Shown here one piece after another: positions 1 through 64,000 of a DNA stretch of 64,000 nt (positions within the stretch are counted from its first letter, which is position 1; the number at the start of each line of letters is the position of its first letter). The position numbers and the translations under genes were made by a program. The stretch is from positions 8,126 to 72,125 of the forward strand of contig JBJMLN010000121.1 of the NCBI GenBank assembly GCA_045805285.1, written 5' to 3'. Under the pieces are notes generated by a model that saw nothing but the letters and a program-made list of their open reading frames with translations, was not told the origin of the DNA and did not search any database. Origin of the DNA: Actinomycetota bacterium (GTDB lineage: Bacteria; Actinomycetota; UBA4738; JBJMLN01).

Positions 1-460
1 CGAACCAGTGATCCCATCCGGGCGGCACGTACGGACCTCGGTCGAACGGATAGTCGTTCAGGTACTTGCCGAACAGCGCCGTTCGATAGCCGGACGTGGA
101 GAGCCACGTCGCGAGCGTCGAGCGCTCGTCGAGATTCGCTCCTGTCTCGTTGTTCACGACCCCGGTATGGGAGGAGTACTCCCCGGTCAACAACGAGGCG
201 CGCGACGGACAGCACAGCGGCGTGTTGAGGAACGCGTTCGGGAAGCGGACCCACTCGCCTCCTCGATCCTCCATCTGGGACTGCAGGAACGGCATGATCG
301 GCGGCGAATGCGGAAGCGTCTCGATCGACTGGTCGTCGGTAAGGATCACCAGGACGTTCATGCGGTGGTCGGGCGCTCCGGAGCGGGTACACGCGGGCAG
401 CACCGAGAGGAGGACCAGACCGAGCGCCACGACGACCGGACGCCCGAGTAGTCTGAACAA
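1..460 (-). CDS. Sulfatase family lipoprotein (5' part; runs off window start)
   Basis: Manual translation from TTG at 460: LFRLLG...VLPAC (lipobox) ...NVLVILTDDQ...TPLCCPSRASLLTG (CxPxR formylglycine motif)...TALFGKYLN; not in the ORF track. Confidence 0.85.
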   Translation of the reverse strand, partial: MFRLLGRPVVVALGLVLLSVLPACTRSGAPDHRMNVLVILTDDQSIETLPHSPPIMPFLQSQMEDRGGEWVRFPNAFLNTPLCCPSRASLLTGEYSSHTGVVNNETGANLDERSTLATWLSTSGYRTALFGKYLNDYPFDRGPYVPPGWDHWF

Positions 461-462
461 GA

Positions 463-1707
463 CTAGTGGACGTGCGAGCTCGGAGCGTCGCCGCGGTCGC
501 GATCCAGCCAGCCCCCGGAACGCTCCTCCCGCGCGGCGACGAGACCGGCGGCGATGGAGAGCGCGATCTCCGCCGGCGTGCTCGCGCCGATGTCGAGGCC
601 GACCGGAGATCGGAGACGCGCGAGGTCGTCCTCGGTGAAGCCGCCGGCGCGGAGCGACTCCACGTACGGACCGACATGCCGGCGGCTCCCCATCATCCCG
701 ATGAACCGCGCCCGGGAGCGGAGGGCGGCCGCGACGGCCTCCGCGACGCCGGGCGCGTCGTGATCGGTAAAGACGATGACGGTTCGGTCGTCCGGCTGCG
801 CGGCCGCGATCGCGGCGGCATCCTCCACCGGCGTTGCGCGATAGCCGAGCGTGCCCGCAAGCTCCAGGAGATGCGACGCGACCGGCGTCGAGGCATGAAC
901 CAGCAAACGGGCGGCAGCGACGTGCGGCTCGAGATACACCTCCACGTCGCCGAGGTCGTGCGTGTACCGGCTGGTGCGCGGCTCTCCGGACTCGAGCACG
1001 TCTGCGGCGTCGCTGCGAGCCGCGCTGTCGAACTCCGCGCAGCCCAGCGTTCCGGAAACGGCGCTGCCGTCGGCACCGATCGTCATGCGGTTGCCGACCC
1101 GGCACGGAGGATCGCCGTGGACGCGCACCGCGATCGCCTCCACCCGGCCGCCGTCCACGCCGGGCGCCGTCGTTCCGCGACGCGACGGCGCAGGCGCATC
1201 GTGTCCGTGGTCGTGGCCCGTCGGGTGCTCTCCCGTGCGGCCGGCGAGGAGGTCGAGCGCGTGCCCCAGGATCGGAAGCAGCGCGTCGAGGCTCTCCCGG
1301 ACGCCGGTCGGACTCCCCGGGAGGTTCACGACGAGCGACTCGCCGATCGACCCGGCGACGCCGCGGGAGAGGGCCGCCTGCGGCGTCTTCTGCATCCCGG
1401 CCGCGCGCATCAGCTCCGCGAGCCCGGGCGCCTCACGATCGATCACCGAGCTCGTCGCCTCCGGCGTCACGTCGCGAGGTCCGAACCCGGTTCCCCCCGT
1501 CGTCACGATCAGGCCGACGCCGTCGGTGACCAGCTCCCTCAGCCGGCCCTCGATCTCTCCGCGCTCGTCGGCCACGAGGGAGCGCTCCACCGCGCCGAAG
1601 CCCGCCGAGCGCAGCGACGACTCCGCAACGTCTCCCGAACGGTCCTCGCGCGTGCCCGCGGTGACGCCGTCGGAGACCGTGAGCACCGCGGCCCGCACGC
1701 CATCCAT
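463..1707 (-). CDS. MogA/MoaB molybdopterin adenylyltransferase domain fused to XdhC/CoxI-family domain
   Basis: C-terminal part of ORF 463..3066. [13 protein letters not shown]...[16 protein letters not shown]...VNLPGSP (MogA), His-rich linker, then SGTLGC...FIGMMGSRR...[22 protein letters not shown] (XdhC). Confidence 0.85.
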
Positions 1708-1776
1708 CCGCCTATTGTGAACGTTCGGGCCCGGTTTCCGGTGGGTACGGCAGGAGCGCCCCTGACGGGAGGTCTG

Positions 1777-2061
1777 ATGAGCAAACGGCAGGACTGGATC
1801 GACGATCTCGCCTCGACGCTCGGCGAGGAGCCGCTCACACCCTCGGAGCGCAACGCCCTCCTCGGCGCCGCCCGCGACGTCGCCCACCGGGTCGAGCGCA
1901 AGATCACACCGCTCTCCACGTTCCTGCTCGGCGAGGCGACCGGCCGCGCGCAGGCCTCGGGCGCGTCCCGCGACGAGGCGCTCCGGAGCGTGCTCGACCG
2001 GCTGGCGTCGCTGATACCGGTCGAGGAGGGCGAGGAGCGCGACGGCGCTCCCGAGCCGTGA
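1777..2061 (+). CDS. Small DUF6457-like protein (Moco-gene associated)
   Basis: GGAGG RBS then ATG 1777; WIDDLA...[25 protein letters not shown] resembles the actinobacterial DUF6457 pattern; lies between mogA and moaA. Confidence 0.65.
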
Positions 2062-2109
2062 CGGCCCGCTGCCGCGTCCGAACCGTGCGCCGGTAGGCTG
2101 GAGGGGCCC

Positions 2110-3114
2110 ATGGACGCCTCCCCGACCCGCGCGCCGCTCGTCGACTCCTTCGATCGCGTCGCCGACGACCTCCGGGTCTCGGTAACGGACCGCTGCAACT
2201 TCCGCTGCACGTACTGCATGCCGGCGGAGGGCCTGGCGTGGCTCCCGAGATCGGAGATCCTGACGTTCGAGGAGATGACGCGCCTGCTCGGTGTGTTCCG
2301 GTCGCTCGGCGTGCGTTCGATCAAGGTGACGGGCGGGGAGCCGACCGTGCGCGCGGATCTCCCCAAGCTCGTCGGGATGTTCCGCGAGGCGGGGCCGGAG
2401 CTCGACATCTCCATGACGACGAACGGAACGCTCCTGGACCGGCTGGCCGAACCGCTCGCGCGCGCCGGCCTCGACCGCGTGTCGATCTCCTGCGACTCGC
2501 TCCTGCGTCACCGCTTCGCGGAAATGACGAGGCGCGACGCATTGGAGAAGGTCATGAACGGCGTCCGCGCGGCGGACGCGGCCGGCCTGACCCCGATCAA
2601 GATCAACTGCGTGCTGATCGGCGGTCAGAACGACGACGAGGTCGTGGAGTTCGCACGTTGGTCGCGCGAGACCGGACACCTCGTCCGGTTCATCGAGTAC
2701 ATGCCGCTCGACGCCGAGCACGCGTGGGAGCGCGCTAAGGTCGTTCCCTCGATCCAGGTGCTGGAGCGGATCGCCGCCGTGTTCCCGCTCGAGGCGACCG
2801 GCCATCCGGGCGATCCCGCGACGACCTACCGGTTCGCGGACGGCGCTCCCGGCGGGGTCGGCGTGATCGCCTCCGTCACCGAACCGTTCTGCGACACCTG
2901 CAACCGCCTGCGGCTGACGGCCGAGGGTCAGTTCCGCTCGTGTCTGTTCTCCCTCGACGAGGTGGATCTCCGCGGCCCGCTGCGCGCCGGCGCGGACGAC
3001 GACGAGCTGGCGGAGCTGATCCGCGGCGGTGTGGAGCGGAAGTGGGCCGGCCACCGGATCAATCACCCCGACTTCGTGCAGCCCGCGAAGAGCATGTCGA
3101 TGATCGGCGGCTGA
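2110..3114 (+). CDS. moaA: GTP 3',8-cyclase (radical SAM)
   Basis: [18 protein letters not shown] (CX3CX2C), TGGEP, C-terminal [10 protein letters not shown]...C, ends MSMIGG. Confidence 0.97.
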
Positions 3115-3120
3115 GCCGGC

Positions 3121-3834
3121 CTACAGGCCGGCGAGCTTCGCGAGGCCGTCCACGTTCGCCAGCACGTAGCGGCGACCGTCGCGGTCGATCAGTTTCCGGC
3201 GCTGGAAGTCGGAGAGGATCCGCGTGACGTTCTCCCGGCTCCCGCCGCAGAGGCTCGCGAGGTCCGCGTGCGTGACGACCGAGGGGATCACAGCTCCGTC
3301 GGACGGGAGCTCCTCCAGGTCGCTCACGAGGCCGAGGAGACGCTTCGCCACCCGGCCCTTCAGGTCGAGGAACAGCAGGTCGTCGACGAGGGACTCGTGA
3401 GCGGTCACCTGCCTCGCCAGCGCTCGTAGGAGCGCCCGTGACGCCGCCGGCTCCTTGGAGATGAAGCTCGCGAACGCGTCTCCGTCGACGACCCAGACCT
3501 CGGAGTCCACGAGCGCCATCGCCGTCGAGGTGCGTTTGAGGTCTCCGAGGACGCCGATCTCGCCGAAGAACTGCGAGCCCTCCAGCGTCGTCAGGAGCTG
3601 CCGGTGGCCGGTCGCGGAGAGGGAGCTCACCTCGACGCGGCCGTCGTGGAGGAAGAAGACCTCCGGAGCCTCGTCGCCCTGGTGGAACAGGTAGGTACCG
3701 CGCCGGTACTCCCGGACGGACCCGCGGCCGGCGAGCTGGCGCACCGACACCGCGGAGACGGATTCCATGATCGGGCTGCCGGACATCGCAGCCTCGATGC
3801 CCCGAAGCGCGGTTCCCCCCGTCCGCGTCGCCAC
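3121..3834 (-). CDS. Crp/Fnr family transcriptional regulator
   Basis: LFHQGD...FFGEIGVLGDLKRTST cNMP domain; THADLASLCGGSRENVTRILSDF HTH; TAGATT -10 six nt before GTG. Confidence 0.93.
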   Translation of the reverse strand: MATRTGGTALRGIEAAMSGSPIMESVSAVSVRQLAGRGSVREYRRGTYLFHQGDEAPEVFFLHDGRVEVSSLSATGHRQLLTTLEGSQFFGEIGVLGDLKRTSTAMALVDSEVWVVDGDAFASFISKEPAASRALLRALARQVTAHESLVDDLLFLDLKGRVAKRLLGLVSDLEELPSDGAVIPSVVTHADLASLCGGSRENVTRILSDFQRRKLIDRDGRRYVLANVDGLAKLAGL

Positions 3835-3916
3835 GGAGCGAATCTACCTGCGGGAACGGCTCGCGGGAAGCCCTCCTTGCGGACTCCGCCAAACGCAAAC
3901 GGGCACGCGGAACGCG

Positions 3917-3948
3917 AAAACGGGCCCGGGAGCGATCCCGAGCCCGTT
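3917..3948 (-). terminator. Rho-independent terminator after the tandem peptide genes
   Basis: Minus strand AACGGGCTCGGGA-TCGC-TCCCGGGCCCGTT stem-loop (one G:U pair) running into a T tract. Confidence 0.75.
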
Positions 3949-3966
3949 CCGAAAGCCTTTGCGCTC

Positions 3967-4089
3967 TTACCGAGCGTGGACCTTCTTGAAGGTCTTCCGC
4001 TTGGTCACCCGCGTCGCGGCGGTCTTCGCGGAGGACGTCTCCGCCTTCTCCGCGGCCGGCTTCGCCGGAGCGATCTTCTTCTGTGCCAT
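3967..4089 (-). CDS. 40-aa Lys-rich peptide B (MAQKKIAPAKPAAEKAETSSAKTAATRVTKRKTFKKVHAR)
   Basis: Below ORF-track cutoff; GAGGAGGG RBS, ATG..TAA, all Lys as AAG, clear paralogy to peptide A. Confidence 0.8.
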   Translation of the reverse strand: MAQKKIAPAKPAAEKAETSSAKTAATRVTKRKTFKKVHAR

Positions 4090-4146
4090 CCGAGTTCCCT
4101 CCTCGTCCCTGCTCGGTCGTGGTGCGGTGGTGCGGTTGTCGCGAAG

Positions 4147-4284
4147 CTACTTGTAGTGCGCCCTCTTCATGGTCTTCTTCTTGAGCGGGCGCTTCTTCGT
4201 CACGCGGCTCGCTGCGGCGGTGGCCGTGGACTTCGAGGCCTTGGAGCTCTCCGGCTTGGCCGGTGTGACCTTCTTGTCTGCCAT
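4147..4284 (-). CDS. 45-aa Lys-rich peptide A (MADKKVTPAKPESSKASKSTATAAASRVTKKRPLKKKTMKRAHYK)
   Basis: GGGGAGGT RBS before ATG 4284; C-terminal part of track ORF 4147..4362; paralog of peptide B. Confidence 0.8.
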   Translation of the reverse strand: MADKKVTPAKPESSKASKSTATAAASRVTKKRPLKKKTMKRAHYK

Positions 4285-4347
4285 CCTGGTGCACCTCCCC
4301 CTCGTCCGATCGCTGGTGTTATCCAACTCCTCCGCAGGGCAGAGGTG

Positions 4348-4409
4348 TGTGCCATCCGTCACGGGATGTGTGTGTTCTCCATCACGGCGATCCTGTGACG
4401 GGCGTCACA
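4348..4409. promoter_or_regulatory. Three CRP/GlxR-type boxes at 23-bp period
   Basis: TGTGC-CATCCG-TCACG (4348-4363), TGTGT-TCTCCA-TCACG (4371-4386), perfect TGTGA-CGGGCG-TCACA (4394-4409). Confidence 0.8.
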
Positions 4410-4414
4410 CGTGC

Positions 4415-4624
4415 TCAGTCGAGCTCCGGCAGGTCGATCGGGTCCGGCCGCGGGGTACAGGCGCCGCAGTAGAGCGCGTCCTCCACGACGAGCGCCTTCC
4501 GGACGTCCTTGCTGCGGAAGAGCTCGAGGATGTACGGCTGGGTCTCGACGTGGTCCTCGCAGATGCCGCGTCCGCAGAAACGGCACGCTCCGACCGCGGT
4601 TCGGCGGCAGTGCCAGCAATCCAT
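4415..4624 (-). CDS. 69-aa Cys/His-rich zinc-finger-like protein
   Basis: CWHC-x7-CRFC-x4-C-x2-H...CGAC; GGGAG RBS just after the upstream protease stop. Confidence 0.8.
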   Translation of the reverse strand: MDCWHCRRTAVGACRFCGRGICEDHVETQPYILELFRSKDVRKALVVEDALYCGACTPRPDPIDLPELD

Positions 4625-4636
4625 CTCCCGCTCCCC

Positions 4637-6937
4637 TCAGTTCGCCTGGACCCTGCTCAGGTTCACCTTCGTCTCCAGCGATCCCTTCCGGAACGCGTCG
4701 CCCACCAGCGCGTCGAAGCCCTCGCGGTCGAGACGGTACGCGCGAACCGGCGTCCGTGCTCGGACCGTCGCGGTGCGCGGCACGTCGAGGAGCAGCGCGA
4801 TCTCCCCGACGTAGGAGCCCGGCCCGACCGTTCCGACCTGCTCGCCGTCCTTGAGGACCTCCATCTGGCCCGAGCGGATCGCGTAGAAGGCGTCTCCGGC
4901 CTCGCCCTGCTCGATGATCGTCTCGCCGGGCGGGACGTTCACCCACTCCCCGTGCTCCAGGAGCTCGTTCAGCTCGTCGGGCTCCAGATGCGAGAAAGCC
5001 GAGAGCTCCCGGAGATCGTTCACGGCCTGCAACGTCGGCGCGAACTCCGGCACGTGGATCATGTCGGCGAGGAGACGATCGAACGTTCCCTTGTCGACCT
5101 CGAACAGCTGCGACTCCTCCGTGGCCCGGACGGTCGCCGCGCGCGGGGCGGCCTCGACGAGGCCGAGCTCGCCGAAGGACTCTCCGCGCGTGATCGTCCG
5201 CAGCACCCGCTCGTTCGCGCCGTTCGGGTCCTCCTCGACGATGTTGAGCGCTCCGGAGCGGACGACGTAGAAGGCGTCGGCGCGCTCTCCCTGGCGAACG
5301 ACCGGCTGTCCGGGGGCGAACGTCCGGAGCTTCACGCGGCCCGCGAGGTCGGAGAGCACGTCCTCCGGCACGTCGTCGAAGATCGGCAGCGCGTCGATCA
5401 GCTCCGCGGCCTCGACGCGCCACTTCGTCTCGAGCCTGAACCGCACGCGGTCCCCGAGGGCGCGGAGCCTCCTCGCCGCCGCCCTGACGAGCCCGATCGC
5501 GCCACGGACGAGCGGTCCCGCGATGAGGAGCGCGAGCAGCAGGAGGAACGCGCGGCCGAGGATGCCGCCGTTCCACATCTTTCCGAGGAGCCCGGCGAAG
5601 ATCTGCTTCCAGAAGAAGAACGACAGGTACAGCGAGAAGATCGTGAACGCGACGCCGAGGAGACCGTACAGACCGAGTCCCCATTCCTGCCTCGTGAAGC
5701 CTTCGCGCGTCCGGATCTTGTGCCACATGTCGTGCTGGATGAACGCGAGCGACCGCGGACGCAGATCCGGCACCTGGATCACGTCGGAGAGGATCCAGTA
5801 GCCGTCGAGCTCCAGGAGCGGAACGAGGTTCATGAAGATCACGAGGTAGCCGAGCACCGCGAACTGGTACAGCACCTTGGAGAGGAAGAAGTCCGGATAC
5901 GCCCACGCGATCATCGCGGCGATCCCCGCCATCACCGTCTCCGCGTATGGTCCGCCGAGCGCCTGCATGATCCGCTGGCGCCGCTCCAGCATCAGGCCGT
6001 CGGAGCCCTCCACGAAGAATGCGGGCGAGCCGAAATAGACCATGAACCCGGCGCTCTTCACCTGGCGGCCGTAGCGGAGCAGCACGATCGCGTGACCCAT
6101 CTCGTGGACGAAGGTGGAGACGTAGTCGAGGACCGTCAGCACGATGAAGGCGAGCGCCACCGTGCTGCCGCCGAGCGAGAAGCGGTGCGACTGCACGAGC
6201 TCCCAGAACGCCACGAACCCCGCGACGCAGATGCCGACGCTCACGATCTGGGCCGGCCACGTGAACCAGAGCTTGAGCCCGTGGTCGTAGAACCAGCGCA
6301 CGAACCCGTCGGCGTGGTCCCACTCGATCGAAAGCGTCTTCGCGAACCCGCGCAGCTTCTTCCGCGTCGCCGACGCGGGATCGAGCCGGTCGCGCACGAG
6401 CTGCTCGGAGTCGACGTAGGGCGTGGTGAGGAAGTTCCCGACGAGCAGCGCCTGGGTGATCTCCGCGACGCGGGTGAGCTCGAGGTCTCCGGATTCCTGG
6501 AACCGCTCGACGACAATCTCCTTCACGGTCCGCGTTCCGTCCATCAATCCGATGATGTCCGCAGCGTCCGCTTCGAACTGGTAGTGGATGATGTCGCGCG
6601 GGTTCGCGACCATCGTGTAGTCGTTGCCCCACTTGAGGCGAAAGACCTTGATCTCGATGTCCGGCGCGAGCTGCGGCCGGAACTCCGCTGGATCGACGAG
6701 CTCGGAGAGCCGCCCGTAGACGTCGCTCTCGACCTCCTCCTCGGGCGGGAGCTCCGCGAGACCGCCGATGGGAGCGCCCTTCCGCCCGTTCGGCGCCGCC
6801 ACGAGCCCCTTGCCGACCACGGCGTAGACGGAGTTCCGCGCGCGAGCCGCGGCGCGCCGGTGGGAGGCGAACAGGTTCCCGAAGATCACGCTCGCGAGCA
6901 GCACCAACGCGAGCGCCCCGACGATCGTTCCGACCAT
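4637..6937 (-). CDS. Membrane M50 metalloprotease with N-terminal PqqD/RRE-like domain and two C-terminal cNMP-binding domains
   Basis: LMDGTRTVKEIV (PqqD-like), HEMGH (HExxH), NLVPLLELDG (M50 NxxPxxxxDG), several TM helices, FGELGLVEAAPRAATV and VGEIALLLDVPRTATV phosphate-binding cassettes. Confidence 0.88.
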   Translation of the reverse strand: MVGTIVGALALVLLASVIFGNLFASHRRAAARARNSVYAVVGKGLVAAPNGRKGAPIGGLAELPPEEEVESDVYGRLSELVDPAEFRPQLAPDIEIKVFRLKWGNDYTMVANPRDIIHYQFEADAADIIGLMDGTRTVKEIVVERFQESGDLELTRVAEITQALLVGNFLTTPYVDSEQLVRDRLDPASATRKKLRGFAKTLSIEWDHADGFVRWFYDHGLKLWFTWPAQIVSVGICVAGFVAFWELVQSHRFSLGGSTVALAFIVLTVLDYVSTFVHEMGHAIVLLRYGRQVKSAGFMVYFGSPAFFVEGSDGLMLERRQRIMQALGGPYAETVMAGIAAMIAWAYPDFFLSKVLYQFAVLGYLVIFMNLVPLLELDGYWILSDVIQVPDLRPRSLAFIQHDMWHKIRTREGFTRQEWGLGLYGLLGVAFTIFSLYLSFFFWKQIFAGLLGKMWNGGILGRAFLLLLALLIAGPLVRGAIGLVRAAARRLRALGDRVRFRLETKWRVEAAELIDALPIFDDVPEDVLSDLAGRVKLRTFAPGQPVVRQGERADAFYVVRSGALNIVEEDPNGANERVLRTITRGESFGELGLVEAAPRAATVRATEESQLFEVDKGTFDRLLADMIHVPEFAPTLQAVNDLRELSAFSHLEPDELNELLEHGEWVNVPPGETIIEQGEAGDAFYAIRSGQMEVLKDGEQVGTVGPGSYVGEIALLLDVPRTATVRARTPVRAYRLDREGFDALVGDAFRKGSLETKVNLSRVQAN

Positions 6938-7012
6938 CCGCCCCCCTTCTCGACCGGTCGGGACGCATCTTTCCGCATGCGTGCCCGAGGTTCCACCCGA
7001 GGCCGCTCCGGG

Positions 7013-8941
7013 CTACCGGTTCTTGATGGCGACCGGCTCCACCGGATCGGCCAGCTCGAAGCCGAAGACCCGGGAGTAGAAATACAGCTCGGCCTCGAGC
7101 GTCCGCACGATCGTCTCCTGACGGCGGAATCCGTGTTGCTCTCCCTCGAAGGCGAGGTAGGCGTACGGAAGGCCCTTCTCCTCGAGGCTCCGGACCATCT
7201 GCTCCGCCTGCTCGGGAGGAACGACCTCGTCTTCCAGCCCCTGGAACAGGATCACCGGGCAGGACAGGCGCTCCGTGAAGTGGACCGGAGACCGCTCGCG
7301 GTACCGCTCCACCTCCTCCGGATACGGTCCGACGAGCCCGTCGAGGTAGCGCGACTCGAACTTGTGCGTGTCGCGCGCGAGCGCCTCCAGGTCACCGACG
7401 CCGTAGTAGCTCGCGCCCGCGGAGAACGCGTCGGTGAACGTCAGCGCGCAGAGCGTCGTGTAGCCGCCGGCGCTCCCGCCCGCGATCGCGAGGCGCGAGC
7501 CGTCGACGTCTCCGCGTTCGGCAAGGAACTTCGCCGCGTTCACGCAGTCGGCTAGGTCGACCTCTCCCCACCGGCCTCGGAGTCGGTTCCGGTACTCGCG
7601 GCCGTAGCCGGTGCTTCCTCCGTAGTTGACGTCGAGGACCGCGATCCCGCGCGTCGTCCAGTACTGGACCTCTAGGTCGAGCTCGTCGGAGACGTTCGAC
7701 GTCGGACCTCCGTGGCTGTGGACCACCAGAGGCGGACGCTCGTCCTCCGGCGCCGAGAACTCCGGGTTCCGGGGCGGATAGAAGAACGCGTGGGCGGTGT
7801 GGCCCTCCTCGGTCGGGAACTCGACCCGCTGTGCGGTGGAGAGGTATCGGTGGTCGAGGCTCCGCTCGCGGCCGCGGTAAAGGACCTCCGGCTCTCCGGC
7901 GGTGGGATCGAGCGCGAACACCGCGGGAAACTCCGACGCGGTGAGGCCGATCATCAGGATGCGCTCCCCGTCCGATCGGAGATACCGCGCGTCGACCGCG
8001 AGTCCGAGGTCGCGGAGCGGCTTCCCGGGCTCGACGAGCCCGAGATGGGACTCCCCGCCTTGCTCGAACGCGCACGCGATCCGTCGTCCGGAGAGGAACG
8101 AGTAGCGCGAGTACCCGAAGTTCCATGCCGGCAGTGCGAACTCCGCGTCGAGCGGGGCGAGCGCCGTCGCGTCTCCGTCGGCCTCGGTTCGGTACAGGTT
8201 CCACCAGCCGGTGCGGTCGGAGACGTAATGCAGCTCGCCCTCCGGACTCCATTCCGGTTGTGCGATCGATTCCTCGGGGCCGCCGGCGATGCGACGCGCT
8301 TCGTGGAGTCCGTGTTCGGGATCGAACGGCGCGACGGAGAGCTCCGTGCCGTCCCACGGCATCCGCGGGTGATCCCACGCGAGCCACGCGAGCTGGGTTC
8401 CGTCGGGGCTCAGCCGCGGGCTGGAGTAGAAATCGTGGCCACCGGTGAGCGTCCGAGGCTCGACACTGCCGTCGCTTGCGAGGATCGCAAGCTCGTTGAC
8501 CACGCCGTCGGGCTCGTGGCGCTCGCGGACGCAGATGAGCCAATTTCCGTCGGGCGTCGCGCGCATGTCGGCGTAGCGGATCGACGCGGGCGCCGGCGGC
8601 TGGGGCGTGATCGGACGCGGCTCGCCGTCGCCGTCCTGGCGATAGAGCCTCTGGTCGGCGAAGTTCGCGAAGAACGTCTGCGCGCCGTCGACGAGCACCG
8701 CTCCTCCGCCGTACTCGTGCACTCGGGTGCGGACGTTGAAGCCCTCGGGCGTGACGTCGGAGAGCGTTCCGTCAGCGTCGCGTCGCATCAGGACGGAGCG
8801 GCCGCCCTCCGTCGGGCGTCGCTGCAGCCAGAACAGCGAGCCGCCGGAGACCTGCAGTTCCGCGATCGATGCTCCGGCCTCCGCGACGACCGCTGCCGAG
8901 AGCGGAGAGCGCCAGGAGCCGTACGGAGCGCTCTCAACCAC
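7013..8941 (-). CDS. S9 family peptidase (acylaminoacyl/dipeptidyl peptidase)
   Basis: APYGSWRSP start, HGGP, GGSAGG nucleophile motif, FQGLEDEVV, EGEQHGFR. Confidence 0.95.
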   Translation of the reverse strand: MVESAPYGSWRSPLSAAVVAEAGASIAELQVSGGSLFWLQRRPTEGGRSVLMRRDADGTLSDVTPEGFNVRTRVHEYGGGAVLVDGAQTFFANFADQRLYRQDGDGEPRPITPQPPAPASIRYADMRATPDGNWLICVRERHEPDGVVNELAILASDGSVEPRTLTGGHDFYSSPRLSPDGTQLAWLAWDHPRMPWDGTELSVAPFDPEHGLHEARRIAGGPEESIAQPEWSPEGELHYVSDRTGWWNLYRTEADGDATALAPLDAEFALPAWNFGYSRYSFLSGRRIACAFEQGGESHLGLVEPGKPLRDLGLAVDARYLRSDGERILMIGLTASEFPAVFALDPTAGEPEVLYRGRERSLDHRYLSTAQRVEFPTEEGHTAHAFFYPPRNPEFSAPEDERPPLVVHSHGGPTSNVSDELDLEVQYWTTRGIAVLDVNYGGSTGYGREYRNRLRGRWGEVDLADCVNAAKFLAERGDVDGSRLAIAGGSAGGYTTLCALTFTDAFSAGASYYGVGDLEALARDTHKFESRYLDGLVGPYPEEVERYRERSPVHFTERLSCPVILFQGLEDEVVPPEQAEQMVRSLEEKGLPYAYLAFEGEQHGFRRQETIVRTLEAELYFYSRVFGFELADPVEPVAIKNR

Positions 8942-9797
8942 GCGGGCGCCGTCCGACGACGACCCGTGTGACCTTCAGCTCCCCGCCCTTCGTGCTCTTC
9001 ACGTCGGTGAGCCCCGCGCCGCGGAACTTCGAGGCCACGCCGCGCGAGCGGTCCGGGCTCACCTCCACGACGAGCCAGCCGCCGGGCCGCAGCCACGTCG
9101 CCGACGCGCTCGCGGTCCGCTCCACGAGGCCGAGGCCGTCGACGCTGCGGTCCGAGAGCGTATGGGCCGGCTCGAAACGGCGGATCTCGTCGGGAAGCTC
9201 GCGGAGCTCCCCCTTCGCCACGTACGGAGGATGGAGCGTGATCACGTCCACCTCGCCCTCGATCCGCCTCGGAAGCGGCGCGAACAGGTCCCCGCGGACG
9301 AACGTCGCGCGCACACCGAGGCGCCGGGCGTTCGCTCGCGCGAGCTTCACGGCGTCCTCAGCGATGTCGGTGCCGAACACCTCCGCGCGTGGAACCTCGT
9401 TCGCAATCGCGAGCGCGACCGTGCCGCCGCCGCTCGCGATGTCGACCACGATCGGCTTCGGCCGCCTCGCGAGCCGTCGAATGGCTTGCTCCACCATGAA
9501 CTCGGTGGAGTCGCGAGGAACGAACACGCCGCGCTTCGTGGGGATCCGAAGGCCGCGGAACTCCGCGTAGCCCTTGATGTACGGAATCGGCTCCCCGGTC
9601 GCGCGGCGCTCGATCAGCCGGTCGAACTTCCGCGCGCTCGCTGCGGGGATCTCGTCGTCGAGGTCGAAGTCGTGACCGAGGGCGTGAGCGAGGAGCTCCT
9701 CGGCCTCGATGCGCTCGCGGTCGCGCTGCCAATGGTCGATCGACGGCGATGCGATGAGCACCGATTCCGCGCGTGCGAGGAGGTCTTCGGCTTCCAA
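8934..9797 (-). CDS. HemK/PrmC-family N5-glutamine methyltransferase paralog
   Basis: RRATGEPIPYIKGYAEFRGL...VFVPRDSTE; VDIASGGG SAM motif; HPPY in place of NPPY; TTG start inferred. Confidence 0.85.
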   Translation of the reverse strand: MEAEDLLARAESVLIASPSIDHWQRDRERIEAEELLAHALGHDFDLDDEIPAASARKFDRLIERRATGEPIPYIKGYAEFRGLRIPTKRGVFVPRDSTEFMVEQAIRRLARRPKPIVVDIASGGGTVALAIANEVPRAEVFGTDIAEDAVKLARANARRLGVRATFVRGDLFAPLPRRIEGEVDVITLHPPYVAKGELRELPDEIRRFEPAHTLSDRSVDGLGLVERTASASATWLRPGGWLVVEVSPDRSRGVASKFRGAGLTDVKSTKGGELKVTRVVVGRRPRG

Positions 9798-9869
9798 GGC
9801 GCGCAATCCTACCCGCGGAACGATCAGGCGAAGGCTCGATGTTCGTTCCTCGTCGATACAATCCGAGCG

Positions 9870-10235
9870 ATGGCCAGATCGACCCGTTCCCTCGCTCCGG
9901 TTCCCCGAGCCGACGGCGGCTCGCACGAGGTGAAGCTCACCGGCGACCGCATCGTCGTCGCGTCGCCCGACAACGGCGAGCGACAGTCGCGCGGCGGCCT
10001 CCTGATCCCGGCGACGGCCGCGCCCGCTCCGAAGCGGTGCGTCTGGTCGAAGGTCGTCATGGTCGGACCCGACGTTCGCACCGCGCGGCCGGGCGACCGC
10101 GTGCTGTTCCTGCCGCAGGCGGCGCTCGAGGCCGAGATCGACGAGGAGGAATACCTCCTGCTCCGAGAGCGTGACGTGCAGGCGCTCTCCACGGCGCCGG
10201 AGCCCGGCGAGCGTACGCCCGGCCAGTACCTCTAG
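9870..10235 (+). CDS. GroES-family co-chaperonin paralog (actinobacterial GroES2 type)
   Basis: GDRIVV...GGLLIPATA...VVMVGPDVRTARPGDRVLF...YLLLRERDV...GQYL; TACAAT -10 seven nt upstream. Confidence 0.85.
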   Translation: MARSTRSLAPVPRADGGSHEVKLTGDRIVVASPDNGERQSRGGLLIPATAAPAPKRCVWSKVVMVGPDVRTARPGDRVLFLPQAALEAEIDEEEYLLLRERDVQALSTAPEPGERTPGQYL

Positions 10236-10244
10236 CTCGGGCGC

Positions 10245-10646
10245 TTAGCCCTCGAGGAACGACAACCGCACCGTTCGCCTCGGGTTGTCCCGGTTCGGAT
10301 CGACCAGCACGATGCTCTGCCAGGTGCCGAGCGCGAGCCGTCCGCCCGTGACCGGAATCGTTACCGACGGGGAAACGAACACCGGCAGGAGGTGATCACC
10401 TCCGTGCCCGGCGGAACCGTGGGAGTGCCGGTAGCGGTCATCGCGCGGGAGGAGCCGTTCCAGCACCTCCTCGAGGTCCTCCTCCGAGCCTGAACCCGTC
10501 TCCATCAGGGCGACGCCCGCGGTGGCGTGCAGAACGAAGACATTGACGAGACCGTCGCCGTCGTTGCTCACGAAAGACCGGACGTCGTCGGTGAGATCGA
10601 CGACGCGCCGCTTCGAGCTGTCGACGTGGAGTTCGGTCGTGCGGAT
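10245..10646 (-). CDS. YjbQ/UPF0047 family protein
   Basis: VLHATAG...YRHSHGSAGHGGDH...LALGTWQSIVLVD; start appears to be ATC after GAGGA RBS. Confidence 0.85.
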   Translation of the reverse strand: MRTTELHVDSSKRRVVDLTDDVRSFVSNDGDGLVNVFVLHATAGVALMETGSGSEEDLEEVLERLLPRDDRYRHSHGSAGHGGDHLLPVFVSPSVTIPVTGGRLALGTWQSIVLVDPNRDNPRRTVRLSFLEG

Positions 10647-10656
10647 CGCGGATTCC

Positions 10657-11370
10657 TCAGACGGTCGGCGGCGCGTCCTCGTCCGTCGCGGGCGGAGGCG
10701 GCGGCTCCATCGGAGGTGCGGGCTCGGCGGAGGGCTCCATCGGACCTGCGGCCTCCGCGGAGGACTCCACCGCGGGCGGAGCGTACGGCGGAGGAGCGAC
10801 CGCGACCGCGCCACCTGGCGTCGCCGCCATCCGGGAAGCACGGATGCCGAGCGCCCCGCCGATCGCGCCGATCACGCCGGCGACCGCGACGAGGATCACG
10901 CCGACCCCGACGGAGATGTCGAAGTGGACGAGCTGCAGCACCTGCCGCGCCTGGTCGACCGACACCTTCCCACCCGACTGCGATGCGATGGTCTGCGCGA
11001 CGGAGTCCGACGCGTTGCTCTTCGCCGTCGTGATGTCGTAGATCGCGACCAACGCTGCCACGACACCGCCGAGCAAGGCGATGATGGAGACGGCGGTGAT
11101 GTTCCGGCCGCGCATGACGAACATCACGCCGCCGAGGATCACGAGGACGATGCCGGCGATCAGCGTGATCGTGCCGTCGCCGTCCATACCCTTGACGGCG
11201 ATCGTCGCGGATCCTCCACCGAGGGCGGAGGCGTCCGCGGTGACGCTGAACCACGTCAGGAACGATCCGAGGATCGCCAGGAGGCCCCCGATAACGGTCA
11301 ACACCGCCGCGACGGGAGACGCCGTCGGCGGCGAAGCTTCAATCGGTTCCGGCTGCGGCGCGTCCATCAC
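10657..11370 (-). CDS. Hypothetical multi-TM membrane protein with Pro-rich tail
   Basis: Four hydrophobic segments, GC-typical codon usage, GAGGGAGG RBS. Confidence 0.75.
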   Translation of the reverse strand: MMDAPQPEPIEASPPTASPVAAVLTVIGGLLAILGSFLTWFSVTADASALGGGSATIAVKGMDGDGTITLIAGIVLVILGGVMFVMRGRNITAVSIIALLGGVVAALVAIYDITTAKSNASDSVAQTIASQSGGKVSVDQARQVLQLVHFDISVGVGVILVAVAGVIGAIGGALGIRASRMAATPGGAVAVAPPPYAPPAVESSAEAAGPMEPSAEPAPPMEPPPPPATDEDAPPTV

Positions 11371-11530
11371 GGCCTCCCTCTCTCCTCAACGGCTCGGGTC
11401 ACGGCGAGCCCCCGCGCGCCGCTCTCCGCCGCAGTCTCGCAGACCTTGACCTCGAACCCTCGGAGGACCGCTTCGGGGTGCCGTCAGTCCCTCGTTGACG
11501 GCTACGGTGTAACGATGTAATCATGTATGC

Positions 11531-12061
11531 ATGACACGACAGCGGAACATGTCACAGGAAGAGGTCCAGGGCTGGTTCGCCGGACGGCTCCCGGACGGGT
11601 GGTTCACCGGCGCCCCCGAGGTCTCCGCCGACCGGGAGGAGATCCTGGTCGTCGGCACGCTCCCCGATCCGGAGGTCGCCAAGGATGCGGCCGCCGACGT
11701 CGTGAACTCCGCTCGAGAGGCCCGCATCGACGGATTCCGAGAGGACACCCGCGACCAGCGGATGCGGATCGCCGACGAGGCCCAGCAGCGATTCGGTCGC
11801 CGCGTCTCCTGGGGCGCGAGCGCCGGCGACGTCCGGAAGCTCTTCACGACCCTCAGCATGCCCGTCATGACACGTCTGCGGATGTCAGAGCGTTCCGTTC
11901 TGGACACGCTCGTCGACGCGGGAGTGGCGCGCAGCCGGAGCCACGCCCTCGCGTGGTGCGTGCGGCTCGTCGGAGAGAACCAGACCGAGTGGATCGAGAA
12001 CCTGAGAAACGCGCTGGTGGCCGTGGAGAAGGCCCGCTCAGAGGGTCCCTCCACCGGCTAG
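11531..12061 (+). CDS. Conserved actinobacterial hypothetical protein with RHH-like C-terminus
   Basis: GWFAGRLPDGWF...PVMTRLRMSERSVLDTLVDAGVARSRSHALAWCVRLV; TTGACG-N17-TAATCA promoter upstream. Confidence 0.75.
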   Translation: MTRQRNMSQEEVQGWFAGRLPDGWFTGAPEVSADREEILVVGTLPDPEVAKDAAADVVNSAREARIDGFREDTRDQRMRIADEAQQRFGRRVSWGASAGDVRKLFTTLSMPVMTRLRMSERSVLDTLVDAGVARSRSHALAWCVRLVGENQTEWIENLRNALVAVEKARSEGPSTG

Positions 12062-12088
12062 GCACGGCCGCCTGAGCAGCGGCCGGGC

Positions 12089-12286
12089 CTACTCCGTGAG
12101 GCCCATCCGATAGAGCATGCGGTTGCGCGCGTGGTCGATCAGCGCGACCTCCTCGACGCCGTTCTCCCGGAGATCGCGCCACGAGTCGCCCATCCACGCC
12201 TCGGCGGCGTCGGAGTCGTCGAAACGCGCGGAGTGGCCGACCTCCTCGCCGTTCGCATCGACGTAGGTCCAGCCGTATCCGCTCAT
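12089..12286 (-). CDS. Small hypothetical protein (65 aa)
   Basis: MSGYGWTYVD...FDDSDAAEAWMGDSWRDLRENGVEEVAL..., actinobacterial-looking small protein. Confidence 0.65.
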   Translation of the reverse strand: MSGYGWTYVDANGEEVGHSARFDDSDAAEAWMGDSWRDLRENGVEEVALIDHARNRMLYRMGLTE

Positions 12287-12355
12287 GAAGACGCCCCCCG
12301 GAGCTCCACCGAACCAGCGTACCGAAGCCCTTCGACCCCTTGGCCACCTGGGGGT

Positions 12356-12383
12356 TTGACGCCCGGGAGACCGTCGGTAGCCT
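12356..12383 (+). promoter_or_regulatory. Sigma70-type promoter of the SLH-NlpC/P60 gene
   Basis: TTGACG-N16-TAGCCT. Confidence 0.55.
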
Positions 12384-12485
12384 GGGCCGATCTTGCGGCC
12401 CCTCCGCTCGCTAAAGGATTCTCGGCGCCGCGCCGAGGTGGGGGATATGACCCCATCGACGGCGTTCCGGCGTGCCTCCGGAAGG

Positions 12486-13700
12486 ATGCTTCCGCTGCTG
12501 TTGGCCTTGCTGGCGACCTCGCTGCTGCAAGCTCCTCCGGCAGTCGCGACGTCGCAGTCCCAGCTCACGGCCGGCGAGGCAGGCTCCGGTCCGCAGGATC
12601 CCATCGTCGTCGAGCACGCTCCTCGCGGCGCGCGATTCAAGGACGTGTCCGGGAGCAGCTGGGCCTACTCCGCGATCAGCTACGTCGCCGCGTCGCACAA
12701 CTGGATGGCGGACTTCGGCGACCGTTTCCGTCCCAACCTCGTGGAGACCCGCGAGTACCTCGCGCGATCGCTCGTCCGGGCATTCGCTCCCGGAGCGGAC
12801 GTCGAGCACTCGAACATGAAGTTCAAGGACCTTCCGAAGAACGACCGCTTCAATGGGTTCGCGAGCGTCGCCGTGAAGCACGGCTGGATGGGCCGGACGA
12901 ACGGAAAGTTCTCTCCGAAGAAGGCCGTCACGGAGACGACCCTGCACCGCGCGCTCGTCCTCGCGCTCGGACTGAAGGACGTCGTCGAGGGGCTGAACAA
13001 CATCCACACCGCCGACGGCTACCACTTCAAGCACAAGAGCTCCATGGCGCCGCTGCTGCTCGGGATGCAGCTCGGATTCCGTTACAACCACTCCACCGAA
13101 GCGATGGACGTCGATCCGAAGACGAAGCTCCCGCGCAGCGAGGTCGCGTACTCGCTCTGGCGCGCGGCGCTCGACAAGACGACGTACTCGTACAAGCTCG
13201 CCGCCGTGCAGCGCTACAAGACGATCGAGCTTCCGAAGCTGACGAAGAACATGCGACAGGTCGTGAACTTCGGGCTCCGGTGGGTCGGCTACCCCTATAT
13301 CTGGGGCGGCGAGTGGTTCCGGAAGTCTCCGTCCGGCTACTGCTGCGGATATCAGCCGCGCGGAGGTTTCGACTGTTCGGGCCTCACGTGGTGGCTGATG
13401 AAGCGCGCGGAGTCCGGCTACAACAACACGAAGATCCGGGGCTACCGCGGGTGGTCGTTGCCGCAGCGGAGCTCCTCTACGATGGCGGCCGTCGGAAACA
13501 GCGTGAACTTCGAGAACGCCGCTCCCGGTGACCTGATGTTCTACGCGAGTGGAAGCGTCGTCGACCACGTCGACCTGTTCATCGGGAAGGGCTGGGCGCT
13601 CGACTCCTCGAGCGGCTACGGAGGCGTCTCGATCATCTCGCTCTCCACCGGTTCGTGGTACCGCGACCACTTCCGCCACGCGCGCGACATCACCGGCTAG
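12486..13700 (+). CDS. Secreted NlpC/P60 (C40) endopeptidase with SLH-like repeats
   Basis: Signal peptide; FKDVSGSSWAYSAI..., FKDLPKNDRFNGF... SLH-like; GYPYIWGGE...FDCSGL...HVDLFIG; start uncertain (12393-12486). Confidence 0.85.
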   Translation: MLPLLLALLATSLLQAPPAVATSQSQLTAGEAGSGPQDPIVVEHAPRGARFKDVSGSSWAYSAISYVAASHNWMADFGDRFRPNLVETREYLARSLVRAFAPGADVEHSNMKFKDLPKNDRFNGFASVAVKHGWMGRTNGKFSPKKAVTETTLHRALVLALGLKDVVEGLNNIHTADGYHFKHKSSMAPLLLGMQLGFRYNHSTEAMDVDPKTKLPRSEVAYSLWRAALDKTTYSYKLAAVQRYKTIELPKLTKNMRQVVNFGLRWVGYPYIWGGEWFRKSPSGYCCGYQPRGGFDCSGLTWWLMKRAESGYNNTKIRGYRGWSLPQRSSSTMAAVGNSVNFENAAPGDLMFYASGSVVDHVDLFIGKGWALDSSSGYGGVSIISLSTGSWYRDHFRHARDITG

Positions 13701-14086
13701 CTTTCCGCCTCCAGCAGCTTTCGTTCCTCGCCGGTCAAGGGCCGCGACCGGCTCGTCTGCGGATCCCGCGGAACGATGACCGCAGCCGCCTCCGCGGAGA
13801 GCGTTCCGTCGCGTTTGCGGATCTCCTCCCGCGTGCGGATGCTCGACGTTCCGATGCGATCGAGCTCGCACCGGACGATCACCTCTCCGTCGTCCTGCGT
13901 GAGCTCGTTGCGGAAGTCGACCTCCACGTGCGCGAGCACGAAGTCCCATGTGTCCGTCGCCGAACCGAGGATGCCCTGGATCCATTCGTCCCGCGCCCAC
14001 TCGAGGTACGTCAGGTACACCGAGTTGTTGACGTGTCCGTAGGCGTCCATGTCGCGCCAGCGGATCTCGATGCGGCGCTCGTGCAT
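13697..14086 (-). CDS. Acyl-CoA thioesterase (4HBT/YbgC family)
   Basis: IRWRDMDAYGHVNNSVYLTYLEWAR. Confidence 0.92.
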   Translation of the reverse strand: MHERRIEIRWRDMDAYGHVNNSVYLTYLEWARDEWIQGILGSATDTWDFVLAHVEVDFRNELTQDDGEVIVRCELDRIGTSSIRTREEIRKRDGTLSAEAAAVIVPRDPQTSRSRPLTGEERKLLEAES

Positions 14087-14087
14087 G

Positions 14088-14333
14088 TCAGCTCGCCTCG
14101 TCATCGGCGAGGCGCTCGACCTCCACGCCCTGATCGATCAGCCACGCGACGGCGTCGGAGAGGTTCTCGTCGGTGCCCTCCATCTCGAGGATGACCCAGC
14201 CGTGGCCCTCCTCGGGATCGACGTTCGCCCGCCGGATGTTCGTGACGAGGCTGAAGCGCTGGCCGACGGAGTAGATGACGGGCTCCCGGAACAGCTGCTC
14301 GGGAAACGCGAGGTGGAACTTTCCCTTCGCCAT
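14088..14333 (-). CDS. NIL-domain protein
   Basis: LAFPEQLFREPVIYSVGQRFSLVTNIRRANV...GWVILEMEG...AVAWL...GVEVE. Confidence 0.85.
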   Translation of the reverse strand: MAKGKFHLAFPEQLFREPVIYSVGQRFSLVTNIRRANVDPEEGHGWVILEMEGTDENLSDAVAWLIDQGVEVERLADDEAS

Positions 14334-14336
14334 CGA

Positions 14337-15149
14337 TCAGGTTCCGTCGGGCGGGTTCATGCTGCCGGAGCGGAACCCCTCCAGGTCGATCGTGACGAAG
14401 CGGTAACCGAGATCTTTCAGCGCGATCGTGACGGCGTTGCGATGCTCGACGAGCCTCGTGATGTCTTGTGGTTCGACCTCGACGCGCGCGACGTCGTCGT
14501 GCACGCGCACGCGCACCTGGCGGAACCCGAGCTCCTTGATCGCTCGCTCCGCCCGGCCGACCTTCGAAAGCTCCTCCACGCCGATCCTCACTCCGAACGC
14601 GAACCGCGACGATAGGCAGGCGGACGCCGGCTTGTCCCAGGTCGGCAATCCGAGCTCCCTGGAGAGCTCGCGCACGTCGTCCTTTCCGAGGCCGGCCTCG
14701 ACGAGCGGATGTCGGATCGCGCGTTCCGCGGCGGCTCTCAGACCGGGCCGGAAATCGCCGAGGTCGTCCGCGTTCGCGCCGGAAACGACGTGTGCGAAGC
14801 CTTCCTGCCGCGCGAGATCTCCGAGGACGTCGTAGAGCTCGGTCTTGCAGTGGTAGCAGCGATCCAAGCCGTTGGCCTGATACGCCTCCATCTGGACCTC
14901 GTGCGTCCGGACGGTGCGGTGCTCGATGCCGATCGTGCGAGCCGTCGCGCGGGCGGTTTCCAGCTCTCCCGGAGGGAGAGACGCCGAGACGGCCGTGACG
15001 GCGAGGGCGCGGTCACCGACGGTCCGTGCCGCGACCGCCGCCACGAGCGCGGAGTCGGCGCCGCCAGAGAACGCCACGAGAACGCTCTCCATCTCCGCGA
15101 TCGTGGAGCTCAGACGTTCGGCCTTCTCGGAAAGGAGGACGACGGCCAT
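14337..15149 (-). CDS. larE: LarE-family ATP-dependent sulfur transferase (PP-loop)
   Basis: VAFSGGADS, RCYHCK, GANADDLGDFRPG, WDKPASACLSSR, GFRSGSMN. Confidence 0.88.
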   Translation of the reverse strand: MAVVLLSEKAERLSSTIAEMESVLVAFSGGADSALVAAVAARTVGDRALAVTAVSASLPPGELETARATARTIGIEHRTVRTHEVQMEAYQANGLDRCYHCKTELYDVLGDLARQEGFAHVVSGANADDLGDFRPGLRAAAERAIRHPLVEAGLGKDDVRELSRELGLPTWDKPASACLSSRFAFGVRIGVEELSKVGRAERAIKELGFRQVRVRVHDDVARVEVEPQDITRLVEHRNAVTIALKDLGYRFVTIDLEGFRSGSMNPPDGT

Positions 15150-15209
15150 GCGCGGCATCCTCCCACACGCATGGGGACCCGCCGTCACCAGCTCTCCCGG
15201 GAACGAAGA

Positions 15210-15236
15210 GCGGGCCCGGCAAGTCGCCGGGCCCGC
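15210..15236 (-). terminator. groEL terminator hairpin
   Basis: Perfect 11-bp stem GCGGGCCCGGC-N5-GCCGGGCCCGC followed by TCTTCGTT on the minus strand. Confidence 0.7.
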
Positions 15237-15302
15237 ATCTTCTGGAGAGAGGGGGGCTCCACCTGGTCGTTCGACGCCCTCGCCCTCGGGGTTCAAGCCG
15301 TT

Positions 15303-16946
<1,644 letters not shown>

Positions 16947-16967
16947 TCAGCCTCGGGATCTGCGTGC

Positions 16968-16994
16968 TTAGCACTCTCCGGGAGGGAGTGCTAA
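16968..16994. promoter_or_regulatory. CIRCE element (HrcA operator)
   Basis: Exact TTAGCACTC-N9-GAGTGCTAA just downstream of a TAGAAT -10 (16998-17003, minus strand). Confidence 0.97.
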
Positions 16995-17088
16995 AGCATT
17001 CTACCCAGGGTCCGGGGCCTCCTGACAAGGGAGATTTCTCGCCGGGCGCTCTCCCGACGAACCGGAAGCCGCGGCGCGCCGGGCCCGC

Positions 17089-18387
17089 CTACCGATGGAG
17101 CTCGTCGTGCGGTGTTCGCAGGCCGTCGCGGAGAAGCGACGGCAGGCGGGCGCGGTCGCGGACGAAGATCCCGACGCCGAGCGTGACGTAGACGCCCGAG
17201 ACGAGGATCAGCTCGATTCCGTGGACGGACGGCGGCAGGACCGCCGCGAGCAAGAACTGAGCGGCGAACAGTCCGATAAGCGCCCAGGCCTCGCGAACGG
17301 AGATCGACAGGCTCGCGAGAACCGCGACCGCGAAGAGCGATTGCGCCGCGGTGAGCAGGAGCTCCTCCCGCTGGTTCGCCTCGATCGGCAGACCGTGCAG
17401 AGAGCCGCTGGCGATCGCGAACACGAACGGGAGCGTTCCGACGAGGAGCGTCCACTGGTTCACCTTCGAGGAGACGAGCGCTCCGAGTCCCGCGTCGGTG
17501 TTGAGTCTCCACGCGAACAGGCAGGCGACGAGGAGCTCCGGCGCCTCCGAGGCGAGCGGCGCCACCCACTGCACGAGGAAGAACTCGCCGACGCCGAGAT
17601 CCTGCCCGGTCGCGACGAGCGCTTCGGCGAAATGCTCCGCGGACAGGAGGATGACGGTCGCGGAGAACGCGAACATGGCGATGACCGCCGCGCGACGTTG
17701 CGCGGTCGGCAGGGCGCCGAGCGTTCGTGACGGCCCGACGAGGTGGGGTTCCTCGGCCGGTCCCTTCGAGACGCGGATCGTGTAGGCGATGAAGATCCCG
17801 ACCAGGATCGCGCCGTCGATCAGCGTGATGGAGTGCTTCAGTGGAAGCAGGAGCGAATAGCCGGTCGCGACCGCGAGGAAGGCAAGCTCCACGGAGTGCG
17901 AGCGCCGCAGGGTGATCGCCTCGAGGCGGCCACCTTTGCGTCGCGTCCGATACCACGCGATGAAGACGACCGCCGCCCAGCCGACGCCGATCAGAAGCCG
18001 GTTCGCGCCGGTCATGTTCGCGAGCGCGAGTGAGCAGGGGGAGTCCGCCGTGACGCCGGGCGCGTGGCACGCGGCGCCGTAGCGCTCCACGGCGTTGCCG
18101 GCCTTCCACGCGAAGACGAAGTCGACGGCGTACTCCGGAAGGACCGCGATGAGGGCGAGGAGGGCGAGCGCGAGCCCCGCGGAGATGTCGAGCTGGGCGA
18201 CCTCGGCCCCCCAGGCGAGGAGGAACGCCGCGCCGACGATCGCGGATCCGAAGAGCAACGCTTCGACGGGATGCGAGGCGCCCGGGTCTGCGATCCGCAG
18301 CACGATGCCGGGAACGGTGAGCGCGAGGGCGACGCCGATCGGAAGGAGCGACCGAGCGGTCGTGAGGGGGTTGGGAGCCGGTTCCAA
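17089..18387 (-). CDS. CaCA-family (Na+/Ca2+-type) cation antiporter
   Basis: About 10-11 TM segments; alpha repeats AVLPEYAVD and APLASEAPE...SSKVNQWTL; TGGAGG RBS then TTG. Confidence 0.88.
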   Translation of the reverse strand: MEPAPNPLTTARSLLPIGVALALTVPGIVLRIADPGASHPVEALLFGSAIVGAAFLLAWGAEVAQLDISAGLALALLALIAVLPEYAVDFVFAWKAGNAVERYGAACHAPGVTADSPCSLALANMTGANRLLIGVGWAAVVFIAWYRTRRKGGRLEAITLRRSHSVELAFLAVATGYSLLLPLKHSITLIDGAILVGIFIAYTIRVSKGPAEEPHLVGPSRTLGALPTAQRRAAVIAMFAFSATVILLSAEHFAEALVATGQDLGVGEFFLVQWVAPLASEAPELLVACLFAWRLNTDAGLGALVSSKVNQWTLLVGTLPFVFAIASGSLHGLPIEANQREELLLTAAQSLFAVAVLASLSISVREAWALIGLFAAQFLLAAVLPPSVHGIELILVSGVYVTLGVGIFVRDRARLPSLLRDGLRTPHDELHR

Positions 18388-18411
18388 CGTGAGCCTCCAG
18401 TCCTGTCGGAC

Positions 18412-18506
18412 CGAAGGTCTCGTCCCCGGAAACCCGGGGGGCCAACCGAGCCGCGCCACGCGGCCGTGATGACGGTTGAAGCCCGCTTGCGGACTACTCC
18501 CCTTCG
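18412..18506 (-). ncRNA. yybP-ykoY (Mn2+-sensing) riboswitch
   Basis: Minus strand GAAGGGGAGTAG...CAACCGTCATCAC...CGGTTG...GAGACCTTCG matches the hallmark AAGGGGAGUAG / CGUCA / GAGACCUU elements; lies in the 5' UTR of a cation transporter. Confidence 0.88.
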
Positions 18507-18551
18507 AGGTTCCAGGGTAGCAGCGGGGTCCGTCAGTTAGATTCCGGCGCC

Positions 18552-19283
18552 ATGGAGAACGAGTGGGACGAGGACGATGCCGCGACCTACGACGACTCTC
18601 AGTGGGAGGAGTTCCAGCCGGCCACGATCGAGGCCACCGTTGATTTCCTGGCAGACAACGCGCGCGGGGGGCGAGCTCTGGAGCTCGGCGTCGGAACGGG
18701 CCGGATCGCGCTCCCGCTTGCCGCGCGCGGCATCAACGTGAGCGGGATCGACCTCTCCGAGCCGATGGTCGCGAAGCTCAAGCAGAAGCCCGGCGGCGCG
18801 GATATCGACGTCACGATCGGAGACTTCTCAACGACGCGTGCCAAAGGTTCGTTCTCGCTTGCGTACCTCGTCTACAACACCATCGAGAACCTGACGACCC
18901 AGGAGGAGCAGGTCGCCTGCTTCCGCAACGTCGCTGCGCATCTCGAGCCTGGCGGCAGGTTCGTGATCGAGGTCGGCGTCCCGGGTCTGCAGCGGCTGCC
19001 GGTGGGTGAGACGTATCAGGTGTTCCACGGCAGCGACGACTACTGGGGCGTGGACGAGTACGACGTCGTGAACCAGGGCCTGATCTCGCACCACGTCGAG
19101 AACGTTGACGGACGGTACGAACGCTCCTCCGGGACGTTCCGCTACGTCTGGCCCTCGGAACTCGACCTCATGGCGCGGATCGCCGGCATGGAGCTCCGGG
19201 AGCGCTGGCAGGACTGGAGACGCGAGCCGTTCACGAGCGAGAGCCGCAAGCACGTCTCCGTCTGGGAGAAACCGTCCGCGTAG
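18552..19283 (+). CDS. Class I SAM-dependent methyltransferase
   Basis: ALELGVGTGRIALPLA...GIDLSEPM. Confidence 0.92.
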   Translation: MENEWDEDDAATYDDSQWEEFQPATIEATVDFLADNARGGRALELGVGTGRIALPLAARGINVSGIDLSEPMVAKLKQKPGGADIDVTIGDFSTTRAKGSFSLAYLVYNTIENLTTQEEQVACFRNVAAHLEPGGRFVIEVGVPGLQRLPVGETYQVFHGSDDYWGVDEYDVVNQGLISHHVENVDGRYERSSGTFRYVWPSELDLMARIAGMELRERWQDWRREPFTSESRKHVSVWEKPSA

Positions 19284-19310
19284 TGCGACCTCCTGAGTAA
19301 GCTCGAACAC

Positions 19311-20216
19311 ATGGGAGAGATCCGCGTCGGCATCTCCAGTTGGACGGAGCCGACGCTCGTGAAAGAGGGCCACTTCTACCCGCCGGGAACGAAGTCGGCC
19401 GAAGATCGCCTGCGGTTCTACGCGGAGCAGTTCCCGATCGTGGAGGTCGACTCCACCTACTACTTCCCGCCGTCGGAGCGGAACTCCGAACTCTGGATCG
19501 AGCGGACGCCCAAGGACTTCACGTTCAACATCAAGGCGTACTCGCTGCTGACGGAGCACCCGACGAAACCGGATTCGCTCTACAAGGACGTCCAGGAGAT
19601 GGTTCCCGACGAGGCGCGCGAGAAGAAGAACCTGTACCGCAAGGACCTGCCGAACGAGGCAGTGGAGGAGGTCTGGCAGCGTTTCCACGACGCGCTGATG
19701 CCGCTGCACTCCACCGGGAAGCTCGGCGCGGTGCTCTTCCAGTTCCCGCAGTGGTTCGTGATCGCACGCAAGAACAAGGCCTACATCGAGGAGGTCGCGG
19801 AGCGGCTGAAGGACTTCCGCATCGCGGTGGAGTTCCGCCACAAGTCGTGGATGGAGGATCGAAACCTCGAGGAGACTTTGACGTTCCTCGAGGAGCGGAA
19901 TCTGCCTCTTGTCTGCGTCGACATGCCGCAGGGGTTCGACTCGTCGCTACCTCGGATCGCGGCGGCAACCGCGAAGGATCTCTCGATGGTGCGGTTCCAC
20001 GGCCGCGATCCCGAAGCATGGAAACGCAAGGCCGGCGGCGCCGCGGAGCGTTTCCGCTACGACTACAGCGACAAGGAGCTGCAGGAGTGGGTTCCGAAGA
20101 TCGAGGAGCTTTCCGAAGAGACCCGGGAGACGCACGTGTTGATGAACAACTGCTACCGCGACTTCGCGGTCAACAACGCGCGCCAGCTCTCCGGATTGCT
20201 CGGCGTCGAGGAGTAG
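19311..20216 (+). CDS. DUF72 family protein
   Basis: VGISSW...YAEQFPIVEVDSTYY...LFQFP...AVEFRH...VRFHGR...RYDYS...MNNC. Confidence 0.92.
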   Translation: MGEIRVGISSWTEPTLVKEGHFYPPGTKSAEDRLRFYAEQFPIVEVDSTYYFPPSERNSELWIERTPKDFTFNIKAYSLLTEHPTKPDSLYKDVQEMVPDEAREKKNLYRKDLPNEAVEEVWQRFHDALMPLHSTGKLGAVLFQFPQWFVIARKNKAYIEEVAERLKDFRIAVEFRHKSWMEDRNLEETLTFLEERNLPLVCVDMPQGFDSSLPRIAAATAKDLSMVRFHGRDPEAWKRKAGGAAERFRYDYSDKELQEWVPKIEELSEETRETHVLMNNCYRDFAVNNARQLSGLLGVEE

Positions 20217-20349
20217 CTACTCCGTCGGAAGACCCAGGGCGAACCAGATTCAAGCCCAGACCTCCGCGTTTCGATGGCTTCGGGAGCTAGCGAGAGCCTG
20301 GAGTACGCTCGGAGGAGCCTCGACCCAGCCTCAGCCACCAAGGAGCGAG

Positions 20350-21447
20350 ATGTTCGGAGGAGGACGCGCCTGGAAGATCGCGTCGATCGGCGGGATCCCC
20401 GTGCGGGTCGACTCTTCCTGGGTATTCATCGCGATCTTCGTCGTCTACAGCCTGGTCGTGCAGTACACGAACAACTACGGACTCCGGCAGTCGACGGCGC
20501 TCCCGCTCGCGCTCTTCACCGCGGTGCTGTTCTTCGGTTCGATCCTCGGTCACGAGCTGTCGCACGCGCTGGTCGCGCGACTCCGCAACGTCGAGGTGTC
20601 GAGCATCACGCTCTACTTCTTCGGTGGCGCGACGGCGACGAAACTCGACAAGCAGCCCGGCGACCAGTTCCTGATCTCCGCTGCGGGTCCCGGAGCGAGC
20701 CTGCTGATCGGAGCCGCGTTCTGGTTCATCTCCCGCGAGACCACCGGAAGCCTCGTCACACTCTCGTTCGGCTACGTCGGATGGATCAACCTCGTCCTCG
20801 CGGCGTTCAACGTGATCCCCGGCTATCCGCTCGACGGCGGCCAGATGCTCCGGGCGGCGGTGTGGCGCGTCTCCGGCAACGAAACGCTCGCGACGAAGGT
20901 CGCGACGATCGGCGGCTTCATCGTCGGCGGCGGACTCCTCGGTCTGGGAGCGCTCGCGCTCTACAGCGGCGACGTCGGCGGCGGGCTCTGGATCGCGCTG
21001 ATCGGCTGGTTCCTGATCCAGAACGCGCAAGGGGCGAGGCGGCGGACGGCCCTCCAATCCGCGCTCAAGGACGCGACGGTTCAGCAGGCGATGGGAGTTC
21101 CACCCGCGGCGATCGGGGCGGAGATGCCGCTGTCACAGGTCCTGGAGACCTACCTCCGCGGCCACGAGCACGAGGCGTTCCCCGTCGTCGAGAACGGACA
21201 CGTGGCTGGCCTGCTGACGTTCGACGCCGCGAGCAAGGTGGGTCAGGTGAACCCGTTCGCGCCGGCGCGTGAGGCGATGATCCCGCTGGCGGAGGTCACC
21301 ACCGTCGCGGTCGACGCGCCGCTGCAGGAGGCGCTCCAGCGACTCGGAGGCAACGGAGCCGCGCTGGTCCTCCGCGACGGCGAGCTCGTGGGAGCGCTCA
21401 CGGCAGGAGACGTCCAGCGCTGGGCGAACGCGAACCACGTCGGCTGA
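20350..21447 (+). CDS. Site-2 protease (M50) with CBS domains
   Basis: HELSH, NVIPGYPLDGG, C-terminal CBS pair. Confidence 0.93.
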   Translation: MFGGGRAWKIASIGGIPVRVDSSWVFIAIFVVYSLVVQYTNNYGLRQSTALPLALFTAVLFFGSILGHELSHALVARLRNVEVSSITLYFFGGATATKLDKQPGDQFLISAAGPGASLLIGAAFWFISRETTGSLVTLSFGYVGWINLVLAAFNVIPGYPLDGGQMLRAAVWRVSGNETLATKVATIGGFIVGGGLLGLGALALYSGDVGGGLWIALIGWFLIQNAQGARRRTALQSALKDATVQQAMGVPPAAIGAEMPLSQVLETYLRGHEHEAFPVVENGHVAGLLTFDAASKVGQVNPFAPAREAMIPLAEVTTVAVDAPLQEALQRLGGNGAALVLRDGELVGALTAGDVQRWANANHVG

Positions 21448-21510
21448 AGGCCTTTCCGCGGCCGTCGGCGCGAGATTGAGTCCGCGCACGAACCTGCCGA
21501 TACGCCGAAC

Positions 21511-21708
21511 ATGGCCACACAGACCTTCGCCCTCCAGGATCGCGACAAGCTCGAAGAAGCCGTCGCATCCGCGGAGGCTGAAGCTCGCCGCCTCGGTCGC
21601 CGGATCGTCGGCGACCCGGTCGTCACGGAGTCGAAGAACGCCGACGGCAGCTCGAGCTGGTGGGTGACCGTGACCGTCGAACGAGAGGTCTCCGGAAGGT
21701 CGGCGTAA
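21511..21708 (+). CDS. Small hypothetical protein (65 aa)
   Basis: ORF fills the intergenic gap with typical codon usage. Confidence 0.55.
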   Translation: MATQTFALQDRDKLEEAVASAEAEARRLGRRIVGDPVVTESKNADGSSSWWVTVTVEREVSGRSA

Positions 21709-21764
21709 CCCGACGCCGGCCCGTCGCGACGAGGCTGTCGTACCCGAGCGCTAGCATCGGCCAC

Positions 21765-24662
21765 GTGCGACCCCTCGGCACGTCTTTCATCGACCCCGAT
21801 CCCAGTCAGCTCCGAGTTCTGGAGCATCGCCGCGGCACGCTCCTCGTCACGGGCGCCTCCGGCACCGGAAAGACCGCCGCCCTCACGGAGCTCTTCGCCC
21901 GGCTGATCGAGGACGGAGCGGATCCGGAGCGGATCGCGCTGGTGACCCGCTCCAAACGCACCCGGGCTGCGGCGCGCCGGACGCTGCTGGAAAGGCTCCG
22001 CAGCTCCCTCCCCGGTCTCCGCGTCCTGACCGTCCACGGGCTTGCGTTCCACGTCGTCTCCACGCGCGCGGAGGAGCTCGGCTACAGCGGGCCGCCGCAG
22101 GTCCTGTCCGCGGCGGAGCAGTATGCGCACGTCCGCGATCTCCTCCGAGGCGAGGACCCCGATCAGTGGCCCGCCTACCGCTCGATGCTCGAGCTCCGCG
22201 GGTTCGCCGATCAGGTCCGGCAGTTCCTCCTCCGCGCGCAGGAGGCGCTCCTGCAGCCGGAGGACATCGCAGCGAAGGCAAAGGAGCGGGGACTGACGGG
22301 CTGGCGCGAGCTCGCCGCGTTCTACCGCCGGTATCTCCAGGTGCTCGACGCGGAGGGAGCCGTCGACTTCGCGGGACTCTTGATGCAGGCGGCCGCCGTT
22401 GCCTCCAAGGGCGAGCCGGAGTTCGACCACCTGCTCGTCGACGACTTCCAGGACTCCACGTTCGCGATGGAGTCACTTCTCGGCGGCCTCCAGCTTACGA
22501 GCCTCAGCGTCGCCGGAGACGCCGACGCGCACGTCTTCTCGTTCCAGGGGACGACGCGCGTGCCGCTGGAGCGCTTCGAGGAGACCTTCGCCGGCGTCGA
22601 GCATGTCGAGCTCACCACGCCGCATCGCGGAACGGACATCGACAAAGCCGCGTGGTACTCGCCGCACTCCTCCGAGGAGCACGCCGCGATCGCGACCGAG
22701 CTCCGGCGAATCCACGCGCAGGAGCGGATCCCCTGGAGCGACCTTGCGGTCGTCGTGCGGCGGCAGGGGTCGGATCTCCCGAGCGTTCTGCGCGCGCTCG
22801 ACGACGCGGGCATCCCGCGATCGGCGCCCGACGGCGGCATCGCGGTCGCGTCGGAGGCCGCGACGTATCCGTACCTCCTCGCACTCCGATGGCTGGCGTA
22901 CCCGGACGGGCGCGCGGAGCGCATCGAGGCGCTCCTCACCTCGGAACTCGGTCGCATCCCGCCCGCGAAGGCGTACGCGCTCGTTCGCGCGGCGCGCGCA
23001 GCCGGAGAGCCGCCCGACGCCGCGTTGCAGCACCACGACGACCTGACCGACGAGGAGATCGCCGCGCTCGACGCATTGCGGAACGCGCTCGACGAGGCGG
23101 AACCGCTCGCGGAACGCTCTGTGGTGGACGCGTTCTCGACGCTGTGGAGAACGCTCCCAGCGTCGAGGCGGCTCGTCGATGCGGCCGCGACGTCTCCGGA
23201 AGCCGAACGCGACCTCGACGCGGTCATGGCGTTCGCCGACGCCGTCGCCGCCGTGGGCGAGCGCGCGGACGCGAGCGTCTCCGCGTTCCTCGACGCCTCC
23301 GGCGCGGGAGAGGACGTCGGCGGCTGGGGCCCGGACGCCCGCAGAGGAGATGCCGTGCAGATCCTCACCGCACACGGCGCAGCCGGCGAGGAGTTCGACA
23401 CCGTCGTCGTCGCGGGCGCTGTGGAGGGAGACTTCCCGAGCCTCTCGCGGCCCGAGCCGATGTTCGATCTCGAGGCGCTCGACCGCGCGATCTCGCAGTC
23501 GGAACGCAACCGTCTCCGCCTCGAGGACGAGCGCCGGCTGTTCCGACTCGTCATCGGACGCGCGCGGCGACGCGTCCTCTTCACGGGGAGCGATCCGCAC
23601 GGAGACGCCGGCGCCCTGAGCGCTCCCTCCCGCTTCGTCACGGAGCTCGGCGTGACGTGGACACCTGCGCCGGGACCCAACGCGCGGGAGCCGCTGACGG
23701 TTGCGGAAGCACAGAGCGCCTGGCGCCTGCAGCTCGCCGACGGCACGCGGCCGGCGCCGGAACGACTCGCCGCCCTCGAAGGTCTGCTCGCGCTGCATTC
23801 CGATCCCGACCGCTGGTGGTTCCAACGCGACTGGACCGACACCGGCCGACCGCTCCACGAGGGGCTCCGCGTTTCCTACTCGCGGCTGTCGCGCCTGGAG
23901 AACTGCGAGTTGCAGTACGTCCTCGGCGAGGAGCTCGGTTTGGAGAGCCGCTCCGGCTACCAGGCTTGGGTCGGGCACCTCGTGCACCGGCTGATCGAGG
24001 ACTGCGAGAACGGGGTCATCGCGCGCGAGCTCCACGCCCTGATCGAAGCCGCGGAGAAACGCTGGCGCCCGAACGAGTTCCCGTCGCACGCCGTGTCGGA
24101 GGCGTTCCGCCGCCTCGTCGTCGGCACGATGCTGCCGGCGTGGTTCCGCGAGTACGGAGCGGCGACCGCGCTGGGACAGGAGACGCACTTCGAGTTCCCC
24201 TTCGCCGGCGCGACCGTCAGCGGAAAGATCGATCGCATCGGCCCGGCCGGCAAGGGCGTCCTCATCACCGACTACAAGACCGGGAAGGCGCGCAACGCCC
24301 CGGATGCGGAGGAGAACCTCCAGCTCGGCATCTACGCGCTCGCGGTGAAGCTCGCGGAGGAGCTCTCCGGCTTCGGACCCGTCAAGGCCGTGGAGCTGGC
24401 GTTCCTGCGCGACCGCGACCGCGACGGAACCGTCAAGCGCACCGTGATGGCGCTCACCTCCGAGACCCGTGAGGCGTACGAGGAGGAGATGGCCGCGCGC
24501 CTCGGAGCCCTGATCGAGCGGCTCACGGCGCTCCAGCTCTCGGAGGTCTACACGCCGAACCCCGAGGCGAACTGCCGGTTCTGCAGCTTCAAGTCGCTGT
24601 GTCCGCTCTTCCCCGAGGGAGCGCCGCTGTTCCCCGAAGCGTCAGCGGAGGTGACCGCGTGA
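21765..24662 (+). CDS. adnA: AdnA-like ATP-dependent helicase/nuclease subunit
   Basis: GASGTGKT Walker A, UvrD-like motifs, C-terminal PD-(D/E)xK (GKIDRI...DYKTG...QLGIY) and CRFCSFKSLC; TAGCAT-N7-GTG. Confidence 0.82.
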   Translation: MRPLGTSFIDPDPSQLRVLEHRRGTLLVTGASGTGKTAALTELFARLIEDGADPERIALVTRSKRTRAAARRTLLERLRSSLPGLRVLTVHGLAFHVVSTRAEELGYSGPPQVLSAAEQYAHVRDLLRGEDPDQWPAYRSMLELRGFADQVRQFLLRAQEALLQPEDIAAKAKERGLTGWRELAAFYRRYLQVLDAEGAVDFAGLLMQAAAVASKGEPEFDHLLVDDFQDSTFAMESLLGGLQLTSLSVAGDADAHVFSFQGTTRVPLERFEETFAGVEHVELTTPHRGTDIDKAAWYSPHSSEEHAAIATELRRIHAQERIPWSDLAVVVRRQGSDLPSVLRALDDAGIPRSAPDGGIAVASEAATYPYLLALRWLAYPDGRAERIEALLTSELGRIPPAKAYALVRAARAAGEPPDAALQHHDDLTDEEIAALDALRNALDEAEPLAERSVVDAFSTLWRTLPASRRLVDAAATSPEAERDLDAVMAFADAVAAVGERADASVSAFLDASGAGEDVGGWGPDARRGDAVQILTAHGAAGEEFDTVVVAGAVEGDFPSLSRPEPMFDLEALDRAISQSERNRLRLEDERRLFRLVIGRARRRVLFTGSDPHGDAGALSAPSRFVTELGVTWTPAPGPNAREPLTVAEAQSAWRLQLADGTRPAPERLAALEGLLALHSDPDRWWFQRDWTDTGRPLHEGLRVSYSRLSRLENCELQYVLGEELGLESRSGYQAWVGHLVHRLIEDCENGVIARELHALIEAAEKRWRPNEFPSHAVSEAFRRLVVGTMLPAWFREYGAATALGQETHFEFPFAGATVSGKIDRIGPAGKGVLITDYKTGKARNAPDAEENLQLGIYALAVKLAEELSGFGPVKAVELAFLRDRDRDGTVKRTVMALTSETREAYEEEMAARLGALIERLTALQLSEVYTPNPEANCRFCSFKSLCPLFPEGAPLFPEASAEVTA

Positions 24663-27600
24663 GCGGCTACCCCGAGGAGATCGTCCTCGCGATGGGAGCG
24701 GGTCCGACGGAGGAGCAATGGCGCGCGATCTCCATGCCGCTGGAGCCGTACGTCGTCGTTGCGGGAGCGGGGTCCGGCAAGACCTCCGTGATGGCGGCGC
24801 GCGTCGTATACCTGGCGCTCGTCGCGCTGGGCCGCGTCGACGCCGGCCACGACGGAGTGCTGCCGGGAAACGTCCTGTGCCTGACCTTCACGAACAAGGC
24901 GACGGAGAACCTGACGCTTCGCATCCGCGCGGCGCTCGCGCATCTCGAGCTCCCGGAGGGCGAGGAGCCGGAGGTCCTCAACTACCACGGGTTCGCCGCG
25001 CAGATCCTGGAGCGCCACGGGCTGCTCGCCGGCATCGAGCCCGGACAGCGCATCCTCACCGCCGCGCAGCGGATCGAGCTCTGCGGGCGCGTCCTCGAGG
25101 AGATGACGTTCGACCACGCGCGCGCGGAGTGGCAGCCGAGTCTCATCCAGAACATCCTGGACCTCTCCGATCAGGCCGCGAACCACCGGGTCGATCCGCT
25201 CGCCGTCGTCGCCTTCAACGAACAGCGGCGCGACAAGCTCCGGCAGCTGAAGAGCGATCGTGCCCTGAAGGCGGCAGAGGAACGCATCGAGCTCGCCATC
25301 GCGGCTGAGCGGTTCCGCGCGATCAAGCAGGAGCTCGGCGTGATCGACTTCGGCGATCAGATCACGCTCGCGCTGAAGACCGTGGAGGGCTACGACGAGG
25401 TCGCCCGCGACTACCGCTCGCGGTTCCGAACGCTGATCCTCGACGAGTACCAGGACACGAACGTCGCGCAAGCGGACCTCCTCCACGGCGTGTTCGGCGA
25501 GGGGTTCCCCGTGACGGCGGTCGGCGACCCGGACCAGAACATCTACGCCTGGCGCGGCGCGAGCCTGTTCAACCTCCTGCGGTTCCCGGAGCGATTCCCG
25601 CTCGCGGACGGCTCCGCTGCGGAGAAGCTGCCGCTGTACACGAACTTCCGAAGCGGCGCGCGGATCCTGTCCGCCGCCGACCGGATCATCGCGGACATCC
25701 CCACCACCCAGCGCCCCGACCCCGACAAGGAGCTCCGTCCGTTCGGTCCGAACGGCGACGGGGAGGTGGAGCTCGCCCGCCTCGCCGACGAGGAGGCGGA
25801 GGCGGCCTGGATCGGCGATCGGATCGTCGCGCTCCACGACGCGGGAGAGCCGTGGTCGAGCGTCGCGGTCCTGTGCCGCAAGTCGCGGTTGTTCGTACCG
25901 CTCCAGAGCGCGTTGTCCGAGCGCCGCGTTCCTGTCGAGATCGTCGGGCTCGCGGGTTTGTTGAAGCTCCCCGCCGTCGTGGAGGTCCTCGCGTACGCGC
26001 GCGCGGTCGACGACCCGTATGCGAGCGTCGAGCTCGCGCGGATCCTCCTCGGCCCCCGATACCGCGTCGGGTTCAAGGACCTCGCGGTCGTCGCGGCGTG
26101 GGCGAAGGGGCGCAACTACGAGCTCCGCGACGAGGAGGAGGACGAGACGACGCCGTTCCTGTTCGCCGAGGCGCTCGAGCACCTCGACGACGAAAGTGTC
26201 CGGCGAGGACTGTCGGACGAGGGCTACGCGAGGCTGCAGGAGTTCCGGCGCGAGCTGGCGGAGCTCCGCGTGGAGGCCCGTCGCCCCGTCGGAGAGTTCC
26301 TCGCCGAGGTCGTCCGCCGCACCGGATTGCTCGCGGAGCTCGAGGCGTCTCCCGACCGCGCCGCCGCGGCCGCGACGCGCCGGAACCTCGCGGCGTTCCT
26401 CGACGAGGTGCATTCGTTCTCACCCGTGGAGGGAGAGCTCACGCTGCGGCAGTTCCTCGACTACGTCCGCGCGGAGGAGGAGCTCGAGCGCCAGGAGTGG
26501 GCTCCGGTGCAACCGAGCGACGAGGACTCCGTCAAGGTGATGACGATCCATCAGGCGAAGGGGCTGGAGTTCGACACGGTGTTCGTTCCCGGCTTCGCGA
26601 AGGAGATCCTCCCCGACGCGCGCGTGCAGCAGAACCCCGCGGAGAAAGGGAAGTCGCTGGACTTCGACCTCCGCGGAGACGCCGACATCCTCCCGAAGTT
26701 CAGCGACAACCTGAAGCAGTTCTGGTTCGCGCTGCGCGACCAGGCGATGATCGAGGAGCGGCGCACCTGTTACGTGGCGCTCACCCGAGCGAGGCGGCGG
26801 CTGTTCGTCACCGGCGCGCACTGGTACGGGGACGGCGATACCGCGAAGAAGCCGAGCGAGTTCTTCGACGAGCTGGCGGCGTGGGCCCAGGAGACGGGCG
26901 ACGCGAGCGTGGACGACATCGTGGAGGTCTCGGAGGAGAATCCGCTCTACGGCTACCGCGAGCGCCTCGTCGCCCCGTGGCCGGGTCCGGCGTTGCGATC
27001 GGAGCGCGATCCGCTGTTCCGCAACGGTTGGAGGAGGGCGGCCTCGGATGCGGCCCACGCCGGCGCGACGGCCGCCTTGCTGCATCCGAGCGAGGGAACG
27101 CTCCTCGAGACGCTCTCGCCCGAGGAGGTGCAGCGCTTCGAGGAGCTCGCGGCCGGCAAGACTCGCGCGGCGGCGGAGGCGATCGATCGCGACGGAGAAT
27201 CCGTGGCGCCCGCGACGCTCCCTGCGACGATCGCCGTGAGCGGAGCGCTCGAGTACGCGCGGTGCCCGAAGCGCTTCTACTGGACCACGATCCGGCCGCT
27301 ACCGAGCTTCAGCGGTCCGGCCGCGCGGATCGGAACGCAGGTGCACCGCTGGATCGAGCTGCGATCGAGCGGCCAAACGTCGCTCCTGGAGCTGGACGAG
27401 GCGCCGGATCTCACGGCGGAGGAACTTTCCGGCCAGCCCGGGAAGGTCGACCGGCTCCAGCGGAACTTCCTGGAGAGTCGGTTCTCCGGCATCGTGCCGC
27501 TGTTCGCGGAACGGCCGTTCCTGCTGCAGGTCGAGCGGTTCGTGATCTCCGGGAGGATCGACGCGATCTACGGAGAGCCCGACGGGCCGTGGGAGATCGT

Positions 27601-27922
27601 CGACTACAAGACCGGGAGCAAGCCGGCGGCGGACGATCCGCTCTCGTCACTCCAGCTCGACGTGTACGCGCTCGCTTGCACCGAGGTCTGGCGCAAGCGC
27701 CCGGAGGACCTCAAGCTGACGTACCTGTATCTCGCGAGCGGGGACGCGGTCTCCACTCCCGCCGGCGATCCCGCGGAAACGCGCGCCCGACTGCTCGCGT
27801 CGTTCGAACGCATGGCCGCGGGCGAGTTCGAGCCGACGCCGGGCCCGCAGTGCCGCTGGTGCGACTTCCTTCCGTTCTGCGACGCCGGGCAGGCGTTCAT
27901 GGCGGAGCAGGAGCCGGCGTAA
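24659..27922 (+). CDS. adnB: AdnB-like helicase/nuclease subunit
   Basis: AGAGSGKT, DEYQDT, VGDPDQNIY, TIHQAKGLEF, YVALTRA; GRIDA...DYKTG; CRWCDFLPFC; GTGA overlap with adnA. Confidence 0.87.
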   Translation: MSGYPEEIVLAMGAGPTEEQWRAISMPLEPYVVVAGAGSGKTSVMAARVVYLALVALGRVDAGHDGVLPGNVLCLTFTNKATENLTLRIRAALAHLELPEGEEPEVLNYHGFAAQILERHGLLAGIEPGQRILTAAQRIELCGRVLEEMTFDHARAEWQPSLIQNILDLSDQAANHRVDPLAVVAFNEQRRDKLRQLKSDRALKAAEERIELAIAAERFRAIKQELGVIDFGDQITLALKTVEGYDEVARDYRSRFRTLILDEYQDTNVAQADLLHGVFGEGFPVTAVGDPDQNIYAWRGASLFNLLRFPERFPLADGSAAEKLPLYTNFRSGARILSAADRIIADIPTTQRPDPDKELRPFGPNGDGEVELARLADEEAEAAWIGDRIVALHDAGEPWSSVAVLCRKSRLFVPLQSALSERRVPVEIVGLAGLLKLPAVVEVLAYARAVDDPYASVELARILLGPRYRVGFKDLAVVAAWAKGRNYELRDEEEDETTPFLFAEALEHLDDESVRRGLSDEGYARLQEFRRELAELRVEARRPVGEFLAEVVRRTGLLAELEASPDRAAAAATRRNLAAFLDEVHSFSPVEGELTLRQFLDYVRAEEELERQEWAPVQPSDEDSVKVMTIHQAKGLEFDTVFVPGFAKEILPDARVQQNPAEKGKSLDFDLRGDADILPKFSDNLKQFWFALRDQAMIEERRTCYVALTRARRRLFVTGAHWYGDGDTAKKPSEFFDELAAWAQETGDASVDDIVEVSEENPLYGYRERLVAPWPGPALRSERDPLFRNGWRRAASDAAHAGATAALLHPSEGTLLETLSPEEVQRFEELAAGKTRAAAEAIDRDGESVAPATLPATIAVSGALEYARCPKRFYWTTIRPLPSFSGPAARIGTQVHRWIELRSSGQTSLLELDEAPDLTAEELSGQPGKVDRLQRNFLESRFSGIVPLFAERPFLLQVERFVISGRIDAIYGEPDGPWEIVDYKTGSKPAADDPLSSLQLDVYALACTEVWRKRPEDLKLTYLYLASGDAVSTPAGDPAETRARLLASFERMAAGEFEPTPGPQCRWCDFLPFCDAGQAFMAEQEPA

Positions 27923-28021
27923 CGCACCGATTTGCGCCGCTACGACAGGGCAACTACGGTTGCCCGCAGGTCGGCTCCGAAGGGGCGACCGGTTTACCCC
28001 TTGGGAGGGAGGGCGGTCTCC

Positions 28022-28894
28022 ATGCGGAGACTCTGCTCGGTTGCAGCGTTGACGGCGCTCCTCGTCACCGTGCTCCAGGGAACGATCCCGTCGGCTCAGG
28101 CCGGCGCGGCAACGACCTATTACCTCGCGCTCGGCGACTCCCTGTCGGTCGGCCACCAGCCCGGGATGGGCAGGTCGACCCATGAGGGGTACACCGACCA
28201 GCTACTGGGGCGCCTCCGGCAGAGGGCCCCTGGTCTCGCCCTCCGGAACGTCGGCTGCCCGGGAGAGACGACCCGCTCGCTGATCACTGGCAAGCGGACG
28301 CTCTGTCACTACGCGGCGGGGTCGCAGCTCGATGCCGCGGTCACATTCCTGAAGGCGCATCCCGGAGCAACGTCGTTCGTCACGATCGACATCGGCTCGA
28401 ACGATCTCGTCGGGCGGTGCCTCGACTTCCGCACGGGCATGTTCGATCCGGATTGCACGGCCGATCTGATCCCCCGGCTGCGGGCGAGGCTTACCCACAT
28501 CGTCGATGCCCTGCGGAGCGCGGCGGGACCCGATGTGCCGATCGTCGGGATGAAGTATTACGACCCGTTCGTGGGCCTGTGGGCGCTGATCCCGGGAGGA
28601 CACGCCGTCGCGCGCGCCGACCAGCGCGCCTGGGCGATGCTGAACACGGCCCTCACCGCCGCGTACGTCCACTCCGGAGTCGCCGTCGCGGACGTGGCGG
28701 AGACCTTCAAGATCCGCGATTTCAAGGACAGGGTTGAAGTTCCCGGCCTCGGGCCGGTGCCCGTGAACGTCGCGCTCGTCTGCAAGTGGACGTGGTTCTG
28801 TTCGAAGTACTTGGGCGACCCGCACGCGAACCGGACCGGTTACCGCAAGATCGCTGCGACGTTCGAACGGAAGCTCGAGGGTCTTCTGTCGTAG
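28022..28894 (+). CDS. Secreted SGNH/GDSL hydrolase
   Basis: Signal peptide; YLALGDSLS, DIGSND, DPHANRTGY. Confidence 0.88.
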   Translation: MRRLCSVAALTALLVTVLQGTIPSAQAGAATTYYLALGDSLSVGHQPGMGRSTHEGYTDQLLGRLRQRAPGLALRNVGCPGETTRSLITGKRTLCHYAAGSQLDAAVTFLKAHPGATSFVTIDIGSNDLVGRCLDFRTGMFDPDCTADLIPRLRARLTHIVDALRSAAGPDVPIVGMKYYDPFVGLWALIPGGHAVARADQRAWAMLNTALTAAYVHSGVAVADVAETFKIRDFKDRVEVPGLGPVPVNVALVCKWTWFCSKYLGDPHANRTGYRKIAATFERKLEGLLS

Positions 28895-29323
28895 CGGGCG
28901 GCGCTGTCCTAAAGTCGCCTAATGGCCGCTCGGATCCCGCGCGGCGCTGCGTTCTTCTGGGTCCTGCTGGCGACGCTCCTCGGCTTCCCCGTCATCCACG
29001 ATGTGGTGGAGGTACGACGCAAACGCAAACGTGGACATCTCACGGCGAGCCAATCCATCGCGGGTCGTCTCCCCCGCGGACGCGGCCGCCGGTCCGTCGG
29101 AGCGCGCGGAGGATGCGCGTCGTAGGTGACGGGCCGAGTCTGTGCGTCGTATCGGCGATACGGACCGGCCCGGCACCGCCGGACGATCACACCGGAGAGG
29201 AACTCAAGGCTGAGGAGTGTCCCACCCCACGCAGGATGTGAAGACGCCGCCGAGATTGATCCTCCCTCGCACGGTCGTCCTCTCGAGAATCAGGTGCGGG
29301 TCGTAGAGGGCTTAGCGGAGGGC

Positions 29324-29713
29324 TCAATCCGGGCCGGCGACATCCTCCGGAGCCTCCGCGGCGTCGATCCGACGGATCTCGTTGCGGAACGTCCGGTAGT
29401 CCGACGCCGGATCCCATCCCGTGCCGGGACGGAGATCGGGAACGATGCGCGCAGTGAGCTCTGCCTCTCCGGCTCGGGTGAGCGCTGCGGCGCGGAACCA
29501 TTCGAGACTTCCGGGCTGGATCACCGACTCGCCGGTCGCACCGAGCATCCGCATCGAGGCGTCATCGGCGACGACCGGCGTCACACGGAACACACGCTCG
29601 AGCTTCTTGCGGACGTCGTCGTCCTCCGCCTCGACGACGGCACGGCGGCCGTCCCATCTGGCGCGGCCGACGACGTCATCGGAAGAATCGGGGCGGAAGA
29701 ACTCGACTCGCAC
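29324..29713 (-). CDS. Hypothetical protein
   Basis: GTG start directly after the cNMP gene stop; typical codon usage. Confidence 0.65.
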   Translation of the reverse strand: MRVEFFRPDSSDDVVGRARWDGRRAVVEAEDDDVRKKLERVFRVTPVVADDASMRMLGATGESVIQPGSLEWFRAAALTRAGEAELTARIVPDLRPGTGWDPASDYRTFRNEIRRIDAAEAPEDVAGPD

Positions 29714-29723
29714 GTCGTCCCGC

Positions 29724-30140
29724 TTACCGCTGGCGACGCATCATGAACCGCAGCCGGCGCGCGAGCGCCGTCAGGATCTTGACGGCGATCTCGGGCTCCT
29801 GCGTGAGCATGCGGTTGAACGGGTCTCGCCGGATCGCGAGGACCGTGATGGGCGTGTCGGCAACGATCGTCGCGGTCCGAGGTCCGCCGTCGAGGAGCGA
29901 GATCTCGCCGAAGAAGTCGCCGGGGAGCAGCCGGTCCACGGTGCGGTCGTCTCGGACGACGTCGGCCTGTCCCTCCACGAGGACGTACATGCTGTCGCCT
30001 TCCTCGCCCTCGCGCACGATGCTCGCGCCTTCGTGGTAGCGCTCCTCCTCCATCACGTCGGCGACGCGCTTGACGTGGCGCTTCGAGAGCTCGGAGAAGA
30101 GCGGCACACTCATCAGGATGTCCCGACCTCGGTTCGCCAC
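29724..30140 (-). CDS. Stand-alone cyclic nucleotide-binding domain protein
   Basis: SVPLFSEL...IVREGEEGDSMYVLVEG...FFGEISLLDGGPRTATI. Confidence 0.92.
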   Translation of the reverse strand: MANRGRDILMSVPLFSELSKRHVKRVADVMEEERYHEGASIVREGEEGDSMYVLVEGQADVVRDDRTVDRLLPGDFFGEISLLDGGPRTATIVADTPITVLAIRRDPFNRMLTQEPEIAVKILTALARRLRFMMRRQR

Positions 30141-30226
30141 GTCCCCTCCCTATCCGGCGCGGCCAGCCTACCCGTCCGGCGGGCCTCGCGGAACGGTGTC
30201 GTCCCCCCTCGCTACGTTTCTCCCTC

Positions 30227-30913
30227 GTGGGCTTCACGACCGCCGCTCCGGCGCCGGCCGCGAGCGCGCTCCCCCCGCTTCGACCGGCTCCTGACTCGCG
30301 TTCACGCGACGCGGGGTCACGGCTATGGGAAGCGCTCGGCGGAGTCGCCGTTCGGTCAAGGTCTCGGGCAGAACAGGCGCTCCTCCGTCAGGACGAGCCG
30401 CAGCGGAGGATCTTCCTCGTGGAATCCGGGGTCGTGGAGCTTTCCTGCGTCGCGGAGTCGGGGCGGGAGTGCGTCCTCGATCTGGTGCTTCCTGGAGAGG
30501 CGTTCGGCGGGCTCGTAGGCGAGACGCCGTTCGCGGCGATCGCGAGGGAGGAATGTCAGGTTCTCAGTGCCGGTCCCGCCGAGATGCAGGCCGCTCGAGA
30601 TGCCCGAGTGGCGACGGCCGTGACCGAGATGGCTCAGCAGCGCGCGCTGCGGTTGGCGGAGCGCCTCCGCGAAGCGCTCGTCCTCGATTCGGCGGAGCGC
30701 GTGATGGCGGTGGTGTCGGATCTCGCCGATCGCCGATCCACGAGGACGCCGGAGGGGCGGCGCGTGGACGTCTCCATCACGCAGGAGGACCTCGGGCGCA
30801 TGACGGGATGCACACGGGAGACGGTCAACCGGACGCTCGGTCCTCTGCTCGCGGAGCGCCGCTTGCTGCGCCGGGGTCGTCGGTTCGTTGTGCCGTACTC
30901 GGTTCCGCCGTAA
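30227..30913 (+). CDS. Crp/Fnr-family regulator with degenerate cNMP pocket
   Basis: LLRQDEPQRRIFLVESGVV...GEAFG; ITQEDLGRMTGCTRETVNRTL HTH; start uncertain. Confidence 0.78.
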   Translation: MGFTTAAPAPAASALPPLRPAPDSRSRDAGSRLWEALGGVAVRSRSRAEQALLRQDEPQRRIFLVESGVVELSCVAESGRECVLDLVLPGEAFGGLVGETPFAAIAREECQVLSAGPAEMQAARDARVATAVTEMAQQRALRLAERLREALVLDSAERVMAVVSDLADRRSTRTPEGRRVDVSITQEDLGRMTGCTRETVNRTLGPLLAERRLLRRGRRFVVPYSVPP

Positions 30914-31781
30914 CGGGCTCCTGGAGCATCTCCACGCTGTGCTTCTCGCAGAGCGGCGCGGCTCCGCGGATGGGGCGGCCGCAGCGCGCGCACGGGTGCG
31001 TCTCCGTCAGAGCGAACCGGGCGTCGTCGTCCGGCGCCGATTCGACGCGGCGCCCGCGGCCTTCGCTCTCCAGCTTCAGGAGGTGCGCGAGCACCGAGCG
31101 CGCCGCGAGCGGCCAGGCCTCCTGCGGATAGTCGGCATAGATGGCAGGAACGAGCTCCTCCGCCGTGCGTTGCTCGTCACCGAGCGCGGAGAGGACCTGG
31201 CGTTCGCGCTCGGCGCGATGGCGGAGGTACTCGTCGAGCTTCTCCGAGACGCGGAACACCGCCGGCCCGTGTCCCGGATAGATCGCCGCGGCGTCGAGAT
31301 CGCGGAGCCGCCGGAGCGAGCGCAGATACGCGGCAAGGTCTCCTTCCGGCGGGTCGATGAAGCTCGTGCCTCTCCCGAGCACCGTGTCGCCGGTGAACAG
31401 CGCGCGACTTTCCGGCTCGATGACCGCGACGGAGTCGGCGGTGTGTCCGGGAACGTGGAACACGACCAGCGAGAGGCCGCCGAACGTCAGCTGCTGCCCG
31501 TCGCGGAGATGCGCCGTGCCTTCGGCGGCGAAGGAGAGCACGGGAGCGCCCGTGCTTTTCGAGAACGCCGTCGCGCCGGTCGCGTGATCCTCGTGGTGGT
31601 GCGTCAGGAGGATCGCGCCGACCCGTCCGGCGGCGCGCGCCACGTCCTCGAGATGCGAAGGGATGTCCGGACCCGGATCGATCACGATTGCGGGATCGCG
31701 CCCGACGATCCACGTGTTGGTTCCCTCCAGCGTGTACACGCTCGGGTTCGGAGCGAGGACGCGAACGATGCGCGGCGTCAC
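30825..31781 (-). CDS. MBL-fold metallo-hydrolase (LACTB2-like) with Cys-rich tail
   Basis: APNPSVYTLEGTNTW, THHHEDH, PGHTADS, FTGDTVLG, YPGHG; tail CARC...CEKH. Confidence 0.9.
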   Translation of the reverse strand: MTPRIVRVLAPNPSVYTLEGTNTWIVGRDPAIVIDPGPDIPSHLEDVARAAGRVGAILLTHHHEDHATGATAFSKSTGAPVLSFAAEGTAHLRDGQQLTFGGLSLVVFHVPGHTADSVAVIEPESRALFTGDTVLGRGTSFIDPPEGDLAAYLRSLRRLRDLDAAAIYPGHGPAVFRVSEKLDEYLRHRAERERQVLSALGDEQRTAEELVPAIYADYPQEAWPLAARSVLAHLLKLESEGRGRRVESAPDDDARFALTETHPCARCGRPIRGAAPLCEKHSVEMLQEPVTAEPSTAQRTDDPGAASGAPRAEDRASG

Positions 31782-32389
31782 TCGTCCGCCTCGTCGCCGT
31801 CGTCCTGCGGGATGTCGAGGGCGAGGACCTCCTCCACCGTGGAGCAGGTAGCGAGCGCCTCCATCGTCTTGAACGTGGGCCAGTACAGCGACGTGGCTCC
31901 GGCCTCGTACTCCTTCAGTAACGCGCGCGGATCGGCCCACCACGCGCGCTCCGCCTCCGCGCCGTCCGCGGTCGGTTGCACCCCGTTGGAACCGCGCACC
32001 GCGAAGAAGCGCGCGTCGAAGCGGACGGGAACCTCCTCCGGCGCGACCCAATGCGAGATCAGATGGAGCTCCGCGGCCGGTGGGGGGGCGTCCTCGACGG
32101 TTCCGTCAGCCTCGCGTCGCAAGCCGGCCGCGGTCAGCGCGAGGCCGGTCTCCTCGGCCAACTCGCGGAGGGCGCACGCGCGCGTCGCCTCGGCTGCGTT
32201 CCCGAACCACCGTTGAGCGAGCGCCGCATCCTCTGCATCCACGGCCCCACCGGGAAACACGACGTAGCCGGGAAGGAACCGGCTCTCTGAGGAACGCCGC
32301 AAGACGAGCACCTCGATGCCGTCGTCCGTGTCGCGTGCGGCGATCACGGTCGCGGCCGGACGCGGTTCCTGGGGCGCAGGCGTCTCCAT
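31778..32389 (-). CDS. NUDIX hydrolase
   Basis: FPGGAVDAED...CALRELAEETGL Nudix box; RFDARFF. Confidence 0.9.
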   Translation of the reverse strand: METPAPQEPRPAATVIAARDTDDGIEVLVLRRSSESRFLPGYVVFPGGAVDAEDAALAQRWFGNAAEATRACALRELAEETGLALTAAGLRREADGTVEDAPPPAAELHLISHWVAPEEVPVRFDARFFAVRGSNGVQPTADGAEAERAWWADPRALLKEYEAGATSLYWPTFKTMEALATCSTVEEVLALDIPQDDGDEADE

Positions 32390-32421
32390 GGCGCGATTCT
32401 CCCAGGCGCCATACTCGTCCC

Positions 32422-33468
32422 ATGCCCGGACCGGAGGACGTTCGCGCGCGCGTCGTCGAAGCGATCGAAGATCACGGCTCGATCCGGTTCGACGAGTACA
32501 TGGAACTTGCCCTCTACGCGCCCGGCGGGTTCTTCGACGCGCCGCCGGTCGGGGAGACGAGGCACTTCGTCACGAGCCCGCACGTCCATCCGTTGTTCGG
32601 AAAGCTGCTCGCGAACGGTCTCCGCCAGGTCTGGGGGCTGCTCGACAGGCCGGATCCCTTCCCGATCGTCGAAGCCGGGGCCGGCGACGGGACCTTCGCG
32701 CGGCAACTTCTCGAGGCGCTCGAAGACGTTCCGGTCGCGTATACCGCGGTGGAGCGGAGCCGCGGGGCCCGAGCTGCGCTCGAGGAGCGAGGCCTCTTCG
32801 TCGTCGGCGACCTTTCGGCGAGCGAGCCGATCGAACGCGGCGTCGTGCTCGCGAACGAGCTCCTGGACAACCTTCCGTTCAGGCGGGTCCGCGGGACAGA
32901 GGACGGACCGGTCGAGGTACACGTCGGTCTCGCCGACGAGCGACTCGTGGAGGTGGAGATGCCTCCCGGCGACGACATCGAGACGAAACCGGCGGTAGGC
33001 GACGAGATCGCCGTTCCCGTCGGCGCGTTCGCATTCGTCGACGAGCTGGCCGATGCCCTCGGCGACGGTTACGCGCTGCTCATCGACTACGAGGGCGGAA
33101 CAAACGACGTCCACGGCTACCGCGAGCACCGCGTCGTGGAGATCGACGTCGACGCACCCGGAACGACGGACATCACCGCCGGCGTCGACCTCCAGGCGGT
33201 CGCGCGGCACGCCGAAGCGCGGGGTTTCCGTTCGTTCGGAACCGTCTCCCAGACGGATGCGCTCCGCACGCTCGGGTTCGAGGAGTGGTTCCTCGCGGAA
33301 CGCGATCGACAGACGTCGCTCCTGTCATCGGGAAGCGGCATCGAAGCCGTCCAGACCTGGAGCGGGAAGAATGCCGCGATGGAGCTCGTCGACCCGGCGG
33401 GACTCGGAACGCTTCGCTGGCTCACGCTCGCGACCGACGGCCGGCCGAAGCCGCCGTGGAACCGCTGA
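32422..33468 (+). CDS. MidA/NDUFAF7 (DUF185)-family SAM-dependent methyltransferase
   Basis: SIRFDEYMELALY...FVTSP...EAGAGDG...ANELLDNLP...LLIDY...DITAGVDL. Confidence 0.88.
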   Translation: MPGPEDVRARVVEAIEDHGSIRFDEYMELALYAPGGFFDAPPVGETRHFVTSPHVHPLFGKLLANGLRQVWGLLDRPDPFPIVEAGAGDGTFARQLLEALEDVPVAYTAVERSRGARAALEERGLFVVGDLSASEPIERGVVLANELLDNLPFRRVRGTEDGPVEVHVGLADERLVEVEMPPGDDIETKPAVGDEIAVPVGAFAFVDELADALGDGYALLIDYEGGTNDVHGYREHRVVEIDVDAPGTTDITAGVDLQAVARHAEARGFRSFGTVSQTDALRTLGFEEWFLAERDRQTSLLSSGSGIEAVQTWSGKNAAMELVDPAGLGTLRWLTLATDGRPKPPWNR

Positions 33469-33471
33469 GCG

Positions 33472-34662
33472 CTACTTGTCGACGTCTCCGACGACGAAGA
33501 AGATGCTGCCGAGGATCGCGATCAGGTCCGGAACGAGCGTTCCCGGAAGCATCGCCGGAAGCACCGACACGTTGTTGAACGACGCGGTCCGCATCCGAAG
33601 CCGGTATGGCTCCTTCTTGCCGTTCCCGACGAGGTAGTACCCCATGAGCCCGAGCGGGTTCTCGGTGCGGAAGTAGATCTCGCCCTCCGGCTTCACGGTC
33701 TTCGGGAGCTTCGGCGCGATGTACGGCCCGGCGGGGAGCTTCTCCATGCACTGCTCGATGATGTTGGTCGACTGCCACATCCGCTGCACGAGCACCCACA
33801 TGCGGTCGTACGCGTCGCCGTCCTTGCCGACCGGGACGTCGAACTCAACCTCGCCGTACTTCTCGTACGGCTCGTCCTTGCGGGAGTCGACGGCGACGCC
33901 GGAGCCCTGCGCCACCGGGCCGGAACAGCCGTACGCGATCGCGGTCTCGGGTGGAAGGACGCCAACACCGCGCGTCCTCGCGAAGATGATCTCATTGCCC
34001 ATCACGAGGTTCTCGAAGTCCTTGAGCTTCGCGCGCACCCACTTCAACACCTCAGCCGACTCCTTCAGGAAGCCACGGGGGAGGTCGTCCTTCAGTCCGC
34101 CGACGCGGCAGTAGGAGTGGTGCATGCGCGCGCCCGTGCACGACTCCATGAGGTCCTGGATCATCTCCCGCTCGCGGAACGCGAAGAAGATCGGCGTCAT
34201 CGCGCCGAGCTCCAGCGGAAAGGACCCCGTGAACATCAGGTGGTTCAGGATGCGGTTCCACTCCGCCATCATCGTGCGGATCCACTGCGCTCGTTCGGGA
34301 ACCTCGATGCCGACGAGGCGCTCCACCGCGTTCACCCAGCCGAGTTCGTTATTGAACGCCGAGAGCCAGTCGTGACGGTTCATCAACACGAGGACCTGCC
34401 GGGCGTCGCGGTACTCGGAGATCTTCTCAGCGCCCCGGTGCATGTAGCCGATCACCGGCTCGGCGCGACGGATCACCTCTCCGTCGAGCTCGAGAACGAC
34501 CCGGAGGACCCCGTGGGTGGAGGGGTGCTGCGGCCCGATGTTGAGGATCATCTCCTCGGTCCGAAGGCCGCCCGGCTCCGCGACCTCGATGTCCAGGCCG
34601 CCGCCGCGGACCATCCAGTGTTCGGCGGCGGTGGAGAAGGCTGTGCGCTCCTCGGTGTCCAT
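33472..34662 (-). CDS. nuoD: NADH-quinone oxidoreductase subunit D (stand-alone paralog)
   Basis: NIGPQHPSTHGVLR, IGYMHRGAEK, RAQWIRTMMAEWNRILNHL, ends GDVDK; no other nuo genes in the window. Confidence 0.95.
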   Translation of the reverse strand: MDTEERTAFSTAAEHWMVRGGGLDIEVAEPGGLRTEEMILNIGPQHPSTHGVLRVVLELDGEVIRRAEPVIGYMHRGAEKISEYRDARQVLVLMNRHDWLSAFNNELGWVNAVERLVGIEVPERAQWIRTMMAEWNRILNHLMFTGSFPLELGAMTPIFFAFREREMIQDLMESCTGARMHHSYCRVGGLKDDLPRGFLKESAEVLKWVRAKLKDFENLVMGNEIIFARTRGVGVLPPETAIAYGCSGPVAQGSGVAVDSRKDEPYEKYGEVEFDVPVGKDGDAYDRMWVLVQRMWQSTNIIEQCMEKLPAGPYIAPKLPKTVKPEGEIYFRTENPLGLMGYYLVGNGKKEPYRLRMRTASFNNVSVLPAMLPGTLVPDLIAILGSIFFVVGDVDK

Positions 34663-34744
34663 TCCCTCCATTCTGCCGCACTCGGGCGGAGCCGACACGC
34701 TTCCCAGGTCGCGGTGGTGAGGCCTGACGGTACGCTCCATCCCT

Positions 34745-36187
34745 ATGGCGCAGGCGACCCGGAAGGCGACGGCGGGGCTCCGGCGCCGGATCCCGTCGGT
34801 GGACACTCTCCTCCGCTCTCCGGCGGGCGCGAGGATCGCCGAGGCGGTCGGCCGGCCGATCCTGAAGCAGTCGCTCGCAAGCGTCCTGTTCGACGTCCGC
34901 GCCGACGCAGCCGCGGGCGTGGCGCCTCCGGAGGACGACGTCATCCTCGCTCGGGCCGCACAGCTCTCCTCCAGCATCGTCACGGGGCTGACCCCGTCGA
35001 TCAACGCGACGGGGGTGATCCTCCACACCGGTCTCGGGCGGGCGCCGCTTCCGGCACGAGCGGCGAAGGCCGCAGCCAAGGCGGCGCGTTCCTACTCCGA
35101 TCTGGAGATCGATCGCGCGCGCGGCCTTCGCGGAAAGCGAACGACGCGCGCCGAGGCGCTCCTGACGGCGATCACCGGCGCGGAGGCCGCGTTCGTCGTC
35201 AACAACAACGCCGCGGCGCTCCTGTTGATGCTCGCCGCGATCGCGCGACGCAAGGACGTGTTGGTCTCCCGCGGCGAGCTGATCGAGATCGGCGGAGAGT
35301 TCCGCCTGCCCGACATCATGGCTGCGTCCGGCGCGAAGCTCGTGGAGGTCGGCACGACGAACCGGACGCGGATCGGCGATTACCGCTCCGCGTTGACCGA
35401 GAAGACCGGCGCGATCCTGAAGGTCCATCCGAGCAACTACCGCGTCGTCGGGTTCTCCGCGACGCCGACGACGAAGGTGCTCGCCGACCTCGCGCGGCCG
35501 CGCGACGTTCCGCTCCTCTTCGACCTCGGCTCCGGCCTGTTGCGAAAGACGCCGGGGTTTCCCGACGACGAGCCCTCGGTCCGCGACGCGCTCGCGGACG
35601 GAGCGGACCTCGCCTGCTTCTCCGGCGACAAGCTCCTGGGAGGGCCGCAGGCAGGCATCGTCGTCGGTCGCGCGGATCTCGTCGAACGGTTGCGGAAGCA
35701 TCCGCTCGCCCGAGCGCTGCGCGTGGACAAGATGCAGGTGGCGGCATTGGAGGCGGTCCTGCGTGACCACGAGATGGGGAGAGAGACCGAGCTCCCGGTT
35801 CACCGGATGCTGCACGAGTCCGACGCGGTCGTTCGCGACCGCGCGCAGACGCTCGAGGAAGCCCTCGACGGAGAGCTGGAGGGAGCGCACCTGCGCCACT
35901 CCGAGGCCGTCGTCGGAGGAGGCTCCATGCCGGGCCACTCGCTGCCGTCGTGGAGCGTCTTCCTCGACATCGCCGACCCCCCCGAGTTCGCGGCGCGCCT
36001 TCGCACCGGCGCGGTTCCGGTGTTCTGTCGCGTGGAGGAGACGACGGTGTCGTTCGACCTCCGGACGGTCGCGGACGAGGAGCTCCCGCACCTCGCGCGC
36101 GCGATCACGTACGCGCTCGAGGGCGATCCGCTCCACGAGCAGGCGGAGCACGCCGACGACGACGCAGAGGAGCCTCCGGGCCCGTGA
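34745..36187 (+). CDS. selA: L-seryl-tRNA(Sec) selenium transferase
   Basis: INATGVILHTGLGRAPL, VNNNAAA, EIGGEFRLPDIM, FSGDKLLGGPQAG (PLP Lys). Confidence 0.96.
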   Translation: MAQATRKATAGLRRRIPSVDTLLRSPAGARIAEAVGRPILKQSLASVLFDVRADAAAGVAPPEDDVILARAAQLSSSIVTGLTPSINATGVILHTGLGRAPLPARAAKAAAKAARSYSDLEIDRARGLRGKRTTRAEALLTAITGAEAAFVVNNNAAALLLMLAAIARRKDVLVSRGELIEIGGEFRLPDIMAASGAKLVEVGTTNRTRIGDYRSALTEKTGAILKVHPSNYRVVGFSATPTTKVLADLARPRDVPLLFDLGSGLLRKTPGFPDDEPSVRDALADGADLACFSGDKLLGGPQAGIVVGRADLVERLRKHPLARALRVDKMQVAALEAVLRDHEMGRETELPVHRMLHESDAVVRDRAQTLEEALDGELEGAHLRHSEAVVGGGSMPGHSLPSWSVFLDIADPPEFAARLRTGAVPVFCRVEETTVSFDLRTVADEELPHLARAITYALEGDPLHEQAEHADDDAEEPPGP

Positions 36188-38076
36188 GCGACTCCGCGGC
36201 GGACAGCGTCCCCGCGCATCCCCGCGTCGTCGCGACGGCCGGCCACGTCGACCACGGGAAGTCCTCACTCATTCGCCGGCTGACGGGGATGGATCCGGAC
36301 CGTCTCGCGGAAGAGAAGCGCCGCGGCCTCACGATCGATCTCGGGTTCGCGTGGGTCACGCTCCCGTCCGGCCAGGAGATCGGGTTCGTTGACGTTCCGG
36401 GCCACGAGCGCTTCGTCGCGAACATGCTCGCGGGCGTCGGAGCCGTCCGGCTGGTGCTATTCGTCGTCGCCGCCGACGAGGGCTGGAAACCCCAGTCGGA
36501 GGAGCACCTCGCGATCCTGGACGTGCTCGGCGTCGAGGGAGCAGTCGTCGCCCTGACGAAGTCCGACCTCGTCGATGACGACGGCTTGGAGATGGCACGC
36601 GCGGAGGCGGAGGAGCGGATCGTCTCCACGGCGCTGGCGGGAGCGCCCATCGTTCCCGTTTCGTCCTCGACCGGCGACCGGGTCGACGACGTCGCGGCGG
36701 CGCTCGACTCCATGATCGTGAGCGCGCCCACGCCCGCGGAGAACGAGCGTCCCCGGCAGTTCATCGACCGTGTCTTCTCGATCCGCGGCGCCGGAACCGT
36801 CGTCACCGGAACGCTGACCGGCGGAGCGCTGCGCGCGGGCGACGACGTGGAGATCGCTCCGCGAGGCGTGCGGGCGCGCGTGCGAGCGTTGCAGACGCAC
36901 AAGCGCTCCCTGGAAGAGGCCGCTCCGGGAACACGCGTCGCGGTGAACCTCTCCGGAACCGAGCGTGCGGATCTCCAGCGCGGCGACGTGCTGATCCGTC
37001 CTCGCGCGTGGAGGAGCACATCGACGTTCGAGGCCGAGCTCCGCGGCGTCCGGGGATTGCGTCACGCCGTCACGGACCGCGGCTCCTACAAGCTGTATGC
37101 GGGGTCGGCCGAGCGTGACGCGCGCATCCGCCTGTACGGCGCCGCTGAGCTCGGCGCGGGCGACCGGACCTTCGCGCGTGTGCGGATCTCCGTTCCGTTT
37201 CCGTTGGAAGCGGGCGACCGGTTCGTTCTCCGCGACACCGGCCGGCGCGAGACCGTCGCGGGCGGTGTCGTGCTCGACGTGGCGCCGCCCTCGCGGTCGG
37301 GGAGAGATGCCTCCGGCCGACTGACGGCGCGCCGCGACGCAGATCCTTCGCGGATCGCCGACCTGACCGTCGCGGAACGCGGCGCCGTGCGCATCCGCGA
37401 CGTCGTGCTCCTGACGGGGCGGATACCGACGTCGGACATCCATCGCGTGGGCGATTGGACATTGAGCGCAAACCTCCACGGCGACGTCGTCCACGATGTC
37501 ACCGCCGCGTTCGAGGACTTCCATCGAGCGAATCCGATGCGGGAGGGAGCGGACGTTGCGTTCGCGCGGCGCGCCGCCTCCGAATCGTTGCATCGCCGAT
37601 CCCACGAGGCGACCGATGACCTCGTGGACGCGCTCGTCGACGATCTCGTCACGAACGGCGTCCTGTCGCGCAAGGGCGGAACGCTCCGGCTCGCCTCGCA
37701 TCGCGTCACGCTCGGCGAACGGGAGGAGGAGATCGAGCGACTGGTGAAGGCGGTTGCCGTCGCGGAACCGACTCCACCGACGGTTCCGGAGCTCGTCGCC
37801 TCAGGAACGAAGCGCGACGCGATCGAGGCGGCGACGACGACTGGCAAGCTCGTGCGGATCTCTCCGGAGCTCGTGATGACGCCGGAGCTCGTCGCCGAGG
37901 CGGAACGGATCGTCCGCGAGCTCGGCGCGAGCGGCATCACCGTCAGCGCGTTCCGCGAGGGCCTGGCAACGTCGCGCAAGTTCGCACTTCCGCTGTTGGA
38001 GTACTTCGACGCGCGCGGCATCACGCTCCGTCGCGGCGACGTTCGTGTGTTGCGCGAGAGCGCCGCCGACCGCTGA
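36184..38076 (+). CDS. selB: Selenocysteine-specific elongation factor
   Basis: TAGHVDHGKS, EEKRRGLTIDLGF, DVPGHERF; C-terminal winged helix SRKFALPLLEYFD...TLRRGD; GTGA overlap with selA. Confidence 0.95.
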   Translation: MSDSAADSVPAHPRVVATAGHVDHGKSSLIRRLTGMDPDRLAEEKRRGLTIDLGFAWVTLPSGQEIGFVDVPGHERFVANMLAGVGAVRLVLFVVAADEGWKPQSEEHLAILDVLGVEGAVVALTKSDLVDDDGLEMARAEAEERIVSTALAGAPIVPVSSSTGDRVDDVAAALDSMIVSAPTPAENERPRQFIDRVFSIRGAGTVVTGTLTGGALRAGDDVEIAPRGVRARVRALQTHKRSLEEAAPGTRVAVNLSGTERADLQRGDVLIRPRAWRSTSTFEAELRGVRGLRHAVTDRGSYKLYAGSAERDARIRLYGAAELGAGDRTFARVRISVPFPLEAGDRFVLRDTGRRETVAGGVVLDVAPPSRSGRDASGRLTARRDADPSRIADLTVAERGAVRIRDVVLLTGRIPTSDIHRVGDWTLSANLHGDVVHDVTAAFEDFHRANPMREGADVAFARRAASESLHRRSHEATDDLVDALVDDLVTNGVLSRKGGTLRLASHRVTLGEREEEIERLVKAVAVAEPTPPTVPELVASGTKRDAIEAATTTGKLVRISPELVMTPELVAEAERIVRELGASGITVSAFREGLATSRKFALPLLEYFDARGITLRRGDVRVLRESAADR

Positions 38077-38083
38077 GTTCCGG

Positions 38084-38560
38084 CTACGCGAGCTCGGCGA
38101 TCAGCGCAACCTCGACGCAGGCGTTCAGCGGCAGTTCCGGAACGCCGACCGCGTACCGCGCGTGCGACCCGGCGTCCTGACCGAACACCTCGACGAGGAA
38201 ATCGCTCGCGCCGTTCGCGACCGATGGCTGCTGCGTAAAACCTGGCGCGGAGGAGACGAACACCGACAGCTGCACGATCCCCGCGACCTCGTCGAGCGAT
38301 CCGACCGTCGCGCGAAGCACCGACAGCGCCTGGAGCGCGCATCGCTTGGCGGCCTCCGCTCCGTCCTCCACGGAGACCTCGGCGCCCAGATGTCCCTCGA
38401 CGAGGACCTTTCCGTCCTGCATCGGGACCTGACCGGAGACGTGGGCGAGACCCGCGGCAACCTTCACGGGGATGTAGGAGTACAGCGGCTTCGCGGGCGG
38501 CGGGAGCTCGATCCCGAGGCTCGCGAGCGCCGCTTCGGGGCCTTCCGGCTGGACGGACAT
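38084..38560 (-). CDS. RidA/YjgF family protein
   Basis: LGIELP...YIPV...VSGQVP...VANGASDFLVEVFG...HARYAVGV..LPLNACVE. Confidence 0.93.
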   Translation of the reverse strand: MSVQPEGPEAALASLGIELPPPAKPLYSYIPVKVAAGLAHVSGQVPMQDGKVLVEGHLGAEVSVEDGAEAAKRCALQALSVLRATVGSLDEVAGIVQLSVFVSSAPGFTQQPSVANGASDFLVEVFGQDAGSHARYAVGVPELPLNACVEVALIAELA

Positions 38561-38603
38561 GGCCGGATTCTTCCAGAGTCCGGGCCGCGGGGCGCTGCGG
38601 GCG

Positions 38604-38885
38604 CTAGCCCGCCCGCAGCTCCCGCTGGCGGAGAACGGCGCGGCGCTCCAGCTCGTTCAGCCCGCCCCAGACCCCGTGGCCCTCGCGGACGTCGAGGGCG
38701 TACTCCAGGCAATCGGTCCGGACGTCACACCGCGCGCAGAACGCCTTGGCTCGCGCCTCGCGCCCGAGCTTCTCCTCCCGGCGCTCGAAGTAGTTCGGGG
38801 CGAAGAACAGGGAGGAGTCCTCGCCGCGGCAGGCGGCGCTGAACTGCCAACCGGCGCTCCAGCTCCTCCTGATCGGCTCGGCCAT
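38604..38885 (-). CDS. WhiB-family Fe-S transcriptional regulator
   Basis: WQFSAAC...LFF...AKAFCARCDVRTDCLEYAL...GVWGGLNELERR. Confidence 0.95.
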   Translation of the reverse strand: MAEPIRRSWSAGWQFSAACRGEDSSLFFAPNYFERREEKLGREARAKAFCARCDVRTDCLEYALDVREGHGVWGGLNELERRAVLRQRELRAG

Positions 38886-39024
38886 CGGTGACTCCTCGAA
38901 CCCGTCGCGGATTCCGTCCTTCGCACAAGAGATTCGTATCCGGAGCCGCGGAAGATTGTTCGAACCGTCCAAAGCGCCCGCCGGGTGAAGAAATCGACGC
39001 TCCGGAACGGAGCCGGGACTCCTC

Positions 39025-40341
39025 CTACTCGGAGCCCTCGTCCTCCTCCGGCTCGACGCGAAGGATCAGGCCGTCGACCCCACGGACACGGATCCGCGTC
39101 CCGGGCGGGATGGGGCCGTTGGAGCTCCTCCCCTTCCAGAGCGTGCCCTTGACGTAGACCGGGCCCTCCGGCGCGAGCTCGCCCCGGGTCTCTCCGGGAA
39201 GCCCGACGAGGCCGCGCTGCGTGGAGGTGATCCGCTCCCGCGACTGGATCGCCACGGTCAGCGCGAACCCGTAGTAGAGGAGGCTCGCGAACACCGTTCC
39301 GCCGATCAGCCACCGGGAGATGCCGATCGCCGGCGCGACGCCGCGAAACGCGAGCACCGACCCGGCAACGAACGTCACGAGCCCGAGATACGTCATCCAG
39401 CCGAGACGCCGGACCAGGACGTCGGCCACCATGAGTGCGATGCCGGCGAGCAACAACGCGAGCCCCGGCCAGAACACCGGGACGGCGGTGATGCCGTAGA
39501 TGCCGAGCGCGAGCATGCCGACGCCGCTGAACCCCGCGAAGCCGAACCCGGGCTGCGTCAGCTCGAACGCGATCGCCGCGAGGCCGAATACGAGGAGCAC
39601 GTAGATCCAGGTCGGCGAGGCGACCGCGTGGAGGACGCGCTTGCCGGGACCGAGATCGTGGAACCGCACGAGCACCTGGTCTCCGGAGGATCCCGCGGTG
39701 TCGAGCGTCACGCGGCCGTCAGCCGTCTGGACCGTCTGCCCGTCGATCTTCTGGAGGAGCTGCGGCACCGTGAACGCGTCGGTCTGGATGATGCCGGCCT
39801 GTTCCGCCTCCGCCCCCGTCAACGCGTGGGTCGGGAACTCCACCGACGGGGAGCGACCGTGCATCGTCTGCCACCGCGCCACGTACGGGCGCACCTCCTC
39901 CGACGTGAACTCGTCGGGATGTCCGAGGTCCACCGGGAGCAGCGGGCCGGTCGCTGCTCCCGGAGCGACGGCGGCGAGGCTCGACGCGTACACGAGCAGC
40001 AGCCCGGCTCCGGCCGCCTGCGCCGGAGGCGGGCCGACCCACACGATGACCGGAACGGACGCGCGAGCGACCATGTCGGCGAGCGCGATCGGATCGACGT
40101 CGAGCGTTCCCGCGGTGTCGATCTGCAAGACGAGGGTCGAGCGCGCGGCCTCCGCCTCGGCGATCGTTCCCTGGAGGTAGTCGTTCATCGTGCGGTCGAT
40201 CGCGCCCTCGACCTTCACGACGTCGACGAGCGCCGCAGGACGCACAACGGCGGTGGCCGCATCCACGTGCGCGGCAGCGTGCGATGACCACATCGGAACG
40301 ACGGCGCATGCGGCGATCAGGAGAACCGCGAGCCGTCGCAC
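39025..40341 (-). CDS. NfeD-family membrane protein
   Basis: N-terminal ClpP-like domain (IDTAGT...VIVWVGP), TM domain, C-terminal OB fold (LPGETRGELAPEGPVYVKGTLW). Confidence 0.88.
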   Translation of the reverse strand: MRRLAVLLIAACAVVPMWSSHAAAHVDAATAVVRPAALVDVVKVEGAIDRTMNDYLQGTIAEAEAARSTLVLQIDTAGTLDVDPIALADMVARASVPVIVWVGPPPAQAAGAGLLLVYASSLAAVAPGAATGPLLPVDLGHPDEFTSEEVRPYVARWQTMHGRSPSVEFPTHALTGAEAEQAGIIQTDAFTVPQLLQKIDGQTVQTADGRVTLDTAGSSGDQVLVRFHDLGPGKRVLHAVASPTWIYVLLVFGLAAIAFELTQPGFGFAGFSGVGMLALGIYGITAVPVFWPGLALLLAGIALMVADVLVRRLGWMTYLGLVTFVAGSVLAFRGVAPAIGISRWLIGGTVFASLLYYGFALTVAIQSRERITSTQRGLVGLPGETRGELAPEGPVYVKGTLWKGRSSNGPIPPGTRIRVRGVDGLILRVEPEEDEGSE

Positions 40342-40348
40342 GAGAAGC

Positions 40349-40822
40349 TCAGCCGCCGAGCCGCGCGCGGACGCGCGCCTGCACCGCGCTTCCGTCGACC
40401 TTGCCCTTCGCGCGGCCCATCACGAACCCCATCACCTTGCCGAGGTCCGACGGCGCGGAGGCGCCCGTCGAGGCGATGGCTTCGTCGACGAGCGCGTCGA
40501 CCTCCTCCTCGGACAGTTGCTGGGGGAGCCACGGCGCGAGCACCTCGCGCTCCTCCCGCTCGCGGGAGGCGAGGTCCTCGCGGCCGGCGGACTCGTAGGC
40601 CTCGATCGCCTCGGTCCGGCGCTTCGCCTCCTTCGACGCGACCTCCTGAAACTCCGCGTCGGAGAGCTCGTGGAGGACCTCCACCTCGCGGTTCTTCACC
40701 GCGGCGGAGAGCAGCCGCAGCGTCGAGAGCCGCACCTTGTCGCCGGACTTCATCGACGCCTTCAGGTCGTCGGAGAGCCGCTCCTTGAACGTCTGCTGTC
40801 CGGGGGTCGCGTCGGTTGCCAC
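40349..40822 (-). CDS. GatB/YqeY domain protein
   Basis: LSDDLKASMKSGDKVRLSTLR...EAKRRTEAIEAY...DLGKVMG. Confidence 0.93.
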   Translation of the reverse strand: MATDATPGQQTFKERLSDDLKASMKSGDKVRLSTLRLLSAAVKNREVEVLHELSDAEFQEVASKEAKRRTEAIEAYESAGREDLASREREEREVLAPWLPQQLSEEEVDALVDEAIASTGASAPSDLGKVMGFVMGRAKGKVDGSAVQARVRARLGG

Positions 40823-40837
40823 CGTAGAATCCGCTCC

Positions 40838-41749
40838 GTGGTCCTCTGGATCATCCTCCTGATCGCTCTCGCCGGCGTGCTCTGCGTCGCCTACGGCGTG
40901 GTGATCGAGCGGAGGTGGTACCGCGTGCGGCGGTACCGCCTGGACATCCTACCGGCGGCAACGGAGACGCCGCTCCGCGTCCTGCACCTGTCGGATCTCC
41001 ATCTCGTCCGTCGCGACACGAAGATGCCGGCCTTCCTCGCCACCCTGGAGCGGCCCGACATCACGGTCCTGACCGGCGACGTCGTCGGAGAGCCCGAGGC
41101 CGTGGAGCACGCCGTCGCCGCCTTGGAGCCCGTCCGCGGCCGCGTCGCGTCGTTCCTCGTTCTCGGCTCCAACGACCTGTTCAGCCCGACCCCGATCAAC
41201 TACGTCCGCTACTTCCGGAAGCGCCACCGCGTCCGCGTCGGCGTGCGGGGCCGGTCGAGGGAGCTGATCGAGCAGCTGACGCGCGACGGATGGACGGTGC
41301 TCCGCAACGACCGTCGGCAGCTCGACCTCGGAGGCCTGCAAGCGGAGGTCGTCGGCCTGGAGGACGCGCACATCGTCCGGCACGACCTCCGCGCAGCCCT
41401 ACGGGACCATCCGGAGCGCTTCGGGATCGCGATCCTGCACTCGCCCGACCCGACGCCCGAGCTCGTCGCGCTTGGCTACCCGCTGATCTTCGCCGGTCAC
41501 ACCCACGGCGGCCAGGTGCGGCTTCCGCTCATCGGCGCGCTCGTCACGAACGGGCAGCTGCCACGGAGGCTCTGCCGCGGGGTGTTCCGGATCGGTCCCT
41601 CCGTCGTGTCGATCTCCGCGGGACTCGGGCAGAGCAAGTACGCGCCGTTCCGGTTCTTCTGTCCGCCGGAGGTGTCGCTGATCGACCTCCGCCCGTCGCA
41701 TCAGGAGGCGGAGGCTCCCCCGATCGCGACCTCGAAGATGCGCTCGTAG
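40838..41749 (+). CDS. Membrane-anchored metallophosphoesterase
   Basis: LHLSDLH, LTGD, LGSND, GHTHGGQV; TAGAAT-N7-GTG. Confidence 0.9.
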   Translation: MVLWIILLIALAGVLCVAYGVVIERRWYRVRRYRLDILPAATETPLRVLHLSDLHLVRRDTKMPAFLATLERPDITVLTGDVVGEPEAVEHAVAALEPVRGRVASFLVLGSNDLFSPTPINYVRYFRKRHRVRVGVRGRSRELIEQLTRDGWTVLRNDRRQLDLGGLQAEVVGLEDAHIVRHDLRAALRDHPERFGIAILHSPDPTPELVALGYPLIFAGHTHGGQVRLPLIGALVTNGQLPRRLCRGVFRIGPSVVSISAGLGQSKYAPFRFFCPPEVSLIDLRPSHQEAEAPPIATSKMRS

Positions 41750-42741
41750 CCCTCCACCATCGACTCCTTGGAGAAGTGCTCCGCGACGCGCCGGCGGCAC
41801 GCAGCCGGATCGATGTCGTCGAGGTGCTTGAGGCGCTCCGCCGCGACCGACGGATAGTCCTCCACGGGAACGATGAAGCCGGTCTCGCCGTCGACGATCA
41901 CCTCGGGAACGGAACCTCGCGGCGTTGCGATCACCGGCGTTCCGCACGCCATCGCCTCGGTCATCACCAGGCCGAACGGTTCGTCCCAGTCGATCGGAAA
42001 GAGCACGGCCTTCGCGCGCGACAACAGGTCGGCCTTCTCGTCGTGCTCGATCTCCATCAGGACCGTCGCGTCCCCGGGGAGGAGCGGCTGGACCTCCTGC
42101 TCCCAGTGCACGCGCTCGCGCGGCTCCGCGACCTTGAGCGCCAGCACGAGGTGCATGCCCGTTTCGCGCGCGGTCAGGACAGCGCGCATCAATCCCTTCT
42201 CCGGCGCGGCGCGGCCGAGGAAGAACAGGAACTCCTCCTTCTCGGCTCGGAACGGATACCGCTCGAGATCGATGCCGTTGTAGACGACGCCGGCGTAGTT
42301 GAGCTCCGGCATCTGCTCGCGTTGCGCCTCGCTGATCGCGACGTACGAGATGCGGTCGAGCGTTTGGGAGTACACCTCGCGCATCTCGGGAGTGAATGCG
42401 CCGTGGACGGTGTGCACTGCCGGCACGGTGCTCACGGCTCCCCCGACGAGCGCGGACCACGAGCTGTGGAGGTGATACGCGTCGAACCGCTCCGGCTCGC
42501 GGAACGCGACGAGGGACTGCGCGGTGTCGAGCCAGAGCGAGTTGATCTCGGCGGGACCGGGCGCGCTCTCGAAGAGGTACTCGAGGTGCGCCTTGGAGGA
42601 GGAGTCACCCGTCGCGAAGAGCGTCACCTCGTGCCCTCGGTCGACCAATCCGTCGGCCGTGAGGGCCACGATCCACTCGATGCCGCCGTAGCCGCGAGGC
42701 GGAACGGCGAGCCAGGGCGGTGCCACCTCCGCGATGCGCAT
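41701..42741 (-). CDS. Glycosyltransferase family 4
   Basis: MRIAEVAPPW..VPPRGYGGIE; WDEPFGLVMTEAMACGTPVI. Confidence 0.95.
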   Translation of the reverse strand: MRIAEVAPPWLAVPPRGYGGIEWIVALTADGLVDRGHEVTLFATGDSSSKAHLEYLFESAPGPAEINSLWLDTAQSLVAFREPERFDAYHLHSSWSALVGGAVSTVPAVHTVHGAFTPEMREVYSQTLDRISYVAISEAQREQMPELNYAGVVYNGIDLERYPFRAEKEEFLFFLGRAAPEKGLMRAVLTARETGMHLVLALKVAEPRERVHWEQEVQPLLPGDATVLMEIEHDEKADLLSRAKAVLFPIDWDEPFGLVMTEAMACGTPVIATPRGSVPEVIVDGETGFIVPVEDYPSVAAERLKHLDDIDPAACRRRVAEHFSKESMVEGYERIFEVAIGGASAS

Positions 42742-42852
42742 CGGGAGCTCCTTTCCATGCGCACGTGCTCCGGCGCCGCGCGTGCCCGAGCGGCTGCGAT
42801 CGAGCGTACCGGCTGCACCCGGATAACGAGCCGCTAGACTGTCCGCTCCCGG

Positions 42853-42926
42853 CGGGACGTAGCGCAGTTTGGTAGCGCGCAGCGTTCGGGACGCTGAGGT
42901 CGCGGGTTCAAATCCCGCCGTCCCGA
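42853..42926 (+). tRNA. tRNA-Pro (CGG)
   Basis: CGGGACG/CGTCCCG acceptor stem, anticodon arm CAGCG-TTCGGGA-CGCTG, T arm GCGGG-TTCAAAT-CCCGC; CCA not encoded. Confidence 0.97.
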
Positions 42927-42989
42927 CTTCGAAGGAAACTTCTCAGGGTCCTCTCACCTGCCCAGACAGGGGTTGCTTCCGAGAAGGGT

Positions 42990-43018
42990 TTGACGCATCC
43001 CCGGACGGCCGGTAGCCT
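42990..43018 (+). promoter_or_regulatory. Sigma70-type promoter of the coiled-coil NlpC/P60 gene
   Basis: TTGACG-N17-TAGCCT, followed by 5' UTR hairpin CGGCTGC-TACG-GCAGCCG. Confidence 0.7.
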
Positions 43019-43061
43019 TCTCGCGGCTGCTACGGCAGCCGTTTTCGTTATGTGGAGGGAA

Positions 43062-44165
43062 ATGACCGGAACGCGTGCCTTGGCTAGGAGGGCCTCTGCG
43101 GCCGTCCTCATCACCGTCCTCGCTTCCCTCACCCTCATCAACGTCTCCTCCGCCGCCCCGAGTCAGTCCCAGCTCCAGAGCGCCGAGGCGAAGCTCAACG
43201 CGATCAACAACCGGATCTCCGCCCTGGACGAGCAGTACAACCAGGCGATCGCGGCCAAGGAGGCGGCCCAGAAGAACGCCGACGCGGCCCAAGCGGACAT
43301 GGACCGGGCCCAGGCGGACCTGAACGACGCGGTCGCGAGCCTTTCCAAGCGGGCGGCCGACGCGTTCACCGGCGTCGGGACCTCCGTCGACGTCCTTCTC
43401 GGCGCCGACACGTTCTCGGAGTTCTCCGACCGGCTGGAGTTCATGAACCGGCTGGCGCAGGACGACGCCGACCTGGCGACCAAGGCCGCCGCGGCGCGTC
43501 AGCGCGCCGAGTGGGCGCAGCAGCAGTACCAGAAGGCCGTCGCGGAACATGCGGCCGCGGCGAAGAAGGCCGATGCGGCGAAGTCGCAAGCCGAGCAGCA
43601 GGCGCAGGAGCAGCAACAGACCGTCCAGCACATCAAGGATCAGATCGCCGCCGCTCAGGCAGCGCGACAGGCGGCTCTGCGGGCCGCCGCGCAGCAGGCC
43701 GCACAGACCGCCGGACCGGCCGCGGGGGGAACGACCTCCACGTCCTCGAGCTCTGGCGGCATCGGAAGTCCTCCGCCGAGCGGCGGCAACCCGAGCCCGC
43801 CCCCGCCGACGAGTTCCGGCGCCGCCGGCGCGGTGGAGGCGGCCAAGTCCGTCATCGGAACGCCGTACGTCTGGGGAGGCGCGAGCCCGTCGAGCGGCTT
43901 CGACTGCTCGGGCCTGACGATGTGGGCGTGGGCGCAGGTGGGCGTGTCCCTCCCGCACTCCTCCGCGGCGCAGTACACGGTGATCCCGCACGTGGACCGG
44001 TCGAATCTCCAGCCGGGCGACCTGCTGTTCTTCTACTCGCCGATCCACCACGTCGCGATGTATGTCGGCGGAAACTCGATGATCGAGGCGCCGCATACGG
44101 GCTCCACCGTCCAGATCGATCCGATCTATTGGAGCGAGTTCGTAGGCGCCGGCCGGCCCGGCTAA
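43062..44165 (+). CDS. Secreted coiled-coil NlpC/P60 (RipA/PcsB-like) peptidoglycan endopeptidase
   Basis: GGAGG RBS, signal peptide, coiled coil, GTPYVWGG...FDCSGLT...HHVAMYVG. Confidence 0.93.
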   Translation: MTGTRALARRASAAVLITVLASLTLINVSSAAPSQSQLQSAEAKLNAINNRISALDEQYNQAIAAKEAAQKNADAAQADMDRAQADLNDAVASLSKRAADAFTGVGTSVDVLLGADTFSEFSDRLEFMNRLAQDDADLATKAAAARQRAEWAQQQYQKAVAEHAAAAKKADAAKSQAEQQAQEQQQTVQHIKDQIAAAQAARQAALRAAAQQAAQTAGPAAGGTTSTSSSSGGIGSPPPSGGNPSPPPPTSSGAAGAVEAAKSVIGTPYVWGGASPSSGFDCSGLTMWAWAQVGVSLPHSSAAQYTVIPHVDRSNLQPGDLLFFYSPIHHVAMYVGGNSMIEAPHTGSTVQIDPIYWSEFVGAGRPG

Positions 44166-44174
44166 GCTCGCCGG

Positions 44175-44867
44175 ATCACGAAGCCTCCCGCCACCTCGAC
44201 CGATCCACCGCTCGCCGACCCCGATCTCGCGCTGCTCGAACGCCTGCGCTCGGGTGACGAGCTCGCGTTCTCCACGCTCGTCGAGCGGTACTCCCCGTCG
44301 ATGCTCCGGATCGCCTCCCTTTACACGCCGTCGCGTGCCGTTGCCGAGGACGTCGTCCAGGAGACATGGCTCGGCGTCCTCCAAGGCCTCGACCGGTTCG
44401 AGGGACGGTCGTCGCTCAAGACCTGGGTCTTCCGGATCCTGACGAACCGGGCAAAGACGCGAGGCCAGCGGGAGCGTCGGAGCATCCCGTTCTCCGCCCT
44501 CGCGGGCGCCGACACGGACTCGGACGAGCGGGCCGTCGACCCCTCCCGGTTCCAGGGCGACGACGAGCACATCGGGCACGGATGGGCCTCCCCGCCGGCG
44601 AACTGGGAGGAGGTTCCGGAGGACCGGCTCCTCTCGGCGGAGACCCTCTCCAAGGTGGACGAGGCGATCGCAGCGCTCCCGGAGATGCAACGGATCGTGA
44701 TCACGCTCCGCGACATCGAGGGATGGAGCTCGCAAGAGGTCTGTAACCTTCTGGACATCTCCGAGACCAACCAACGGGTGCTGCTGCATCGCGCGCGCTC
44801 GAAGGTTCGGCGGGCGCTGGAGAAGTACCTCGATACGGAGCAGGACGAACAGAAGGCGCCCGCATGA
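44175..44867 (+). CDS. ECF RNA polymerase sigma factor
   Basis: GDELAFSTLVERY...AEDVVQETWLG...SSLKTWVFRILTNRA...VLLHRARSKVR; start non-canonical (see findings). Confidence 0.92.
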   Translation: MTKPPATSTDPPLADPDLALLERLRSGDELAFSTLVERYSPSMLRIASLYTPSRAVAEDVVQETWLGVLQGLDRFEGRSSLKTWVFRILTNRAKTRGQRERRSIPFSALAGADTDSDERAVDPSRFQGDDEHIGHGWASPPANWEEVPEDRLLSAETLSKVDEAIAALPEMQRIVITLRDIEGWSSQEVCNLLDISETNQRVLLHRARSKVRRALEKYLDTEQDEQKAPA

Positions 44868-45109
44868 GTCAGGACCGCACGTTGAGCTGCCAGGAGCTCG
44901 TGGAGCTCGTCACCAACTACCTGGAGGGTTCCCTCTCCGCCCCCGACCGCACGCGCTTCGAGGAGCACATCGCCGTGTGCGACGGCTGCACGAACTACCT
45001 CGAGCAGATGCGGACGACGATCCGCGTGACCGGGATGCTCACGCCGGAGCAGCTCTCCCCTGAGGCGTCCTCGGAGCTCCTCGACGCGTTCAGGAGCTGG
45101 CGAAGCTAG
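44864..45109 (+). CDS. Zinc-finger (zf-HC2/ZAS) anti-sigma factor
   Basis: LSCQELVELVTNYLEG...FEEHIAVCDGC (HxxxCxxC); ATGA overlap with the sigma gene. Confidence 0.92.
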   Translation: MSQDRTLSCQELVELVTNYLEGSLSAPDRTRFEEHIAVCDGCTNYLEQMRTTIRVTGMLTPEQLSPEASSELLDAFRSWRS

Positions 45110-46317
45110 CCGCCTCCGCCGCGGCGGTTTCGTCTCGATCCCGACCGAGCAACGCGAGCGCGACGAGCGGGAAGACCAGCACCGACAGGAGCCCGGCCGC
45201 GATCAATGCCGCCCCGGTCGCGGCTCCGATCACGCCGAGATCCATCCCGATCTGCGCCGCAGCGACGACAAACGTGAGCGACGTCGCCTGAAGGAGCCCC
45301 GCCGCCGCGACCCTCCGTCCGTCGAGCATCGACCGGTAGAGCAGCGCCGGAAGCGCTCGCACGACCAGCAGCGCCACGAGGAAGACCGGAACGCGCGCGA
45401 GGGTGGAGGCGCTCGCGAACAGCGCGTCGGCGTCGAAGCGGATCCCGCTCGAGATGAAGAAGATCGGGATCAGGAATCCGAACCCGATCGCCTCGAGCTT
45501 CACGCGGAACTGCGGGTGAGTCATCATCGCGTCGCGATCGAGGAGCGACAGGATCGCGCCCGCGATGAACGCGCCGAGGATCGACTCCAGGCCGAAGCGT
45601 TCCGCGAGCGCGACGGAGCCGATCAGCAGCAGCACCGCTCCGCGGACGCGGATCTGCGCCGTCGTGTCCTGCAATCGAAGCAAGGCGTCCGAGAGCCGGA
45701 CCGAGCGTCCCGCACGAGCGATCGCGATACCTCCGGCGACGAGGAGCGCCACGAATCCGCCGAGGAGGAGCACCCGCGCCGATCCCGACGTCGCCTCCTT
45801 CGAGAAGAACAGCGTGAGGAGGATCACCGCGCCGAAGTCGGCGATCCGAGGCCGCGACGATCACGAGCTGGCCGAACGGGGTCGCGCTCTCTCCGGCGTC
45901 CTTGAGAACCGGCGTCACCACGCCGAGCGCGGTGGACGACAGGATGATCGCCACCAACAGCGGACTCTCCACGAGGCCGGCGGCATGGAGGCCCACGCCC
46001 GCGAGGACTGCGAGCGCGAGCGACACGGCGAAGCCGCCGCCGGCCAGTGTCAGGAGCCGTCCTCGGAGCGCGCGCAGGTCGATCTCCAGCCCGGCCAGGA
46101 ACAGCAGGAAGGCCAGGCCGATCAGCGCCAGCACCTGGACCGGAAGGTCGTCCGGAGAGACCCATCCGAGCACCGCCGGGCCGATCACGATGCCGGCGAC
46201 GAGCTCCACGACGGGCGCCGGCAGACGCAGCCGCGGGAACAGCCCGAGAACGAGTGGTACCGCGAACGCGACCGCGGAGACGACGAGGAGGCCGCCGAAC
46301 GAGACGTCCGGCATCAT
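45090..46317 (-). pseudogene. CPA2 (KefB/NapA-like) cation:proton antiporter interrupted by a +1 frameshift
   Basis: N-half in ORF 45106..46317, C-half in ORF 45090..45827; minus strand GCC TCG G ATC GCC GAC TTC has one extra G near 45846-45847; removing it restores VAASIADFGAVILL. Confidence 0.8.
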
Positions 46318-46347
46318 GCGAGCACGGACGCCCGCGCGAAGCGCCGT

Positions 46348-46560
46348 TCAGTCGTCGCCGCGCTCCAGCGCCGCGAGGTCGGCGAGTCGCTGATCCGCCT
46401 GCTGGACGAGCGCCTGGTTCCCGATCTCCTCGGCCGCAGCCTTCGCCTGTTCGAGATGCTCGCGCGCCTGCTTGCGGCGAGCGGCGCCCTTCTCCTCGGT
46501 GGCGTACTTGAGCGCCTCGTCCGCCTTCACGATCAGCTCGAAGATCTCCTGCTCGGTCAT
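46348..46560 (-). CDS. 70-aa helical hypothetical protein
   Basis: MTEQEIFELIVKADEALKYA..., ATGA-coupled to the upstream dehydrogenase. Confidence 0.7.
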   Translation of the reverse strand: MTEQEIFELIVKADEALKYATEEKGAARRKQAREHLEQAKAAAEEIGNQALVQQADQRLADLAALERGDD

Positions 46561-47618
46561 GCCGACTCCAGCTCGTCGGAGACGCGGATCACGGTCTTGA
46601 CGTCGCCGTCGCGACGCTCCAGCGCGGCCTGCCAGTCCTCCAGGGACTCCCACCTCGTGACCAGGCGGTCGAGCCACGCGGGATCGGCCTTGGGGAGCGC
46701 CTCGGCCGCCGCTTCGTAATGCCGGCGGCCCGCATTGACGGACCCGAACACGACCTCGTTGTTCAAGACCATCTCCTTGTTGAGGTCGTCGACGTTGAGC
46801 GAGGACTCGCGGCCCGCGGGATTGATGCCCGTGAGACACATGATTCCGCCCGACGCGAGGTGATCGATCGCATGGAACACGAGCGGCCCGACGCCGGTGC
46901 ATTCGAGCACGATGTCGAAGTCGCTCCCTGCCTTCTCCAGGTCGCCCGCGTGATACGTGGCGCCGAGAGCGCGAGCGAGCTCGGGCTTCGGACCGTCCGT
47001 CATGACGTCCAGCACGTGCATCTCGAACCCGCGCTGAACGCCGAGCATCGTTCCGAACAGCCCGAGCGGACCGGCGCCGGTGACGAGCGCCTTCTTCGGC
47101 TCCCATCGAGAGCGCGAGCCGATCCGCTCGACGTGGTCCCACGCCTTCGCAACCACGCTGATCGGCTCGATCAACACGGCATGCTTTCCGAGGGAGCGGT
47201 CGACCTTGATCGCGGCGTCGGGTGGCACGCGGAACCGCTCGCGCAGAAATCCGTCGAGTCCTTTGATGCCGTGCTCCGTGTACTGCCCGTTCGTGCACAT
47301 GTCCCACTCGTCCGCCGCGCACTGCGGGCACGGAACGGGATCCGGGCGCCGGACGAACGCGACGAGGTGATCGCCCGCCTCCCAGCCGCTTCCGTCGGGC
47401 GCCTCGAGCACCCGGCCGAGCGATTCGTGGCCGAGGATGAGGCGCTCCTTGCCGGGCGGCGCCTCGCCGTACGCGCCCTCGACGATCTCGTTGTCGGTTC
47501 CGTCGACGCCGACGGCAAGCGTCTCGACGAGGACGGAGCCGTCCTCGGGCGCCGGATCGGGAACGTCGAGGAGCTCCGCGCTTCCCTTCCGCTCTGGAAC
47601 CACCGTGACGGCTCTCAT
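46557..47618 (-). CDS. Zn-dependent glucose 1-dehydrogenase (MDR superfamily, archaeal-like)
   Basis: VGVDGTD, LGHESLG, VRRPDPVPCPQC...DMC, GAGPLG, VFGSVNAGRRHY. Confidence 0.88.
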   Translation of the reverse strand: MRAVTVVPERKGSAELLDVPDPAPEDGSVLVETLAVGVDGTDNEIVEGAYGEAPPGKERLILGHESLGRVLEAPDGSGWEAGDHLVAFVRRPDPVPCPQCAADEWDMCTNGQYTEHGIKGLDGFLRERFRVPPDAAIKVDRSLGKHAVLIEPISVVAKAWDHVERIGSRSRWEPKKALVTGAGPLGLFGTMLGVQRGFEMHVLDVMTDGPKPELARALGATYHAGDLEKAGSDFDIVLECTGVGPLVFHAIDHLASGGIMCLTGINPAGRESSLNVDDLNKEMVLNNEVVFGSVNAGRRHYEAAAEALPKADPAWLDRLVTRWESLEDWQAALERRDGDVKTVIRVSDELESA

Positions 47619-47869
47619 GGCGTCTTCCTCCCTCGGTTTCGCACGTGTTCGCCTCAGGTGTTCCCCGGGGGGGAGAGCGTTACAGCACCTCCCGGCGCAC
47701 ATTGCCGCGGCTCGCACGATACGCCTCCCGGCCGATGACGATGGCCCGTCCGAGCCGCGTCCAACGCCCGGGCGGGGAGGCCGAAAGGCCCGTTGACCAG
47801 GTGAAAAACACCCGCCATCCTCGGGGCGTACAGTTCGTGCCCTCGGACACGCCGAGCGGAAAGGGGCCG

Positions 47870-49906
47870 ATGACCCGGGCGTCAGACGAGCTCAAGCGGC
47901 TCCGGAGCCTCATCTCCGACCTGGACGCCATCGTCTGGGAGGCCGAGCCCGAGACCCTCCGCTACACGTTCGTCAGCGAGCGCGCCGAGGACATCCTCGG
48001 CTACCGCCCGAGGGACTGGATCGCGAACCCCGAGTTCTGGGGTGACCACATCCATCCCGACGACCGCGCGGCGACGATCGCGTTCAGCCGCGCCGCCGTC
48101 GCGCGAGGCGACGACTACGACGTCGAGTACCGCTTCATCTCCTCCGACGGCTCCGTCACGTGGATCCGAGACCTCGTCCACGTCGTCAGCGACGAGCGTG
48201 GGCACGCGGAGTCCCTCCGCGGCCTGATGGTGGACGTCACCGACCAGAAGATGACGGAGGCGCGCCTCCAGGAGGCCGAGGAGAAGTACCGCACGCTCGT
48301 GGAGCGCCTCCCCGCGATCGTGTACTCGGAGAACGGCAACGCGGCGATCGCGGCCATGTCCTACATCTCTCCGCAGGTGGAGCGCACCCTCGGCTACGCC
48401 TCAGAGGAGTGGCTCCGCAATCCCGAGCTCTGGCGGAGCGTCGTGCACCCCGACGACCGCGCACGGGTAGAGCTCCAGAACCAACGTGCGCTGAAGGCGG
48501 GCACGCCGTTCGTCTCCGAGTACCGGGCGGTCTCCCGCTCGGGAGAGACCGTGTGGTTCCGCGACGAGGCGGTGCCGCTCCGAGACGCGAACGGAGAGGT
48601 GCTGTCGTGGCAGGGCGTGATGCTCGACGTCACGGCGACGAGGCGAGCGGAACAGCAACTGGCCCGCGCGGAGCGCCGATACAAGACGCTCGTGGAGCAG
48701 TCGCCGGTTGTCACCTACATCGACGCGTTCACCAACGGGGACGAGGCGCGCGCCAATGGGGACGAGGCGCTCACCCCCGAGTCCACGATCTACATCTCCC
48801 CGCAGGTCGAGGAGCTCCTCGGTTACACCCCGAAGGAGTGGACGAGCGATGCGAACCTGTGGGAGCGGATCCTGCACCCCGAGGACCGCGAATGGGTGCT
48901 CGCGAAGTCGCGGAGGCACGGCCGCAGCGCCAAGCCGTACGGGCTCGAATACCGCCTGCAGGGGAAGGATGGAAGCGTCGTCTGGGTGCACGACTGGGCG
49001 ATCGTGATCCGCGACGACGAGGGAAACCCGAAGTACTGGCAGGGGGTGATGGTCGACATCACCGGCGAGAAGCGTTCCGAGGAGCTCGAGCAGGCGCTGG
49101 AGAAGGAGCGCCTCTCCGTCGACCAGCTCCGCGAGATGGACGAGACGAAGAACACGTTCATCCAGGCGGTGTCGCACGACCTCCGCACACCGCTCGCCGC
49201 GATCCTCGGCATGGCGCTGACCTTGGAGCGCGACGACGTCCAGCTCGAGCCCGACGAGGCGAAGGAGATGGCCGGACGCATCGCCGCGAACGCGCGGAAG
49301 CTCGACCGGCTGGTGAACGACCTGTTGGATCTCGACCGGCTCGGGCGCGGCATCGTGGAGCTCGATCTCCAGCCCGTCGACGTCGGCGCGTTGATCTGGC
49401 GCGAGGTCGCGGACTCCGGCGTGGTCACGCAGCGGCGCGTCCGCATCGAGAGCGAACCGATCACCGTCAACGTGGACGAGGCGATGGTCGAGCGCATCAT
49501 CGAGAACCTGCTCGCGAACACCGTCCGGCACACGCCTGCGGATACCTCCGTGTGGGTCTCCGTCCATCCCGCGGACGGCGGCGTGTTGATCTCCGTGGAG
49601 GACGACGGCCCGGGCGTTCCGGAGGAGGAACGCGCGGGCATCTTCGAGCCGTTCCGCCGCGGTCCGGAGGGAACGGGTTCGGGCGTCGGTGTGGGCCTCG
49701 CGCTCGTCGCGAAGTTCGCGGAGCTCCACGGCGGTCGCGCGTGGGTCGAGGAACGCGAAGGCGGCGGCGCGTCCTTCAAGGTGCTGCTCTCGACCGAGTC
49801 GGCGCGTCCGTCTGACGAGGGTGCGGAGCGCTTCGACGAGTCCGACGGAACTCCGGAGAGCAACGGTGACGGAAAGACCTCCGCCGAGGAGGACGACGGA
49901 GCCTAG
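47870..49906 (+). CDS. Cytoplasmic triple-PAS sensor histidine kinase
   Basis: Three PAS/PAC repeats (IHPDDR, VHPDDR, LHPEDR), VSHDLRTPL, ENLLAN, DDGPG, GVGLAL. Confidence 0.93.
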   Translation: MTRASDELKRLRSLISDLDAIVWEAEPETLRYTFVSERAEDILGYRPRDWIANPEFWGDHIHPDDRAATIAFSRAAVARGDDYDVEYRFISSDGSVTWIRDLVHVVSDERGHAESLRGLMVDVTDQKMTEARLQEAEEKYRTLVERLPAIVYSENGNAAIAAMSYISPQVERTLGYASEEWLRNPELWRSVVHPDDRARVELQNQRALKAGTPFVSEYRAVSRSGETVWFRDEAVPLRDANGEVLSWQGVMLDVTATRRAEQQLARAERRYKTLVEQSPVVTYIDAFTNGDEARANGDEALTPESTIYISPQVEELLGYTPKEWTSDANLWERILHPEDREWVLAKSRRHGRSAKPYGLEYRLQGKDGSVVWVHDWAIVIRDDEGNPKYWQGVMVDITGEKRSEELEQALEKERLSVDQLREMDETKNTFIQAVSHDLRTPLAAILGMALTLERDDVQLEPDEAKEMAGRIAANARKLDRLVNDLLDLDRLGRGIVELDLQPVDVGALIWREVADSGVVTQRRVRIESEPITVNVDEAMVERIIENLLANTVRHTPADTSVWVSVHPADGGVLISVEDDGPGVPEEERAGIFEPFRRGPEGTGSGVGVGLALVAKFAELHGGRAWVEEREGGGASFKVLLSTESARPSDEGAERFDESDGTPESNGDGKTSAEEDDGA

Positions 49907-50823
49907 GTCATCTCCGCGAGCGGAACGAGCGACTCCGCGTCGGCGCGGATCTTTCCGGAGGCCTGGAGCCGCTCCAGCCATCCTGGCGGGAGTTCCGATG
50001 CGCCGACCGCAGCACCGAGGAGTGCTCCCGCAACGGCAGCGTTCGTGTCGGTGTCTCCTCCGAGCCGGACGACACGGACGAGCTCCTCTTCGACGTCAAG
50101 CGATCGCGCGACGGCCTGGAGACCGATCGCGGCGGTGTAGAGACAGAAGCCCTGATCCGGGCCGTCCACCGCACGCGTCCAGCCGACCGCGTCGACGAGG
50201 AACTCGAGCTCCTCTCCTCCGGGGCGGTCGAGAACGACCTCGACGGTCTTGCGGACGGCTGCTTCCGCGTCTTCGCCGCGGATGAGCGCCGCAACCGTCA
50301 GCGTGACGGCGACGACGGCGGTCCGGCAACGCTCGTCGTAGTGCGTCAGCGCGGAGAGCCACGGTGCTAGGCCGAGGAGGGTGATCGGCCGGTTCGCGTA
50401 CGCGGCCCCGAGCGGCGCGCAGTACATCACCGAGCCGTTGCCGGCGGAGACCTCCGGCCCGCGCTCCTGCCAGACGGCCTCGGCCGCCTTCTCCGCGTCC
50501 TCGCCCGCCTCGACGCGGCGGAGGACCCGTCGGGTCAGCGCTCCGACGTCCTGGGGATCGGAGTTGAGCCAGCGGAGATGGCGCGCCATCAGGTCGGCCG
50601 GAACGAGGGCGCCATTCTGCACGAGGCTCCGCACGAGGTTGAGCGCCATGGCGGTGTCGTCGGTCGTGGTGCCCGGCGGGAGGCCCATCCACGGTCGCCC
50701 GAACGGGACCAGCGGGTCGGGAACATCATCGCGGCGGGAGAACTCATACGGGGCTCCGAGCGCGTCGCCCAGGGCGAGCCCGAGCACTGAGCCGACGACC
50801 CGGTCGGCGATGTCCGCAGCCAC
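49903..50823 (-). CDS. ADP-ribosylglycohydrolase (DraG family)
   Basis: LGLALGDALG, TTDDTAMA, SAGNGSVM, LGGDTDTNAAVAG. Confidence 0.93.
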   Translation of the reverse strand: MAADIADRVVGSVLGLALGDALGAPYEFSRRDDVPDPLVPFGRPWMGLPPGTTTDDTAMALNLVRSLVQNGALVPADLMARHLRWLNSDPQDVGALTRRVLRRVEAGEDAEKAAEAVWQERGPEVSAGNGSVMYCAPLGAAYANRPITLLGLAPWLSALTHYDERCRTAVVAVTLTVAALIRGEDAEAAVRKTVEVVLDRPGGEELEFLVDAVGWTRAVDGPDQGFCLYTAAIGLQAVARSLDVEEELVRVVRLGGDTDTNAAVAGALLGAAVGASELPPGWLERLQASGKIRADAESLVPLAEMT

Positions 50824-50913
50824 GGCGCAGGAGACTAACGGGCGGTTCCGGCCGCAGCGGGAGGCGTGCCTGCGGGTCAGCTGGCCGGGACCGCTGCTAG
50901 GCTTGCCGGACCG

Positions 50914-51525
50914 ATGGACAAGCTCGGACCCCGACATCGCATGTGCCGCCGCGTGGGCGAAGCCCTCTGCGGCCGGCCGAACTGTCCCGCCCTCAAGCGG
51001 CCGTATCCGCCGGGCCAGCACGGCCGAGGCCGTAAGCGCCCGACGGAGTTCCACATGCGCCTGGTGGAGAAGCAGAAGCTCCGCGCGATCTACAACGTCG
51101 GCGAGCGCCAGATGCTCAACTACTTCACGCGGGCGAACTCCCGGAAGGGCGTCACCGGCGAGGAGCTCCTGCGCGAGCTGGAGTCGCGGCTCGACACGGT
51201 GGTGCTGAGGCTGGGGTTCGCGCTCACGATGCGCCAGGCCCGTCAGCTCGTCTCCCACGGACACGTAACCGTGAACGGCAAGCGCGTCGACGTCCCGAGC
51301 GCGAAGGTCAAGCCCGAATCGACGGTCGAGGTCGTTCCGAAGGCGCGCGCCTTCGTCGGCGTCCGCGAGGCGTTGGAGATCGCTCCCGAGCCGCCCGACT
51401 ACCTCTACCGGAACAAGGAGCAGTACCAGGGAACGCTCTCGCGTCTCCCCGAGCGCGACGAGGTTCCACTCCCGGTACCGTTGGAGGAGCGTCTCGTCGT
51501 GGAGTACTACTCGCCGCGCACCTAG
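50914..51525 (+). CDS. rpsD: 30S ribosomal protein S4 (stand-alone)
   Basis: [50 protein letters not shown]. Confidence 0.95.
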
Positions 51526-52142
51526 GCGTCCGGCGTCTCTCCCGGCTCGAGCGCGCGCCTGACGAATCGGACGACCTCGCGCTCGCGCATCTTCAACGCG
51601 GTGCGGCCCTTGTCCTCTCCGACGACGGCGGTCAGGACGCTCGCCTCCGTGAGCGATCCGATCACTGCCGTGTACAAGGTGAACAGCAGCAGCGCCGGGT
51701 CTTGGCGGCGGATCATCCCGTCCTTCATCCCCGTCTCCAGGAACGCCATCGCGCGGATCCGGAGCGGCTCCAGCGCGCCCGCGAAGCGTTGGAACGCATC
51801 CGGCCCGAGCCGTCCGGCTTCGCGGACGAACATCGGGAACTCCGGCCACTCTCCCGCGAGCTGGAACACCGCGTGGATCACCGCCTCCGCGCGGTCCCAG
51901 GCGGAGTCCTTCTCCTCGATCGCCTCGGTGATGGCCTCCGAGAGTCGTTCGCCGGCGGCGGCGAGACACGCCTCCAGCAGCGCCTCCTTCGTCGGGAAGT
52001 AGTACAGGAGCGTTTGCTTGCGGATCCCGACCGCGGACGCGATCGCGTCGAGCGACGTGGCGTTGTAGCCGTCGCGGCCGAACGCCTGGATCGCTTCCTC
52101 GATCAGGAGGTGCTTGCGCTGCTCTCCGCTCGGGCGGGTCAT
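51522..52142 (-). CDS. TetR/AcrR family regulator
   Basis: [36 protein letters not shown]; ATG overlaps the acyltransferase stop. Confidence 0.93.
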
Positions 52143-53044
52143 TTCCAGGCCGACGGCTTCCCGCGACGCGGCGACTTCGAGCCCTCCCAGATACGGAGCC
52201 ATGACGGGCCCTGAGGCCCGGAGGAAGCCGGCGTCTCGCCGTGCTCGGCGCGCTGCAGCGCCTCCCACCACGTCGTGCGGTCTTCGTCGAGGAGCGCCGC
52301 GATCGCCTGGGTCATCCTTCGGGAGACGTCCTGATGCGTCTCTCCCTCCTCGGGATAGAGCGGGCGGCCGTACCGCACCGAGATCGGAGGACGACCCGGC
52401 CTCGGCCAGCTGCGACCCTTCGGCATCGCCGCGTACGCGCCGCGGATGCCGATCGGAACGACGGGGATCCCGAGCTCGATCGACAGTCGCGCAGCCCCGT
52501 GGCGAAAGCGCTGCGTCCACCCGTCTGGAGAGCGACCCCCTTCGGGAAACACGACGAGCGACCAGCCGTCGCGGACGAGCTCCTTGGCGGTATCAGTTGC
52601 GCCGGAACCTCCGGCCCGGTCGATCGGGAACGCCGCGTACGCGAGCGCGGTGAAGGCTCCACGCCACCAGACGTCGAAGAAGTAGTCCTTCGCCGCTCCG
52701 ACCGCCGTCTTCTCGCGGAACCGGTCCGGGAGCGACGTCATGATCAGCGACGCGTCGAGGTGGCTCGTGTGGTTGGAGACGAACATCACGGGGCCGCGGA
52801 CGCCCGCCAGCCGGTCGAGCCCATGGACCCGCGGCGCGGTCTCGCTCCAGACGACCGGCCGCAGCCCGTAGCGGAGGATCAGCTCTCTCGCTGCTCCCGC
52901 CGCCGGCGTCCGCGCCCATGCGGTCGGAAACACATCGGGCTCAGGCTCCGGCGCGTACGGCAGCGCCGACCGCGGAACGAGCGGCCGGCGGCCCCATCTC
53001 CAGCCGCGGGCGATCTCGTTCAGGTCGTCGCGCACGCTCGCCAT
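52139..53044 (-). CDS. Lysophospholipid/glycerol-phosphate acyltransferase (PlsC family)
   Basis: VSNHTSHLD (HX4D), FPEGGRSPDG, VPIGI. Confidence 0.92.
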   Translation of the reverse strand: MASVRDDLNEIARGWRWGRRPLVPRSALPYAPEPEPDVFPTAWARTPAAGAARELILRYGLRPVVWSETAPRVHGLDRLAGVRGPVMFVSNHTSHLDASLIMTSLPDRFREKTAVGAAKDYFFDVWWRGAFTALAYAAFPIDRAGGSGATDTAKELVRDGWSLVVFPEGGRSPDGWTQRFRHGAARLSIELGIPVVPIGIRGAYAAMPKGRSWPRPGRPPISVRYGRPLYPEEGETHQDVSRRMTQAIAALLDEDRTTWWEALQRAEHGETPASSGPQGPSWLRIWEGSKSPRRGKPSAWK

Positions 53045-54627
53045 CAGTGCACGTCCGCGATGGCGAGCGGAGGGTTGTGGAAGTACGTGATCGAGGGGCT
53101 TCTCCCGACAGTCTCGCCCGCCATCTCCAGCGCGTCGGAGAACGACGTCGCCGACCGGAACCCCATCCGCGCGGCCGCCTTGCGATTCCCTCCGACGAAG
53201 ATGACGTCGCCGAGATAGTCGAGCGCGTGCGCTCCCCAGTACCACATGTAGAACGGGTGCACGCCGTGGTACGCGTAGCTCGTCCGATACAGGTTGATGT
53301 ACCAGGGGTCGGTCGCGTACTGCTCCTCGTACTTCGACTCGATCGTGCTCGGGTCCGTCGTCGCCGCAAGAACCTCCTCGTAGAAGTCGACGTAGGAGGG
53401 ATGGTGGATCTGGTTGAACTCCGGCTCCAGCGGATGGAACAGGATCATCGCGCCGCCGGGCCGAACGAGCGGCTTGTTCCGATACATGTTGAACAGGTAT
53501 CCGAGCCCGAGGCAGTGCGCGAGGATCGGGTTCATGATCGAGTTCACGTTGTACGGGCAGATGTACGGGAGCCCGACGACGAGGATGTCGGACTGCCCCT
53601 GCACCTCCACCAGCTGCTGCTTGTGGAGGTTCGCGAGCGTGATCTCGTGGACGGCCTCCGTCTCCCCCGCGGTGACGCCGGTGACCTTGTAGGGCGCCTC
53701 GATGCGGCGGAACACCTCGCGACGGATCCGCGAGGGTGCCATGTCGTTCGCCTTCTTCGCCGCGTAGAACGTCGCCTGGTCGGTGACCGACCACTCCCAC
53801 TCCCGTTTGTTCAGGAACCCGAACTGCTTCGGAAACGTGTCATTGTTGAGAGTCGTCTCGATCGTGAAGATGCGGACGTGCTCGGCGAGCAGGCGACCCA
53901 TCCGCGTCGCGGAGTCGTGGATCGCGGAGTGGCCCTCCCTCGGGTCCATGTACGAGCGCGAGTGCAGCATCGTCTCCACGTTGTGGTGGTGCTTCAACGA
54001 CTTGTAGGAGGCGAGTCCGACCGGCACGGACTTGTGGCCGCCGTCCATCGCGACGAGGTTGATGTTGACGTAGACGATCAGGTCCGACTCCGCGGCGCGG
54101 CGGTTGATCTCCACGTCCTCGCCCCGGTCGGTCACGCCGACATGGAGAAGGTTGTCGCGATCCTCCGCGTCGTGGTTCTTCAGGTGCTTCGGATAGAACG
54201 AGCGGAAGACGCGCTCGCCCACCGCGCGGCGGATCTCCGCGGCGGTCATCCTGCGGTGCAACGAGTTCGCGACGACGAGCTCGACGTCCTCGACGCCCTT
54301 GCGCGCAGCGAGCTCGATCACGTGCTCGATGATCCGCTGCCGGATGTCCGGCGCGACCATCGGCGGCAACGGCAGCGAGATGTCGTCGAACGCGATCGTG
54401 AGCTTCATGTCGGGTTTCAAAAGCTCCGACAGGGGCTCGGAGTTCTGCGGATGAAGGAGCGCGTCGCGAATCGCGGCGTCCACGTCTCCGATGCCCGGCA
54501 GAGGGTCCGGCGGATAGACGACCCGCGTTCCCATCGGAAACTTCTGCAGGCGGAAGCCCTCTCCCTCGTGAACGAGGAGCGGCGGCGTGCGTTCGTCCAC
54601 GTCCAGCACGAATCCCGGTCTCGTCAT
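53044..54627 (-). CDS. LarA (lactate racemase/DUF2088)-domain protein
   Basis: DVDAAIRDALLHP, IAFDDISLP, NSLHRRM, HDAED, INRRAAESDLIV, DGGHKS. Confidence 0.85.
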   Translation of the reverse strand: MTRPGFVLDVDERTPPLLVHEGEGFRLQKFPMGTRVVYPPDPLPGIGDVDAAIRDALLHPQNSEPLSELLKPDMKLTIAFDDISLPLPPMVAPDIRQRIIEHVIELAARKGVEDVELVVANSLHRRMTAAEIRRAVGERVFRSFYPKHLKNHDAEDRDNLLHVGVTDRGEDVEINRRAAESDLIVYVNINLVAMDGGHKSVPVGLASYKSLKHHHNVETMLHSRSYMDPREGHSAIHDSATRMGRLLAEHVRIFTIETTLNNDTFPKQFGFLNKREWEWSVTDQATFYAAKKANDMAPSRIRREVFRRIEAPYKVTGVTAGETEAVHEITLANLHKQQLVEVQGQSDILVVGLPYICPYNVNSIMNPILAHCLGLGYLFNMYRNKPLVRPGGAMILFHPLEPEFNQIHHPSYVDFYEEVLAATTDPSTIESKYEEQYATDPWYINLYRTSYAYHGVHPFYMWYWGAHALDYLGDVIFVGGNRKAAARMGFRSATSFSDALEMAGETVGRSPSITYFHNPPLAIADVH

Positions 54628-54641
54628 GGGTTGAGCTCCCC

Positions 54642-55841
54642 TCAGTTCTGCATCGGATCGAACGCGACCTTGATGGTTCCGAGCTTTCCGGCGCCGAACG
54701 CGTGGTCGATGGCGTCGCGCCAGCGGTTGAGCGGATACGTTGCGCCGACGAGCCGCTTGATCGGCGAGTCGGCAGCGAGCTCCATCGCGATGTCGAAGGA
54801 CGATCGCGTGACGCCGCCGAGCTGCTCCTCGCCGCTCGTGTACGCGCCGACGAGCTCGAGCTCGCGGAACCACACCGGAGTGAGATCCGCGCCGGCGGGA
54901 ATCCCGGTGAGCACCACGCGTCCGCCGGCTTTCGTCGTTCGCAGCGCGAGGTCGAGCGAGCTGCGCGACCCCACACACTCGAGCGTCACGTCGACGCCCC
55001 CGAGCAGGAACGGCATCCCGCGCTCCGGCGTGAGCTTCACAGAACGGGTGGCGCGTCGGAGCGAACCGATCGCGCGGTCCGGCGTCACGGTCTCCGAAGC
55101 GCCGAGCTCCATCGCCAGGTCGCGCTGATGCTCGTGCTTCGCGACGACCGTGATGCGGCCGGCGTCGGTGAGCTTCCGCAGCGCGAGCGTCGCCAGCAGC
55201 CCGACCGTGCCCGCGCCGATCACCAGGACGTCCGAGTCCGGCTCGACGTGGCCGGCCAGTGCCGCGTGGACGGCGCAGGCCAGCGGCTCGATCAGGACGG
55301 CGGGCTCATCGTCGATCGCGTCCGGAACCTCGTGGAGCTGCGACCGGTGCGCGACCAACAGACGGCTCCATCCGCCGCCGGTGTCCTTGCAGTAGCCCGT
55401 CTGCAGGCCGGCCGAGACGTGGCCCTCCGTCACGTGGTCGCAGCGTCCGAGATGACCGGAGGCGCACGCGGCGCACGGTGCGAGTCCCCGCACGTAGCAG
55501 TTCAGAACGGGGTCGAGGACGACGCGGGTGCCGGCCGCCAAGCCGTCCGCGTCGTCGAGGAGCTCTCCGACGACCTCGTGTCCGGGAACGAACGGCAGCG
55601 AGACCAACGGGGAGAAGTAGAACGACGACTTCCCGGCGAGCAGCGCGAGATCCGAGCCGCAGATGCCCGAGAGACGCGGCCTGATGCGAACCCATCCCTC
55701 GGCCGGCGGCTCAGGATCGCGTTTGTTGACCAGCCGCATCGGCGCGAGCGGCCCGGAAAGCAACCCGGGCACGCGATCTCCCACGGCCTTCGCGGCGAGG
55801 AACCGCGGGGCGGAACGGAACAGCTCCAGCGACAGGCTCAT
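54642..55841 (-). CDS. Zn-dependent alcohol dehydrogenase (MDR)
   Basis: SGICGSD, PGHEVVG, C..C..C...C structural Zn, IEPLACAVH, GAGTVG. Confidence 0.92.
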   Translation of the reverse strand: MSLSLELFRSAPRFLAAKAVGDRVPGLLSGPLAPMRLVNKRDPEPPAEGWVRIRPRLSGICGSDLALLAGKSSFYFSPLVSLPFVPGHEVVGELLDDADGLAAGTRVVLDPVLNCYVRGLAPCAACASGHLGRCDHVTEGHVSAGLQTGYCKDTGGGWSRLLVAHRSQLHEVPDAIDDEPAVLIEPLACAVHAALAGHVEPDSDVLVIGAGTVGLLATLALRKLTDAGRITVVAKHEHQRDLAMELGASETVTPDRAIGSLRRATRSVKLTPERGMPFLLGGVDVTLECVGSRSSLDLALRTTKAGGRVVLTGIPAGADLTPVWFRELELVGAYTSGEEQLGGVTRSSFDIAMELAADSPIKRLVGATYPLNRWRDAIDHAFGAGKLGTIKVAFDPMQN

Positions 55842-58123
55842 CGGATCGCTCCGGCCGGCCTCGGAAGGCGCACGCGCGGGGAACCCTCCGCCATGCCCCA
55901 CTCCTCGATCGGCCACCGTCGCCGGCGAGCCGCGCGAAGCAGCGCCGCGTCGGGACTCACCGCCACGGGGTTTCCGACGGCGCGTAGGAGCGGCAGATCG
56001 GAGTGGGAGTCCGCGTACGCGTACGACTTCTTCAGGTCGGCGCCCTCCGCCTCGGCGTAGCGGCGGAGCCACGCGGCCCGCGCCTCTCCCACCAGCGGAG
56101 GCGCCGCCATGTAGCCGGTAAACCGGCCGTCCTTGCGCGCGAGCTCCGCGGCGATCACCAGGTCGAACAGCGCCGCGATCGGCTGCACGAACTCGTCCAT
56201 CGCGGCGGTAATGAGGATCGTGCGGTGTCCGGCCGCGCGGTGCTCGCGGATCCGCCGGATCCCGGCCGCCGAGGTCTTCTGGAACATGAGCTCCGCGACG
56301 ACCTCTCGGACGAGCTTCCGAACGCCCTCGACCGAGGCTCCTTCGTAGCGGCGATAGAACGAGCGCAGGAACTCACCGCGGTCGCGGCGGTCCGCCATCA
56401 GATACGACGGGATGCGTGCCGCGACCGAGAGCATCTCTTTCGGCCACTCGTCGGGAGGAAGGTCCGCGAGTCGCGCCCACACGTAGGACTCCACGACGTT
56501 GGAGGTGAGGATCGTGCCCTCCATGTCGAAGACCGCCAGGCGGAGCTCCTCCCCTTCGGCGATGCGCACCTTCGGCGTCGTCCGCCGGGTGGAGAGGTTC
56601 CGCAAGCTCGACGTCACGGACGGGCAGTGCACGTCTTGGAGGTAGTACTTCCAGTCGATCACCGCGGAGTCGAAATAGAACGCGGCGCGGTCCTCCGCGC
56701 CGAGGGATCGATACAGCTCGAGCGTCCGGTCGTCGGTGTAGATCACCTCCGCCTCCGTGTAGGAGCCGTAGAGATCGGCGTAGCGCCGGATGAAGTCGAG
56801 CCGGTTCTTGTCCTTGTCGACGCGTCCGACGAGATCGCGCATCCGTTTCGACTTCGGGAGATGGCTGACGACCTGGTCGGCAGCCTTCGCGAGCTTCTCG
56901 CCCGTGGAAAGGAGGCGCTCCACCCTGATCGCGCCGGGAAAGCTCCATTCCGGAACTCGGATCTCGCCACGCCCGCGCTCCGGGAGCGGATGCTGTTCGA
57001 AGTACTCCCGCACGATCTCGTAGAGGCCGTGGTACTGGAGCGGGTTCCGGTTCCCCGAGCTCACGTGGAAGTACTGCGCTTTCGCTGGCTCAGGCGGCGT
57101 CGCAGCGACGACCAGCATCGCGTTGACGACGAGGTCGACGGGGATGATGTCGACGATCCCCTCGGGGATGCCCGGGAACTCGGGGATGTTCCCCTGCCCG
57201 TACGCGAGGATGATCGGCTCCGCCATCTTGAAGCCCTCGATCCATCCGGGCTGCGGATGCTCCAGCGCGCTCTCGATGATGGAGGGCCGCACGATCGAGA
57301 GCGGAAGTTCCGCGTCGCGGGCCAGCTCCTCCACCGCGCGCTCTCCCATCGCCTTCGTGAACGTGTAGAGGTCGGGCCATCCGAGCGTCTGCGCCCTCGC
57401 GCGGCCGTAGTTGACGAGGCGCTTCGTGACCCAGTCCTTGCGTCGTTGCTCCGCGTCCGCGGCGACGGTCTGGGGGCCCGCACGGGAGTGCTCCTTGCGC
57501 GCCTCGCCCATGAAATGGTCGAGGAGCTCGGGCTTGCGGGAGGCGGCCTCCACGTCGCGCCGCGCGGTGAGCGCGAGGTCGGCCTCCGTTCGCCAGTCGA
57601 CGCGGTGGTCGAGCGTCGCCTCGGGAACGACCCCCTTCTTCATGCCGGCGACGTAGGCGGTGGAGACGTGCACGAGATGCGGCGTCGAGCCGCTGTCGCG
57701 AACGGCCTCGTAGAACCGCAACGCTCCGAGGAGATTCGTCTGGAAGCCCTCGTCGATGGGGGGGTCGAACGAGACCTCTGCGGCGCAGTGGAGGACGACG
57801 TCGAGGTCGCTCGGGAAGGGTGGAGGAGCCTTGGTGAAGTCGCCCTCGACGATCTCGACCCGGTCGTCGAGGAGCCGGATCAGGCCTTCGTCGCCGTGTT
57901 CCTTGCGCAGCCCATCGAACGCCGGGCGCTTGAGGAGCGTCTCCACGCGATCGCGCCCGGTCGCGCCGAGCTGCGGCCGGACGAGCAGGACGATCCCCGC
58001 GTCAGGCACGGAGGAGAGGACCTTCCCGAACACCGCCTGGCCGAGGAATCCCGTCACACCGGTGATGAGCAGGCGTTTTCCGGCCAGGCGCTCGGCGATC
58101 GGGGCGGAGGAGTTCTCTACCAT
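55838..58123 (-). CDS. Fatty acyl-CoA reductase (NAD_binding_4) fused to HAD-IB phosphatase
   Basis: ITGVTGFLG, HVSTAYV, YTFTK (YxxxK), IVRPSII; C-terminal FDMEGTI...ITAA...YADSHSDLPLL. Confidence 0.9.
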   Translation of the reverse strand: MVENSSAPIAERLAGKRLLITGVTGFLGQAVFGKVLSSVPDAGIVLLVRPQLGATGRDRVETLLKRPAFDGLRKEHGDEGLIRLLDDRVEIVEGDFTKAPPPFPSDLDVVLHCAAEVSFDPPIDEGFQTNLLGALRFYEAVRDSGSTPHLVHVSTAYVAGMKKGVVPEATLDHRVDWRTEADLALTARRDVEAASRKPELLDHFMGEARKEHSRAGPQTVAADAEQRRKDWVTKRLVNYGRARAQTLGWPDLYTFTKAMGERAVEELARDAELPLSIVRPSIIESALEHPQPGWIEGFKMAEPIILAYGQGNIPEFPGIPEGIVDIIPVDLVVNAMLVVAATPPEPAKAQYFHVSSGNRNPLQYHGLYEIVREYFEQHPLPERGRGEIRVPEWSFPGAIRVERLLSTGEKLAKAADQVVSHLPKSKRMRDLVGRVDKDKNRLDFIRRYADLYGSYTEAEVIYTDDRTLELYRSLGAEDRAAFYFDSAVIDWKYYLQDVHCPSVTSSLRNLSTRRTTPKVRIAEGEELRLAVFDMEGTILTSNVVESYVWARLADLPPDEWPKEMLSVAARIPSYLMADRRDRGEFLRSFYRRYEGASVEGVRKLVREVVAELMFQKTSAAGIRRIREHRAAGHRTILITAAMDEFVQPIAALFDLVIAAELARKDGRFTGYMAAPPLVGEARAAWLRRYAEAEGADLKKSYAYADSHSDLPLLRAVGNPVAVSPDAALLRAARRRRWPIEEWGMAEGSPRVRLPRPAGAIR

Positions 58124-58125
58124 CC

Positions 58126-58159
58126 GGTAGATACTGGCATCTACCACTTGGTAGGTCAA
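58126..58159 (-). promoter_or_regulatory. Promoter of the lipid operon with two overlapping inverted repeats (candidate TetR operators)
   Basis: GGTAGAT-N6-ATCTACC (58126-58145), CTACCA-N2-TGGTAG (58141-58154), -35 TTGACC (58154-58159, minus strand). Confidence 0.65.
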
Positions 58160-58220
58160 CACATTCTCACGAACGGAGCGGGAGCTTCGGGGTACGGAAA
58201 CTTCCCGAGGGGGTGTTCGC

Positions 58221-58607
58221 ATGAGAAGAGTGACGATCGTGGCGACCGGGGTTCTCATCGTCCTTGCGATGGCAAGCGGGGCGCAGGCATCGACACAGGT
58301 GGTGGACCGGAAGTCGGGGCGCGGTGACTACGCGGTTGCGACGGCCGGTGGCAACGTGAGGCATCCGAAGCGACTCTGGGTGAAGGTCACCTCGCGACCG
58401 CACGAGCGCGTGTACGTCAGCTGGACCGACACGTGCGGCAAGGGATTCGGCGCCGGCTCCAAGAGTGGGCACTTCCGCGCGACGACGGCGGTCAAGCGAC
58501 GGATAAAGATGCCGTACCACCGTCCAGACAGCTGTTCCGTCGCCGCAACCGGCCAGCTTCAGAATAAGGGCCGGAAGATCACGGTCACGATCCTGGCTCG
58601 CGTCTGA
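58221..58607 (+). CDS. Small secreted basic hypothetical protein
   Basis: Signal peptide ending AQA, two Cys, GAGGGGG RBS. Confidence 0.7.
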   Translation: MRRVTIVATGVLIVLAMASGAQASTQVVDRKSGRGDYAVATAGGNVRHPKRLWVKVTSRPHERVYVSWTDTCGKGFGAGSKSGHFRATTAVKRRIKMPYHRPDSCSVAATGQLQNKGRKITVTILARV

Positions 58608-58620
58608 GTAAGCTCGCGAA

Positions 58621-59337
58621 ATCGAGCACGACGCACACGGAGGCCCGCAGCAGCGCGACCTGCTCTCAGAGCAGGCTCGCTACTACGACGACCGCGCTCC
58701 GGAGTACGAGGATCTCTGGTTCCGGCGCGGCGCGCACGATCGCGGCGAAGCATTCAACGAGCAGTGGTTCCGGGAGACGGCGATCGTCGAGACCGCGGTC
58801 GACGGCATCGCGACCGACGGGGCGGTGCTGGAGATCGCCTGCGGTTCCGGCCTGTGGACGCGCAGACTCGCACCGAAGGCGGCGCGGTATGTTGCGGTGG
58901 ACTCCTCTCCTCGGATGCTCGAACTCAACCGCAGCCGCTACGGAGCACCGAATGTGGAGTACGTCCTCGCCGACGCCTTTGAGTGGACGACGAGGGAGCG
59001 TTTCGACCTCGTGTTCTTTGGCTTCTTCGTCTCGCACATCCCGCCCGAGATGTGGGAGAAGTGGTGGCGATGCGTCGCGTCATGGCTCCTCCCGAACGGC
59101 ATGGCCTACATCGTCGACGACACAGCGGGCCCGGACCGGCCGTACTCCGGCGACGTCGTGGAGGACGGACCGCCCCATGCGCACCGACGCCGACTCTCGG
59201 GCGGACGCGAGTACACCATCGTGAAGGTCTTCTACTCACCGGAGAAGCTCACGCATCGGCTCGAGGAGGTCGGCTGGAAAGTAGCTGTCGGGAGCTCCGG
59301 CGAGCACTTCATCTGCGGAAGCGCACGGCCTCGGTAG
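58621..59337 (+). CDS. Class I SAM-dependent methyltransferase
   Basis: LLSEQARYYDDRAPEY...VLEIACGSGLWT...FFGFFVSHIP; start non-canonical (see findings). Confidence 0.88.
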   Translation: MEHDAHGGPQQRDLLSEQARYYDDRAPEYEDLWFRRGAHDRGEAFNEQWFRETAIVETAVDGIATDGAVLEIACGSGLWTRRLAPKAARYVAVDSSPRMLELNRSRYGAPNVEYVLADAFEWTTRERFDLVFFGFFVSHIPPEMWEKWWRCVASWLLPNGMAYIVDDTAGPDRPYSGDVVEDGPPHAHRRRLSGGREYTIVKVFYSPEKLTHRLEEVGWKVAVGSSGEHFICGSARPR

Positions 59338-59344
59338 CAGCGAG

Positions 59345-62300
59345 CTACCCCTGCAGCTCCTCGAGGAAAGCGCGGGCGTTCGCCTCTTCGACCACGTTGC
59401 CCTTGCGGTGCAGGAGATCCAACGCCTGCTCGACGGCCGCTCGCGCTTCACCGTCGCGGTCCTGGAGGCGCAGGACCTCCGCGAGGCTCATCGACGCCTC
59501 CGCCCGGAGATTCACGTAGTCGGTCGCTCCGACGACCGCGAGCGCCGCACGCGCGAATCGTTCCGCGTCCACGTGCTCGCCCTTCCGTGCGAGCCCTTTC
59601 GCACGCAACATGCGCCAGCGCACGTTCGCGTCGACGTCCCCCTCGATCGTGATGCGCTCGGCGAACTCGGAGATCTCCAGGGCTTCGTCGTACCGGCCCT
59701 GCGCATAGATCGTCTCGCCGAGATCGGGCGCGACGCTGGAGAGATGCCCGAAATCATTGATGCGCTCGTGAATGTCGTAGGCAACCCGGGCCTCCGACTC
59801 GGCCTTCGCCGGTTCGCCTGCACGCATCTCCACGTCCGCGGAGTCACGATGGACCGCAGCGAGGGTCACCTGATCCCCTAGCTTCTCCGCCAGTCGTTTC
59901 CCGTCAGCGATGCACGCGCGCGCGTCGTCGAGCCTGCCGGACATCGACTCGAGCTCCGCACGGGTCCTCGCGGCCGCCAGCTGTACCCGCGGATCGCTGG
60001 CTTCGTTCTCGAAGAGCGTACCGAGACGCCCCAGCGCTTCCTCGACCGGGAGGGGCCCGACGGCCAGCCCCAGCCCCAGCCATCGGGAGATCTCCCCCCG
60101 CTGCCGCACGTCTCCCGCCCGCGCCGCATGATCGAGCGCGCGTTCGAGCAACTCCTTGGATTCCGCGACGTGGCCCTGCCACAAGCGGATCGTGCCGAGC
60201 ATGCTCTCCGCCTCGGACATGCCGCGGTCGTCGCCCCACTCCTCGAAGGAGTCGAGGTATCCACCGGCTTCCGCGAGCGCCGCGGCCTGTTCGATGTCGG
60301 GATCCAGGAGCAGTCGTGCAAGGACGCGTCGCAGCGACGCGCGGGCCACCAGCAACGGGTCGTCGGCGGCACGGGCCGCGTCCACCGCATCGGTCAACGT
60401 GGCCTCCGCCCGCGCGATGTCGACCTGCGCGAGCGCGACGCCGAGCTCCGGAAGCAGCTCCGCGCGGAGATGGTCCTCAGGCGGAAGGAGCTCCACCGCG
60501 CGCTCGAACAGGTTGATGGCGGATTTCACGTCCGCTCGGTCGAGCGCCCGGCGCCCCGCGGCTCCGAGCTCCGTCGCGGCCTCCTTGGCAAGCGCGCGGG
60601 TGTGCTCGTCCGGCGGCCCGAGGTCAACCGCGTACCGGTACGCGCTCTCCAGATGTGCACCTCGGACCTCTCCGAACTCGGCCGCGCGGTCGACCGCCTT
60701 CGCCAGCAGCCACGACGCGAACCGTTCGTGGAGATCCGCCCGCGCCCGCTTCGGCGTCGAGCCGTACGCGGCGTCTCGGACGAGCACGTGACTGAAACGG
60801 AACGCGTCCTCGCCCACGAACGTCGAGGCGTCGGGACGCACGAGCTCCTTCCGCAGAAGCGTCTGCAGATGCGAGCCCACACGCGGACGGAGATCCTCCG
60901 GTGAGAGCTCCGTGACGGCTCCCCACCAGAACGTCCTCCCGATCACCGAGGCACGCTGCACCACCGTGCGTTCGTCGGGCTCGAGCTGATCGAGCCGAGC
61001 GGAGAGCAGCGCGCTGATCGTTCCGGGCACGGAGACCTCGGAGAGGTCCCCCGTCGGGGTCCAGTGTCCGTCGGTCCGCTCGAGCCGGCCCTCGTCGATC
61101 AGCATCCGGAGCATCTCCTCGACGAAGAGCGGATTTCCTTCCGCTGCAGAGGAAATGCGGCGCCCCGTGTCCCCCGTGAGACCCGCTCGGCCGAGGAGGT
61201 TCGCGATCAGCTCCTGCGACTGGTCATCGGTGAGCGGCTCGAGCTCCACGACCCGTGTGTCCCTCACCCAGTCCGGATCGAGCTCCCGGAGCTCCGGGCG
61301 GGAGGTGCCGAGCAACATGACGGGATGACCGCCGCTGAACCGCGTTACGTACTGGAGAAGATCGAGGAACGTCGGCTCAGCCCAGTGGAGATCCTCCAGC
61401 ACCACGATCAGTGGCCGTGCCGCCGCAACGATCTCGAGGAGACGGCGCACGGCCCAGAACGTCTGTTGGACATCGCCCGTCGCGTCCGCGAGGCCGACCG
61501 CCGCGGCGAGGCGCTCCGCGACGTCGTTGCCGTCCACCGAGTCGGATGTGAGCGCGTCGATCTTCGATCGCCGCTCGTCGGGAGCGTCCGTCTCGACCAC
61601 ACCAGCCGCGTCGTCGACGAGCTCCACGACCGGAAGGAGACTGATGCCCTCGCCATACGGAAGGCATCGGGCCCAGAGAACACGGGCTTCGGCGGTCCTG
61701 GTCACGAACTCGTTCACGAGACGCGTCTTGCCGAGGCCGGCGTCGCCGAGCACGGTTGCAGAGGCGCACGCGCGTCGCTCCACGGCTTCGTCGTAGGTCC
61801 GGCGAAGCGCTGCAAGCTCCTCGTCTCGTCCGACGATCGGAGAGTCGAGCCGTCGGGAGAACGGAACCGCGACGTCCAGCACCTCCAGGAGGCGGAACGC
61901 CGACATCCGCTCGCTCTTTCCCTTGAGCTCGAGCGGCTCGACGGCTTCGACGCGGACGGCGTCGCGGACGAGCCTCCGTGTCTCCTCGCCGAGGAGGATC
62001 TCGCCGGGGTCGGCGGCCTGTTCGAGGCGGGCCGCCACGTTGACGGCGTCGCCCGTGACGAACGTCTGGTCGCTGGACGGATCGCCGGCGACCACCTGGC
62101 CGGTGTTGACGCCGGTGCGGATCTCCAGATGGGCGCGCCAATCGCGTTCGAGCTCGGCGTTCAGGGTCCCGAGGAGCTCGCGCATCTCCGAGGCGGCTCG
62201 GACGGCGCGGAGAGCGTCGTCCTCGTGGACGGTCGGAACGCCGAAGACCGCCATCACCGCATCGCCGATGAACTTCTCGACGGTTCCGCCATGCCGCTCG

Positions 62301-62431
62301 ATCGCGGCCCGCATCTCGTCGAAGTAGCGCGACATCACGCCTCGAAGCGACTCGGGATCGAGCTGTTCTCCGAGCGAGGTGGAACCCACCACGTCGGAGA
62401 ACAGGATCGTGACGGTCTTGCGGACCTCCAT
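59345..62431 (-). CDS. Class III adenylate/guanylate cyclase with AAA/STAND ATPase and TPR-like region
   Basis: LFSDVVGST, EKFIGDAV, GDAVNVAARL; GDAGLGKTRL; LEDLHWA. Confidence 0.93.
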   Translation of the reverse strand: MEVRKTVTILFSDVVGSTSLGEQLDPESLRGVMSRYFDEMRAAIERHGGTVEKFIGDAVMAVFGVPTVHEDDALRAVRAASEMRELLGTLNAELERDWRAHLEIRTGVNTGQVVAGDPSSDQTFVTGDAVNVAARLEQAADPGEILLGEETRRLVRDAVRVEAVEPLELKGKSERMSAFRLLEVLDVAVPFSRRLDSPIVGRDEELAALRRTYDEAVERRACASATVLGDAGLGKTRLVNEFVTRTAEARVLWARCLPYGEGISLLPVVELVDDAAGVVETDAPDERRSKIDALTSDSVDGNDVAERLAAAVGLADATGDVQQTFWAVRRLLEIVAAARPLIVVLEDLHWAEPTFLDLLQYVTRFSGGHPVMLLGTSRPELRELDPDWVRDTRVVELEPLTDDQSQELIANLLGRAGLTGDTGRRISSAAEGNPLFVEEMLRMLIDEGRLERTDGHWTPTGDLSEVSVPGTISALLSARLDQLEPDERTVVQRASVIGRTFWWGAVTELSPEDLRPRVGSHLQTLLRKELVRPDASTFVGEDAFRFSHVLVRDAAYGSTPKRARADLHERFASWLLAKAVDRAAEFGEVRGAHLESAYRYAVDLGPPDEHTRALAKEAATELGAAGRRALDRADVKSAINLFERAVELLPPEDHLRAELLPELGVALAQVDIARAEATLTDAVDAARAADDPLLVARASLRRVLARLLLDPDIEQAAALAEAGGYLDSFEEWGDDRGMSEAESMLGTIRLWQGHVAESKELLERALDHAARAGDVRQRGEISRWLGLGLAVGPLPVEEALGRLGTLFENEASDPRVQLAAARTRAELESMSGRLDDARACIADGKRLAEKLGDQVTLAAVHRDSADVEMRAGEPAKAESEARVAYDIHERINDFGHLSSVAPDLGETIYAQGRYDEALEISEFAERITIEGDVDANVRWRMLRAKGLARKGEHVDAERFARAALAVVGATDYVNLRAEASMSLAEVLRLQDRDGEARAAVEQALDLLHRKGNVVEEANARAFLEELQG

Positions 62432-62467
62432 GTCGAGCGAAGTCTACGGGGGCCGGGTGGACTGCCG

Positions 62468-63760
62468 TCAGGCCCGGCGGAGAGCGGCTTTCCAGGCCGC
62501 GGGCGCTTCTCCGTCGAGGTGGATGTTCTCCGTTCCGAGGAACGTCGCGAGGTCGCGCAGGGAGGTTGCGATCCCGCCTCCCGTCTCGCGGGTGACGGCC
62601 GCGCCGGGCTCCGCGAACACCCTGTGGACGACGAGCCGCTTTCCCTTGCGGTCGTTCTCGACGTCGATGCGGCCGATCAGTTCCTCGCCGTGGAGGATCG
62701 GGAGCGCGTAGAACCCGTACACGCGCTTCTCCTTCGGCGTGTAGAACTCCGCCCGGTACAGGAAGTTCCACAGAAGCTCCGTCCGATCGCGATCGCAGAT
62801 CAGGTTGTCGAACGGCGAGAGCAGCGTCGTGCGCGGATCCCAGTTCCCGGCCTGAAGCAGCCCCAGCAGCGGGAGATCCTCCGCGTGCACGAACCACTCA
62901 TCCGGAAAAGGCGCACCGTCGGCGTCGAGGACCTCCACCCGCTCCACGACGCCCTCTCCCCGGAGCCGTGCCAGCACCGTTTTGAGATTCGGATACATGA
63001 ACCGCGTGAAGTGTCGCTGGATGTGCCGCGGCGTCGCGACACCGAGCGCGCGGAGCGACCGCTGTGACGACCTCCGCACGACCTGCGCGTCTCCGAGCCG
63101 GTCTCGCGGAGTCCACTCCGGGAGCCAGCGCTCCGTGATGTCCCACCAGCGCTGCGCGCCCGAGCGGCCGACGACCATCAGGAGCCCCTTCGTCCACATG
63201 ATGTCGAGCATCCGGCCGACGTTCCGCTCGTTCGTCCAGCCGCCCGATCTCCAGTCGCGCTCCGACTTGTCCTCGAGATCCCGCGAGCGGAGCGGCCCAC
63301 GTTTTCGCAGCTGCGCGACGATGTAGCGGCGGAGCGGAGCGCTGTCCGCGTACCACTCGCGGATCCGGCGGGCGTAGTCGGCATCGCTCGTCCACGCCCT
63401 GCGCATCTGGAACCGGTGGATCGGATAGTCCTCCGTGAGCACGATCGCGGCCGCGTGCGCGAAGTATTCGAACAGCGTGCGGTCCGTCCACAGCAGCTGG
63501 TCGAGCGCCGCGGGATCGAACGCGCCGACGCGGCTCCACGTCACGAGGAGGTGGCTCTTGGCGACGTAGGAGATGGGATCGAGCTGGAGGCAACCGAGCT
63601 CTCGCACCAGGGCGAGGATGCCTTCCGCGTCGGCGGCGGCGCGAGGCCCCGCGAGCCGCTGTTTGACCACGGCGAGGCGGCGCGCATCGCGGAGGGAGAC
63701 CTGTCGAAGCGCGCGGGCCGGAGGGGGCACGAGCCGAAGCGTATCGGCGGCCACCGACAC
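62468..63760 (-). CDS. YcaQ/AlkZ-family (HTH_42) DNA glycosylase
   Basis: LGCLQLDPIS (QxD, YcaQ type), LLSPFDNLI, YRAEFYTP...RVYGFYALPIL. Confidence 0.9.
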   Translation of the reverse strand: MSVAADTLRLVPPPARALRQVSLRDARRLAVVKQRLAGPRAAADAEGILALVRELGCLQLDPISYVAKSHLLVTWSRVGAFDPAALDQLLWTDRTLFEYFAHAAAIVLTEDYPIHRFQMRRAWTSDADYARRIREWYADSAPLRRYIVAQLRKRGPLRSRDLEDKSERDWRSGGWTNERNVGRMLDIMWTKGLLMVVGRSGAQRWWDITERWLPEWTPRDRLGDAQVVRRSSQRSLRALGVATPRHIQRHFTRFMYPNLKTVLARLRGEGVVERVEVLDADGAPFPDEWFVHAEDLPLLGLLQAGNWDPRTTLLSPFDNLICDRDRTELLWNFLYRAEFYTPKEKRVYGFYALPILHGEELIGRIDVENDRKGKRLVVHRVFAEPGAAVTRETGGGIATSLRDLATFLGTENIHLDGEAPAAWKAALRRA

Positions 63761-63798
63761 ACGGAAAGGCCTCCTGACCTCGGTAGACTCGCGGCCTC

Positions 63799-64000
63799 AT
63801 GGAGATCTCCGAGCTCCAGGACGTCCTGCGCCGCACCTATCTGGAGCGGGACGCACGGCGCGGGCCCGACGCGACGTTCCGCTGGCTGACCGAGGAGGTC
63901 GGCGAGCTCGCGAAAGCGCTCCGCGGCAAGGACCGCGAGAACCTCGTGCACGAGTTCGGCGACGTGCTCGCCTGGCTCACGTCCCTGGCGTCGCTCACCG
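63799..64000 (+). CDS. MazG-like nucleotide pyrophosphohydrolase (partial, runs off window end)
   Basis: Manual translation MEISELQ...WLTEEVGELAKAL...HEFGDVLAWL (EExxE...ExxD). Confidence 0.85.
   Translation, partial: MEISELQDVLRRTYLERDARRGPDATFRWLTEEVGELAKALRGKDRENLVHEFGDVLAWLTSLASLT

What the first reader, a model, noticed from the sequence alone, without database searches (positions are those of the whole stretch)
3121..6937. Candidate undescribed cyclic-nucleotide-gated peptide-processing/signalling system
Co-oriented cluster: RRE(PqqD)-M50 protease-2xCNB membrane protein, 69-aa Zn finger, triple CRP box, two paralogous cationic peptides, terminator, Crp regulator. RRE domains bind RiPP precursor leaders, and the M50 protease YydH processes the Bacillus YydF epipeptide. 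Here cNMP control appears at two levels: transcription of the peptides (Crp plus boxes) and activity of the protease (CNB pair). No tailoring enzyme is adjacent, so the products may be unmodified released peptides (signal, antimicrobial or nucleic-acid binding). I know of no described system with this layout; the function is inference.
Basis: partly seen in the sequence, partly recalled or inferred. Interest (0 to 1): 0.88.

Follow-up and report, generated by a model that had tools for sequence, protein, structure and literature searches.

The report
cAMP-linked membrane protease and basic peptide cassette
An uncultured group of soil actinobacteria carries a conserved, unstudied four-gene cassette: a cyclic-nucleotide-sensing membrane protease, a zinc-finger partner, a tiny very basic peptide behind an array of Crp sites, and Crp itself; it looks like second-messenger control of both making and cutting a peptide.

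Summary
On the minus strand lie a 766-aa membrane protein, a 69-aa Cys-rich protein, three phased CRP boxes, two paralogous 45- and 40-aa Lys-rich ORFs, a strong hairpin and a Crp regulator. The 766-aa protein has an intact M50 site-2-protease core, two canonical cNMP-binding domains and an N-terminal domain. Pfam and PDB sequence searches do not call that domain PqqD, but its predicted fold matches RRE/PqqD structures.

None of this is chance. In 80 related loci the zinc-finger gene follows the protease 77/77 times. Crp is present 53/54 and the peptide 52/54 times, while the flanking genes vary. A 38%-identical relative keeps all four parts in a different arrangement.

The peptide is a real gene, shown by third-codon-position variation, a strong RBS and RNA contigs in four soil metatranscriptomes. 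Its promoter looks Crp-activated (class II), with 2-5 boxes 23-24 bp apart.

Cleavage of the peptide by the protease is inferred, not shown. More distant protease-zinc-finger pairs sit next to ECF sigma/anti-sigma genes without such a peptide. When genes are inserted, the peptide stays beside crp.

The closest known system is the RRE-fused daptide leader peptidase MpaP/DapP, but this cassette is not a member of that family. I found no paper on it. Verdict: a new variant of a known kind, of high interest.

The parts
4637..6937 (-). 766-aa membrane protein: N-terminal TM helix, RRE-like domain, six-helix M50 site-2-protease core, two cNMP-binding domains
   Evidence: Pfam PF02163 at 32.5 bits and two PF00027. 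NCBIfam daptide_HExxH at 140 bits, below its cutoff of 300. More than 1293 homolog clusters, all from uncultured Actinomycetota. AF2 model with pLDDT 66.6.
6428..6676 (-). RRE-like (PqqD-fold) domain, residues about 88-170, net charge -6
   Evidence: Beta-beta-beta-alpha-alpha-alpha topology in both AF2 models. The top seven PDB fold matches are all RRE/PqqD: 5v1u, 5sxy, 5v1v and 6jx3, with TM 0.63-0.68 by target and probability 0.96-1.0. Pfam PF05402 is not hit, but the full-length-alignable homolog P0410 passes it. Charge.
5468..6265 (-). M50 intramembrane metalloprotease core with HEMGH (H278/E279/H282) and NLVPLLELDG (N370...D378)
   Evidence: The motifs are invariant in 22 homologs. Motifs and hydrophobic segments. 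Six long helices plus a beta hairpin in the model.
4682..5389 (-). Tandem cNMP-binding domains A and B, with phosphate-binding cassettes FGELGLVEAAPRAATVRA and VGEIALLLDVPRTATVRA
   Evidence: PF00027 twice. The Glu and Arg of both cassettes are invariant. The best fold matches are the tandem CNB domains of PKA and PKG regulatory subunits, E 1e-18 at about 30% identity.
4415..4624 (-). 69-aa Cys-rich zinc-finger protein (eight Cys/His ligands, acidic C-terminus PIDLPELD), starts 12 nt after the protease stop
   Evidence: It follows the protease in 77/77 loci at 72-99% identity. It also follows relatives at 30-38% identity. 523 database relatives, all unnamed or labelled DUF2180. Pfam DUF2180 scores exactly at its cutoff, over the N-terminal 27 residues only.
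4348..4409 (.). Array of three CRP boxes (4394-4409 perfect; 4371-4386 and 4348-4363 with two mismatches each), 23 bp apart
   Evidence: Arrays of 2-5 boxes occur in 68/71 loci, spaced 23-24 bp in 109 of 126 cases, with 123-fold enrichment over the rest of the loci.
4321..4326 (-). Candidate -10 element TTGGAT, 21 nt after the proximal box. This puts the box centre near -41.5 (class II geometry). The TSS is not mapped.
   Evidence: Read from the sequence. A (C/G)AnGAT hexamer lies 21-22 nt after the proximal box in 57/71 loci.
4147..4284 (-). Peptide A, 45 aa: MADKKVTPAKPESSKASKSTATAAASRVTKKRPLKKKTMKRAHYK
   Evidence: Strong RBS. Family alignment A3. Coding-type conservation. RNA contigs.
3967..4089 (-). 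Peptide B, 40 aa: MAQKKIAPAKPAAEKAETSSAKTAATRVTKRKTFKKVHAR
   Evidence: As for peptide A. 290 database relatives, all 'hypothetical'. RNA contigs in four metatranscriptomes cover 3959-4280, with no mismatches in three of the runs.
3917..3950 (-). GC-rich hairpin (15-bp stem, dG -30.6) followed by TTTTCG: likely terminator or 3' stabiliser of the peptide transcript
   Evidence: A comparable hairpin (median dG -33) lies just downstream of the peptide stop (the hairpin found at 0-35 nt) in 69 of 70 loci (the exception, L001, runs into its second peptide copy). The stems differ in sequence and the T tract is usually weak. The tool's strict terminator scan does not call it.
3121..3834 (-). Crp/Fnr-family regulator. 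The longest ORF is 237 aa; homolog alignments suggest the real start is the ATG at 3786.
   Evidence: PF00027, PF13545 and PF00325. Present downstream of the peptide in 53/54 loci at 55-71% identity.

Best explanation
This is a conserved four-gene cyclic-nucleotide module of uncultured soil Actinomycetota.

1. Crp with cAMP binds an array of boxes. The proximal box sits at about -41.5 of a weak -10-only promoter. Binding switches on a short, terminator-bounded transcript that encodes one or two small polycationic peptides. Each peptide has a conserved N-terminus MAEKKI[S/T]PKAP, a spacer, and then reiterated (T)RV(T/S)K-like basic units.
2. The membrane protein docks the peptide's conserved N-terminal part on its acidic cytoplasmic RRE-fold domain. 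It then cuts the peptide at the M50 active site.
3. Its two PKA-like cNMP-binding domains sit on the same (cytoplasmic) side. They set protease activity according to cAMP or cGMP. The ever-present 69-aa zinc-finger protein acts as a partner or adaptor.

The outcome is second-messenger control of both the synthesis and the cleavage (maturation or removal) of a protamine-like peptide that most likely binds a polyanion (DNA, RNA or ribosome) or the membrane.

Shown here: the parts, their conservation, translation-type selection, and transcription in soil.
Inferred: Crp activation, RRE-peptide docking, cleavage, cNMP gating, and the peptide's target.
For: - The module is conserved far beyond its flanks. 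ZnF follows the protease 77/77, Crp is present 53/54 and the peptide 52/54 times. The S9 peptidase is upstream in only 20/51 loci and MoaA downstream in only 28/50.
- The same module sits in a different genomic context in L081, between trmD/rplS and rimM/ffh.
- In L086 (38% identity) all four parts persist in a different arrangement. The peptide is MEMPKKITP...(STR/NTR)n with a CRP box upstream.
- The peptide is protein-coding. In the AATRV motif, codon positions 1 and 2 carry 0-0.5 bits of entropy and position 3 carries 1.3-1.7 bits. RBSs are strong.
- It is transcribed. RNA contigs in four soil metatranscriptomes cover exactly 3959-4280 and are the deepest part of 3000-7000.
- CRP-box arrays are 123-fold enriched upstream. 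A -10-like hexamer lies 21-22 nt after the proximal box in 57/71 loci, which gives class II geometry.
- The N-terminal domain has an RRE fold, and the homolog P0410 passes Pfam PqqD.
- The protease core is closest to the daptide peptidase, which the literature describes as an RRE fused N-terminally to an S2P that removes a leader peptide (PMC10036551). M50 enzymes are known to process soluble RiPP peptides (PMC10885120).
- A CNB-less relative lies directly beside two PF14407 precursor-type peptides.
- The catalytic motifs and both cNMP phosphate-binding cassettes are invariant.
- Charges are complementary: RRE -6, peptides +10 and +13.
Against: - There is no direct evidence of binding or cleavage.
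- The peptide tracks crp rather than the protease when genes are inserted: HxlR plus an HtrA-like protease in L012, and small membrane proteins in L061.
- L033 has protease+ZnF followed by the nuo operon, with no peptide or crp.
- Relatives at 30-34% identity keep ZnF but sit next to ECF sigma/anti-sigma genes and lack a K-rich peptide. The ancestral client may therefore be something else.
- The substrate is extremely hydrophilic, unlike typical S2P or daptide substrates.
- The 'junction' motif ATRVTK is itself reiterated in many tails. That fits a repetitive binding module better than a leader/core cleavage site.
- RRE identity rests on a medium-confidence model (pLDDT 67) and Foldseek E-values of only 1e-2.
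- All loci come from MAGs or metagenomes, and the TSS is not mapped.
Confidence: 0.45

Rival explanations
1. There are two separate cAMP units that are merely neighbours. The peptide is a Crp-activated small nucleoid- or ribosome-binding protein (histone-H1- or protamine-like) that works on its own. The RRE-S2P-CNB protease with its zinc-finger partner cleaves a different client, such as the zinc-finger protein itself or an anti-sigma-type protein.
For: - The peptide stays with crp when genes are inserted between ZnF and the peptide.
- L033 lacks the peptide and crp.
- Distant protease+ZnF pairs lie beside ECF sigma and zf-HC2 anti-sigma genes without K-rich peptides.
- The tails are reiterated basic units with S/TPKK-like and RKAP-like motifs, where composition rather than sequence is conserved.
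Against: - Adjacency holds in 53/54 loci although the flanks vary.
- The whole set relocates together in L081.
- It is retained after rearrangement at 38% identity in L086.
- An RRE-fold domain implies a peptide client with a conserved recognition motif, which the peptide's N-terminus supplies.
Confidence: 0.3
2. This is an exported antimicrobial or signalling peptide, a minimal RiPP-like bacteriocin. The protease removes the N-terminal leader and releases or exports the cationic tail, which acts on other cells' membranes.
For: - The closest characterised enzymes are the leader peptidases of membrane-active peptides. For daptides. EpeP is thought to both cleave and export (PMC10885120).
- Some tails are classic cationic amphipathic repeats: LKKLKKLKKL, KKMKKMKKM, GKRVL x4.
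- The tails diverge fast.
Against: - No tailoring enzyme, ABC exporter or immunity gene belongs to the conserved set.
- Many tails have no hydrophobic residues or contain Pro (KRQT, RSAT, KATH and RKAP repeats) and cannot form amphipathic helices.
- The cassette appears to be a vertically kept core feature of a whole lineage, with ZnF 72-99% identical. That is unlike bacteriocin loci.
Confidence: 0.12
3. The small ORF is a regulatory leader for crp. Translation of the Lys/Arg-rich ORF controls the downstream hairpin (attenuation), and so controls read-through into crp.
For: - The ORF lies directly upstream of crp on the same strand, with a strong hairpin between them, in 69 of 70 loci with enough sequence.
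- The CRP boxes would then give Crp autoregulation.
Against: - The amino-acid sequence of the N-terminus is conserved under purifying selection, which leader peptides do not need.
- There are two tandem copies in the window, L001, L051, L071 and L072.
- In L086 crp is on the opposite strand from the peptide.
- I did not look for an alternative antiterminator pairing.
- The peptide RNA ends before crp and is deeper than crp RNA in the metatranscriptomes.
Confidence: 0.06

Closest known systems
Daptide leader peptidase MpaP/DapP (NCBIfam NF041824; Ren et al. 2023, PMC10036551)
   Same: An RRE-fold domain is fused N-terminally to an intramembrane M50 site-2 protease. This is the best family match of the protease core (140 bits, model positions 125-377 of 379). 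Short precursor-type ORFs with a conserved N-terminal motif are encoded nearby.
   Different: - The score is far below the family cutoff of 300.
- Two C-terminal cNMP-binding domains are present and there is an obligatory zinc-finger partner gene.
- The MpaB, MpaC, MpaD and MpaM tailoring genes are absent.
- The peptides are polycationic and hydrophilic. They lack the ELExMEAP leader, the aliphatic core and the C-terminal Thr.
Epipeptide protease YydH/EpeP/LiaK (NCBIfam NF058609) of Bacillus subtilis
   Same: It is an M50 membrane protease that matures a small ribosomal peptide encoded in the same locus, and it is thought to couple cleavage with release.
   Different: - The similarity is weak: 46.8 bits against a cutoff of 225.
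- There is no radical-SAM epimerase and no ABC transporter. MoaA next door is a true MoaA, is convergent, and is present in only 28/50 loci.
- This cassette has CNB domains and Crp control.
Nucleotide-sensing site-2 proteases such as SpoIVFB (CBS domain, ATP) - from my own knowledge, not tested here
   Same: The logic is the same: an S2P carries a cytoplasmic nucleotide-binding regulatory domain and cleaves a dedicated client.
   Different: - The sensor here is a PKA-like tandem CNB pair, not a CBS domain.
- Client recognition would be through an RRE.
- I found no paper on an M50 plus cNMP-binding architecture.
Class II/III CRP-dependent promoters of E. coli, and actinobacterial Crp/GlxR regulons (own knowledge)
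   Same: TGTGA-N6-TCACA boxes, with the proximal site centred near -41.5 in place of a -35 element. The regulator keeps the R-E-x-x-x-R recognition-helix pattern (RENVTR).
   Different: Up to five sites abut at 23-24 bp, which is not an integral number of helical turns. I know of no described promoter with that layout. The TSS and activation have not been tested.

Membership tests
Peptidase family M50 (site-2 protease) | HExxH in one TM helix and NxxPxxxxDG in another; passes the Pfam PF02163 gathering score | tested here: met
   HEMGH at 278-282 and NLVPLLELDG at 370-379 are invariant in 22 homologs. PF02163 scores 32.5 bits against a cutoff of 27.2.
RRE / PqqD domain (PF05402) | Sequence-profile match to PF05402 | tested here: not met
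   No Pfam hit for residues 1-200 even at E<=10. A profile search of PDB sequences finds no RRE.
RRE / PqqD domain (PF05402) | Winged-helix fold with a three-stranded sheet followed by three helices, superposable on solved RREs | tested here: met
   Topology seen in two AF2 models. The top seven Foldseek PDB hits are TbiB1, PqqD and lasso B1, with TM 0.63-0.68 by target and probability 0.96-1.0. E-values are only 1e-2 to 1.5e-1 and pLDDT is 67. The homolog P0410, alignable over the whole core, passes PF05402 at 24.7 bits against 23.4.
RRE / PqqD domain (PF05402) | Binds the leader of a cognate precursor peptide | not testable with these tools
   No complex prediction or binding assay was available.
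Daptide biosynthetic cluster | Protease reaches the NF041824 equivalog cutoff | tested here: not met
   140.3 bits against a cutoff of 300.
Daptide biosynthetic cluster | MpaB (DUF-RRE), oxidative decarboxylase, aminotransferase and methyltransferase genes; precursor with ELExMEAP leader and C-terminal Thr | tested here: not met
   The neighbours are an S9 peptidase, ZnF, Crp and MoaA. The peptides end in K or R and lack the motif. Daptide features taken from PMC10036551.
Epipeptide (YydF/EpeX) system | YydH/LiaK equivalog score; radical-SAM epimerase YydG; ABC exporter | tested here: not met
   NF058609 scores 46.8 bits against 225. The only radical-SAM gene is a MoaA with Mob_synth_C, convergent, present in 28/50 loci. 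No ABC genes are in the conserved set.
Cyclic-nucleotide-binding domain (PF00027) | Pfam match, and a phosphate-binding cassette with the conserved Glu and Arg | tested here: met
   Two domains, E 4.5e-46. GE...RAAT and GE...RTAT are invariant. The fold matches the PKA/PKG tandem CNB at E 1e-18. Ligand identity (cAMP or cGMP) was not tested.
Crp/Fnr transcription factors | CNB domain plus C-terminal Crp-type HTH | tested here: met
   PF00027, PF13545 and PF00325 are all above cutoff. It scores 78 bits against 266 for the E. coli CRP equivalog, so it is a family member and not that ortholog.
Class II CRP-dependent promoter | CRP site centred at about -41.5 from the transcription start | tested here: inconclusive
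   The geometry is inferred from a conserved -10-like hexamer 21-22 nt after the proximal box in 57/71 loci. The TSS is not mapped, and RNA contigs reach only to 4280.
DUF2180 (PF09947) | Full-length match above the gathering score | tested here: inconclusive
   22.2 bits, exactly at the cutoff, covering only residues 1-27 of the protein and profile positions 1-32 of 68. A few relatives carry the precomputed PF09947 label.
Leader-peptide transcription attenuator | Short ORF whose translation toggles alternative terminator and antiterminator hairpins upstream of the regulated gene | tested here: not met
   A hairpin is present. However, the peptide sequence is under purifying selection, tandem copies occur, and in L086 crp is on the other strand. 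Alternative pairings were not searched.

The most novel reading that the evidence does not exclude
This would be the first second-messenger-gated intramembrane protease, with a RiPP recognition element taken over for signalling instead of natural-product synthesis. On a cAMP signal the cell transcribes a protamine-like peptide through a multi-site Crp switch. Through the tandem CNB domains and the zinc-finger partner, it also opens an S2P that docks the peptide's N-terminal motif and cuts it. That sets the level or form of a polycation acting on the nucleoid, the ribosome or the membrane, for example at entry to or exit from starvation or dormancy. In sister clades the same protease-zinc-finger pair would instead cut anti-sigma factors that carry a leader-like domain.
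Probability: 0.3. Interest if true: 0.85.

Novelty: new variant of a known kind. Interest (0 to 1): 0.72.

Why it matters
Site-2 proteases are known to be regulated by prior cleavage, by PDZ domains or by CBS/ATP domains. A cAMP- or cGMP-gated S2P would be a new way to couple a second messenger to irreversible proteolysis.

RRE domains are treated as markers of RiPP natural-product clusters. Here one sits in a conserved lineage-wide signalling cassette without tailoring enzymes, which would widen the role of RREs and caution against calling RiPP clusters from RREs alone.

The peptide family (a conserved N-terminus plus fast-evolving reiterated basic units) and the abutting 23-24-bp Crp-site arrays are each undescribed. 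The peptide RNA was the most deeply covered part of this 4-kb locus in four soil metatranscriptomes.

All four parts are small and can be tested together in a heterologous host.

Tried and rejected
- **Sequence tests for the RRE.** Pfam at E<=10 on residues 1-200 found nothing. A profile search of PDB sequences returned only chance hits to TIF1-alpha. Only the fold comparison worked.
- **Fold search with the whole model.** It returned only CNB-domain proteins, as expected.
- **Zinc-finger protein.** A PDB sequence search gave only weak NSD3 C5HCH and Rad50 zinc-hook similarities.
- **PADLOC.** The only hits were to CNB domains of Pycsar effectors, so this is not a defence system.
- **Rfam.** Nothing was found in the region.
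- **Strict promoter and terminator scan.** No sigma-70 consensus promoter was found, and the peptide hairpin was not called because its T tract is short.
- **Mis-spaced pattern.** My second box pattern was off by one base and is uninformative.
- **Literature.** Searches for M50 plus cNMP-binding, or for RRE-metalloprotease with lysine-rich precursors, found no paper on such a system.
- **Rejected: MoaA as a RiPP radical-SAM tailoring enzyme.** It has the Mob_synth_C domain, is convergent, and is conserved in only 28/50 loci.
- **Rejected: the S9 peptidase as part of the module.** It is upstream in only 20/51 loci and at variable distance.

Full report
**What is in the window**

The region is high-GC (about 69%). 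On the minus strand it holds a co-oriented run of genes:
- an S9 prolyl-oligopeptidase-family gene (7013-8941);
- a 766-aa membrane protein (4637-6937);
- a 69-aa Cys-rich protein (4415-4624) that starts 12 nt after the membrane protein's stop;
- three CRP-type boxes (4394-4409 perfect; 4371-4386 and 4348-4363 with two mismatches each);
- two paralogous small ORFs with strong GGAGG ribosome-binding sites: peptide A (4147-4284, 45 aa, net charge +13) and peptide B (3967-4089, 40 aa, net charge +10);
- a 15-bp GC hairpin followed by TTTTCG (3917-3950);
- a Crp/Fnr regulator (3121-3834);
- a convergent MoaA (2110-3114).

**The large protein**

- Pfam gives two cNMP-binding domains (E 4.5e-46) and Peptidase_M50 just above its cutoff.
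- HEMGH and NLVPLLELDG are invariant in 22 homologs. So are the Glu and Arg of both phosphate-binding cassettes, FGELGL..PRAATVRA and VGEIAL..PRTATVRA.
- NCBIfam places the protease core closest to the daptide intramembrane metalloprotease (140 bits, cutoff 300), and more weakly to YydH/LiaK.
- The daptide paper describes that enzyme as an RRE fused N-terminally to a site-2 protease that removes the leader (PMC10036551).
- Two AlphaFold models (pLDDT about 67) give a beta-beta-beta-alpha-alpha-alpha domain at residues 95-166. Its seven best PDB fold matches are all RRE/PqqD proteins: TbiB1 with leader peptide, PqqD and lasso B1. TM is 0.63-0.68 by target and probability 0.96-1.0, but E is only about 1e-2.
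- A homolog that aligns over the whole 431-aa core (P0410) passes Pfam PqqD.
- The model has six long membrane helices between the RRE and the CNB pair. Both would therefore lie on the same, cytoplasmic, side.
- The CNB pair resembles the tandem CNB-A/B of PKA and PKG regulatory subunits.

**Is the cluster more than chance?**

The protein has more than 1293 database relatives, all from uncultured Actinomycetota. I analysed 80 genomic loci.

| Feature | Count |
|---|---|
| Zinc-finger gene directly after the protease (72-99% identity) | 77/77 |
| Crp present | 53/54 |
| Peptide present by a strict motif (plus one variant in L019) | 52/54 |
| S9 peptidase upstream | 20/51 |
| MoaA downstream | 28/50 |

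- In L081 the same four genes lie between trmD/rplS and rimM/ffh, so they share a different context.
- In L086 the protease is only 38% identical. All four parts are still together but rearranged: the protease and a 55-aa peptide (MEMPKKITP...RSTRSTRNTRSTR...) with a CRP box are on one strand, and ZnF-Crp are on the other.

This is good evidence for a functional module.

**Exceptions and limits**

- In six loci, 1.2-1.8 kb of unrelated genes lie between ZnF and the box array. L012 has an HxlR regulator plus an HtrA-like protease, and L061 has small membrane proteins. In each case the peptide stays with crp.
- L033 has protease+ZnF followed by the nuo operon, with no peptide or crp nearby.
- Relatives at 30-34% identity (L085, L089, L090) keep ZnF right after the protease. 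They lack a K-rich peptide and sit beside ECF sigma and anti-sigma genes. Some of those anti-sigma proteins have a C-terminal region weakly similar to PF14407.
- A CNB-less relative (L088) lies next to two PF14407 'Frankia_peptide' genes and a cyclase-domain protein.

The deep, obligatory pair is therefore protease+ZnF. The peptide+Crp pair is joined to it in the window's clade and in at least one sister clade.

**The peptide is a real gene**

- The family has a conserved N-terminus MAEKKI[S/T]PKAP, an Ala/Ser/Lys-rich spacer, a conserved (A)ATRV(T/S)K, and a hypervariable basic tail.
- In the AATRV motif, codon positions 1 and 2 carry 0-0.5 bits of entropy and position 3 carries 1.3-1.7 bits. 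That pattern marks selection on the protein.
- 34 of 74 distinct peptides have at least three tandem units, for example KRQT, RVK, VQK, KKLSH, RSAT, RKAP and SKALG. These often reiterate the RVTK motif itself, as in ATRVSK x4 in L037.
- The database holds 290 relatives. All are 'hypothetical' and have no Pfam family.
- In four independent soil metatranscriptomes, RNA contigs of 216-343 nt lie exactly on 3959-4280. Three of them have no mismatches. This is the deepest part of the 4-kb stretch (depth about 5-8, against 0-3 for crp and under 1 for most of the protease gene).
- One of those contigs spans both peptide genes. The peptides are therefore transcribed, and apparently co-transcribed, in nature. 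Contig depth is only a rough measure of expression.

**Regulation**

- Boxes with up to two mismatches are 123-fold denser in the 160 nt upstream of the peptide than elsewhere in the loci.
- 68/71 loci have 2-5 boxes (mode 3), and 109 of 126 spacings are 23-24 bp.
- A (C/G)AnGAT hexamer of actinobacterial -10 type lies 21-22 nt after the proximal box in 57/71 loci (TTGGAT at 4321-4326 here). No -35 element is apparent.
- This places the proximal box near -41.5, which is the class II Crp-activated geometry. The TSS was not mapped.
- The Crp recognition helix reads RENVTR. From my own knowledge, that keeps the R-E-x-x-x-R pattern that reads TGTGA in E. coli CRP.
- A strong hairpin (median dG -33) follows the peptide stop in 69 of 70 loci (the exception, L001, runs into its second peptide copy). 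The stems differ in sequence and the T tracts are weak.
- No boxes lie upstream of the protease gene in the window.

**How it most likely works**

Crp with cAMP switches on a short transcript for the polycationic peptide(s). The protease docks the peptide's conserved N-terminal part on its acidic RRE (net charge -6) and cuts it. The CNB pair tunes activity, with ZnF as partner.

Only the parts, their conservation and their expression are shown. Docking, cleavage, gating and the peptide's target are inferred. I put the enzyme-substrate link at a little under one half.

The main rival (0.3) treats the two pairs as separate cAMP units, with the peptide as an independent protamine- or H1-like nucleic-acid binder. 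An exported antimicrobial (0.12) is weakened by three points: there are no exporter, tailoring or immunity genes; many tails are non-amphipathic; and the cassette looks like a lineage-wide core feature. A leader-peptide attenuator for crp (0.06) does not fit the protein-level selection, the tandem copies, or L086.

**Comparison with what is known, and novelty**

The cassette works like an RRE-guided leader peptidase system (daptide MpaP/DapP, epipeptide EpeP). It is not a member of either family: the equivalog scores fail and the defining tailoring genes are absent.

Features without precedent in the papers I could search:
- the CNB pair on an S2P;
- the obligatory zinc-finger partner;
- the Crp-box array;
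- the polycationic repeat peptides.

Earlier notes of this scan describe the same cassette in other genomes and reach similar readings. They are not independent evidence.
- the soil metatranscriptome support;
- the class II promoter geometry;
- the rearranged L086 locus;
- the ECF/anti-sigma and PF14407 contexts of distant relatives;
- the L033 exception;
- the observation that the tails reiterate the RVTK motif.

Noticed in passing
window 7013-8941 (-): An S9 prolyl-oligopeptidase-family protein with an N-terminal beta-propeller lies 75 nt upstream of the protease on the same strand. It has weak similarity to the Atxe2 lasso-peptide isopeptidase and to Dpp5. The peptides contain conserved Pro residues (SPKAP). 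The gene is upstream in only 20/51 related loci, at distances of 0.3-2.4 kb.
   Followed up: partly
L085:145-3435, L089:4001-8677: Relatives at 33-34% identity (RRE-M50-2xCNB plus ZnF) sit in operon-like order with an ECF sigma factor and a putative anti-sigma protein. In L089 that protein is zf-HC2, and its C-terminus weakly resembles PF14407 'Frankia_peptide'. L089 also has an M16 peptidase. This suggests RRE-guided cleavage of an anti-sigma factor.
   Followed up: partly
L088:3269-9612: A CNB-less RRE-M50 relative that passes Pfam PqqD lies directly after two PF14407 Frankia_peptide genes. A 1300-aa protein with Guanylate_cyc, AAA_16 and SBP_bac_5 domains follows it. Two CRP-like boxes 23 bp apart lie upstream of the first peptide (3153, 3176).
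   Followed up: no
L033:3850-8151: This is the only locus with enough flank that lacks both peptide and crp. ZnF is followed directly by nuoA/B/C/H.
   Followed up: partly
L012:8300-9700; L061:8340-9050: Unrelated genes are inserted between ZnF and the CRP-box array. In L012 (and similarly in L014, L016, L025 and L029) they are an HxlR-type regulator and an HtrA-like serine protease with PDZ. In L061 they are small membrane proteins.
   Followed up: partly
L026 and L043 (both from MAG SMAG_U4612): Two contigs of one MAG each carry a protease-ZnF-peptide-Crp set with different peptides. This could be two copies in one genome or a mixed bin.
   Followed up: no
L081:3281-5785: The protease and ZnF genes are split by several frameshifts on a long-read contig.
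   Followed up: no
5' UTRs of the peptide genes in many loci (e.g. L032, L039, L042, L052): A short GGCCC-loop-GGGCC hairpin lies between the presumed -10 and the RBS in many relatives. It is absent from the window, whose UTR would be only about 30 nt.
   Followed up: no
window 4682-5020 (CNB-B): The second CNB domain has an invariant RTAT in its phosphate-binding cassette and the first has RAAT. From memory, a Thr after the Arg is linked to cGMP preference in PKG, so the two domains might differ in ligand.
   Followed up: no
L087:5001-13222: A 1073-aa relative with an extra insert before the CNB pair, from a Zixibacteria-labelled cluster, lies beside ABC-2 transporter genes and an RND/HlyD-type adaptor. 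The RRE-M50-CNB architecture therefore extends beyond Actinomycetota.
   Followed up: no

Follow-up and report, generated by a model that had tools for sequence, protein, structure and literature searches.

A predicted TetR-controlled operon of Actinomycetota encodes an ElbC-like LarA homologue and is related to the myxobacterial elb ether-lipid genes

Among the closest described systems is the ether-lipid operon elbABCDE of Myxococcus xanthus, which corresponds to MXAN_1531-1527 (Lorenzen et al. 2014, as given in PMC9131029 and PMC13012113). Therefore, ElbC is MXAN_1529, a protein placed in LarAH group 15 by Desguin et al. 2020 (PMC7583248). Note that a 2024 paper uses the name LarAH15 for a Phytophthora enzyme from the GntE branch, which differs from this 2020 group, so the equation of LarAH15 with a gluconate epimerase was rejected here. 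In these sources elbD is needed for the ether lipids of M. xanthus, elb insertions are described for elbA, elbB, elbD and elbE only, and the lipids of this species are described as ordinary sn-glycero-3-phospho lipids with the ether at sn-1; ElbC is drawn as "?" in current reviews. The AGPS route, eukaryotic and myxobacterial, uses FAR1, GNPAT, a FAD-dependent alkyl-DHAP synthase (AGPS) and an acyl/alkyl-DHAP reductase. LarAH groups 14, 15 and 16 form an uncharacterised family in PMC7583248; the Frankia LarAH14, the only group member assayed, was inactive in seven 2-hydroxy-acid assays when given NPN. A search of the searchable literature for a nickel-pincer or lactate racemase joined to an acyltransferase or to an ether lipid found none.

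Our analysis of the window (the whole 64,000-nucleotide stretch of DNA) identified five co-directional genes on the minus strand. The first encodes a reductase-phosphatase fusion, FAR-HAD (58123..55838, 761 aa), and is followed by the genes for a Zn-dependent MDR dehydrogenase (55841..54642, 399 aa), a LarA homologue (54627..53044, 527 aa), a PlsC/AGPAT-type acyltransferase (53044..52139, 301 aa) and a TetR-family regulator (52142..51522, 206 aa), which closes the operon. ATGA overlaps of 4 nt join FAR-HAD to the dehydrogenase and the acyltransferase to TetR, the LarA homologue and the acyltransferase share a TGATG with a 1-nt overlap, and the gap between the dehydrogenase and the LarA homologue is 14 nt long, with a GGGGAG inside. 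Thus, coordinates, junctions and domains all agree with the original prediction of five coupled genes, in this order, at 51522-58123. The same prediction had stated that a FAD alkyl-DHAP synthase is missing, and indeed no AGPS-type gene was present in the operon or among its immediate neighbours.

Upstream of and overlapping the first gene, a promoter/operator region was predicted at 58117..58160 on the minus strand from sequence reading and from an inverted repeat (I1). In the minus-strand reading it contains a -35-like TTGACC, the palindrome CTACC-aagt-GGTAG, a -10-like TATCTA and a second palindrome, CTACC-ggat-GGTAG. The latter encloses the ATG of the FAR-HAD gene, which suggests a leaderless or near-leaderless start. 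The two CTACC-N4-GGTAG palindromes are probably an operator pair for the TetR protein (PF00440, 4.6e-14), lying over the promoter. Of the 13 TetR-bearing relatives examined, 10 have the layout TTGTCTACC-N4-GGTAGA ... CATAATCTGCC-N4-GGTAGAGA ahead of their first gene, again enclosing the start codon. Note that TetR is tied to the other genes (hereafter the cassette) in the closest relatives only.

FAR-HAD matched PF07993 (4.6e-46) and PF12710 (2.4e-34), with PF03015 below its cut-off; a NAD_binding_4 plus Sterile-like C-domain region spans residues ~1-505 and a HAD-IB phosphatase-type domain residues ~528-740. Among solved structures, the fatty acyl-CoA reductase 7eoz comes closest (E 8e-50, residues 8-504). 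The GxxGxxG, STAYV and YTFTK motifs of the first part are conserved, as are HAD motif I, D-x-(D/E)-G-T, and motif IV, DSxSD, in the second. By these sequence signatures, the FAR part is a fatty acyl-CoA/ACP reductase and the HAD part is of the HAD-IB phosphatase type. The dehydrogenase (PF08240 and PF00107) conserves the Cys of GICGSD, the His-Glu of PGHE, EPLAC and four structural Cys, and its closest solved relatives are xylitol, sorbitol and threonine dehydrogenases, a ketose reductase and galactitol-1-P 5-dehydrogenase. It looks like a polyol/threonine-dehydrogenase type or secondary-alcohol dehydrogenase and not like a fatty-aldehyde reductase. The acyltransferase (PF01553, 5.4e-22) conserves the NHxSHxD, FPEGxRS and VVPI blocks. 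No AMP-binding or PP-binding domain was found in the operon by Pfam domain search.

Next, we compared the operon with the elb genes. In pairwise comparisons the LarA homologue was 48% identical to MXAN_1529/ElbC over 521 aa (E 1e-179), the FAR domain matched the ElbD N-terminus (E 4e-46) and the acyltransferase the ElbD C-terminus (E 5e-22). The HAD domain matched ElbB (E 2e-29), which in turn matches this HAD and a second HAD-IB protein of the same genome about equally. Reverse searches of the window's genome with ElbC and with the FAR and acyltransferase domains of ElbD all landed in the operon, and the best match of the ElbD acyltransferase domain was the acyltransferase of the operon (E 4e-20). 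The kinship with ElbD, claimed earlier on shared reductase and acyltransferase domains, was thereby extended to ElbC and ElbB. In both systems an ElbC-type LarA homologue, a HAD-IB protein, a NAD_binding_4 plus Sterile reductase and an AGPAT-type acyltransferase are clustered and co-directional. The modules are, however, joined differently, since the reductase is part of an ACS-ACP-AT fusion in ElbD, whereas here it is fused to HAD and the acyltransferase is separate. The operon has neither the acyl-CoA synthetase nor the ACP module of ElbD; the only ACS-like match in the window's genome lies on another contig. The SDRs ElbA and ElbE (NAD-dependent epimerase/dehydratase family) likewise lack a counterpart here. 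In their place the operon has the Zn-MDR dehydrogenase, which has no counterpart in elb, and it also adds TetR and resides in an Actinomycetota host. From their junctions and homologies, the five genes are thus a predicted repressor-controlled operon that is related, in rearranged form, to the elb genes of Myxococcus. We consider it reasonably probable that the operon is to Actinomycetota, with its domains rearranged, what the elb set is to myxobacteria, a grading that covers this whole explanation jointly with the pathway proposed below.

The LarA homologue is the best-conserved protein of the operon. It matched PF09861 (Lar_N, 2.3e-40) and, over residues 6-526, NCBIfam NF052592 with 911.8 bits (cut-off 740), and it carries the same residue signature as the group 14 rows in Desguin Dataset S2. 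By profile and signature it is a full-length member of LarAH group 14 (ElbC-like). It shares its residue pattern with Franean1_4168 and Rxyl_2107, and its COG0204, COG0560, COG1063 and COG3320 neighbours are those of Table S1 in PMC7583248, with no real difference from the described family. The AF2 model (pLDDT 92.8) has the two-domain LarA fold and matched 19 LarA-family chains at E<=1e-14, with 9q3k (TM 0.85) and 9q3j (TM 0.83) as the top PDB entries.

In HMMER alignments and Dataset S2, the His of NSLHR (H124) is equivalent to LarA H108, the first catalytic His; the Lys of GGHKS (K199) to the cofactor tether K184; H215 in KHHHN to the Ni ligand H200; and D82 to the ribose-binding D72. These four residues are invariant in sets of 45 and of 189 sequences, and D81/D82, H124, K199, H215, Y359, H454 and H457 are invariant over groups 14 and 15. 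The predicted placement of the NSLHR, GGHKS and KHHHN motifs at LarA cofactor positions was therefore correct, as was the loss of the DxTR Arg: the R75 position is a Leu, inside D82-I-S-L85. In the alignments, the other carboxylate binders are missing as well (R75 is replaced by Leu/Ile, Q295 by a gap and K298 by Asn), and so is the second catalytic His, H174, which is a gap or Asn. Thus, the protein shares the fold, Lys tether, Ni-binding His, ribose-binding Asp and one catalytic His with L. plantarum LarA (PDB 5HUQ), but has neither the second catalytic His of that enzyme nor its carboxylate-binding Arg, Gln and Lys and is ~100 residues longer, and lactate activity is not expected. Since these four residues are missing, it should not be filed as a hydroxy-acid racemase; this classical assignment was rejected, also in view of the inactive Frankia protein.

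By structure and by sequence, the best PDB matches are the single-histidine LarA homologues LarASp and LarABw of group 17 (9q2u/9q3k and 9q3j; PMC12611868), although identity is only 20-23%. In these enzymes NPN is tethered to the Lys equivalent to K199; as here, Asn replaces the second catalytic His, and a Tyr (Y359) and a His (H457) lie near the ligand site. They differ in having Lys where the present protein has Leu at the R75 position, and a His306 that is Pro here. Their genes lie among glycolytic, triose and sugar-phosphate genes, in contrast to the lipid genes of the present operon.

How could such a set of proteins work? Like the AGPS route, an ether-lipid pathway here would need the supply of fatty alcohol or aldehyde, acyl transfer, a C2 ketone intermediate and a ketoreductase. 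The AGPS route has its FAD-dependent AGPS and the operon has none, leaving the LarA-fold protein as the only candidate for that step. The FAR domain would convert acyl-CoA/ACP to fatty aldehyde or alcohol. The LarA homologue would not racemise 2-hydroxy acids; with a nickel-pincer cofactor tethered to it and its one catalytic His, it would abstract the hydride at C2 from a backbone of the glycerol-phosphate type, either G3P or 1-acyl-G3P, giving a transient DHAP-like ketone in which C1 is activated for the ether bond. The hydride might then return to C2, in which case the enzyme would be a self-contained AGPS plus reductase, or it might pass to the alkyl carbon, leaving alkyl-DHAP to be reduced by the polyol-type Zn-dehydrogenase. 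The PlsC-type enzyme would acylate sn-2, the HAD domain would strip a phosphate from an intermediate or the product, and a 1-O-alkyl-2-acyl-glycerol(-phosphate) lipid would be expected. Both this 1-O-alkyl glycerolipid product and the reaction assigned to the LarA-like enzyme are inferences. That LarAH14/ElbC is the AGPS-independent ether-bond enzyme of aerobic bacteria, acting by nickel-pincer "hydrogen-borrowing" in which the C2 hydride of a glycerol-phosphate backbone is taken, the C1-O-alkyl bond formed with a fatty aldehyde or alcohol and the hydride returned, is a possible but still doubtful reading.

This reading depends on the cofactor. The window's genome carries larB, larC and larE, all over their cut-offs, and its only Lar_N protein is the LarA homologue, so no other LarA-family user of the cofactor is present. 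The larE gene, for the sulfur transferase of nickel-pincer cofactor synthesis (14337..15296, minus strand; TIGR00268, 340 bits, matched at 22480-23253 of contig C121, which is 14355-15128 of the window), lies downstream of groEL at a distance of ~37 kb from the operon, and a different contig (C23) carries larB and larC. LarC was present in all 23 cassette genomes checked, and in 87 of 98 LarAH14-positive vs 188 of 303 LarAH14-negative genomes; outside the window's order, 70 of the 71 LarAH14-positive genomes have it, and in 20 of the 80 loci larB-larC-larE directly adjoin the cassette. Within the window's order, however, LarC is missing from ten LarAH14-positive genomes, and nine of them also gave no LarB or LarE by HMM (LarC was sought by protein search too). 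These nine, which include a one-contig and a two-contig assembly, keep the five-gene operon intact and all cofactor-type residues in a LarAH 73-76% identical to that of the window; three sister genomes do carry LarB, LarC and LarE. The nickel-pincer use raised by the original prediction is therefore plausible, because the cofactor residues are invariant, larBCE adjoins the cassette in a quarter of these loci and the window's genome has larBCE and no other Lar_N protein, but nickel dependence is not universal, because nine related genomes keep the operon without these genes.

The nine genomes, some closed or nearly closed, and the inactivity of Frankia LarAH14 with NPN in the assays tried would also fit a LarA-fold protein that works without the nickel-pincer in making ether (or other) lipids, as a scaffold, as a substrate-binding subunit or through other Lys/His chemistry such as a Schiff base with an aldehyde or ketone. 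We consider this rather unlikely, since the linkage to larBCE and LarC, the invariant tether Lys, Ni-His and ribose-binding Asp, the covalent binding of NPN by the closest solved relative and the lack of another cofactor user in the window's genome all argue against it.

As far as the contigs reach, essentially all of the best 80 related loci have FAR::HAD, Zn-dehydrogenase, LarA homologue and acyltransferase in this order, so the arrangement is not a chance one; the dehydrogenase is missing in at least one Streptomyces locus (L088). These loci come from many actinobacterial genera, and 98 of the 401 genomes sampled from the phylum, about a quarter, have a protein that NF052592 scores above its cut-off. 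Clustering of 2700 flanking ORFs from the 80 loci returned larB, larC, larE, TetR and their antisense frames, and no other recurrent neighbours. More distant LarAH relatives (~40% identity, below the cut-off) lie beside family III CoA-transferases or unrelated genes; not being beside lipid genes, they are uninformative on the cassette. Genera with the cassette include Frankia, Streptomyces, Micromonospora, Nocardioides, Kribbella, Actinomadura and Rubrobacter, and for most of them ether lipids are not known to have been reported. The operon might make or remodel ester lipids, fatty alcohols or wax-type lipids, with the LarA homologue inverting or isomerising a small polar building block: a FAR with an acyltransferase also fits wax-ester routes, and the polyol-type dehydrogenase and HAD phosphatase could handle a phosphorylated polyol head group. 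This appears unlikely, given that the acyltransferase is PlsC/AGPAT-type and not WS/DGAT, that four modules map to elb, whose ElbD is needed for ether lipids, and that ether-rich Rubrobacter has the cassette. In Rubrobacter radiotolerans plsY, FAR::HAD, Zn-dehydrogenase and LarAH are consecutive, and Rubrobacterales are reported to have ~46% ether-linked core lipids; the association is a correlation.

Finally, a two-base racemase acting on the G3P/G1P backbone, as suggested earlier for epimerisation, or on 2-hydroxy fatty acids would fit the LarA fold and cofactor residues, a glycerol phosphate whose C2 is a secondary alcohol that could pass via DHAP, and Rubrobacter ether lipids reported without their stereochemistry, but it is very improbable with one catalytic His only, no R75, Q295 or K298, a Frankia LarAH14 inactive on seven hydroxy acids, and M. 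xanthus lipids described as sn-glycero-3-phospho with the ether at sn-1.

How the alkyl ether bond is made by the ElbD route in aerobic bacteria has been a question since 2014, and ElbC with its actinobacterial relatives is now a testable candidate. ElbC-type proteins are LarA-type, have lost the acid-binding site and are linked to cofactor genes, and may represent a new reaction class for the nickel-pincer cofactor. The kinship with elb of a LarA-like protein without acid-binding residues suggests a possible role for this cofactor in one of the steps by which bacteria build ether lipids, and the lineages with the operon that lost larBCE are a natural experiment on the need for it. If the hydrogen-borrowing reading is true, this would be the first LarA-family reaction other than 2-hydroxy-acid inversion and the first role of nickel in membrane-lipid synthesis. 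Since the cassette is widespread, it could account for non-isoprenoid alkylglycerols in the environment and for the ether lipids of Rubrobacterales, and, on the same reading, Actinomycetota would be a major source of soil alkyl-glycerol ethers.

Gene calls, junction sequences and a domain search of 51522-58123 revealed five ORFs, all on the minus strand: a 761-aa protein in which a reductase (PF07993, with a sub-threshold PF03015 or Sterile match) is fused to the HAD-IB domain PF12710 (FAR::HAD); a 399-aa Zn medium-chain dehydrogenase; a 527-aa Lar_N protein, which is a LarA homologue (LarAH); a 301-aa PlsC-type acyltransferase (AT); and a 206-aa TetR regulator, whose ORF ends at 51522. The junctions between them are, in order, ATGA, a 14-nt gap containing GGGGAG, TGATG and ATGA. 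The original prediction was thus correct in its coordinates, coupling and domain list. The signatures of the reductase (GxxGxxG, STAYV and YTFTK), the HAD domain (D-x-(D/E)-G-T and DSxSD), the dehydrogenase (Cys, His-Glu, EPLAC and four structural Cys) and the acyltransferase (HX4D and FPEGxRS) are all intact and are kept in the relatives, and by its sequence the dehydrogenase is of the polyol/secondary-alcohol type. On one side, the neighbour of the operon is rpsD (50866-51525, plus strand), which ends at 51525 and is convergent with the TetR gene. On the other flank (59345-62431, minus strand), a small ORF of methyltransferase-like type is accompanied by a regulator of 1028 aa, of the adenylate-cyclase/AAA/TPR type.

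The original prediction had also pointed to the elbABCDE ether-lipid operon of Myxococcus xanthus as the cluster to compare, proposing that the reductase and acyltransferase domains were common with ElbD. In pairwise comparisons four modules matched: the FAR matched the ElbD N-terminus (E 4e-46), the AT the ElbD C-terminus (E 5e-22), the HAD ElbB (E 2e-29), and LarAH itself proved to be an ElbC homologue, 48% identical over 521 aa (E 1e-179). The Zn-dehydrogenase matched none of the elb proteins. At the M. xanthus locus, ElbA and ElbE are SDRs, ElbB is an HAD protein, ElbC a Lar_N protein, and ElbD combines NAD_binding_4, Sterile, AMP-binding, PP-binding and Acyltransferase domains. When the Elb pieces were searched against the whole genome from which the window comes, this operon was the top match for ElbC, ElbD-FAR and ElbD-AT, and the sole match for ElbD-FAR; ElbB matched a second HAD of this genome equally well. 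The alkyl and vinyl ether lipids of M. xanthus need ElbD, and the ElbD-dependent product seen there is a fatty aldehyde, not an alcohol (PMC9131029, PMC13012113). The same literature describes elbC as of "unknown function", and its locus tags run from elbA, MXAN_1531, to elbE, MXAN_1527, with elbD being MXAN_1528; MXAN_1529 is therefore elbC. Since the dataset of Desguin et al. 2020 (PMC7583248) places MXAN_1529 in LarA homologue group 15, public data, namely Dataset S2 of that study and the elb locus tags, identify ElbC as a LarA-type protein.

The cassette is widespread. When species-representative genomes were scanned with the Lar_N protein, over 592 relatives emerged, and in the best 80 loci, which were compared, the order FAR::HAD, Zn-dehydrogenase, LarAH and acyltransferase is kept where the contig is long enough. 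Among the carriers are Frankia, Actinomadura, Micromonospora, Actinoplanes, Nocardioides, Kribbella, Streptomyces, Jiangellaceae, Pseudonocardiales and many MAGs. LarAH is in every case the best-conserved protein (65-78% identity vs 44-73% for the others), and TetR is linked to the cassette in the closest relatives only. In Streptomyces sp. NPDC057702 (locus L088) the Zn-dehydrogenase is missing between FAR::HAD and LarAH, with larE, larB and larC lying immediately upstream; the cassette therefore need not include the dehydrogenase. Two loci of one genus, L092 and L096, have approximately 800 bp extra inside the operon, between FAR::HAD and the dehydrogenase (L096 3966-4397), with a small ORF whose start resembles a ribbon-helix-helix (CopG-like) fold. 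In Rubrobacter radiotolerans (CP007514.1, locus L091, 3841-9581) the row is plsY, FAR::HAD, Zn-dehydrogenase and LarAH, without a PlsC-type gene downstream; the gene for PlsY, a G3P acyltransferase, is immediately next to that of the reductase, tying the cassette directly to glycerol-3-phosphate acylation. Ether-linked species reportedly make up about 46% of the core lipids in Rubrobacterales. A 2023 paper on Rubrobacterales lipids reportedly mentions, in its abstract, a putative 1-O-alkylglycerol phosphate operon resembling that of other aerobic bacteria.

LarAH is a full-length member of the NCBIfam family NF052592 "LarAH14/15/16" (911.8 bits, cut-off 740), and its sequence assigns it to group 14 of Desguin et al. 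2020. The group 14 neighbours in their Table S1 are COG0204, COG0560, COG1063 and COG3320, its function is given as unknown, and a Frankia member, purified and supplied with the cofactor, was inactive in seven 2-hydroxy-acid assays (PMC7583248). Our alignments and Dataset S2 agree that D72, H108, K184 and H200 of LarA are present as D82, H124, K199 and H215, and that the equivalents of H174, R75, Q295 and K298 are absent. Thus, the predicted retention of the cofactor-type H, K and His-cluster residues, with loss of the Arg (R75), was borne out. Taking 80 sequences of group 14 and 109 of group 15 together, conservation reaches at least 97% at 112 positions, among them D82, H124, K199, H215, Y359, H454 and H457. 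The best matches of the AlphaFold model (pLDDT 92.8) were 9q3k (TM 0.85) and 9q3j (TM 0.83), ahead of the true racemases. These two are single-histidine LarA homologues that hold the nickel-pincer cofactor covalently, have an Asn in place of the second His, and adjoin triose/sugar-phosphate genes (PMC12611868). LarAH shares with them the Tyr and one His that lie around the ligand in their structures.

Two other sets of LarA homologues were observed. Group 16 (FRAAL3757, Francci3_2278 and MLP_28440 in Dataset S2) is a second, strongly diverged copy in Frankia and Microlunatus, in which the tether Lys is replaced by Gly/Ala and the catalytic His is sometimes missing, with COG0204 and COG0560 genes still adjacent; it is possibly a non-catalytic paralogue. 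A homologue about 40% identical adjoins a family III CoA-transferase at L102 (5605-8515) and L104 (6977-9930), from two genomes of a different family. It scores 500-536 bits against NF052592, under the cut-off, and forms a separate uncharacterised subgroup that perhaps acts on hydroxyacyl-CoAs.

LarB, LarC and LarE make the nickel-pincer cofactor, and LarAH is the only Lar_N protein in this genome. larE (14337-15296, minus strand) is 37 kb away from the operon, directly downstream of groEL (15303-16925, minus strand). larB and larC lie side by side on another contig (C23, 16137-17487), and all three score over their cut-offs. In 20 of the best 80 loci larB, larC and larE are directly beside the cassette, on either side, and they are its only recurrent neighbours in the 80. 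All 23 named cassette genomes carry LarC. Of 401 genomes sampled from the phylum, 98 score above the curated NF052592 cut-off, including 27 of 32 from the order to which the window belongs. LarC, in counts tallied by hand, was present in 87/98 LarAH14-positive vs 188/303 LarAH14-negative genomes, and in 70 of the 71 positive genomes outside this order. Note that LarC (275/401) is far commoner than LarAH14, and other users of the cofactor must therefore be common in the phylum.

Against this linkage, ten LarAH14-positive genomes of the same order lack LarC. Nine of them (G410, G206, G344, G139, G037, G399, G097, G245 and G388, loci L092-L100; the tenth is G310) also lack LarB and LarE, having PurE-like and PP-loop paralogues only. 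A protein search with the LarC of the window's genome found nothing in these nine, one of which is a single 3.13-Mb contig, and the same search gave LarC 65-67% identical in three sister genomes. The nine keep the five-gene operon intact, and their LarAH, at 73-76% identity to that of the window, retains every cofactor-type motif. G232, of the same genus as G037 and G410, has LarC and no LarAH14. In these lineages, either LarAH is able to function cofactor-free or the cofactor is acquired by some other route.

Homology, synteny and linkage to the lar genes are demonstrated; the mechanism proposed below is inferred. Loss of the carboxylate site, a single base, relatives in a triose-phosphate context and the PlsC/PlsY neighbours all suggest that the substrate is of the glycerol-phosphate type and not a hydroxy acid. 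The suggested G3P/G1P epimerisation is unlikely, because there is only one base and because M. xanthus, which carries elb, has sn-3 lipids. LarAH would instead perform a hidden C2 oxidation to a DHAP-like ketone, the intermediate also needed for exchange at C1 in the chemistry of AGPS, the FAD-dependent alkyl-DHAP synthase. In an AGPS-like exchange, 1-acyl-G3P and a fatty alcohol would react and the hydride would be returned to C2; no separate ketoreductase would be needed, in agreement with the dehydrogenase-less cassettes. In a reductive etherification, a fatty aldehyde would be used and the borrowed hydride would go to the alkyl carbon, leaving alkyl-DHAP for a ketoreductase, in agreement with the aldehyde seen in M. 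xanthus. In elb, the place of the Zn-dehydrogenase would be taken by ElbA and ElbE, both SDRs. The acyltransferase would fill sn-2, and the HAD would remove the phosphate from an intermediate or from the product, a step that alkyl-diacylglycerols such as TG-1 of M. xanthus require.

Upstream of the first gene, -35-like TTGACC and -10-like TATCTA elements are interleaved with two CTACC-N4-GGTAG palindromes (58117-58160), which bracket the -10-like element, and the ATG lies inside the second palindrome. Of the 13 relatives with a TetR that were examined, 10 have the same layout ahead of their first gene. The arrangement points to a leaderless or near-leaderless transcript repressed by the operon's own TetR, with 58117-58160 probably being a TetR operator pair on the promoter.

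Finally, no paper linking the LarA/nickel-pincer field to ether lipids or ElbC was found in the searchable literature. The cassette is a variant of the known, biochemically unsolved elb cluster, and its LarA homologue is a member of an already published family; what is new here is the set of larBCE-less genomes and the phylum-wide co-occurrence figures.
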